This document shows, piece after piece, positions 1 to 36,465 of a stretch of 36,465 nt of DNA. Below the pieces are notes generated by a model. That model was not told the origin of the DNA. It worked only from the letters and a program-made list of their open reading frames with translations, and made no database searches. A program made the translations under genes and the position numbers. The DNA is from a virus (taxonomy: Duplodnaviria; Caudoviricetes): the IMG/VR virus record IMGVR_UViG_3300022181_000006, positions 1 to 36,465 of that record. The stretch is one strand, 5' to 3'. The stretch's first letter is position 1. Every line of letters begins with the position of its first letter.

Positions 1-10
1 AGTATGGACG

Positions 11-87
11 TGGACATGGCTGAGGAACCCCCTTCGTTGTTCGATTGGCGTCAAACAACAGGGTTCTTGCCATGTCCATTCTTTTTT
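11..87 (+). terminator. long imperfect hairpin followed by T-tract (possible terminator)
   Basis: tggacatggc(t)gaggaaccc at 11-30 pairs with gggttcttgccatgtcca at 61-78; inner gttgtt 36-41 pairs with aacaac 54-59; followed by ttctttttt. Confidence 0.5.
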
Positions 88-202
88 CGCAACCTTGCAG
101 GTACTCATTTCCCGGAAGAGCCAAAAATATGGTCCGAATGATCTTGCCCGGAGAACAAAAACAAAAGATAGAACGTCGGGTCCTCTTGTCCAGACCAAGA
201 GA

Positions 203-958
203 CTATTTTCGTTTACTTCCCTTTTTACGTGAACCTCTGCTGAATTGCTCTCCCGTGATAGCCCGTTGGCTTTTCATGAAAGCCTTAAGATCCTTCAACT
301 GCTGGTCTTTGTCGGGGTCTGGATCCACAAACGGGGATTTACATTTCTCCCGGATTATCTCATCCGCACATTGATCAATCTCGAGTTTTCTGCCAAGAAT
401 TTTGTCACGAAGGGCAAGTATCTTCAGACGATAAGTACCTTTAAACCGATCAATGGACATTGTTGAAAGTTGAATAAGACCAAAAGCGATAATATCATTT
501 GCATAACTGAGTCTTTCCCTTAGTTCTCTAAGTCTACGCATTCTTAAGTTATTCAGACGCATAATTCTAATATTGAATTGGCCCGTATGTGTTAATGCAT
601 CCAAGCGAATACCATTTAATTTTAAATGATCTCGTGGATCATGTTTATCCGGTCTAAGTATAATATTACCCAATTTATCATCCAAATCATTTGGATAAAA
701 TGAACCTTTATTACTGTTACAAATTCGACATGAATAGAGAAGATTTGAATAATCAGAAGCTAAGTGAGGAAAATGTTTTTGTGGAAAATAGTGATCAATT
801 TCAAAGCTGATTGCATTAGCCTCAGCCTCTGTAATAAAACAATATGCACATGTATACCAAAAATCGTGACGAAGAAATTCTCTGTACATTGTATAGTCTT
901 TAGTTGGCTCGACAGATGATCTTTTTACAAGAGCTTTATTACTATTTTGTTGAGTCAT
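203..958 (-). CDS. HNH endonuclease (CxxC...HNH...CxxC type)
   Basis: CAYC, EIDHYFPQ, NLLYSCRICNSNK motifs; ATGA overlap with upstream gene. Confidence 0.85.
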   Translation of the reverse strand: MTQQNSNKALVKRSSVEPTKDYTMYREFLRHDFWYTCAYCFITEAEANAISFEIDHYFPQKHFPHLASDYSNLLYSCRICNSNKGSFYPNDLDDKLGNIILRPDKHDPRDHLKLNGIRLDALTHTGQFNIRIMRLNNLRMRRLRELRERLSYANDIIAFGLIQLSTMSIDRFKGTYRLKILALRDKILGRKLEIDQCADEIIREKCKSPFVDPDPDKDQQLKDLKAFMKSQRAITGEQFSRGSRKKGSKRK

Positions 959-1488
959 TTTTTTCTAGTCCCAAGTTGGACGGAGGTCAATTCTCTCATA
1001 ACTTTTTCTATGTCCTTTGAAAAACGCTCATAGCCGACAACGATAGTTTCAAGGCGGTCAAGTTCTTCACCGGACTCGGCATCTTCAATATTATCTAATT
1101 GCCAGCCAACCAATGCAAAGCGCCTTTCCTCCTTTTGGGACAGTCCAGTTCGGGATTTTTTCAGTGCTAAAACCCGATATTCCTCACGCAATTGTTCGAC
1201 TGCCTTTTTGGAAAATTTCTTGGCTGCTTCACGGCTCATTTTTCTGATCTTTGCTCGATCGAAGTAGTCTGGAGTCGGCAGCTCCCGAAAGAACGATTGC
1301 GTGAGATCACGAGGCTCGCCCTCCTGTACTTCTCTCTCTGCATCAAGTCGAAGGCCTCCAATTTTTGTAATGACATCAGAGGAATGCGACAATTCCTTGT
1401 GACTCCTCCCGGTCTCCAACAAGTCTCGCTGGGCAAGAGTTGACAAATCATCGATATCGGCGGTTCTTAGAGTTGATGACTTACTCAT
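955..1488 (-). CDS. hypothetical protein, charged helical; middle gene of three-gene operon
   Basis: 177-aa ORF overlapping both neighbours (8-nt and 4-nt overlaps); AT-rich like neighbours. Confidence 0.75.
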   Translation of the reverse strand: MSKSSTLRTADIDDLSTLAQRDLLETGRSHKELSHSSDVITKIGGLRLDAEREVQEGEPRDLTQSFFRELPTPDYFDRAKIRKMSREAAKKFSKKAVEQLREEYRVLALKKSRTGLSQKEERRFALVGWQLDNIEDAESGEELDRLETIVVGYERFSKDIEKVMRELTSVQLGTRKK

Positions 1489-2245
1489 AGATGAGATCTC
1501 CTTCTCCTATCTTTTCAAAATAACCCAAAGCACGATCCAAGCATTCCCGAAATTTCGTGCGAAAAGAGTTGGAGCTGAGTGAAGACGGCTCATTGTATAC
1601 TCTTTGCCAGTCAAGAACTAACTTAAATCCTGCTTCCTTTTTATCCTCATTATATTCCACATGGTGGTGACACCGTTCAAAAAAGCCTTCTCCTTCGTGA
1701 ATTCTGGCTGTGAGTCTAACTTGAAATTCCGAAAGATCTGTGCCCCAAGGCTTTGAAAGATGAGTCATCAATCTCGATACCCCTGGCGGCAAATTATCAT
1801 GATCAAGCTCAATTGTAGCTACGATACCAATAAAATTGAGATCGATGCCTTTTATGCCATCAAATATTGTGAGTAGCTCCATGAATTCTGCCTCAGTAGA
1901 GGCAATAAGATCACTATACATTTGGACATCAGGAAACGTAACGACAGGGAATGCTCCAGGGAGCTTTTCTTCCTCGACTTGATAATTGAAGCCTATAGAC
2001 ATGCGATTTCTAGCTATTTTATATGTGTAATCATCGGCATTTATTTCACAAGCCGATTCTTTTTTCTGGTTTACTTTCCATTTCTTATGTTTTGCAGCGA
2101 TATTGTCAAAAAATTTAGACAAGTGATGATTCAAATTAAGCACTATACTCAATGGCATATTAATACTTATTCCTATTGTAGGGACAGCCAAAACACCATC
2201 TATCCATGTCATCTCATCACCTCGCAATATGAAGTTCACTTTCAT
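1481..2245 (-). CDS. hypothetical alpha/beta protein, TIGR04255-like by pattern (start may be the second Met)
   Basis: 254-aa ORF; FIGIVATIE and LVLDWQ segments recall the RIGLRYIN / LDxD pattern of TIGR04255-type proteins; family call tentative. Confidence 0.6.
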   Translation of the reverse strand: MKVNFILRGDEMTWIDGVLAVPTIGISINMPLSIVLNLNHHLSKFFDNIAAKHKKWKVNQKKESACEINADDYTYKIARNRMSIGFNYQVEEEKLPGAFPVVTFPDVQMYSDLIASTEAEFMELLTIFDGIKGIDLNFIGIVATIELDHDNLPPGVSRLMTHLSKPWGTDLSEFQVRLTARIHEGEGFFERCHHHVEYNEDKKEAGFKLVLDWQRVYNEPSSLSSNSFRTKFRECLDRALGYFEKIGEGDLIYE

Positions 2246-2391
2246 GTGGCAAATCGCCGCAATAAACGCCTAGATACAAAGATCTCACCTGCGCTGATTG
2301 TAGCCCACAGTTGACTTTGCCTATTTTACAAATAACTTGGGCAAAAATTCCAACATCACAAAAAAATCTCAAAACAAAGATTATTTGGGAT

Positions 2392-2420
2392 ATGATATTT
2401 CACAGATCGATGATTGTCCA
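2392..2420 (-). promoter_or_regulatory. putative sigma70 promoter for the three-gene HNH operon
   Basis: minus strand TGGACA (2420-2415), 17 nt, TATCAT (2397-2392). Confidence 0.5.
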
Positions 2421-2469
2421 TATGAAAATCCGTTGCATTTTTATGATGTTAACATGTGGGACACGATAA

Positions 2470-4134
2470 TCACCACATAGCGGCCTGGGCTGGTTGTTCA
2501 CCAAACTCCTTCGGTGCCTGTTTGAAGGTCCTGCGGATAGGTGGCATTTGGACAAAGGCGCCTTTGAGCAGCTCGTCCACAGTGAGGATCTGAAGTTTGG
2601 GGTATTTCTTCCCCCAACCGGATTCATAAAACCCGGCAGAAGCGGCTTCCGTTTGCATGTCTTTTGTGGGCGACTCAAGGGTCATGAAGACGCCAATGCA
2701 AGCATTCTCGCGGTCCATTGTACCGCGCAGATCGCGAATATCTCCGCTCTTGACATGGCCACTTTTGACCTGGATCAAAACCTGTTTCGGGGTTGCTTTG
2801 GCGTCATCCTCAAATGAGATTATTCCGTCTATCCCCTTATCCTTGCCCTTTTTGCCTTTTTTTGAATCCTGCTGGCCGCCGATTGGTTTGGCTTGCACCA
2901 GGGAAAGCGCCCACCATTGGAATTGGTAGCGATTTTCACTCGCCAACTGACGTGCGGACGCAAGGTCGGTGGGTTCGCCAATAACCCTATAATCCTTGCC
3001 TGGAGTCAAAGCGAACATTGCTTCCAGACGGTATTTCTGCAACGCGATAGCCAAGTTGGTGATGTCGATGCCAATCCATCGCCTTCCAAGTTTTTGAGCA
3101 GAAGCGATAGCTGTTCCGCAGCCGCAAAATGGATCGAGGATTATTGAATCCTTGTCGCTGCTGGCCATAGTAATACGATCGAGCAGTGCAATAGGCTTTT
3201 GCGTAGGATAGCCCAGCCGTTCAGCAGCCTGCGCGCCGATGGGAGGAATATCATCCCAAATGTTTTGCAGTCGCTCGCCCGGGCTCTCGTCAGCATACAT
3301 CCTAAGACGCAAGGCGCCTCCCGGCTTAGAAGGAAAATGCAGCTTCTTCTCAGCGTCATATTGCTGGAGGCGCGCCAAATTGCATGACCAGCCATTAGGG
3401 TGAGGTTGGTAAGTGACGCCATTACTAGCGGTATAGGGGAAATGTAGGTTCGGGCGTGGACCCGGATTCCTCAAGGTGACCGACTGCCAGCGTCTTCCGT
3501 CCGGATCGTAATGGGGATATTTTCCGATTACTTCTTTTGCTGACAAACCGGCAAAAGGTTGGTTCCAGAGGTATGCATCCGTCTTGGCGTAGAAAAATAA
3601 AATATCTGAGATGCTTCCATAATTTCGACCCACATTCCCGTGCGCGAAGGTTCTTTTCCAAGTGATCTCATTTCTGAAATTCTCGATCCCAAATATTGTA
3701 TCGAGGACGATCTTTAGATAGTGACTGGCGGTGGGATCGCAATGGAGGTAAATGCTCCCGGTGGGTTTGAGCACGCGGTGCAGCTCGATGAGGCGTATGG
3801 TCATCATGACCAGATAGGCCATCATCTGGTTTGTGCCGATGAATTCCCGGAGGGCGCCTATCATCCTTACCACCCTGGGCGGGGCATCATGAATCAATTC
3901 GTGGTAGGTTTCTTCGGCGGCCATGTTCCAATGCCAGGAATCCTCGAAGGCCGTGATCTGAGCTTCCGATTCCTGGCCACTCTCGTCTTTGAAGAGAACA
4001 TTGTACGACCTGTTTGAGTTGAACGGAGGGTCCAGATAGATCAGGTCGATGCTGTTTGATGGAATATGCTCCCGCAGAATCGGCAGATTGTCGCCGTAGA
4101 ACAGTGTGTTCTGGGTGATTGGCTCGGGTGGCAT
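2470..4134 (-). CDS. beta-class N6/N4 DNA methyltransferase fused to C-terminal Mrr-like PD-(D/E)XK domain
   Basis: IYLDPPFN catalytic motif, YPTQKP, ILDPFCGCGT SAM motif; C-terminal DKGIDG...IQVKSG. Confidence 0.9.
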   Translation of the reverse strand: MPPEPITQNTLFYGDNLPILREHIPSNSIDLIYLDPPFNSNRSYNVLFKDESGQESEAQITAFEDSWHWNMAAEETYHELIHDAPPRVVRMIGALREFIGTNQMMAYLVMMTIRLIELHRVLKPTGSIYLHCDPTASHYLKIVLDTIFGIENFRNEITWKRTFAHGNVGRNYGSISDILFFYAKTDAYLWNQPFAGLSAKEVIGKYPHYDPDGRRWQSVTLRNPGPRPNLHFPYTASNGVTYQPHPNGWSCNLARLQQYDAEKKLHFPSKPGGALRLRMYADESPGERLQNIWDDIPPIGAQAAERLGYPTQKPIALLDRITMASSDKDSIILDPFCGCGTAIASAQKLGRRWIGIDITNLAIALQKYRLEAMFALTPGKDYRVIGEPTDLASARQLASENRYQFQWWALSLVQAKPIGGQQDSKKGKKGKDKGIDGIISFEDDAKATPKQVLIQVKSGHVKSGDIRDLRGTMDRENACIGVFMTLESPTKDMQTEAASAGFYESGWGKKYPKLQILTVDELLKGAFVQMPPIRRTFKQAPKEFGEQPAQAAMW

Positions 4135-4154
4135 CGGTATTCCTCAATGGGTGC

Positions 4155-4664
4155 TCATTCGCCATTGATGATTTGTTCGCGCAGTTTCTTGTATTCCTCT
4201 TTACTGATCTTGCCCTGTTTTTTCATTTCGTCGAGTTCGGCGAGTTGGTCCAGCCTGCTCTTCTTCGGTTCCTGAGGAGTTGGCGTTGCCTGAGCCGTTT
4301 CTGCGGCGGCTTTTGCAGGCTTGAGAATGACATGTGCGGGATTGGGGGTCAGGCTGTAGACGGCTCCCGTACCGTAATCGATGACTCCGCCCAGAATAAC
4401 CCCAGCTCCGGCCAGTGTTGGAAATACGCTGAGGGATTCCGGCTCGTAGCCCTCCTTGCTGAATCGGATCATAACACTTTGATTTCGCTTAAGAGTCACA
4501 TTACACGGCGTAGTGCATTTCTGGCCGTCGGATATCTGCGCAAGAGCGCCCGGCGGTTCGCTGGTGATGCTGAGCGGCTCTTCCGTCCCGCGTATCATGG
4601 TTGCGCAACCCGTCCCGATCAACACAACAGCAACAACGACCAATCGAGCCACATGCATGAACAT
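4155..4664 (-). CDS. PEGA-domain lipoprotein with C-terminal SHOCT domain
   Basis: hydrophobic leader and GTGC lipobox; ITSEPPGA...TTPCNVTLKR PEGA pattern; LDEMKKQGKISKEEYKKLREQII SHOCT pattern. Confidence 0.8.
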   Translation of the reverse strand: MFMHVARLVVVAVVLIGTGCATMIRGTEEPLSITSEPPGALAQISDGQKCTTPCNVTLKRNQSVMIRFSKEGYEPESLSVFPTLAGAGVILGGVIDYGTGAVYSLTPNPAHVILKPAKAAAETAQATPTPQEPKKSRLDQLAELDEMKKQGKISKEEYKKLREQIINGE

Positions 4665-4739
4665 TGTCCCCTCCCGAAGATAGAAGTTGGATTATGAGTT
4701 CCGCCGATCAACCACATTGCCTGCCGGGCAAAAGCGCCG

Positions 4740-4859
4740 TCAAGCAAGACAATCCAATGGAGCTCTCCTGGCGTCGTTGCGCTCGGGCAGCGATGTGGTG
4801 ACACATCCCGAAATCAGACACACCAGTACCAATGCAACAGTGACAACGATTTTCTTCAT
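4740..4859 (-). CDS. 39-aa small lipoprotein (not in ORF track)
   Basis: manual translation MKKIVVTVALVLVCLISGCVTTSLPERNDARRAPLDCLA; MKK, hydrophobic core, ISGC lipobox; ATGA overlap with upstream gene. Confidence 0.6.
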   Translation of the reverse strand: MKKIVVTVALVLVCLISGCVTTSLPERNDARRAPLDCLA

Positions 4860-5212
4860 GACGAGACTCCGGCGGTGAGGTTCCAGACGACTGCGATCGA
4901 CGAGAGGTATCGCAACAAAATCCTTCGCGCCTTGACGCGTTTCGATTCTGGAAGGGAGGCGGTGATGGAGTCGATTTCCTTGATGAGCCGGGCAGAATTG
5001 ACCGTCTGGTTCAAGTGGATGACGAGATTGCCGTGGACTTCGCCTATCATAAGACCTTTATTCCGAGCTGAGATCATTTGTTGCTTTGGAGGCCTGTCCG
5101 GGCTCCGGGCTTTCGGGCCGTCGACTTTGTCATTTCCAGGCTCAAGTTCCAGAAGAAGATCCATTACCTTGAATCTGAGGGGTTTTTTCATCACGCGTGC
5201 GTCCGCTTGCAT
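4856..5212 (-). CDS. hypothetical protein
   Basis: 118-aa ORF between predicted promoter and coupled lipoprotein gene. Confidence 0.6.
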   Translation of the reverse strand: MQADARVMKKPLRFKVMDLLLELEPGNDKVDGPKARSPDRPPKQQMISARNKGLMIGEVHGNLVIHLNQTVNSARLIKEIDSITASLPESKRVKARRILLRYLSSIAVVWNLTAGVSS

Positions 5213-5274
5213 GAGGAATATCTTGGATACACAGCGCCAACAGCGAAGGCGGGATGCTCATAAGCTTGGTAAGG

Positions 5275-5303
5275 ATAATAAACATGGAATTATGATTTTT
5301 CAA
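5275..5303 (-). promoter_or_regulatory. putative sigma70 promoter for leftward accessory genes
   Basis: minus strand TTGAAA (5303-5298), 17 nt, TATTAT (5280-5275). Confidence 0.55.
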
Positions 5304-5370
5304 ATTAAAAATAGGGGGATGGCGTGCAAATTCTTGGCGGGCATTGAAACATTTGAGGCGAAGCTTGGCT

Positions 5371-5952
5371 TCAGGCCACGAGCCGTAGATACCTGTTGAG
5401 TATGTCGGGCTCGAATTCCCCGCTGGCCAGGAACATCTCATAGAGCACCAGAATCAACTCGGCCTTCTTTTCATGGGCAAGGATCACATTTCTTACTTCC
5501 ATGAATTTCTCGACTCCGATGATCACTTCGCGGAGGATTTCCGGCTTGGCGGGCCGTCGAGACTCTTCCTTGGAGCCGGATCGGGCTTCCAAAGACTCGG
5601 AACCGCCCCGAGATTCCTCCATTTCATCGCCGCGATGCATCGCGCCGGTGCCGTACAGAAGCCAGTCCGATGATACACCATATTTTTTAGAAATCTCAAC
5701 GATCCACCCGGATGGGATCTGGCCTCTCTTCCTTGCCACACCGATAGATTGTTGTTTGATGCCCAATGCCCTTGCAAATTCAGTTTCATTCTTGGCATTC
5801 GTGGCAGCTTTAAGACGCTCCAAGATTTCGTTAAATTGCGTTGTCTCTTGGTTCGAAGCATTTAGGTGTTGCCGCGAACTTTGCTCCGAACCAGCAACGG
5901 AGCAAGGCGTATCAGTTATCCTATCGAATTTATTTGATATATCATTCGACAT
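5371..5952 (-). CDS. prophage repressor, CI-type HTH without S24 peptidase domain (start uncertain)
   Basis: ILERLKAA...FARALGIKQQSIGVARKRGQIP...SDWLLYGTG HTH; divergent from early operon. ATG 5952 preferred because 6039 lies across the promoter region. Confidence 0.85.
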   Translation of the reverse strand: MSNDISNKFDRITDTPCSVAGSEQSSRQHLNASNQETTQFNEILERLKAATNAKNETEFARALGIKQQSIGVARKRGQIPSGWIVEISKKYGVSSDWLLYGTGAMHRGDEMEESRGGSESLEARSGSKEESRRPAKPEILREVIIGVEKFMEVRNVILAHEKKAELILVLYEMFLASGEFEPDILNRYLRLVA

Positions 5953-5993
5953 CTTTGACACCACAAAAAACTTGCTACGAACCAGTTTTATTC

Positions 5994-6021
5994 TTGACTT
6001 CCACAGTTTTTTGTCTACAAT
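5994..6021 (+). promoter_or_regulatory. early lytic promoter (Pe-like)
   Basis: TTGACT 5994-5999, 16 nt, TACAAT 6016-6021, upstream of early operon. Confidence 0.65.
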
Positions 6022-6068
6022 CACAGTAAAGCGGTTCACAAACCACTTACACGGTACTGGAAAACGCG

Positions 6069-6533
6069 ATGCGGCGCAATGTCAAAGCAACAAAAAGTTT
6101 CGGACACTCGGGAGAGCAGCTTCGGCTCTGGGATCAGCTCGTGGTTGATCCGGGGGGGTCTCTGAAGGCTGCCATGAGCGAGGCCATCCGGAGCTGTGAT
6201 CGCTCCCGCGAGGAAATCGTCGAGTTAATGAATCGACTGGCCTCGCTGGCCGGGATCACGAACGGGACGACCCGGGCGGTGACCGCGGCGATCCTCGACA
6301 AGTGGGTCGCTCCCGGGGCGACGGCCTACCACATCCCGATCAGGTTGCTTCCGATCTTCTGTCGCGTCGTCGGCTCCAACATGCCTCTGCAGGCATACTC
6401 GGCCGCCTTCACGGGGGTGCGAATGATCACTCAGGAGGAATTCGGGATTTTGAAGTGGGCTCAGTCGGAAATGGAATACAGGCAAGCCAGGAAACGGGCG
6501 CGGCGGATGGCCCAGGAGGTGGGACTGGAATGA
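6069..6533 (+). CDS. phage regulatory protein (CII-like)
   Basis: SREEIVELM...ILDKWVAP...IPIRLLPIFCRVVG pattern typical of first early genes in transposable phages. Confidence 0.6.
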   Translation: MRRNVKATKSFGHSGEQLRLWDQLVVDPGGSLKAAMSEAIRSCDRSREEIVELMNRLASLAGITNGTTRAVTAAILDKWVAPGATAYHIPIRLLPIFCRVVGSNMPLQAYSAAFTGVRMITQEEFGILKWAQSEMEYRQARKRARRMAQEVGLE

Positions 6534-6739
6534 ATCAAAATCGCAAAGAAATCAAGAAGTGGTTGATCGACCAGGAACTCAGCCAAAAGGAAATTGCCAT
6601 TGATTTGGGCGTCTCGGAGGCGCTCGTCTCTCTGACCATCGCCGGCCGGAAGAAGAATCGGCGAGTGATCGAAGCGCTGCGTCAGCGCGGCTGCCCGGCG
6701 GAGTTTCTCGGGAGCGGGAAAGGAGAAGAGGCGGCATGA
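6530..6739 (+). CDS. Ner/Cro-like HTH regulator
   Basis: ATG 6530 (ATGA overlap); LSQKEIAIDLGVSEALVSLTIAG HTH. Confidence 0.75.
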   Translation: MNQNRKEIKKWLIDQELSQKEIAIDLGVSEALVSLTIAGRKKNRRVIEALRQRGCPAEFLGSGKGEEAA

Positions 6740-6966
6740 GGAATTGCTCCGGAAGGTTTGAACTGCGCGACGGGCTGCTGTTCCTAAAGACGGAAGGTCT
6801 CGATGGGTACTCCATTGTCACGTCAATAATCCCGGAAGCCCTGTCAGTAAATCCGAGAGAATTTTTTGAGCAACGGGAGTCGAGAAAGCCTTCACCTTCG
6901 ATCAGGTCGGCAACCCCGGAGGCGGCGGGCAGCGAAGAGGGATGCCCGAGGGGGCTGCTGGAATGA
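6736..6966 (+). CDS. hypothetical protein
   Basis: ATGA overlaps on both sides; gagg upstream. Confidence 0.55.
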   Translation: MRNCSGRFELRDGLLFLKTEGLDGYSIVTSIIPEALSVNPREFFEQRESRKPSPSIRSATPEAAGSEEGCPRGLLE

Positions 6967-7403
6967 AATACATAATGAGGTCTTTTATGAAAAAGGATTC
7001 GGACCTTCGAACGGCCAACGTCCAGCTATCAACGGCACAAGGTCGAGACATTCCTCCGAAGCGGCTCCAGCCATGTCGCGATATGAGATACCAATCCGAG
7101 ACTCAAGAAGATCGGCGGAGCGCAACATCGCCCCCGCGAGCCTTACGTGATAGGCGGCAGCCAGAATTAAACGACGACGTAAAACGGGGTCCTGCCATGC
7201 TTTCTTTTTTCGACGCACAGATGGAGTTGCAGAGACAAAGTGAATTATTTCCTGTCGATTCTCGACGGACCATCGAACCCATCCGCGTAAACCGAGGGTT
7301 TTGCAATCGCCTCGCAAGGCGTCTAAATCAATTTCGCTTAGAGATTCAGCTAGTTCCGTCACGAATCCGCTACATTGCGAGGCGTATGAGGCAAGGCTCA
7401 TGA
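6963..7403 (+). CDS. hypothetical protein
   Basis: ATG 6963 overlapping the previous stop; ATGA overlap downstream. Confidence 0.5.
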   Translation: MKYIMRSFMKKDSDLRTANVQLSTAQGRDIPPKRLQPCRDMRYQSETQEDRRSATSPPRALRDRRQPELNDDVKRGPAMLSFFDAQMELQRQSELFPVDSRRTIEPIRVNRGFCNRLARRLNQFRLEIQLVPSRIRYIARRMRQGS

Positions 7404-7651
7404 TCTCCACCTTTTCTTTGGGAATTAAGTGCAGGGAGGGTTCTACGGAAGCCGATGCGGGGATTCTACGAAAAGCGGTCCCCAAAATCAACGGTTTCAA
7501 CGGCTGGAGGAAGTCCCATATGGCCCCCCCCAAAGGCAAGGCATGGATGACGGACTTGTACGCGCTGTGGAGCGCCAATCCGGTCGGCTACAAGGACGGG
7601 CACGGCCTCCAGATTACTTATCGCGCGAGAAAAGGGAAATTTAAATCCTGA
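7400..7651 (+). CDS. hypothetical basic protein
   Basis: ATG 7400 overlapping previous stop; 83 aa. Confidence 0.5.
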   Translation: MISTFSLGIKCREGSTEADAGILRKAVPKINGFNGWRKSHMAPPKGKAWMTDLYALWSANPVGYKDGHGLQITYRARKGKFKS

Positions 7652-7666
7652 AGATAGGAGCACATC

Positions 7667-7957
7667 ATGTCAAACGGATCCTGCATAACACTCTCCGGCG
7701 ACCAAAGAAAACGGCGTGTCCTTGAAATCTTTGAATCGCTTCATGCGGATTGCATGGCGAAATATGGGATCAGCGGATTCTACTTCTGGAACCCTCCCGA
7801 TCTTTGCATGGTCTGTCCCGATTCGGATTCATGCCTGCCATCGAGCGACAAAATGGCTTCCTGCCTGGGGTTGAAGACGTTCCAGAGTCATCCTGGCAAT
7901 AACTGCAGTCCAGACTTTTACCACGACGGCCAGGAAGTTGAAACGGAAATGCCATGA
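7667..7957 (+). CDS. hypothetical Cys-rich protein
   Basis: aggag RBS; CMVCPDSDSC; ATGA overlap with transposase. Confidence 0.55.
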   Translation: MSNGSCITLSGDQRKRRVLEIFESLHADCMAKYGISGFYFWNPPDLCMVCPDSDSCLPSSDKMASCLGLKTFQSHPGNNCSPDFYHDGQEVETEMP

Positions 7958-10200
7958 AATCCGACCTCACATATTCAGCCAAGGACCTTGCGGGGATACT
8001 CAGTATTACCGACAGGGCCGTTCAGAAGCGCGCCGAAAAGGAGAAGTGGTCCTTCGACCAGGTCGACAACCCCAGAGGCGGCGGGCGGCGCAAGTTGTAC
8101 CGGCTGTCCTCGATGCCGAAGGCAATCAGGGATTCGGTCGCGGAATACCAACTGAGGAATGCCCTGGAGAGGAAAGCCCAGGCTTCGCCCGATCCTCTCG
8201 CCCTGGTGCCGGTAAACGGCCGCGCCGTACACGCCAACGCCAACGGTACCGTGAGTTCGCTCCCGGCATCGGCCCCCATCATCCCCGACAAAGCCCGGGA
8301 AATCGGCCTCGCCAAATACCGCCTGGTGCGGGAATGGCGCGAGGTCGTCTCCCAGCAGCCCTGGAGCAAGCGGGGGGCCGCAACCGAAGCGTTTCTACTC
8401 GCTTACGGCTCCGGCCGGCTGCTCCCGGACGTCTACAGGAAAATCGGCGAGATATCCGACAAGACCCTCTACCGTCTGGACAAGCAACTCAGGGATTGCG
8501 GGGATGACTATTACGCAATCTCCGACGGCCGCGGCGGCTGGCGACGGCACGGCACGAACAAATGGCGGCCACGCACCATCAGCCGGGAAGCCCAGGAGGA
8601 GTTCCTGCGGTGCTATCTGCGGCCGGAGCGGCCCAGCGTCACCCTCTCCATGCACGCCGCCAGGATGATCCTCGCGAACCAGGGCGTCGCCGAGGAAAGC
8701 TCCGATGCGACTTGGAGACGGTGGCTCAAAGACTTCGAAAAACACCATCAACACGTCCTGGTGCTCGCGCGCGAAGGCGAAAAAGCCTACCGCGACAAGA
8801 TCGGGACGTACATCACCAGAGACGACAGCCTGCTTGAGGTCGGCCAGGTCCTGGTCGCCGACGGGCACGATCTCAATTTCAACATTTTGCACCCCCAGAC
8901 CGGCAAGCCGGTCCGCATGAAGTTGATCCTGTTCTTCGATTGGGCGAGTCGCATGCCTGTCGGCTGGCAGATCATGCCGACCGAAAACTCAATCGCCATC
9001 CAGGCGGCCCTCCGCAATGCCATTCTCACGCTGGGAAAAATCCCCCAGTGCGTTTATCTCGACAACGGCAAAGCCTTCAAATCCCGCGTGTTCACGGAGA
9101 CGAATCCGGATCTTCGCGATTTGGCCGGTCTATACGCCCGCCTCGGGATCGCCACGGCCTTCGCAATGCCCTACAACGCCCGCGCCAAGGTGATCGAGCG
9201 CTATTTCCTGACGCTGACCGCACAGTTCGAGCGGCTCATGCCGACCTACTGCGGATCGAGCATCGCCGACAAACCCGCCTGGATGGCCCGCAACGAAAAG
9301 ATGCACCGGGCCTGGCACATGGCACGAACCCAGGGCTGGGTGCCGAACGTCCGGGAAGCCGCGCACATGTTGTCGCTTTTCTTCCAGTGGTACGGGAACC
9401 AGCCGCACGAAGGGCTCAACGGCCGAAAGCCGCTCGAAGTCCTTGACGCCGGCCGCGGCCCCGGCGTCGATCCGCACGATCTGAACGCGCAATTCTTATG
9501 GTTGAAGAAAGTCAGGCCAAGCCGATGCCGGATCACCCTGTACACCGTCGAATACGAATCCGACTGCCTGCACGGGCTCTCGGGAGACGTGATCGTAAGA
9601 TACGACACATCGGATTTGAGCGTCGTCCACTGCTACACCACCGACGGCGCCTACCTCGGAGACGCTCGCCCCGTGCAGGCGCTCCACCCCCTGGCAAGGC
9701 TCTTCGGCGACCAAGTAGGGGTCGACCAGGTGAAATCGGAGCTGGAACGCCAGCGCCGCCTTGCCAGGCAGACCAGGCAGAACCTGCTCCAGCTCGGGGC
9801 CTCCACGGCGGACGTCGACGGGTTGAAATCGCTCCCCTGGAACCGGAAAGCGGCGGTGCTCCCCGGCGGCAAGGGCGATGCGCTTCCAGGCGTGGCCGAC
9901 GACAAGGCGGAAGCGGAAGAGCGCACGCGCCTGGAACTGGTCTACCGCCGCGACGTGGAAAACGCCCCGGTCGAGCCGCAGAAACCGAAGCTCGAACGCC
10001 CGGAGCACTTCCGATCCGAAGCGGCCCGCTACGACTGGTGCTTTCGCGCAAAACACCAGCACGGCGAGGAGCTCTCCGGCGAGGACGCCGCCTTCATGAC
10101 CTACTTCGAGGCGACCGGCGAATATCGCGAGAACTACCGGCAGCGCTACTCGGATCTCGCGGAGCTCTACGCGCTGCACGGCGAATCCGCGAAGAACTGA
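7954..10200 (+). CDS. MuA-like DDE transposase
   Basis: N-terminal Mu DNA-binding HTH (YSAKDLAG...RAVQKRAEKEKW); VADGH / YLDNGKAF / KVIERYF DDE triad; Mu C-terminal domain VIVRYDTSDLS. Confidence 0.95.
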   Translation: MKSDLTYSAKDLAGILSITDRAVQKRAEKEKWSFDQVDNPRGGGRRKLYRLSSMPKAIRDSVAEYQLRNALERKAQASPDPLALVPVNGRAVHANANGTVSSLPASAPIIPDKAREIGLAKYRLVREWREVVSQQPWSKRGAATEAFLLAYGSGRLLPDVYRKIGEISDKTLYRLDKQLRDCGDDYYAISDGRGGWRRHGTNKWRPRTISREAQEEFLRCYLRPERPSVTLSMHAARMILANQGVAEESSDATWRRWLKDFEKHHQHVLVLAREGEKAYRDKIGTYITRDDSLLEVGQVLVADGHDLNFNILHPQTGKPVRMKLILFFDWASRMPVGWQIMPTENSIAIQAALRNAILTLGKIPQCVYLDNGKAFKSRVFTETNPDLRDLAGLYARLGIATAFAMPYNARAKVIERYFLTLTAQFERLMPTYCGSSIADKPAWMARNEKMHRAWHMARTQGWVPNVREAAHMLSLFFQWYGNQPHEGLNGRKPLEVLDAGRGPGVDPHDLNAQFLWLKKVRPSRCRITLYTVEYESDCLHGLSGDVIVRYDTSDLSVVHCYTTDGAYLGDARPVQALHPLARLFGDQVGVDQVKSELERQRRLARQTRQNLLQLGASTADVDGLKSLPWNRKAAVLPGGKGDALPGVADDKAEAEERTRLELVYRRDVENAPVEPQKPKLERPEHFRSEAARYDWCFRAKHQHGEELSGEDAAFMTYFEATGEYRENYRQRYSDLAELYALHGESAKN

Positions 10201-10229
10201 TTGGGGCAACCGCACAAAGGAGATCGAAT

Positions 10230-10970
10230 TTGAAAAACGTATTTCTGGAAACAGCGAATGTCGTGGCCTTCCGGGAGGCGATGAATCTCCTTGAGGACAC
10301 CGAGCTCGGGCAGCCCGGCCTGGGCGTCGTCTGGGGCCGGGCCGGCCGGGGGAAAACCGTGTGCGCCCGCGAATATGCCGTGCGCACCGGGGCCGTGTAT
10401 CTCCGGGCGCTCGAAGACGAAACCCCGCGGGCGATGCTCTCTCGGCTCTGTTTCGAGCTGAACGGCTCCGACCCGCACACCACGGAGCGGTGCAAGCGGA
10501 TCGCCGTCGAGGTCCTTGAGAAACGACCTCGGTCGATTCTCGTGGACGAAGCGGACCGCATGCGCGTTGGGCTCATCGAGCACTTCCGGGACATCCACGA
10601 CCTCACGGGGGTTCCCATCGTGTTCATCGGCGAGGAGCACCTTCACCCGGCGCTGAACTCCCGCCGGCGCATCTGGTCGCGCGTCACCCAGACCGTCGAA
10701 TTCCATCCGATCAGCGCCGAGGACATCATGCTGTTCGGGCTTCGCGCGGCCGATCTGCGCATCGAGCCCCAGGCGGCGCAGCGCATCGGCGCGCGAGCCG
10801 GGGGCGATTTCCGCCTGGTGTGGAGCGACGTGCGCGAGCTGGAGCAGATGGCCAGGGCGAACGCGACCCAGAACGTGGACGCCAGGATGGTCGGGGCTTT
10901 GTCGGCAAAGAAGCCCGGTCCCGGACTTTTCAAAGGGCAAAACGGAGGCGGCCATGTCGAAGCCCGCTAA
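10230..10970 (+). CDS. MuB-like AAA+ transposition ATPase
   Basis: TTG start after aaggag; Walker A GRAGRGKT, Walker B ILVDEAD; directly after MuA. Confidence 0.9.
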   Translation: MKNVFLETANVVAFREAMNLLEDTELGQPGLGVVWGRAGRGKTVCAREYAVRTGAVYLRALEDETPRAMLSRLCFELNGSDPHTTERCKRIAVEVLEKRPRSILVDEADRMRVGLIEHFRDIHDLTGVPIVFIGEEHLHPALNSRRRIWSRVTQTVEFHPISAEDIMLFGLRAADLRIEPQAAQRIGARAGGDFRLVWSDVRELEQMARANATQNVDARMVGALSAKKPGPGLFKGQNGGGHVEAR

Positions 10971-11559
10971 CCGCACGGAACTGGTGCGCCAGTACGCGGC
11001 GGCCAACACGTTCGTCAGGCCCAAGGATGTGGCGTCCACCCTGGGCATGACCATCGATCAGGCATGTGCCGCCATAGGGACCCTGCAGGCGCAAGGCCGG
11101 CTGAAACGAAAAAGCTACGGGCTCTACGAGTGGTTCCCCGAGCGCAACACGGGGCGCGAGGCGCCCATCGAGGACCGGTTGTGGCGGGCCATGCGGATCA
11201 ACCCGGTCTGGTCCTGCGCGGACATCGCCGTCCAGGCCGGCACGACGGTGAGCTACGTCTACAAGCGGCTGCGCGATTACCGGGCCGAGGGATACGTCAA
11301 GCCGAGCGGGCAGAAGGTCGTGCCCTGCGGCAGGGTCAAGCTCTGGAGGCTCTCGGACAAGGGCCGCAAGCTGTTGGATCGTCCCAGGGTCGAGGAATTC
11401 CACCCCGATCCGCTCGTGGCCGCCGCGGCGGGCCTCAACAAGCTGATCTGCACCGGCCGGGCGCGGCGGTTTCAAGACGCAAGAGAGGCGGCGCTCGGGC
11501 TGTGCGGGGAAATCCTTTGCGCCCTCAACGATCTCGACCGGAGCCCGGTGGAACCATGA
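10954..11559 (+). CDS. tandem winged-helix DNA-binding protein
   Basis: two wHTH-like segments (RPKDVASTLG..., SCADIAVQAG...); ggagg RBS. Confidence 0.65.
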   Translation: MSKPANRTELVRQYAAANTFVRPKDVASTLGMTIDQACAAIGTLQAQGRLKRKSYGLYEWFPERNTGREAPIEDRLWRAMRINPVWSCADIAVQAGTTVSYVYKRLRDYRAEGYVKPSGQKVVPCGRVKLWRLSDKGRKLLDRPRVEEFHPDPLVAAAAGLNKLICTGRARRFQDAREAALGLCGEILCALNDLDRSPVEP

Positions 11560-11822
11560 AGCCTATTACGCGCCGTAACACACAATTTTCGGCATCCGAC
11601 TTTCGCGAGCTCGAACGGCGCCTCGGCGGCCCGGTCGCCGCCGCCCGGTGCGCGGGCGTCAGCTATCCCACCTGGTACCGGAGGCGCGAGGGCAAATTGA
11701 AAATGACCCCCGAGGCGATCCGCCTGATGGAATTGCTGCTCCGGACCACCAGGATGCCGTTTGAGGGCCTCTGTCCGGACACGAAGGGGACCGCCGATTG
11801 CACTGAAAATGAGAAAATCTGA
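11556..11822 (+). CDS. small Cro-like HTH protein
   Basis: ATGA overlap; GGPVAAARCAGVSYPTWYRR HTH. Confidence 0.6.
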   Translation: MKPITRRNTQFSASDFRELERRLGGPVAAARCAGVSYPTWYRRREGKLKMTPEAIRLMELLLRTTRMPFEGLCPDTKGTADCTENEKI

Positions 11823-11834
11823 GGAGGGGCAACC

Positions 11835-12068
11835 ATGAGCATACGCGCGTTTCCGCAAGACCTGGTCGTCTTGACCGACGAGCGCCTGAACTATCTTGCC
11901 GACCGGTACCAAGCCCTCTATATCGGGGCGCTCCTGGGGCTGACGTTCGAGCAATACCTCGCACGCCCGGATCTCTACGACACGATCGCCGAAGCCCTGG
12001 GTGCGGGGTACGGCATTCGGATCGACGAGCGCGACGGCACGGCCGTGCTGAACGTGATCGCGATTTGA
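11835..12068 (+). CDS. hypothetical protein
   Basis: gaggagg RBS; 77 aa. Confidence 0.7.
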   Translation: MSIRAFPQDLVVLTDERLNYLADRYQALYIGALLGLTFEQYLARPDLYDTIAEALGAGYGIRIDERDGTAVLNVIAI

Positions 12069-12359
12069 AGGGGGAGCCACATGAGAATGCAATTGCGGCA
12101 CGACCACGCGGGCGGTTCCGGTCCGGTGACCCGGCTCTCGCAGCATTTCATCGAACGCTGGAAGGCTCGGGTCGGGGCGGCTCCCACCGTTGAAGGCGTA
12201 AACCGGATCATTTCGGGGTCCCTCAAGATCCGGCACCAGAAACGGCTCTGGGAAACCATGCATTGCGGGGGCATCCGGCCGTTCGTACAGCTCGCGGAAT
12301 ACTGGAACCATCGGATCGGGATAATCCTCAAAATCGACGAACGCGACGGCACGGCCGTG
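12021..12359 (+). repeat. 27-bp direct repeat pair (12021-12047, 12333-12359)
   Basis: atcgacga(g/a)cgcgacggcacggccgtg, 26/27 identical; both encode IDERDGTAV. Confidence 0.9.
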
Positions 12360-12383
12360 ACCGTGATCGCACCGCTGGAATAG
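12081..12383 (+). CDS. hypothetical protein
   Basis: ggggag RBS; RLSQHFIERWKARV N-terminal motif. Confidence 0.7.
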   Translation: MRMQLRHDHAGGSGPVTRLSQHFIERWKARVGAAPTVEGVNRIISGSLKIRHQKRLWETMHCGGIRPFVQLAEYWNHRIGIILKIDERDGTAVTVIAPLE

Positions 12384-12395
12384 GAGGAAAATCGA

Positions 12396-12590
12396 ATGGG
12401 CGAGAAGGGCAGCGTGGACTACAGAACCTGCCGGGTTTGCGGGCAGATCCGTTTTGGCGCCGGGCCTTGCCGGACCTGCAATACCGGCGATCCGGACGGC
12501 TACCGGAAATACGTTGAGGAACTGGTCGAGGCGCAAAATCAGGCCTACTGGGCGCGGGGGGAAAAGAATGAAGGGCGGAGCGGCAAATAG
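12396..12590 (+). CDS. small zinc-ribbon protein
   Basis: ggagg RBS; CRVC...CRTC. Confidence 0.6.
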   Translation: MGEKGSVDYRTCRVCGQIRFGAGPCRTCNTGDPDGYRKYVEELVEAQNQAYWARGEKNEGRSGK

Positions 12591-13050
12591 GTCGACCGTG
12601 ATCACGGCGAAGCAGGTCCGGTACCTGCAGACGATGCGCCGGCAGATGGGAATCGACGACGAGCTCTACGAGGAGATGAAGGCCGCGATCGGCGCAAAGT
12701 CGACGCGGGAACTCACGAACGCGCAGTTCGACCAGCTTCTCGCGCGGCTCCGGGGCCGCAAGGGCAAGAGCCCCGGCAAGGAGCGACCGGCCGCCTACAA
12801 GCCGGTCCATCCGTCTGCTTACGCTTCCGGAATGCACCTCCGGCCGCCCGAGGACGTGGCCGGGATGATATCGAAAATCGAAGCGATCCTCACCGAGTTG
12901 AAACTTCCCTGGTCGTACGTGGACGGCATGGCACGGAAAATGTGCGGCGTCGACAAGCTCAGGTGGTGCGACGCCGCCCAGATCTACACCATTTTGCAGG
13001 CGCTCTGCGTGTACCAACGGCGCAGGCGCGCGCGGGAGTCGGGCGAATGA
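12568..13050 (+). CDS. gemA: Mu gp16/GemA (DUF1018) family protein
   Basis: RRQMGIDDELY...STRELTNAQFDQLLARL and ISKIEAILTELKLPWSYVDGMARKMCGVDKLRW. Confidence 0.85.
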   Translation: MKGGAANRSTVITAKQVRYLQTMRRQMGIDDELYEEMKAAIGAKSTRELTNAQFDQLLARLRGRKGKSPGKERPAAYKPVHPSAYASGMHLRPPEDVAGMISKIEAILTELKLPWSYVDGMARKMCGVDKLRWCDAAQIYTILQALCVYQRRRRARESGE

Positions 13051-13061
13051 GGGAGGAAACG

Positions 13062-13307
13062 ATGGCACTGAAGGGCGTTGTACAGGCGCGGAAGCCCGCC
13101 GGAGGCAAGTTCCCGGTGGTGAAAATCAGGAAAGTCGAATTCGAGGGGCTCAAGAACGCGTCGGGGAGCTTCAACGAAGCTATAGCCTGGGTGCGCCGGA
13201 AAATGGCCGAGCGGGGTCTCGATTATGGTTTGCCCTTTGCGAGTTGGCGCGACCGGCGCGGGAACCTCTGCCACCAGAATTTTCTGTCGGCGCGACACTC
13301 CCAGTGA
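13062..13307 (+). CDS. hypothetical protein
   Basis: gggagg RBS before ATG 13062. Confidence 0.6.
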   Translation: MALKGVVQARKPAGGKFPVVKIRKVEFEGLKNASGSFNEAIAWVRRKMAERGLDYGLPFASWRDRRGNLCHQNFLSARHSQ

Positions 13308-13333
13308 CCGCGCCGGAGCGACGGAGGCCGGAA

Positions 13334-13720
13334 ATGAAACGTGAGCTCACCAGGGTGCAGAAACGCTGCCTTGCCGTCATCCAGCGCCATCGCGGACGGG
13401 AGAATCCGATTTCCTACCAGGACCTGGCGGTGATCGTCGGGGAGCATCCGAGACGCGTGCGCGCGGCGGTGCAGAAGCTGATCCGGCGCCATCGCCAACC
13501 CATCTGCAGCTCTTACGATCCCAGGAGCCCGGGCTACTACTGGCCGCAGACCCGCGAGGAAATCGAGGACACCTGCACGCGGCTGATCCGGCATGGAGTC
13601 AGGATCCTGCAGCGGGCGCGCTCGATCAGCGACGCGTCGGCCGAGGAAGTGCTGGGACAGGTCCGGATGGCGTTGAGCAGGGCAGACGAAGGCAAGCGAG
13701 GCGAAGCAAAGACGACATAG
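13334..13720 (+). CDS. winged-helix protein
   Basis: ggagg RBS; HRGRENPISYQDLA...RRVRAAVQKL...PICS...GYYW pattern. Confidence 0.7.
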   Translation: MKRELTRVQKRCLAVIQRHRGRENPISYQDLAVIVGEHPRRVRAAVQKLIRRHRQPICSSYDPRSPGYYWPQTREEIEDTCTRLIRHGVRILQRARSISDASAEEVLGQVRMALSRADEGKRGEAKTT

Positions 13721-13731
13721 AAAGGAAGTCC

Positions 13732-14268
13732 ATGAAGAAAGTCGCGAACAAGCGAATCAAGCAGGAAGCGGCAAAATACCCCGTGCCGCAGAGTCGCGAG
13801 GAAACCGTCGAGGCCATTGCTGAAATCGGCCGCAGGCAACGCGAGCGGGAACGGCTCCAGGCGGACATGAACGACGAGATAGCCGAAATCAAACGCCGGT
13901 TCGAGGAGCAGGCGACTCCTCACAACGACGCCATCGCGGCGCTCACCCGGGGCGTGCATGTCTGGTGCGAGGCACACCGGGACGAGCTGACCCAGGGCGG
14001 GAAGGTCAAGAGCGCCCACCTCGCGAGCGGTGAGGTGCGCTGGCGCATGCGGCCGCCGAAGGTCGTCCTCCGGGCCGTCGAATCGGTGCTGGAATCGTTC
14101 AAGGCCCTCGGCTTGACCCGCTTCATCCGCACCAAGGAAGAAGTGAACAAGGAAGCGGTCCTGGCCGAAATCGAGGCCGTGCAGCACATCAAGGGAATCA
14201 GCGTCACCCAGGGCGAGGATTTCGTGATCATCCCGTTCGAGACTGAGCTCGAAGAGATCGCGGTCTAA
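13732..14268 (+). CDS. gam: Mu Gam host-nuclease inhibitor
   Basis: VPQSREE...IAEIG...MNDEIAEIK...GEVRWRMRPPKV...FIRTKEEVNKEAVL...EDFVIIPFE. Confidence 0.95.
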   Translation: MKKVANKRIKQEAAKYPVPQSREETVEAIAEIGRRQRERERLQADMNDEIAEIKRRFEEQATPHNDAIAALTRGVHVWCEAHRDELTQGGKVKSAHLASGEVRWRMRPPKVVLRAVESVLESFKALGLTRFIRTKEEVNKEAVLAEIEAVQHIKGISVTQGEDFVIIPFETELEEIAV

Positions 14269-14297
14269 CAACTGCAACATGAAAGCGAGGGGGCGAT

Positions 14298-15089
14298 ATG
14301 AAGGGAGCCGGGCACAGGGGCAGAATGCGCGATCACGCCGTGCAGCTCTATGCGATGCTGCTGAAACGAAAAACCGTGGCGATCGCGGAAATCATGGAGG
14401 AATTGGGCATAAGCGAGGACACCGTCAGGCGGTGGATCGATTCATTCAGTTTTATCATGCAGATCCGTGTGGAAAACGGCATCGTCCGTGTCGACAGGGG
14501 ACGGTTTGAAATGCACTTGGAGCGAGAAGAACGGGGAGAGTGGATGGAACCCTGGATCCTGACATATTCGGGCAAGCAGTTCTGGCCGTTGGATCCCAGA
14601 CGGGATGACGTAGACATCATCGACATAGCTCATTCATTGAGCAATGCATGCCGGTTTGGAGGGCACTCGCGGCAATTCTACAGCGTCGCGGAACATAGTG
14701 TCCTGGTCGTGAAGGCGATCAACAATGATGGGGGACCCGCCCCGCTCACCATGCAATTGACGGCACTGCTGCACGATGCGGCGGAAGCCTATTTGGCCGA
14801 CATCCCGTCCCCAATTAAACCACATCTCAGGGGATTCCGAGAGATGGAGCACAGAATTCTTCGCGTGATTCTGGAGCACTTCGGGGGCTATTTCCCCTTG
14901 CCGTCCGAAATCAAGGAGGCGGATCTGGCGGTGCTTCATGCCGAGAGACACCAGATTATGAACGGCGGACCGCCTTGGTCGACGGAAAACTTGCCGTTTC
15001 CGGCTGCGGCCATTCAAATTGAATGCTGGGATCCCCAAACAGCCGAAAGACAATTCTTGGATCGTTTCGCCATGTTGGCGATTAGATAG
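14298..15089 (+). CDS. DeoR-like HTH fused to YfbR/YfdR-like HD 5'-deoxynucleotidase
   Basis: IAEIMEELGISEDTVRRWI HTH; DIAHSLSNACRFGGH...YSVAEHS...LLHDAAEAYLADIPSPIK HD motifs; possible internal start at 14544. Confidence 0.8.
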   Translation: MKGAGHRGRMRDHAVQLYAMLLKRKTVAIAEIMEELGISEDTVRRWIDSFSFIMQIRVENGIVRVDRGRFEMHLEREERGEWMEPWILTYSGKQFWPLDPRRDDVDIIDIAHSLSNACRFGGHSRQFYSVAEHSVLVVKAINNDGGPAPLTMQLTALLHDAAEAYLADIPSPIKPHLRGFREMEHRILRVILEHFGGYFPLPSEIKEADLAVLHAERHQIMNGGPPWSTENLPFPAAAIQIECWDPQTAERQFLDRFAMLAIR

Positions 15090-15499
15090 GTCAATCGGAG
15101 CGTTCAACGAAAGCCCAAAAAATCTTAAACTTTTTTCTACTGACCCGCACTACCTGCGGCTCACGCATGCTAGCCTTCCCTCCAATCCAGCGTTCGGTTG
15201 CCCCTGAGCGCGCCCGAAGAGCGGCGGCCTGACACGATTCAGGCCGTCGCTGACCTTCCAATGCGTCCGGGCCATCGAGGCAGACCGATGCACCGTTGTC
15301 CGAAAAAAAGTTGAAACGATGAAACCGCGCGATGCGCGTATGGCCCGATAGGCCCATAAGACGAATTGGGTGTGGCGCCCCAAACCCACGCCGGGGATTT
15401 CAACGCGATATTCGCCCATAGGAATTCCACGCTCACCCCGGCGCCACAAGAAGAGGCGCAAGAACCCGTGCCTGGCCGTCTTGGAGAAAGGAGACCAAA
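15090..15499 (+). promoter_or_regulatory. structured intergenic leader of the late (lysis) operon
   Basis: 410 bp without a credible ORF; 13-bp hairpin 15220-15251 plus further stems; sits where Mu-like late promoters lie. Confidence 0.45.
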
Positions 15500-15820
15500 A
15501 TGTTGGTGACGAAACGCATGGCTTTGGAGGCTTTCAAAATCATTCCCTTGTTCGTTCTGATCCTCGTGTGTGCGGCACGTTTCGGTGATGCAAGCCAGCT
15601 CAAGCTCGCCGGATACTACCTCGCGGCGATCGCGCTGAGTGCAACCTTTTGGCACGTCTGCCGCAAATTCCTGTACCCGACTTTCTCCCTCGAAAAGCAT
15701 TGCGACGAGGCCTTGCAGGGCAATGTCGCGGCAGCTTTGGTGGTTTTTGCCTTTCTTGCCTATCAGGTGGCGATGTCCTGGTTGCTGGTGATGTGCCTGG
15801 TGGCGATGGTGGCAAGATGA
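15500..15820 (+). CDS. holin-like membrane protein
   Basis: aaggag RBS; three hydrophobic segments; immediately upstream of endolysin. Confidence 0.65.
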   Translation: MLVTKRMALEAFKIIPLFVLILVCAARFGDASQLKLAGYYLAAIALSATFWHVCRKFLYPTFSLEKHCDEALQGNVAAALVVFAFLAYQVAMSWLLVMCLVAMVAR

Positions 15821-16530
15821 GAAGAATCGCAGTCCTTTTCATCTGCCTGTTGCTGGCGGCACCGGCATCCGCCTCGGACCGGATCTCCCCTCAGGCGCGG
15901 GAGTTGTTGCCCCTTCTGGCTTCGGTCATCAAGACCCAATGGCCGGCATGCCCGCAGCCCTGGGTGATCGCCGGAAAAATCGAACAGGAATCGAATTTCA
16001 AGGTCCGCGCACAGCTCAAAACCTCCCGCGAATATGGCTTCGGTCTTGGTCAGATCACCATCGCCTATAACGCTGATGGAACGGAGAGATTCAACAATTT
16101 CATCGAGGCGCTACGGGTGACCATGATGGGTGACAAGATCACCTGGGCAAAGCGCTTCGATCCGAACTTCCAGTTGACCTACACCGTCCTGTCGGACCGA
16201 TCCAATTTCGCCGCAGTCAGCACATTCTTCGATGACGACGGAAGCAGGATCGCCGGCATGCTCGTCGCTTACAACGCCGGCCTGGGCGGGATAGTGCGGC
16301 GCAAGGCAGCGGCGATCCAGCGCGGCATGACTCCGCCCCGCAAGTGGTTCGGAGGCCTTGAGTCAATCCACGCCCGCTCCGAAGAGCGCCGGCTCTACGG
16401 ACGACCGCTTTATGAACGCATCAACGAGTATCCGGTGCTCATTCTGCGCGTGAGGAGCCCGAAGTACAAGGCGCCAATGCTTGAGTTGCTGCGGGACGCG
16501 CGTCGAACCCGAACCTGCGCGGGAGGATAG
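15817..16530 (+). CDS. lytic transglycosylase (SLT) endolysin with signal peptide
   Basis: MRRIAVLFICLLLAAPASA leader; IEQES catalytic Glu, GLGQIT, AYNAG motifs. Confidence 0.85.
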   Translation: MRRIAVLFICLLLAAPASASDRISPQARELLPLLASVIKTQWPACPQPWVIAGKIEQESNFKVRAQLKTSREYGFGLGQITIAYNADGTERFNNFIEALRVTMMGDKITWAKRFDPNFQLTYTVLSDRSNFAAVSTFFDDDGSRIAGMLVAYNAGLGGIVRRKAAAIQRGMTPPRKWFGGLESIHARSEERRLYGRPLYERINEYPVLILRVRSPKYKAPMLELLRDARRTRTCAGG

Positions 16531-16532
16531 GC

Positions 16533-17045
16533 ATGCCCTGGACGCTTCTATTGAACGGTCGCGTGTTGATGGTACTGGCGATCCTTGCCTCCATTGTCGG
16601 GGCCGGGGTTGGTGGATACGCGCGGGGCCGCTCCGTCGAACGGCAGGCAAACGAGTTCAGGCAGCTCAAGGCCCTGGCTGAAGCGCAGGCAAGGGTCGCC
16701 GAGATCGAACATGCGAAGGCCGCAGAGATACAGGGGATATCCAATGACTACGAAGAAAGGCTTACTGCGCTGTCTAATCGCGCTGCTGCTGCTGAGCACG
16801 ATCTTGGTCGGCTGCGCGTCCGCTCCTGTCGCGACGGTGTGTCCAGAACCGCCTCCGCCGCCGGCGAATCTCATGCACCCCCCGCAAATGGAGCCGTCGG
16901 GTCTGGAGAGGGCTCGATCAATCTTGATCGAGCTGCAACGGAAATTGTCCGACTAGGTCGCGACCTGGACGCAGCCAACCTTCGGATAATCGAGCTCCAG
17001 GCGTTGGTCCGCAGCTATGCGGATCGACCGCAACAGGAGAAGTAG
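16533..17045 (+). CDS. Rz: inner-membrane spanin
   Basis: N-terminal TM, coiled coil, RLRV motif; follows endolysin. Confidence 0.8.
   Translation: MPWTLLLNGRVLMVLAILASIVGAGVGGYARGRSVERQANEFRQLKALAEAQARVAEIEHAKAAEIQGISNDYEERLTALSNRAAAAEHDLGRLRVRSCRDGVSRTASAAGESHAPPANGAVGSGEGSINLDRAATEIVRLGRDLDAANLRIIELQALVRSYADRPQQEK
16744..16956 (+). CDS. Rz1: outer-membrane spanin lipoprotein embedded in Rz (+1 frame)
   Basis: MTTKK, hydrophobic core, LVGC lipobox, CPEPPPPPANLMHPP. Confidence 0.8.
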   Translation: MTTKKGLLRCLIALLLLSTILVGCASAPVATVCPEPPPPPANLMHPPQMEPSGLERARSILIELQRKLSD

Positions 17046-17054
17046 GAACGCCGC

Positions 17055-17375
17055 ATGGACGGATTTGGACTCAGCCACATACTTCCGATCATATCCAGTT
17101 TTGGTCTGCCGGGCCTGGTGTTGATCATGTGGTACTTCTCCGAGAAATCACATGAGCGCACCTTGGCTCAATACCGCGACGACATGCTGGAGCAGCGCCA
17201 GATGTACAAGGACAACGTCGAGCTGGTGAAATCCTACCAGAAGATCGCCGAGAGCTACCAGGACGTGATCATCATGAACGCCAATGCCAGCACGAAGCTC
17301 TCGGCCGACATCCGCAGCAACCAATACTGTCCGATGGTCCGTCTGAACAAGGCCGCCCGGGGGCGGCAGGATTAA
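17055..17375 (+). CDS. single-pass membrane protein (holin-like)
   Basis: N-terminal TM followed by coiled coil. Confidence 0.6.
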   Translation: MDGFGLSHILPIISSFGLPGLVLIMWYFSEKSHERTLAQYRDDMLEQRQMYKDNVELVKSYQKIAESYQDVIIMNANASTKLSADIRSNQYCPMVRLNKAARGRQD

Positions 17376-17384
17376 GGGGCGAAA

Positions 17385-17630
17385 ATGAGCGAGCGCATGA
17401 GAGCGATGGGAGAGGCCGAGGACCTGAAGCAAAACCTGTTCGGCCTGAAAGTCGAGATCGAGGAAACCAAGCGGAGCTGCCGGGAACTTCTGATGCCCCA
17501 CCTGGATCCGGAATCCCTGGACATGGAGAGATATGCCGTCCTGTCGGCAAAACTGATCGCCGACACAGCCGAATACCAGACCCTCTTGGACAAGTTGAAC
17601 GCCCTGAAAAAGGAGTACGGGCTGAAATGA
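17385..17630 (+). CDS. hypothetical coiled-coil protein
   Basis: aagggg RBS; ATGA overlap downstream. Confidence 0.7.
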   Translation: MSERMRAMGEAEDLKQNLFGLKVEIEETKRSCRELLMPHLDPESLDMERYAVLSAKLIADTAEYQTLLDKLNALKKEYGLK

Positions 17631-18130
17631 ACCACCGGGATTTGGTCCTTTCGGCGCGGAAAAAGGCACGGTTCGCGTTCCTGGCGCTGCCCGAAGATCT
17701 GCAGGATGAGGTTGTCGACGGACTGGACGGCCAGACGCTCACTCTCGAGGGCGCCTCGGCGCTCATCAAATCGCGCGGCCATAGCCTGAGCCACGAGGCG
17801 GTTGCAGGCTATTACCGGGCGGTTCGAATCGAACGTCGGCTCCTGGAGACAAACCAGGAACTGACCCGGATTGTCCGGGAATTCTCGAACAAGTCCTATG
17901 AAGAGAATCTTCGAGCCCTGGTGAACGTCATTATCGCCACCGCCGCGACGGGCTTGGCGGACGGCTCTGTAGGGATCAAGGACGTTGACCTGGGCAAGGT
18001 GCTTAAAGCTTTGCCGCAGAATCGGAACTCCGACCAAGTGGAGAAAGCGGAAGAGCCAAAGAAGGGCCAAGGCCTGACTGCGAAAGCCGCCGAGGAAATC
18101 CGCACCAAGATCCTGGGGATCACGAAATGA
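17627..18130 (+). CDS. Mu gp27-like (DUF3486) putative small terminase subunit
   Basis: LPEDLQDEV...SLSHEAVAGY; C-terminal GLTAKAAEEIRTKILGI; precedes terminase. Confidence 0.75.
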   Translation: MNHRDLVLSARKKARFAFLALPEDLQDEVVDGLDGQTLTLEGASALIKSRGHSLSHEAVAGYYRAVRIERRLLETNQELTRIVREFSNKSYEENLRALVNVIIATAATGLADGSVGIKDVDLGKVLKALPQNRNSDQVEKAEEPKKGQGLTAKAAEEIRTKILGITK

Positions 18131-19614
18131 GCCGGGGTATCGACAATCTGCAAAGAGGTGACGGCGTTCTGCTGCCCTACCAGAGGGCCTGGATCGCGGA
18201 TACGTCCCCCGTGAAGGTGTGCGAGAAATCCCGCCGGATCGGCCTCTCCTGGTGCGAGGCTGCCGACGACGCGCTCACCGCCGCATCCCGCAGCGGCATG
18301 GACGTCTGGTACATAGGCTACAACAAGGACATGGCCCTGGAATTCATCAATGACGTGGCCTTTTGGGTCAGGCACTACAACGAAGCGGCCTCCGAAATGG
18401 AAGAGACGGTGGTCGAGGATGAAGATCACGACATCCTGGCCTACCGGATCAAGTTCGACTCGGGGCACCGGGTCACGGCCCTTACATCGCGCCCGAGCAA
18501 TCTGCGCGGCAAGCAAGGGAAAGTGGTGATCGACGAAGCGGCGTTCCACGAGGACCTGCGCGGCCTGCTCAAGGCGGCCATCGCGCTCCTTATGTGGGGT
18601 GGGCGCGTGGTTGTCATCAGCACTCACGACGGCGAGGACAACCCCTTCAACGAACTGGTGAACGAGATCAGGGCAGGCAAGAAGGCATATTCGATCCACC
18701 GGATCACCCTCGGCGACGCGCTGCGCCAAGGCCTCTACCGGCGCATTTGTCAGAGCCTTGGCCGCGACTGGTCCGAAGAAGGCGAGGCCGAATGGCGCAG
18801 GGAACTGGTGGATCTCTACGGCGATGATGCGGAAGAGGAGTTGTTTTGCGTGCCGAGCAAGGGATCTGGCGCCGTGCTCACACGGACCATGATCGAATCT
18901 TGCATGACCGACGACGCTCCGGTGCTCCGTTGGAGCTGCAAGCCCGAATTCGCCGAATCGCCCGAAGCCGAGCGCAAGGCGGCAGCGCAAGCATGGTGTG
19001 AGGAACACTTGGCTGCGCTCCTCGATGCGCTTCCGGAAAACTACCCGTCGTTTTTCGGCGAGGACTTCGGCCGCGTCGGCGATCTGACGGTGATCGTCCC
19101 GCTCCTTGAACTCCCACTCCTAACCTATGGTGCGCCGTTTATTGTGGAGCTCCGGGCGGTGCCTTTCAGGCAACAGGAGCAGGTGCTGTTCTTTATTGTC
19201 GACAAGCTCCCGCGCTTTCGCGGGGGCGCCCTGGATGCACGCGGAAACGGGAGCTATCTCGCCGAGGTGGCCATGCAGCGCTACGGCTCATCCCGCATCC
19301 AGCAGGTGATGTTTTCGGAGAAATGGTACATCGAGCAAATGCCATCCTACAAAAGCGCCTTTGAGGACCGGTCCATCATCCTGCCCAGAGACGCGGACAT
19401 CCTGGATGACCACATGGCTCTCCGGAGTACCAGGGGGGTGATAAAGATTCCGGAAAACGAGCGCGGCAAAGGCCGCGACGGCAAACAGCGCCACGGCGAT
19501 TCGGCAATTGCCGGCGCCCTGGCCTGGTTTGCCGCACGAACCATGACGGGCGGACCCATCGAATACGAATCGGTGGATCGGCGTCGATTCGGCGAGCAGC
19601 AGGGGGCGTATTGA
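18127..19614 (+). CDS. terminase large subunit (Mu gp28-like)
   Basis: LLPYQRAW, EKSRRIGLSW, VVIDEAAF, ISTH, GEDFGR, RHGDSAIA. Confidence 0.95.
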   Translation: MSRGIDNLQRGDGVLLPYQRAWIADTSPVKVCEKSRRIGLSWCEAADDALTAASRSGMDVWYIGYNKDMALEFINDVAFWVRHYNEAASEMEETVVEDEDHDILAYRIKFDSGHRVTALTSRPSNLRGKQGKVVIDEAAFHEDLRGLLKAAIALLMWGGRVVVISTHDGEDNPFNELVNEIRAGKKAYSIHRITLGDALRQGLYRRICQSLGRDWSEEGEAEWRRELVDLYGDDAEEELFCVPSKGSGAVLTRTMIESCMTDDAPVLRWSCKPEFAESPEAERKAAAQAWCEEHLAALLDALPENYPSFFGEDFGRVGDLTVIVPLLELPLLTYGAPFIVELRAVPFRQQEQVLFFIVDKLPRFRGGALDARGNGSYLAEVAMQRYGSSRIQQVMFSEKWYIEQMPSYKSAFEDRSIILPRDADILDDHMALRSTRGVIKIPENERGKGRDGKQRHGDSAIAGALAWFAARTMTGGPIEYESVDRRRFGEQQGAY

Positions 19615-21185
19615 TGCTCTACGACCAGTTCGGCAGGGGAATCCAAGTCAGGGATACGCGCCGCCCCGAAACCCGCGAAATTGCCATCGCCGAGATTCGC
19701 GACCGCTGGAACGATTATCCGTCGAGCGGGCTCACCCCGCAGAGGCTCGCCGCGATCCTCCGGGAAGCCGATCAGGGCGATATGCGCCGCCAGGCGGAAC
19801 TGTTCGAGGAGATGGAGGAAAAGGACGCGCACCTCGCCTCCCAGTTCCAGGTACGCAAGCTTGCCGTCCAGGGCCTCGGTTGGGAAATCCTGCCGGCCGC
19901 CGAAGACGCGCGGGCGAAGCAAATCGCCGAAGCGTGCCGCGAACAAATCAACGGCTTGGTCAACTTCGACGAGCACGTGCTCGATCTCCTCGATGCCTTG
20001 CCCAAGGGCTACAGCACGCTGGAAATCCTCTGGGACACCTCCGCCGGCCAGGCCGCGATCCGGGACCTGCGCTGGGTCCATTCCAAGAAAATAACCTATT
20101 GGGAGTCCCTGACTCCTCGAATTTTGACCGTTGAGGAACAGGTCCGGGGGATCGATCCTCCCCCGTTCAAGTTCGTCTTCCACCGCTACAAGGCTCGATC
20201 CGGTCATGACACGCGCAGCGGCCTCATGCGCGTCTGCGCCTGGATGTACCTTTTCAAGAACTACTCGATCAAGGACTGGGTTGCGTTCGCGGAAGTTTAC
20301 GGCATGCCGCTGCGGGTCGGCCGTTACGAGCCGGGGGCGAGCAAGGCGGACAAGGAGAGCTTGGTCGCGGCAATCAGGTCGCTGGGGTCCGACGCCGCCG
20401 GCATCATCAGCAAATCGACCGAAATCGAATTTGTGGAGGCACAGAAGTCCGGCGGCACCTCAGGCCGGAACATCTACGAGAGCCTGGCGGGATTCTGCGA
20501 CGCGCAGATGTCCAAGGCGATCCTGGGGCAGACTCTGACCTCCGAAGCCGGCGGAACCACGGGCCAGGGGAGCTACGCTCTCGGCCAGGTGCATAACGAC
20601 GTCCGGCAGGACCTCACCGAGGCCGATTCTAGAGCGCTCGCAAAGACGATCACGCACCAACTCTTGCGGCCGTTTGTTGGCTTCAACTTCGGTTGGGACG
20701 CGGCAGTCCCGGCCTTCCGGTTTCTCTTCGAGCCGCCCGAGGATCTCAAGGCGGCAGCCGAGACCTACAAAATCCTCTCTGAAATCGGCTTCGACATGAG
20801 CCAGGAGCACGTGTCCGAGCGTTTCAAGATTCCCGTCCGCAAAGAGGGCGAAACGCCCCTTTCGGCACCGACGAAAAAGCAATCACCCGTCCCGGTCCCG
20901 GCGAAACTCCTTGCCAAGATCGCAGGGGGCGGCGGCGATCCCGGCCAACGGTTCGTGGATGACTTGGCGGAAGTGCTGCTTTCCAGGGACGACGCAACCG
21001 ATCCGCTCCTCGGCCAGATCGTTTCGATCGTGCAAAACGCGGACTCCTACGAAGACATGCTCGAAACGCTCTATGCGAAATACGCCTCGCTCGATTCCGC
21101 CAAATTCGAGACGGTGCTCAACCAGGCGATGTTCGCCGCCAACCTCTGGGGCTATCTGCGGGCGCGCGAGGAGGGCCGGGGCTGA
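19614..21185 (+). CDS. portal protein (Mu gp29, DUF935)
   Basis: GLTPQRLAAIL...ELFEEMEEKDAHL; EVYGMPLRVGRY; MSKAILGQTLT; ALGQVHNDVR. Confidence 0.95.
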   Translation: MLYDQFGRGIQVRDTRRPETREIAIAEIRDRWNDYPSSGLTPQRLAAILREADQGDMRRQAELFEEMEEKDAHLASQFQVRKLAVQGLGWEILPAAEDARAKQIAEACREQINGLVNFDEHVLDLLDALPKGYSTLEILWDTSAGQAAIRDLRWVHSKKITYWESLTPRILTVEEQVRGIDPPPFKFVFHRYKARSGHDTRSGLMRVCAWMYLFKNYSIKDWVAFAEVYGMPLRVGRYEPGASKADKESLVAAIRSLGSDAAGIISKSTEIEFVEAQKSGGTSGRNIYESLAGFCDAQMSKAILGQTLTSEAGGTTGQGSYALGQVHNDVRQDLTEADSRALAKTITHQLLRPFVGFNFGWDAAVPAFRFLFEPPEDLKAAAETYKILSEIGFDMSQEHVSERFKIPVRKEGETPLSAPTKKQSPVPVPAKLLAKIAGGGGDPGQRFVDDLAEVLLSRDDATDPLLGQIVSIVQNADSYEDMLETLYAKYASLDSAKFETVLNQAMFAANLWGYLRAREEGRG

Positions 21186-22603
21186 TGCCTGGGATCACTC
21201 CCCAATTGCTGCCGTTCCTTGAGGCCATCGAGTTTTTCCGTGGCAAGGGGATCGTTTTGTCTCCGGATTCGTTCCGGGATGTCTGGGCGGCCGAGCACGT
21301 CAACGCCTTCACCGTCGCCGGGGTGACTTCGATGAATGTTCTTGAGGACATTCGCGCCGGGGTGCAAACGGCAATTAGCGACGGAATGAGCCTATCCGAG
21401 TTCAAGAAATCCCTCATTCCCCTCCTGGAGCGAAAAGGCTGGTTCTCCCCGCAGGGCGAGAAGGCTTGGCAAGTCCTGCCGGACGGAACTTTGCGAAAAC
21501 GCCTCCATCCATGGAGGCTGGACACGATCTACCGCACCAATGTTCAATCCGCATATCAGGCCGGGCGGTATGCGCAGATGATCGAAACCGCCAGGGACCG
21601 GCCCTACTGGCAGTATTCCGCCGTCCTCGACGGCCGCACACGGCCCACACACAGTGCCCTGGATGGCAAGGTCTACCGTTTCGATCATCCATTCTGGAAT
21701 CGTTGGTATCCGCCCAATGGATACAACTGTCGCTGCACGGTGCGCACCTTGTCGGCGCGTCAATTACAGCGACGCGGCCTGGTGGAGCAAATTGCCGGTA
21801 CCGATTTGCAGCCCGATCCCGGCTTTGACTTCAACCCGGGCATGGAGCGATGGAAGCCGGACGTGAACAAGTACAGCCCGGAAGCCGCTGCGCTCTTGCG
21901 GGCGCAGGGAATCCTTCCTCCGCGCGATTTCAAGGAGCTCGGGGCGAGGTTGACTCAGATCCGGGATGCGCTCGGCGAGACGGGGATACCGGCCTACCGG
22001 GGGAAAATGGCGATTTACGAAGCCGGCTTTTCGGATCTGGCCAAATCCTCTCTTGAGACGGGCGAAATCTGGCTCAGAACCGACACTGCCGCCACGATAA
22101 GAGGAGTGCTCGCCTCCGGTGCGGCGGAAACCGGCGCGGAAATGGATGCGCTGCAGACGCTGATTCACGAATTGGGTCACCACATAGGCTACCCGCTCGA
22201 AGACAGGGTCTATGCAAAAAATCGCTCGTATCGCCTATTCTCTCAGCTCGTCAATGAGATCTGGGCCAGGAACCACACCGGAACCATCGCGCGCGGCATC
22301 GGCATCCGCGCAAACCCCGCGGAGCTCATGCGCCTGATCGAGTATCGCAATACCGAGTATCAGCCGTGGATTGAGCGATTTCGGGAACTATTCGCTGCGG
22401 CGGACATTCCTGAAGCGGAAGTGGTGCAACTTGTCGACAGGTTGAATCTGTCGGAGCGGCCGGAAAATTATGAAAGGTTACTCAAGGAATTCTTGGCGGC
22501 GCATTTGGATTTCAAGCTGGAGGATGACCTGTATCGGCTGCTGACGGACGAAGAAGCTCTTCAGGATTTTTTGAGGACCTCGCCGGGGCGCGGCAAGCAA
22601 TAG
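21185..22603 (+). CDS. MuF (gp30) head morphogenesis protein with C-terminal HExxH extension
   Basis: AFTVAGV, RLDTIYRTN, YWQYSAVLDGRTRPTH, PPNGYNCRC, DPGFDFNPG; then about 250 extra aa containing LIHELGHH. Confidence 0.9.
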   Translation: MPGITPQLLPFLEAIEFFRGKGIVLSPDSFRDVWAAEHVNAFTVAGVTSMNVLEDIRAGVQTAISDGMSLSEFKKSLIPLLERKGWFSPQGEKAWQVLPDGTLRKRLHPWRLDTIYRTNVQSAYQAGRYAQMIETARDRPYWQYSAVLDGRTRPTHSALDGKVYRFDHPFWNRWYPPNGYNCRCTVRTLSARQLQRRGLVEQIAGTDLQPDPGFDFNPGMERWKPDVNKYSPEAAALLRAQGILPPRDFKELGARLTQIRDALGETGIPAYRGKMAIYEAGFSDLAKSSLETGEIWLRTDTAATIRGVLASGAAETGAEMDALQTLIHELGHHIGYPLEDRVYAKNRSYRLFSQLVNEIWARNHTGTIARGIGIRANPAELMRLIEYRNTEYQPWIERFRELFAAADIPEAEVVQLVDRLNLSERPENYERLLKEFLAAHLDFKLEDDLYRLLTDEEALQDFLRTSPGRGKQ

Positions 22604-22803
22604 CAATGGAGGTCGAACGCAATCATGTTTTCAAGATCGTTGCGGATACGGGGATTAGTGAGCTCATGCAAACGCGCGGCAGCTTCTTCGTGCCGCCATT
22701 CGTCCATGAGCGCAACGATCTCCCTGGCGATTCCGGCGTTGTATTCCGGGTCGGGAGACCCGTTTTTCCGGGCGAGCTCGATGTGTCGGTCGTCGTATAT
22801 CAT
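22561..22803 (-). CDS. small helical protein convergent with MuF (candidate immunity or moron gene)
   Basis: 80-aa ATG ORF directly downstream of a TTGACA-17-TAGCGT promoter. Confidence 0.65.
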   Translation of the reverse strand: MIYDDRHIELARKNGSPDPEYNAGIAREIVALMDEWRHEEAAARLHELTNPRIRNDLENMIAFDLHCYCLPRPGEVLKKS

Positions 22804-22809
22804 GCATTC

Positions 22810-22838
22810 ACGCTACGGGTATGCGGCTGAAATGTCAA
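22810..22838 (-). promoter_or_regulatory. putative sigma70 promoter giving a leaderless mRNA
   Basis: TTGACA (22838-22833), 17 nt, TAGCGT (22815-22810), 6 nt, ATG 22803. Confidence 0.65.
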
Positions 22839-22848
22839 GGGGAATCTG

Positions 22849-23376
22849 ATGGCAACGGCCTCCATCACGGTTGACGACAGGCAGGTGCGCGACCTGCTCC
22901 AGCGCCTCGGGACGAAATTGGCGGATTTGACTCCCTGCATGAGGACAATCGGCGAGATCGTGCGCGATAGCGTCCAGGCCAACTTCGCGGAAGGGCGAAG
23001 CCCGGAGGGAACCGCGTGGAAGAAGTCATGGCGCGCCATGCGGCAAGGGGGCCGGACCCTGATCGACACGGCGATCCTCAGGAACAGCATCCACGTGCAG
23101 GCATCCAGGAATGAGGTCCGCATCGGCACGCCGGTCAAATACGGCCCTGTTCACCAGTTTGGCGCCCGGGCCGGATCATTCGGAACCGTCGCGGTCACGG
23201 TCCGGGCGCACGTGCGAAAGGCCAGGAGCGGCAAATCGCATAGCGTGCGCGCCCATCCGCGCCGGCAGAAATTGCCTTGGGGAGACATCCCGGCGCGCCC
23301 GTTCCTGGGCGTTCGGCGCGACGACTGGGGCGAGATCCGCGAGACGGTCCTCGACTACCTGGTGACCAGACCGTGA
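22849..23376 (+). CDS. virion morphogenesis protein (Mu gpG/gp31)
   Basis: MRTIGE...NFAEGRSPEG...W, TLIDTAILRNSI, VKYGPVHQFG, IPARPFLG. Confidence 0.9.
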   Translation: MATASITVDDRQVRDLLQRLGTKLADLTPCMRTIGEIVRDSVQANFAEGRSPEGTAWKKSWRAMRQGGRTLIDTAILRNSIHVQASRNEVRIGTPVKYGPVHQFGARAGSFGTVAVTVRAHVRKARSGKSHSVRAHPRRQKLPWGDIPARPFLGVRRDDWGEIRETVLDYLVTRP

Positions 23377-23390
23377 GAAAAGGAGATTCC

Positions 23391-24425
23391 ATGCAGTTTG
23401 ACGACACAATTTTCGCGCGGCTGGGGATAGTGGCCGAGCTGGCGCAGGGGCAAACCGTGCCCGGAGAATTCCAGGTCTTTCCGCTCGGGCCTGTGGAAAT
23501 CCAGGGCGGCGATCCCGTCATGGTCGACCAGGCGGCCATCGAGGAGGTCATCCGTAAATTCCGGGCGCGCGGCCTGGACATGGTGATCGACTGGGAACAC
23601 CAAACCGAGGGCGGCGAATTCTCAAGCCCCGACGGCGTCGCGCCGGCGGCGGGGTGGATCAAGCAACTCGTCAATAAGGGCGCGCAGGGTCTATGGGCCG
23701 TGGTCGAGTGGACGGACCGCGCGCGGGAATACCTCGCCAACCGCGAATACCGCTACTTTTCGCCGGTCTTCCTCGTTTCAAAAGGGGACCGGAAACTGGT
23801 CGAATTGCTGCGCGTGGCGCTCACCAACGCGCCCCGCCTCAATTGGATAAAGCCGATCGTGGCAAAAAAACCAACCGCCCCGGACGGGGCAACGGAGGAA
23901 GCGATGGAATTCCTGAAAGAAGTGCTGAAGGCCCTGGGCCTCCCCGCGGAGGCAACTAAAGAACAGGCGATGGCCGAAATCGCAAAGCTCAAGGGAACCC
24001 CGCAGCCGGTCATCGCCAAGAGCGTGATCTCCGCATTGGGTTTGGCCGAAACAGCCACGGAAAGCGAGATCGTCGCGACGATCCACGCGATCAAGCAGAG
24101 GCCCGACCTCACCACCGAGGTCGCCGCCCTCAAGAGCCGCTTGGCCGAGCGCGATCGCGACGACCTGGTGGCCGCTGCCATGAAGGAAGGCAAGATCACG
24201 CCGGCACAGAAGGAATGGGCGCAGAACTACGCCTTGAACGATCCGGAGGGGTTCAAAACGTTCATCGCCAAGGCTCCCCAAGTGGTGCCCGTGGACCGGA
24301 TCGATCTGTCCCCGGATCGCGGCGACGGCAAGGGCGGCGCCGCTCTCGATGAACACCAGAAAGCGATCAACAAGCAGCTCGGCGTCAGCGACGAGCTTTG
24401 GACGAAACACAACCCGAAATCGTAA
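23391..24425 (+). CDS. Mu-like prohead protease I with C-terminal scaffold
   Basis: aaggag RBS; IDWEHQT, APAAGWI, EWTDRA, YRYFSPVF, ALTNAP. Confidence 0.92.
   Translation: MQFDDTIFARLGIVAELAQGQTVPGEFQVFPLGPVEIQGGDPVMVDQAAIEEVIRKFRARGLDMVIDWEHQTEGGEFSSPDGVAPAAGWIKQLVNKGAQGLWAVVEWTDRAREYLANREYRYFSPVFLVSKGDRKLVELLRVALTNAPRLNWIKPIVAKKPTAPDGATEEAMEFLKEVLKALGLPAEATKEQAMAEIAKLKGTPQPVIAKSVISALGLAETATESEIVATIHAIKQRPDLTTEVAALKSRLAERDRDDLVAAAMKEGKITPAQKEWAQNYALNDPEGFKTFIAKAPQVVPVDRIDLSPDRGDGKGGAALDEHQKAINKQLGVSDELWTKHNPKS
23904..24425 (+). CDS. in-frame internal scaffold protein (Mu Z-like)
   Basis: ggagg RBS before in-frame ATG (MEFLKEVLKALG) after the protease domain, as for Mu I/Z. Confidence 0.6.
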   Translation: MEFLKEVLKALGLPAEATKEQAMAEIAKLKGTPQPVIAKSVISALGLAETATESEIVATIHAIKQRPDLTTEVAALKSRLAERDRDDLVAAAMKEGKITPAQKEWAQNYALNDPEGFKTFIAKAPQVVPVDRIDLSPDRGDGKGGAALDEHQKAINKQLGVSDELWTKHNPKS

Positions 24426-24457
24426 ATGTGCGGCCCTCGGGGCCTAAGGAGGATGCA

Positions 24458-24862
24458 ATGACCGCACTCAATTCGGACCGCAGAACCCCCTACAGAGAAG
24501 GAACCGAACTCGAATTCAAGGTGGCTGGGGGCGCCAGAATCTACGCCGGATCGCTCGTGTGCGTCAACGCCGCCGGCTACGCCGTGCCCGGGGCCGACAC
24601 CGCCGGTTTCAAGTTTGTGGGTGTTGCCCGCGAATCGGTTGACAATGCCGGTGGGGCCAACGGCGACAAAACGGTAGTCGTGCGCAGGAAAGGGGTCTTC
24701 CGGTTCGCCGGCGCCGGCCTGGCCATAACCGACATCGGGGCCTCGGTGAACGTCTCCGATGATCAGACCACGGCGAAAAGCACCAGCAATAACGTTGCCT
24801 GCGGGAAGATCGCGGAATACATAAGCGCGACCGAGGCTGGGATAGATATCGACATGAGATGA
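24458..24862 (+). CDS. capsid decoration/cement protein
   Basis: aaggagg RBS; MTALNSDRRT...IYAGSLV...GYAVPG; between protease and capsid. Confidence 0.75.
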   Translation: MTALNSDRRTPYREGTELEFKVAGGARIYAGSLVCVNAAGYAVPGADTAGFKFVGVARESVDNAGGANGDKTVVVRRKGVFRFAGAGLAITDIGASVNVSDDQTTAKSTSNNVACGKIAEYISATEAGIDIDMR

Positions 24863-24916
24863 CCCGGTTCCCTCGCATCGGGGCGGCAACCGGATCCACA
24901 ATCCAAGGAGTGCAAA

Positions 24917-25798
24917 ATGATCATCAATCAGACGGTCCTACAGGGGATTTACAAATCCTTCAACACGATCTTCAGGGAGGCGCTGGCCACTGCGGCCCCG
25001 AGCCAGTGGCCCCTGGTTGCAATGCAGGTGCCGAGCGAGACGCGCGAAGAATCGTACGACTGGCTCGGAGATCTGCCGATGATGCGCGAGTGGCTCGGCG
25101 ACAGATTGGTCAAGGATCTGTCGGCTTTCCACTACAGCATCGTCAATAAAGACTTCGAAGCCACGATCGAAGTCGACCGGAATGACATCGAAGACGACCG
25201 CATAGGCATTCACCGCCCGCGCATCCAGCAGCTCGCCGACAGCGCCCTGCGACATCCCGACCTTCTGGTGTTTGCGCTGCTCAAGGCCGGCTTCACCACG
25301 ACCTGTTACGACGGTCAATACTTCTTCGACACCGACCACCCGGTGAAGGGTGCAAGCGTCTCCAATTTCGGCGGAGGGTCGGGCGCGGCTTGGTACCTCA
25401 TGGATCTCTCGCGCCCCATCAAACCCATCATCCTGCAGATCCGCAAGCGGCCCGAGTTGGTCGCAATGGACCGCCCCACCGACGAGCAGGTGTTCATGCG
25501 CAAGAAGTACCGCTACGGCGTCGACGATCGCAAAAACGTGGGGTTCGGCCTGTGGCAGCTCGCCTATGCATCCAAGGAAGCTCTCGATGCGACCGGCTAT
25601 GCGGCAGCCCGCGCCGCCATGATGGGATTCAAGAACGAAGAGGACGTACCCCTGGGCATCGTCCCGACCCACCTGGTGGTGCCGCCGACCCTCGAAAGTG
25701 CCGGGCGATCCGTCGTGAAGGTGCAAAACGATGCCGCCGGGGCCGGAAACCCGTGGTTTGGGACTGCTGAACTGGTGGTGGTGCCCTGGCTGGCGTAG
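24917..25798 (+). CDS. major capsid protein (Mu gpT family)
   Basis: YDWLGDLPMMREWLGDR, NKDFEATIEVDRNDIEDD, CYDGQYFFDTDHP, GFGLWQLAY. Confidence 0.95.
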   Translation: MIINQTVLQGIYKSFNTIFREALATAAPSQWPLVAMQVPSETREESYDWLGDLPMMREWLGDRLVKDLSAFHYSIVNKDFEATIEVDRNDIEDDRIGIHRPRIQQLADSALRHPDLLVFALLKAGFTTTCYDGQYFFDTDHPVKGASVSNFGGGSGAAWYLMDLSRPIKPIILQIRKRPELVAMDRPTDEQVFMRKKYRYGVDDRKNVGFGLWQLAYASKEALDATGYAAARAAMMGFKNEEDVPLGIVPTHLVVPPTLESAGRSVVKVQNDAAGAGNPWFGTAELVVVPWLA

Positions 25799-25825
25799 CA
25801 CCGCGAGATCATCGCCTACCGAGTG

Positions 25826-25847
25826 CGGGGCGGGGCAACCCGCCCCG
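25826..25847 (+). other. GC hairpin with GCAA tetraloop after capsid gene (mRNA stabiliser or weak terminator)
   Basis: cggggcggg-gcaa-cccgccccg; no U-tract. Confidence 0.55.
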
Positions 25848-25859
25848 GGGAGAATCGAG

Positions 25860-26303
25860 ATGATCAGAATAAGAGCCAAAGTCGCGGGCTTCCGGCGCTC
25901 CGGGATCGCCCATCCCGCCGAATGGACGGAGTATGCCGAGAATGCCTTCACTCCGGATCAAATGAAGGCGCTGCGGGAAGAACCCATGCTCCAGGTCCAG
26001 GTGGTCAAGGAACTGGCGGGCAAGCCGGAACACGAGGAGAAACCCGATGGTCTGGTACCGCTTCCAGGAATGGGAGAGATGGCTGGGGTTACTGGATCGA
26101 GTGTGCCGATATCGGCCTCTTCCGCACCGCCGCCGGAACTCGTTGCTCCTGCCATCCCTCCAAACCCGGGCCGCGAATCCGCTCCCGGCCCGAATGGCCT
26201 TCCGGCGCAATCGGAGGGAGAGCCGGATACGAAGAAACCCGGAGGAACCGGTCTGACCGAGAATGAGAAACCAAGTGGCAAAAAGGCCAAAAAGAAAGGT
26301 TAA
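25860..26303 (+). CDS. HI1506-like (Mu gp35-like) protein with long Pro/Gly-rich tail
   Basis: GFRRSGIAH...FTPDQMKALREEPMLQV. Confidence 0.75.
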   Translation: MIRIRAKVAGFRRSGIAHPAEWTEYAENAFTPDQMKALREEPMLQVQVVKELAGKPEHEEKPDGLVPLPGMGEMAGVTGSSVPISASSAPPPELVAPAIPPNPGRESAPGPNGLPAQSEGEPDTKKPGGTGLTENEKPSGKKAKKKG

Positions 26304-26306
26304 TCG

Positions 26307-26741
26307 ATGCCCTACTGCACTCTGAGCGACATCCTCGGCCGAATCGACGAAACCACGGTGATCCAGCTCACCGACGACGAAGGCACCGGCGCCGTGGTGA
26401 CCGAGCGCGTGGATCAGGCGATTGCCGATGCCGACGAGGAGATAAACGGATACGTGGGCACACGCTACGCCGTGCCCATGAACCCGGTGCCGGCGATTCT
26501 GCGCAAACTCTCCGTCGATATCGCGATCCACAATCTCTTTGGCCGCCGAAGCCGAAAAGAGCCCGAGGAGCGGGCCGAGCGCTACAAGGGCGCGGTCGAC
26601 CTGCTCAAACAGATCGCCCTGGGGAAATTCAGCCTGGGGCCGTCCGACCCGGACGGCAATCCTCCGGCGTCCGATGCGCCGGAAATGTCTGCGGACAATC
26701 CCGAACGGGCGTTCACGCGCGACTCGATGAAAGGATTCTGA
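26307..26741 (+). CDS. Mu gp36-like (DUF1320) head-tail adaptor
   Basis: MPYCT...AIADADEEINGYVGTRYAVP...DIAIHNL...RYKGAVDLL. Confidence 0.9.
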   Translation: MPYCTLSDILGRIDETTVIQLTDDEGTGAVVTERVDQAIADADEEINGYVGTRYAVPMNPVPAILRKLSVDIAIHNLFGRRSRKEPEERAERYKGAVDLLKQIALGKFSLGPSDPDGNPPASDAPEMSADNPERAFTRDSMKGF

Positions 26742-26743
26742 CC

Positions 26744-27193
26744 GTGCCCACGCTGACCGAAATCGAGAACGTCATCGTTGCGCGCCTGGCCGCTCAGATC
26801 CCCTACCTGAAAACCTGCGGCACGTTGGCGGAATTCCTGGCCAAAGACCTCGACCAAGTAGAAGAGATTGGACGTCAATTGCCGGCAGTTTACGCGGCAT
26901 ATGAGGGCGGGGAATTCGAACACAAGATGTCGGGCGTCCAGGACCTCACGATGACGTTCACCATCGTCGCCGTGGTCGCGAACTACCGGGGCGAGGAGGC
27001 CGTGCGTCACGGCATGGGCGCGGAAAAAGGCGTCTACGACCTTCTGCACGATATCCGCGCGGCCCTCTCCGACCAGGATTGCGGCATCGAGATCGACCCC
27101 TTGTTGCCGCTCCGCGAGGGCGCAATCGACGGTAGCGGATCGCTGCAAATCTACGGCATCACGTTTCAAACCAGGTGCCGGGCAACGCTTTAA
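26744..27193 (+). CDS. Mu gp37-like tail completion protein
   Basis: EIENVIVARL...LPAVYAAY...GVYDLLHDIRAAL; position. Confidence 0.75.
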   Translation: MPTLTEIENVIVARLAAQIPYLKTCGTLAEFLAKDLDQVEEIGRQLPAVYAAYEGGEFEHKMSGVQDLTMTFTIVAVVANYRGEEAVRHGMGAEKGVYDLLHDIRAALSDQDCGIEIDPLLPLREGAIDGSGSLQIYGITFQTRCRATL

Positions 27194-27204
27194 GGAGAAC
27201 CTCG

Positions 27205-27378
27205 ATGCGTAAACACAAAACCGACGACAAAATTCACGAGCAGCCCGCCGGCATGACCATCCAGGTACGCTCCGGCGGACAATTCCTGATCGATCCGGAG
27301 ACGCCGGCGGAAACGGAACGGACCCTCGCGGAGCCGGCCGCGGCCGAGGAGGGAGGCAACCCCGATGCTCACACGTAA
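27205..27378 (+). CDS. small hypothetical protein
   Basis: taaggag RBS; GGQFLIDPET; precedes tail tube gene. Confidence 0.55.
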   Translation: MRKHKTDDKIHEQPAGMTIQVRSGGQFLIDPETPAETERTLAEPAAAEEGGNPDAHT

Positions 27379-28297
27379 AACCGTAATCCTCGTCAAGCCC
27401 GAAGCCACGTACGGCGTGGACCCCGTGCCGACTCCGACCAACAACGCGCTCCTGGTGAGCGACGTCGATCTCAAAATCCAGGGCGAAGTGATCGAGCGCG
27501 ACTTCATCCGCTCATCGCTGAGCCCCCTGATGTTCATGCGCGGCATCCGCCAGGTGGAGCTCAGTTTCCGCACGGAACTGCACGGAAGCACGGCCCGGGG
27601 AACCCTGCCCAACACCGGCTGGACGGGGGCGCTCTTTCGCGCCTGCGGCATGTCCGAAACCGTGACGGCAAACACCTCCATCGTCTACGCCCCCGTGTCC
27701 GCCGGGTTCGAATCGTGCGCGATCTACGTCTACATGGACGGCATCTTCCACAAGGTTTTGGGGTGCCGCGGGAGCTTCAAGCTCAACTTCGAGGTGGGCA
27801 AGTACCCGACGGCCGAATTCACCATGAAGGGCCTCTACGAGTCGCCAACCGACGCCTCGCCCGGGGCGCAGACCTTCGCGGCCACGAAGCCCGTTCCGGT
27901 GCTGAGCGCCGGGTTTTCCTTCGGCGGCTACTCGGCCGTTGCGACCAAGCTCGAAATCGACATCAACAACGACGTCAAGGAACGAAAATCCCTCAATTCG
28001 GCCTCGGGGATCATCGGGTTTGAAATCGTCGGGCGGCAGCCTCAAGGCTCCTTCGACCCGGAGGCGGTCCTCGAGGCCGCGCATCCCTTCTGGGCCAACT
28101 GGGAAGATGCCGTGGCCAGAATCCTCAACATCGGCCCCATCGGCACCGTGGAGGGGAACATCCTGACCGTGAACTGCCCGAAAGCCCAGCTCAGGGACAT
28201 GACCTACGCGGATCGCAACGGCGTCATGGCCTACGCTGTACCCCTCGCCCTGGCCATGACCGACGGCGACGACGAGCTCACCATCACCATTACCTGA
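27365..28297 (+). CDS. tail tube (major tail) protein, siphovirus type
   Basis: EATYGVDP, LFRACGMSE, GCRGSF, DELTIT; no sheath gene present. Confidence 0.85.
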   Translation: MLTRKTVILVKPEATYGVDPVPTPTNNALLVSDVDLKIQGEVIERDFIRSSLSPLMFMRGIRQVELSFRTELHGSTARGTLPNTGWTGALFRACGMSETVTANTSIVYAPVSAGFESCAIYVYMDGIFHKVLGCRGSFKLNFEVGKYPTAEFTMKGLYESPTDASPGAQTFAATKPVPVLSAGFSFGGYSAVATKLEIDINNDVKERKSLNSASGIIGFEIVGRQPQGSFDPEAVLEAAHPFWANWEDAVARILNIGPIGTVEGNILTVNCPKAQLRDMTYADRNGVMAYAVPLALAMTDGDDELTITIT

Positions 28298-28356
28298 TGA
28301 CGCTCCGGCCGACGCGGAAGCCGATGCCGCAAAGACTGAAGATGAAAGGAGAATCG

Positions 28357-28749
28357 ATGCGCGACCTGTCCGCACAGAAAAACATCGTTGAAATCCAGGA
28401 CGGAATCTCGGGCGACGTCCACGAGATGCACTACCGGCCGCCCACCACCGAGGAAATCGCCGCCTACCAGAACGGCCTATTCGAGCGGCGCGGCCGGAAA
28501 CTCCGGAGCCGGATCACGGAAAACCGCATCAAATTCGGCGCCCGCATCCTGGCCGGCTTCAAGAAAGGCACTTTCGGGTGCGACGGAAGACCGTTTGCGA
28601 GCGATCCGGCCGACCCCGATTACCGCGAGGACTGGAAAGAGCAGCTCGTGAAAAACGCCCCGGACGTCGTGTGCGCCGTCGCCCTGGTCGCCTTCGAATC
28701 GACGGGCGTCTCGCGGGAGGCCGAGCTTGAGGCCCCTTTGGACGAATAG
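28357..28749 (+). CDS. tail assembly chaperone (G-like)
   Basis: aaggag RBS; between tube and tape measure. Confidence 0.75.
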   Translation: MRDLSAQKNIVEIQDGISGDVHEMHYRPPTTEEIAAYQNGLFERRGRKLRSRITENRIKFGARILAGFKKGTFGCDGRPFASDPADPDYREDWKEQLVKNAPDVVCAVALVAFESTGVSREAELEAPLDE

Positions 28750-29036
28750 ACTTGGAGGCCGAGATAGAGGAGTTGCTCCGGGAGACGTGCGACCCCAAGA
28801 CCGTCAAGGATTGCGAAGGGCGAAACCTCCCGGTGCTTTGCACGAAATGTGAGAAAAACCCGAAGCGCCGGCGCAAGATCGGGCCGTATGTCGAGCGGCT
28901 CTACACGGTCCACCTGCTCCAGGCGGCGGGCTTTCCGTTCGCGGCCGACGCCTTCTCTTACGGGTTCTGGCTGGATTTGGCCCTCTTGAAGCAGAAGATC
29001 CGGGCCAGGCAGGCGTGCCCGATGGGCGGGTTCTGA
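28734..29036 (+). CDS. tail chaperone GT extension reached by -1 frameshift
   Basis: slippery C CCT TTG at 28734-28740; -1 frame reads ccc ttt gga cga ata gac ttg gag into ORF 28752-29036. Confidence 0.7.
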   Translation, partial: PFGRIDLEAEIEELLRETCDPKTVKDCEGRNLPVLCTKCEKNPKRRRKIGPYVERLYTVHLLQAAGFPFAADAFSYGFWLDLALLKQKIRARQACPMGGF

Positions 29037-29110
29037 GGACCTGGGATGGCGGGTCGTGCGCGAGCACACGGCATGCGTGTTTCAGCGCGGTGTCACCCAA
29101 CGCTTCAAAA

Positions 29111-29189
29111 CGTGGCGCCGTAGCGGCGTAGCGTGAGGCTGCTTTGGCTTTTCTTTTCTTTACTCACGCCACGGCGCAACGACGCAACG
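29111..29189. repeat. 27-bp imperfect inverted repeat built of 8-nt units
   Basis: cgtggcgccgtagcggcgtagcgtgag (29111-29137) / ctcacgccacggcgcaacgacgcaacg (29163-29189); 22 of 27 positions pair. Confidence 0.8.
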
Positions 29190-29236
29190 AAAACCGGCGG
29201 CTTTGAACGGGCCTCCGGATAAGGGAAGCAGCTTCT

Positions 29237-31879
29237 ATGGCGGAAAACAGGGTCCAGATTGTGATCACCACGGACAACCGGGGAGCCGTCACCGGCATCC
29301 GCCAGGTGGGGTCCGAGCTGGATCGGATGGGCGGATCCGGGGCAAATTCCGTATCCAGCCTCGATAGAGGCTTCACGTCGCTGAGTGGAACGCTGAAAGC
29401 CACCCTCAGCCTGGTCATGGGTTTCACGGCGGCATTGGCGGGAGGTTTGGAACTGACGGCATTCGCGCGAGACTTGGTGCATACCGCCACCGCTCTCGAC
29501 ACAATGAACAACAAGCTGAAGTTTGCCGTCGGGAAAGAAGAGGCCGCGCGATCGCTGCAGTTCTTACGGGAGGAAAGCCGGCGCCTGGGCCTCGATATGA
29601 TGACTGCCGCAGATTCGCTGGGCTCATTTTCCGCCGCCGCTCGCGGCACCTCTATGGACGTGCAGACCATAAGGCAAGTTTTCCTTGCCGTGGCCGAAGC
29701 TTCCACGGTGATGGGCTTGAGCAACGAGGAAGCCAAGGGCGCAATGACCGCCCTCTCACAAATCATGAGCAAGGGGAAAGTCCAGGCAGAAGAGCTCAGG
29801 GGCCAATTGGGCGAGCGACTGCCCGGCGCCTTTCAGATAGCCGCCCGCGCCATGAACATGACCACGTCGGAACTCGACAAGCTTATGTCCGACGGCAAGC
29901 TGATCGCCTCCGATTTTCTGCCCAAATTCGCGGCCCAACTCAGATCGGAGCTTGCCGGATCGGTGAAGGATGCCGGCAACTCGACCAGGTCGGAACTCAA
30001 CCGGCTCTCAAACGCCTGGCTCGACCTCAAGCAAGCAATGCTCGATGCCGGATTCCTCTCGACAATCACCGAAGCATTGCAGGCATTGGCGGCTGGGGCA
30101 CGATCCGGTGCGGCCGCCATCAAAAGCCTAAAGGAGACCACAAAGGACTGGCCGATCGGGATTTTCGACATCCTCCGTCCGGGAGGAATTCCCGGGGCCA
30201 TTGGCCAATACGTAGGCCGGAAGGCTCGAGATACGTTCTTCCCGCAGCCGTCCCAAGGACCGGTACGGCGTCCGATCCAGGTCCCCGAGATAATCGGACA
30301 GTACAAGTATGATCCCGAAGAGGCCTTCTACGCCGGGCTAAAAGGTGCGCAAGGACGGGCGGCACAATTCCTCGATGACCTGGGCAAGTGGGCCGAATCC
30401 GCAAAGGAGAAAACCAAGCCCGCTTGGCAGGAACTGAGGGAAAACCTGGCAAAGACCGACCAGGCATTGGCTTATGGCAAGATGACGACCGAAGAAGCCG
30501 GCAATGCTTACAAAAAATACTGGCAGGACTATGCCAAGACCGCCAAACCCAAAGGCGCCGCCTCCGGCGCATCCCCCATCGACATCGAGGCGATCGACAG
30601 GGACATCCTCCAGTTCCGCGAAAAGATGCAAAAGCTCTACTCCGAGCTCGAAGATCTCGACTCCGAATACCGGATCGCCCGACTCGAACAATCCGGGCGC
30701 TTCTACGACGCCGAAGCCGAGCGCCTGGACCGACAGGCCGCAAAGCGCAAGGAGGCCTTCGCCAAGGAGGTTGCCGACGCCGAGCAGGCGTACCTGGAGA
30801 TGGAGCAGAAACTCTCCGGGGGCCGGGGCGGAACCGCCGAGGCGTGGGCTCAGCTTGCCGAGCTTAAAAGCAAATGGGATGCCGCAAAGAAAGCGGCCCA
30901 GGAATACGGCGATAAGATCGACCGCAACCTGCAGCTCACCAAGGACGTGAAAAAGGCCGAAGACGACGCCAAGCGCGCCGAGGATCTCGCCCAACTGAAC
31001 CTCGAATACGGCAAGCTCACCGGCACCCTCCAGGAGCAGCTCGCCCTCCAGATCCTCTTGCTCCGGGCCGAAAAGGACCGAAAGCTCCTCGCGGCCGACC
31101 CGGCCCTGCGCGCCGCCGTCGAGCGCAACTACGCCGCGATGGAAAAAGAGCTTATCATCGAGCGCTCCGGCTCCTTTTGGGACAACTTCTTTCTTGCGGC
31201 CGAGAAATACAAAAGAACCCTTCCCGCCATCGGCCAGATGGGCAAGAGCGCCTTCGAAACGCTCGTTCGCGGCATCGAATCCGCCTCCGACGCCCTGGCC
31301 CAGTTCACCATGACCGGGGAGATGGATTTCGAGAACTTCTCCAATTCGATCCTGCGAGACATCCTGCGCATGCAATACCAGGCCCTGCTCACGCAGATGA
31401 TCCTGGGGTCCGCCGGGTCGGCCTCCGGAGGCGGCGGGATCCTCGGGTGGATCATGGACCTTTTCAAGGGCGGCGGGATGACGACGGCGAGCGGCCGCTA
31501 CTGGGACAGCAGCATGAATTTCTACGAGCATCACTCGGGCGGGATCGCCGGAGGATCGGGGTCTTCGACCAGGAACGCCCCGGCGTGGTTGCTATCCCGC
31601 GCCCCGCGCCTCCACGACGGGCTCGCCCCGGATGAGTTCCCGGCGATCCTGCAGCGCGGCGAGCGCGTGCTCTCGCGCCGCGAAACCCGAGAATACGGCG
31701 CCGCAAACCGTGCCCCGGAGGTCGTCGTGAACGTCCAGAACAAGACGAACACGCCGGTCACGGCGGAGAAGACCCGCGCGGCCTTCGACGGCAAACGCTA
31801 CGTGGTCGACGTGATCCTCGACGACTACAGCCGCGGGGGAGACGTCTGGAAGATGATCAGGGGGAACCGCAATGGCTGA
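29237..31879 (+). CDS. tail tape measure protein
   Basis: 880 aa Ala-rich helical; ALSQIMSKGKVQAEELRGQLGERLPGA domain; lambda-type DALAQFTMTGEMDFENFSNSILRDI; DEFPAILQRGERVL. Confidence 0.95.
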   Translation: MAENRVQIVITTDNRGAVTGIRQVGSELDRMGGSGANSVSSLDRGFTSLSGTLKATLSLVMGFTAALAGGLELTAFARDLVHTATALDTMNNKLKFAVGKEEAARSLQFLREESRRLGLDMMTAADSLGSFSAAARGTSMDVQTIRQVFLAVAEASTVMGLSNEEAKGAMTALSQIMSKGKVQAEELRGQLGERLPGAFQIAARAMNMTTSELDKLMSDGKLIASDFLPKFAAQLRSELAGSVKDAGNSTRSELNRLSNAWLDLKQAMLDAGFLSTITEALQALAAGARSGAAAIKSLKETTKDWPIGIFDILRPGGIPGAIGQYVGRKARDTFFPQPSQGPVRRPIQVPEIIGQYKYDPEEAFYAGLKGAQGRAAQFLDDLGKWAESAKEKTKPAWQELRENLAKTDQALAYGKMTTEEAGNAYKKYWQDYAKTAKPKGAASGASPIDIEAIDRDILQFREKMQKLYSELEDLDSEYRIARLEQSGRFYDAEAERLDRQAAKRKEAFAKEVADAEQAYLEMEQKLSGGRGGTAEAWAQLAELKSKWDAAKKAAQEYGDKIDRNLQLTKDVKKAEDDAKRAEDLAQLNLEYGKLTGTLQEQLALQILLLRAEKDRKLLAADPALRAAVERNYAAMEKELIIERSGSFWDNFFLAAEKYKRTLPAIGQMGKSAFETLVRGIESASDALAQFTMTGEMDFENFSNSILRDILRMQYQALLTQMILGSAGSASGGGGILGWIMDLFKGGGMTTASGRYWDSSMNFYEHHSGGIAGGSGSSTRNAPAWLLSRAPRLHDGLAPDEFPAILQRGERVLSRRETREYGAANRAPEVVVNVQNKTNTPVTAEKTRAAFDGKRYVVDVILDDYSRGGDVWKMIRGNRNG

Positions 31880-32222
31880 TTTCCCAACGTTTGACACGAC
31901 GCCCGCAATCGATTCCTGGTCCGAGGAAAAAGCCTTCGACCCCACCATCCGGGCGCGATCCGAGGCCGGCTACACCAAGACGCGCGCGCGCACCACGCGC
32001 ATCCCCAAAAAATACACCGTGGTTTACTCGCCGCTCCACCTCTTCGACAAGACGGCCGTGGCGGACTTCGAGGACATGGTCAAAGTCGGGGCCGATTCCT
32101 TCAACTGGACCCATCCCATCGACGGCGCGATCCGGGTGGTGCGCTTCGCCGAGCCGGTCAAGTACACGGCCCTCTGGCACAAAACCTGGTGGAAGGTCGA
32201 AATGACCCTGGAGGAAGTCTAG
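31872..32222 (+). CDS. distal tail protein (lambda gpM-like)
   Basis: 116 aa after tape measure; GADSFNWTHP, VRF, MTLEEV. Confidence 0.8.
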   Translation: MADFPTFDTTPAIDSWSEEKAFDPTIRARSEAGYTKTRARTTRIPKKYTVVYSPLHLFDKTAVADFEDMVKVGADSFNWTHPIDGAIRVVRFAEPVKYTALWHKTWWKVEMTLEEV

Positions 32223-32224
32223 CC

Positions 32225-32836
32225 GTGAAATCCATCCCCGCCGTGCTGGTCCGCGAGAAGAACAAGCTGGCCACGCCCAACCCGTGGATCGTGCTCCTCG
32301 ACATCGTGCTCGATGCGACGCACAAGCTCTATTTTTGCAGCAACAACCAGAACGTCACCTGGAGCGGCCGGGTTTATACGGCCTTCCCGTTCCTCCTGGA
32401 GGCCACCGAGGAGAACAGCAAGGGGGAGATCCCGTCGGTGTCCCTCAAGGTCGCAAACGTCACGCAGGTGATCCACGCCTACCTGGAGCAGCTCGACGGC
32501 GCCGTCGGGGCGACGGTCACCATCCGCGTGGTGAACGCCGGCTACCTTTCCGAGGACGCCTCCGAGCTGGACATGACCTTCACGGTGGTCTCGACTTCGG
32601 CCGACGCCGAGTGGATCGTCTTCACGCTGGGAGCGCCCAACCCCTTGAGGCGCAGGTTTCCCCCGTTCCGGTTCATCGCAAAGCACTGCCACTGGGAATT
32701 CAAGGGCCATGAATGCGGCTACTCCGGGGCCTTCGCGGATTGCGACCGGAGCTTCGAGAACTGCGAGGAGCGGTCCAACACGCGCCGGTTCGGCGGCTAC
32801 CGGGGCCTCTCCGAGAAGGGATGGAGGGCGGCGTGA
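32225..32836 (+). CDS. minor tail protein L-like
   Basis: GTG start; YTAFPF; C-terminal CHWEFKGHECGY...CDRSFENC Cys cluster, RFGGY. Confidence 0.85.
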   Translation: MKSIPAVLVREKNKLATPNPWIVLLDIVLDATHKLYFCSNNQNVTWSGRVYTAFPFLLEATEENSKGEIPSVSLKVANVTQVIHAYLEQLDGAVGATVTIRVVNAGYLSEDASELDMTFTVVSTSADAEWIVFTLGAPNPLRRRFPPFRFIAKHCHWEFKGHECGYSGAFADCDRSFENCEERSNTRRFGGYRGLSEKGWRAA

Positions 32837-33315
32837 TGCGAGGACCATGCGGAACCCTGCCATCCGGCATTCCGGCAACCCACGGGTCGCTCACCTACGT
32901 CGATCTTCTGGGCAAGCCCTTCGAGCTCGGCGGGCGCGGGCCGGACGCCTACGATTGCTACGGCCTGGCCGCAGAAATCCGCCGGCGGGTCGGCCGCCCC
33001 ATCCCGGAGGATTACACTCACGGCCGGGACGCTCGAAGCTGCCACCTCGAAATCGCGCGGGCCGCCGCGGTCTGCTTTGTCGAGCTCGCCTCGCCGGAGC
33101 CCTTTTGCCTGGTAAGCTTCCGGATCGTTGCGCCCTTCACGTCGCACATCGGAGTGGTCCTGGCCGACCGCTTCCGGTTCATCCACATCATGCGCGGATG
33201 CCGCGTGGCCGTCGAACGGCTCGATTCCCCATCCTGGCATCACCGCATCACGGGGTTCTGGGAAATGAGGAACTGCCAAGATGGATCTTTCAAGCACAAA
33301 AGAGCGGGGGAATGA
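32836..33315 (+). CDS. NlpC/P60 tail protein (gpK-like)
   Basis: GKPFELGGRGPDAYDCYGL, HIGV, FIH. Confidence 0.9.
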   Translation: MRGPCGTLPSGIPATHGSLTYVDLLGKPFELGGRGPDAYDCYGLAAEIRRRVGRPIPEDYTHGRDARSCHLEIARAAAVCFVELASPEPFCLVSFRIVAPFTSHIGVVLADRFRFIHIMRGCRVAVERLDSPSWHHRITGFWEMRNCQDGSFKHKRAGE

Positions 33316-33462
33316 TTCCCCCGCACCCCCCAGGTTTCGGCCACACGCGCAAGCGCGTGAGGCCGAGTGCTCGGCGCTGTCGGCGACCGGCCGAAGGCCG
33401 CCGCCGCAGCGCCACACGAAGCCGCGAAGCGGCGCGGGGGTGTGGGGGACACGTCCCCCACG
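33304..33462. repeat. REP/REPIN-like multi-hairpin palindromic element
   Basis: inverted terminal units GGGGGTGYGGGGGA-hairpin enclosing three internal hairpins, two with GAA loops. Confidence 0.75.
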
Positions 33463-33559
33463 CTTTTAGAGTATCATTTTGAACGCAATCCGTATCAGAC
33501 GTTTTTCGTAGCTCTTCCCGGACCCTGGGAGACAACAGCTTACAAAAGAAAGGGGCGAT

Positions 33560-33712
33560 ATGCTGTCCAAACTGAAGGGGCTGATCGCAAAATGGATCAT
33601 CCAAACCGTCATTGACGACTACAAACGCGGCGGCCCCATCTGGCGGCTGTTGAGAACCGTCGCGCGGTGCGAGTCGAGAGCTTCCCGACATCTTTCCAAC
33701 GGAGATCGTTGA
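33560..33712 (+). CDS. 50-aa protein resembling the tape measure C-terminal motif (not in ORF track)
   Basis: aaagggg RBS; MLSKLKGLIAKWIIQTVIDDYKRGGPIWRLLRTVARCESRASRHLSNGDR; TGATG coupling to next gene. Confidence 0.65.
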   Translation: MLSKLKGLIAKWIIQTVIDDYKRGGPIWRLLRTVARCESRASRHLSNGDR

Positions 33713-36465
33713 TGGCCGGCGACATGGACGATAAATCCCTCATTCCCGTTCCCCCCGGGCACCTGCGGGTGGTGTGCGTCGATCACCCGTTCCGGAGATC
33801 GGAGCGGCGCATCGACCTCATCGAGTGGAAGCCGGGCATGACCCTGGCCTGCGTGGTCGATGCCCATGTGCCGGAAGGTCTCCCGGTCAAAGTCTTCCTC
33901 GACGGCGTGGAAATCGCCCCCGGGGACCGCGCCCGGGTTTATCCCATGCCCGGCAGGCAGGTGCTCATCGTCCCGGAGCTGGGCTTCGACGACGGATTCA
34001 AGGGCATCCTGCGGTTCATCCTCCAGATCGCCCTCGTGGCCGCGGGCTTTATCATGCAGGCGATGGGCGTGCCGGGCTGGCTCATTTTCGGAACCATGCT
34101 CGTGGGCGGCATCCTCATCAACGTCCTGCTTCCTCCCCAGGCCCCCAAACAGGCCGATACCGCCCTCGACAGCCAGGCCTACAACTGGGCGCCCCAGAAC
34201 ACCGAGCAGCAGGGAGTCCCGGTCCCGCGCTGGTACGGCAAAAACCGCATCTACGGCAATATCGTTGCAAGCCACATCGAAAACCGCGACTCAACCCAGA
34301 TTCTCAACGCCCTCATCTGCCTGGGGCTCGGCCCGGTGAAAAGCCTCGGGGATTTCCGCATAAACGACCAGGCGGTCAAGCACTTCAAGGCCGTCCACGT
34401 GCGCGCCCGCTACGGCCGCCTCAACCAGGAACCCATCGCCGACTTCAAAAAGACCAAGATCGAATACCCCGCCTCGGTCAAGGTGGTTTACGGCTCCCCG
34501 TACACCTACACGACCGTCGGAAACGATTTCGACGCCCTGGAAGTCGATATCTCCTTTCCCGAAGGGCTCTGGCATTACCCGCCCGAAAGCTCGGGTCTCG
34601 AAGGCTTCGCCGTCCGGTTCCAGGTCGCGGTGCGAAAGGTCGGAACCTCCGAGTGGCATCACATCGCCCGGCAGCCCTCGGATGTTGCCGGCTACAACAA
34701 GGTGTTCGTCTCAACGGCCCGCTGGTCCCTGGGCAAATGGGTGGACCCGGGAGCCGATCCCGACTGGACGGGGCACGAAGGGGCGGACGTCTGGTTTGAG
34801 AACCTCGCCGGAACGTCCGGGTTCTACGACCACTACGAAGGGGAGGTCTACCCCGACCAGACCGAGCTGTTCTGGCACTGGATCGGAGACGACGGCGGCG
34901 AGTACGTCGCCACGTCGACCGATACCTACGAGGTCTGGCAGGATTATTTCGACGCCTTCGGCCAGAGCGAGAAGCCCAGGCACTGGACCATGCGCTACAA
35001 GGTGCCGGACGGCCAAAAGGGGCAATACCAGGTCCGGGTGACGCGGGTGACTCCCACGGCCACGCCCCAGAACCGGTACGGCCAGGACATGTACTTTGCA
35101 GGCGTCGCCGAGGTGCTGTGCGACCCGTTCGAATACCCCCGGCACGTGCTCGTGGCCGTGAGCGCCCGGGCAACGGATCAGCTCTCGGGGTCGCTTCGGT
35201 TTTCGTGCGTTGGAGAGATGGCCGTGGTGCGGGTCTATGACGGATCGAGCTGGAGCATCGAGTACTCGACCAACCCCGCCTGGGTCGCCTACGACATCCT
35301 GAGCCAGCCCGTGATCGGGGGCGCCGGCACGGAGGCCAATCCCTACGCGGTCCTTCGATACGACGGTTTGCCTCCCGAGCGCCTCGATGCGCCGAAATTC
35401 CTGGAGTGGGCGCAGTATTGCGACCAGAAGGTGAGCGACGGCACGGGATCGCCCTTCAGCACGGCCATCGCCTACGCCGTGGACGACCGGGTGCGCTACG
35501 CGGGCCGGATCTATAAGTGCATCCAGGCCACCGCGGTGCCTTCGCCCCCTCCCACGGACACGGCCTACTGGGCGATAACCAACGAAGGGCTTGAAAAGCG
35601 CATCACCTTCAACGGCGGCTTCGACTACGACACGTCCATGTGGGAGGCCGTGGCCAGGGTCTGCCAGGTGGGCCGCGCAATCCCCGTCTGGAACGGCTCG
35701 AAGCTCACCGTCGCCATCGATAAGCCCGCCGATCCCGTGAACCTCTACACGGTGGGAAACATCGAGGAGTCCAAATTCCGGGAAATCTTCCTGCCGCTCG
35801 AGGAGCGGGCGACGGAAATCGAGGTCGATTTCATCGACGGCGAAACCTGGGAACGGGACAAGCTCACGGTCTACCGGCCCGACATCGCGCGATCGACCGG
35901 GTACCGGGCGGCGATCGAGCTCTTCGGAGTGACGAAGCGAAGCGAGGCGTGGCGCGCGGGCATGTTCCGGCTCATGTGCAACAAGTATTTGATCCGCACC
36001 GTGGAGCTCGATCTCGACGTCGAAGCCGTGAACGCGGACATAGGAGACGTGGTCCACATCCAGCACGACGTGCCCCAGTGGGGCGAAGGGGGCAGGATCG
36101 CCCCGGTCCTTTCCTTCACCTCCGGAGGCCCGTATGAAATCAAGCCGGGAGACACCGTCATCGGGGGAACCTCCTGGGCCACGGCGCGGGTCGCGGCCGT
36201 CGAGACGACGTCCGGGTCCTGGGCCGCCGGCACGGCCGCCGGCCGCCTCACCCTGGCCGAGCAGACCGGGAACTTCGTCGCCGAGGAACTCAACGTGCTT
36301 GAAAACTTCGACGTGGCCACGGTCATCGCCTCCCGTGTGACCCTGGACAAGGCGGTGAGCATCGAGGCCGGGCTCACCTACAAGGTGATCGCGCGGCTCT
36401 CAGACGACGCCCTTGCCGAGCGGATCGTAACCAGTGAGCCCGGATCGCACGAGACCCTTGCCGTT
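33712..36465 (+). CDS. tail tip protein, gpI-gpJ-like fusion (host specificity), truncated by window end
   Basis: frame from ATG 33712 appears open to the window edge (hence absent from the ORF track); PVPRWYGKNRIYGN, YSTNPAWVAYDIL, WAQYCDQKVSDG, GDVVHIQHD..GGRI. Confidence 0.9.
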   Translation, partial: MAGDMDDKSLIPVPPGHLRVVCVDHPFRRSERRIDLIEWKPGMTLACVVDAHVPEGLPVKVFLDGVEIAPGDRARVYPMPGRQVLIVPELGFDDGFKGILRFILQIALVAAGFIMQAMGVPGWLIFGTMLVGGILINVLLPPQAPKQADTALDSQAYNWAPQNTEQQGVPVPRWYGKNRIYGNIVASHIENRDSTQILNALICLGLGPVKSLGDFRINDQAVKHFKAVHVRARYGRLNQEPIADFKKTKIEYPASVKVVYGSPYTYTTVGNDFDALEVDISFPEGLWHYPPESSGLEGFAVRFQVAVRKVGTSEWHHIARQPSDVAGYNKVFVSTARWSLGKWVDPGADPDWTGHEGADVWFENLAGTSGFYDHYEGEVYPDQTELFWHWIGDDGGEYVATSTDTYEVWQDYFDAFGQSEKPRHWTMRYKVPDGQKGQYQVRVTRVTPTATPQNRYGQDMYFAGVAEVLCDPFEYPRHVLVAVSARATDQLSGSLRFSCVGEMAVVRVYDGSSWSIEYSTNPAWVAYDILSQPVIGGAGTEANPYAVLRYDGLPPERLDAPKFLEWAQYCDQKVSDGTGSPFSTAIAYAVDDRVRYAGRIYKCIQATAVPSPPPTDTAYWAITNEGLEKRITFNGGFDYDTSMWEAVARVCQVGRAIPVWNGSKLTVAIDKPADPVNLYTVGNIEESKFREIFLPLEERATEIEVDFIDGETWERDKLTVYRPDIARSTGYRAAIELFGVTKRSEAWRAGMFRLMCNKYLIRTVELDLDVEAVNADIGDVVHIQHDVPQWGEGGRIAPVLSFTSGGPYEIKPGDTVIGGTSWATARVAAVETTSGSWAAGTAAGRLTLAEQTGNFVAEELNVLENFDVATVIASRVTLDKAVSIEAGLTYKVIARLSDDALAERIVTSEPGSHETLAV

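Follow-up and report, generated by a model that had tools for sequence, protein, structure and literature searches.

The question raised by this locus is why a phage should carry, directly before its tail-tip gene, a small open reading frame (ORF) whose product resembles the end of its own tape measure protein (TMP). The window, i.e., the whole stretch of DNA which was analysed, is a virus record of 36.5 kb (36,465 nucleotides) from a Mu-like transposable phage, with genes for a transposase, a transposition protein and Gam. Its tail-tip genes are arranged in the lambda-type order TMP-M-L-K-(I-J) (Table 1). The gene downstream of the ORF had been read as I-J, and this was borne out by profile matches of its residues 95–335 to lambda gpI 102–211 (E 1.1e-6) and also to lambda gpJ 19–145 (E 1.1e-7). 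Since the nearest named relatives were prophages in Syntrophobacter assemblies (L 74–79% identical), and since two such genomes each gave 45 matches to the repeat which precedes the ORF, Syntrophobacter is likely, from these sequence matches, to be the host of the phage.

Table 1. Features of the tail-tip region, with positions in the window.
Feature	Position	Strand	Basis or remark
Tape measure protein (TMP), 880 aa	29237..31879	+	TMP_3, Tape_meas_lam_C
TMP end: final 22 conserved codons, model for the copy	31796..31861	+	alignment
gpK-like NlpC/P60 gene; final ~13 codons MITE-derived after 50-bp deletion	32833..33315	+	
Host MITE-like element	33277..33494	.	inverted repeats at its ends, target duplication of 3 bp (TNA), strong hairpin
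Swappable cassette: ORF and first four I-J codons	33510..33723	+	edges in X6, X2, L125, L016
Ribosome-binding-site-like AAGGGG, 4 nt before ATG	33550..33555	+	sequence
50-codon ORF	33560..33712	+	ATG start; stop TGA 33710-33712 overlapping ATG at 33712
22-codon TMP-end copy (codons 11-32); predicted helix, Gly-Gly-Pro turn, short helix	33590..33655	+	
gpI-gpJ fusion (cut by contig end); start overlaps ORF stop	33712..36465	+	

The TMP of the window is a mosaic, of which residues 429–880 are 95% identical to L016 and the first 430 differ (L017 and L125 were also compared); its length of 880 aa stands against 1053–1058 aa in relatives. The gene cluster at the left end of the window (203–4134, minus strand) encodes a PtuB-like HNH nuclease and an N6/N4 methylase fused to an Mrr-like domain; two further genes of the cluster are of unknown kind.

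The ORF occupies a stop-to-stop frame of 66 codons with an ATG and a stop of its own, and does not belong to any full-length TMP as its terminal part. A ribosome-binding site and a TGATG overlap with I-J had been described from the sequence, and both are present (Table 1); the overlap joins the ORF stop to the I-J start, in late-operon position and on the sense strand. The overlapped ATG is the start of I-J, since the second ATG of that gene reads ACG in three runs. A GGAG belonging to I-J is found at 33701–33704, within the ORF, and the ribosome site of I-J falls in a predicted hairpin, not more stable than those of shuffled sequences, which upstream translation could open. The promoter scan found no sigma-70-like promoter between 33200 and 33800. 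Codon scores were 0.49 bits for codons 1–10 and 0.33 bits for codons 11–32, the in-frame mean being 0.37; off-frame windows with scores of 0.33 bits or above made up 0.2%, and codons 33–50 scored like off-frame sequence. Codons 1–10 look like coding sequence, and their resemblance to the TMP is weak at best. The sequence-only reading had proposed a copy of 50 amino acids: the copy of the TMP end is real, and judging from codon usage it is likely that only about 32 codons are gene-like and that codons 33–50 are a read-through linker to the I-J start, which is narrower than was claimed. Amphipathicity of residues 2–22 was not above that of shuffled sequences (P 0.29), and no family match for the ORF was obtained in Pfam, PHROGs or PADLOC.

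Comparison by BLASTP of peptide residues 11–32 with TMP residues 854–875 showed an ungapped alignment with 8/22 identical positions, as had been stated, and 18/22 positive ones (E 2e-7). The raw score of 75 was reached by none of 20,000 shuffled peptides against the TMP (mean 28, maximum 59); when 300 shuffled peptides were compared with the six-frame translation of the window, the best reached 68, and the next best real segment of the window scored 38. A search with a profile of TMP C-termini had been suggested as a check. The profile was built from 58 distinct TMP ends, including the phage's own TMP end and excluding the peptide, and it found the ORF with E 6.5e-5 among 20,059 six-frame segments of the window and 90 loci; outside the TMP class, E values below 1 were otherwise given only by a duplicate of this contig and by one contig-truncated TMP end. 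Repetition with 136 sequences (72 distinct TMP ends) gave the same result. When the peptide was compared with these 72 ends, scores were 75–76 for its own clade, 57 for the next and 30.5 in the median. The clear homology omits the conserved xFDG of the TMP family; however, MAFFT can align residues 4–7 weakly to this motif, with an insertion of two residues, and the head of the ORF may therefore be TMP-derived as well. Residue T16 of the peptide is in a TMP column which is 96% hydrophobic.

At the DNA level the copy is identical to the TMP end in only 37/66 positions (56%; 10, 16 and 11 of 22 for the three codon positions), and it is thus not a recent duplication, in agreement with the earlier argument from its many substitutions. 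Neutral decay of the phage's own TMP end was likewise ruled out: when that end was mutated randomly to the same 29 differences, the similarity was kept in 0 of 200,000 simulations. The stretch has therefore diverged under protein constraint, either as a free gene or inside an unsampled TMP. The TMP ends of the own clade are nearly invariant, yet the copy differs from them at 14/22 places, nearly all conservatively. A decayed 3' fragment of another TMP gene had been named as a refutation; neutral decay of the phage's own TMP end is rejected, and capture from an unsampled TMP is a somewhat unlikely origin.

The nature of the copied segment can be judged from tail tips of known structure. With a profile of the last 60 residues of the TMP, the only match in the PDB below E 1 was Sf11 gp18 718–770 (E 0.009); no match was obtained in the PDB when the short alignment A3 was used as the profile. 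In the Sf11 tip (PDB 9OCC), according to PMC12724387, gp18 residues 749–780 are modelled in three copies and are embedded in the tip. Counted along the profile alignment, residue 749 aligns to W12 of the peptide, and so the clear homology of the copy begins where the tip-embedded piece begins. The corresponding piece of lambda and T1 is described as a three-helix bundle resting on the gpI tripod (PMC10721106, PMC12617516, PMC11945409), with only three of six TMP ends resolved in the lambda tip, and the TMP end of JBD30 is alike (PMC11445458). The closest known counterparts of the ORF are the tip-embedded TMP ends of Sf11 gp18 (749–780), T1 gp38 (921–956, 9L9P), lambda gpH 818–849 (gpHC) and the last 33 residues of JBD30 gp46. 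With that of Sf11 it shares sequence family and boundary, and the type of tip, M-L-K-I-J, is common to these systems. A helix-turn-helix is predicted for the ORF peptide. Unlike all of these, the ORF is a separate, optional gene with its own start, neither a TMP end nor a cleaved piece of one.

AlphaFold2 modelled the peptide as a helix (2–22), a turn and a second helix (26–35) with pLDDT 93, the input alignment consisting almost wholly of TMP ends; the last 60 residues of the TMP itself folded poorly (pLDDT 55). Foldseek returned four rows, among them 9occ_M with E 6.1 and an rmsd of 0.8 over 19 residues, which is not significant alone. In a comparison with 48,161 chains (VIA), T1 TMP gp38 921–956 was at the top (Z 4.2, rmsd 2.9 over 36 residues), tied with unrelated helices; neither fold search is significant by itself, but TMP ends come up in both. 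Taken together, the sequence evidence supports a separate and diverged copy of that part of the TMP which is seated in the tail tip of solved relatives, and there are signs that it was constrained as a protein.

The ORF is absent from all three close relatives in which the place could be scored (L001, L002 and L125; flanks 91–97% identical); a fourth close contig stops inside K. The slot between K and J holds a C5 cytosine methylase in L001 (6049–7082; flanks 97% identical) and the MITE-like element plus 85 bp in L002 and L125 (flanks 91–94%). The methylase overlaps both the K stop and the J start, and the coupling of the ORF to I-J is thus not special. K abuts J in 71/84 locus rows, duplicate contigs included; gaps of more than 150 bp were found in 7 rows from 5 contigs, of which the window is one and 4 are within its clade. 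X6 has the cassette without the MITE, and 28 letters of its flank, the other upstream flank of the ORF, are covered; one X2 contig has a different filler of about 385 bases. The edges of the cassette could be placed at 33510–33516 on the left, where X6 has a loose end at 33510 and the match to L125 stops at 33516, and at 33724–33727 on the right, where X2 has a joint to 33724 and the match to L016 resumes at 33727. Phages lacking the ORF have 93–97% identical I-J DNA. Comparison with L001, L002 and L125, which are assumed to be viable, suggests that the ORF is dispensable for the virion. A tip plug or chaperone, which had been proposed as one possible role, is ruled out if it is meant to be essential, since these near-identical phages build the same tip without it.

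The element upstream of the ORF belongs to an abundant MITE-like family of Syntrophobacter (L102–L111) of about 220–230 bp, whose inverted ends begin with TAC; a 3-bp TNA target duplication was present in 6/12 of the copies inspected. Its RNA fold had a z score of −7.9, matches in Rfam were all sub-threshold, and read depth was 250–1700 versus 2–30 for phage genes in two runs. In the window, a 50-bp deletion (33262–33315) took away the left end of the element and, with it, the original end of K. Other insertions were seen in tail operons of this collection: another small element, ~70 bp long, inside the right end of the MITE (L002, about 2503–2572), ~four tandem 163-bp copies across the K end and J start (L096, about 8960–9610), an extra gene between K and J in the tail-tip operon of a distant relative (L060, 5698–6141), an extra gene between TMP and M in a distant relative (L005, about 600–1200), and a long insert which splits the match to the L gene (L011, 630–1990; L013, 930–1590; L101). 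The repeats encoded by the L011 insert are presumably LamG-like.

Homologues beyond near-identical alleles, which came from four metagenome studies, were not found in any of the sequence searches. In a database of 5.8 billion entries, the single candidate for the single-protein query was the ORF itself, and with alignment A3 as query only the ORF held up among 13 candidates. A phmmer search with codons 1–33 against 1.84 billion representatives returned only the query, and the ESM Atlas held no homologue beyond the ORF; tblastn against INPHARED gave a single match with E 9, and the JGI metagenomes yielded only the contig of the window. Scanning IMG/VR with a degenerate motif produced four matches, three of them TMPs of the own clade and one unrelated. 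A donor TMP was not recognized among nine candidates from a search of longer proteins, which was a weak one. Matches in 12 of 96 Syntrophobacterales genomes were all in frames of 277–1053 aa, and those in 5 of 401 genomes sampled from the phylum in frames of 305–1050 aa; the DNA of the cassette had only chance-level matches of 20–54 nt in 81 genomes of the family. For a motif of 22 residues such searches have limited power, and the null results mean that homologues were not found in the collections searched. In several Syntrophobacterales genomes (L117–L120, L122–L124, L137) the C-terminal motif was noted in short TMP-like genes (open frames of 277–346 aa), and these may mark clusters of tailocin or GTA type with short tails.

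Alleles of the ORF were obtained from 4 of 24 listed runs, one per study across four studies, and a possible source was left out; no RNA run was among those listed as carrying the ORF. Five contig pieces span the ORF or most of it, and four extend at least 38 bases into I-J. Among the differences listed, which are few and at low depth, no stop or indel occurs in any of the four studies. The changes listed are L5M, I14V, Q15L, V17I and I27V plus three silent ones; V14, I17 and V27 are the residues of the phage's own TMP, and the allele I14V-Q15L-V17I was present in three studies and in P0002. Q15L is in a TMP column which is 0% hydrophobic. Adenine-directed, DGR-like variation was considered, with 6/8 of the differences involving an A. 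Amino-acid changes were conservative in 4/5 cases (P 0.001–0.003, in a test picked after the changes had been seen); without L5M and I27V, each present on one contig at a depth of <5, the figures are 2/3 and P about 0.04–0.06. X2 record 3 shows 21 differences and one gap, mostly outside those listed; in all, the list leaves out 28 rows of differences. The changes are in three clusters, and the dN/dS of 0.6–0.7 is not significant; constraint could also have acted while the stretch belonged to a TMP. Syntenic homologues and purifying selection had been suggested as a check: the alleles are intact among the differences listed, whereas synteny extends to near-identical alleles only and selection did not reach significance.

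Several known systems invite comparison. Tab and Tai are tail-assembly blockers which are encoded on the opposite strand with promoters of their own and expressed in lysogens (PMC10884400, PMC11364771). Sensitivity to Tab maps to the C-terminal part of the TMP, and anti-Tab of Pseudomonas phage JBD26 is described as a small, late, −1-overlapped and dispensable counter to Tab (PMC10884400). The ORF is, like anti-Tab and AtiEcA of phi80 (PMC11364771), small, dispensable and situated in the late operon, and it shares with anti-Tab the −1 overlap with a neighbouring gene; the role of guarding the own tail assembly, which these have, is by analogy proposed here for the ORF. Unlike them, it is located between K and I-J and adjoins no partner defence gene, only the MITE being seen upstream in the window; terS and terL, too, adjoin in the window with no gene intervening, unlike the Tab/anti-Tab and Tai/Ati pairs. 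The ORF is homologous to a TMP end, whereas no such homology is reported for anti-Tab or Ati in the accessible sections of those papers. DSAD1 imitates the tail tube protein and traps DSR2 by filling its pocket (PMC10973363); it is, like the ORF, a small phage protein which mimics a tail protein, the trapping role being a proposal for the ORF, but the ORF mimics a different tail protein and does so as a sequence copy of the phage's own. If the decoy reading is right, the ORF would be akin to anti-Tab and DSAD1 in its way of working; it is a member of neither group, nor a TMP. No stand-alone TMP-end gene was found described in the main text of open-access papers, which agrees with the earlier statement that no system of this kind was known.

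Four explanations were weighed. The sequence-only reading had thought of a peptide blocking the tail tips of competing phages; made in the lysogen, it would occupy the tips of superinfecting relatives and bar their TMP, a Tab-like outcome by mimicry. Optional genes in tail operons are often expressed in lysogens. Tail assembly is a proven target of defence, as Tab and Tai show, and the upstream MITE or the flank in X6 could supply a promoter invisible to the scan. Tab and Tai would concern the same assembly step; the ORF, however, is on the sense strand inside the late operon and has no promoter detected, and its closest target is the phage's own tip, with no antidote in view. An expression as blocker in lysogens is for these reasons the least probable of the four. 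An assembly helper, made one to one with I-J, might occupy for a time the place of the TMP on the gpI tripod, or stay there as an extra plug, and improve tip assembly without being essential. The copied segment rests on that very tripod in lambda and T1, as the published structures indicate; the ORF is coupled to the gene which supplies the tripod, and half of the TMP ends in the lambda tip, three of six, are not resolved. Against this stand the phages which have nearly the same I-J DNA and no ORF, and the many loci in which K directly abuts J, so that a helper is regarded as improbable.

More weight was given, though it is still doubtful, to a relic: the 3' end of the TMP of an unsampled sister phage would have recombined into a slot that tolerates junk, and the peptide would do nothing. 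On this doubtful reading, the fragment would owe its translation only to the start codon which it carries and to its part in keeping up translation of I-J. The absence of the ORF from the close relatives and from every other locus searched fits a relic, as do the contents of the slot elsewhere (MITE, nested second repeat, tandem copies or methylase), the non-coding look of the last 18 codons, the perhaps TMP-derived head, and the predicted hairpin at the I-J ribosome site, which upstream translation could open although it is no more stable than shuffled sequences. However, neither the IMG/VR scan, nor the longer proteins, nor phmmer revealed a donor TMP, and no remnant of an M gene follows the copy. 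The near invariance of own-clade TMP ends, set beside the mostly conservative differences of the copy, also speaks against it, and a fragment captured by chance would have to come with an ATG in frame and a ribosome site, and to be cut just at the docking segment.

The explanation placed slightly ahead of the relic, and further ahead of the helper and the blocker, in that order, is that the peptide is a late decoy against Tab-like proteins which bind the TMP end, and would soak up such an inhibitor or a sensor; it is put forward tentatively, at less than even confidence. It was preferred because Tab ties an inhibitor to the TMP's C-terminal part and is countered by a late, dispensable gene, and because DSAD1 is a trap by mimicry. 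From position and strand, we infer that the ORF suits something needed during tail building, with a conditional benefit or none. As a decoy, this optional late gene would provide a free copy of the last 22 conserved residues of the TMP, likely translated with I-J; the peptide would be made only late in lytic growth, within the tail operon, and a short free peptide could outnumber the three TMP ends required per tip. It might bind a Tab-like protein from a co-resident prophage or from the host, by analogy with the known systems, and the real TMP could then dock. Divergence would have kept the surface facing the inhibitor and weakened docking to the own tip, so that own assembly should not be poisoned. 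Avs18, the sole sensor whose target on a TMP has been mapped, recognizes a central segment and not the end (PMC13581612); the partner of the decoy would therefore be of another kind. The missing homologues beyond near-identical alleles and the lack of an adjoining cognate defence gene count against the decoy, as do the non-significant dN/dS and the two residues (T16 and, in the allele, L15) at odds with the hydrophobicity of their TMP columns.

The feature is real and was correctly described, although its extent and its conservation are both smaller than the first reading had suggested. If it should be a relic, it would show no more than that a tail operon can contain a slot which tolerates junk. 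Tail assembly is nucleated by the TMP end, of which only three copies are docked, and defence can therefore target it cheaply; among described inhibitors, Tab alone has been linked to it. The docking segment as a free copy would be a ready bait for TMP-end binders and would suggest a design rule, namely, late expression of the last 25–35 residues of a TMP. A broader notion, which we regard as rather doubtful, is that phages spin off the tip-docking end of the TMP as a mini-gene wired to the tip gene and thereby gain a self-derived decoy against inhibitors or sensors of the TMP end. If this were true, the spin-off would have been caught early, with phages with and without the gene coexisting. 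Syntrophobacter would then hold an undescribed defence which binds the TMP end, and the peptide could be used to fish it out.
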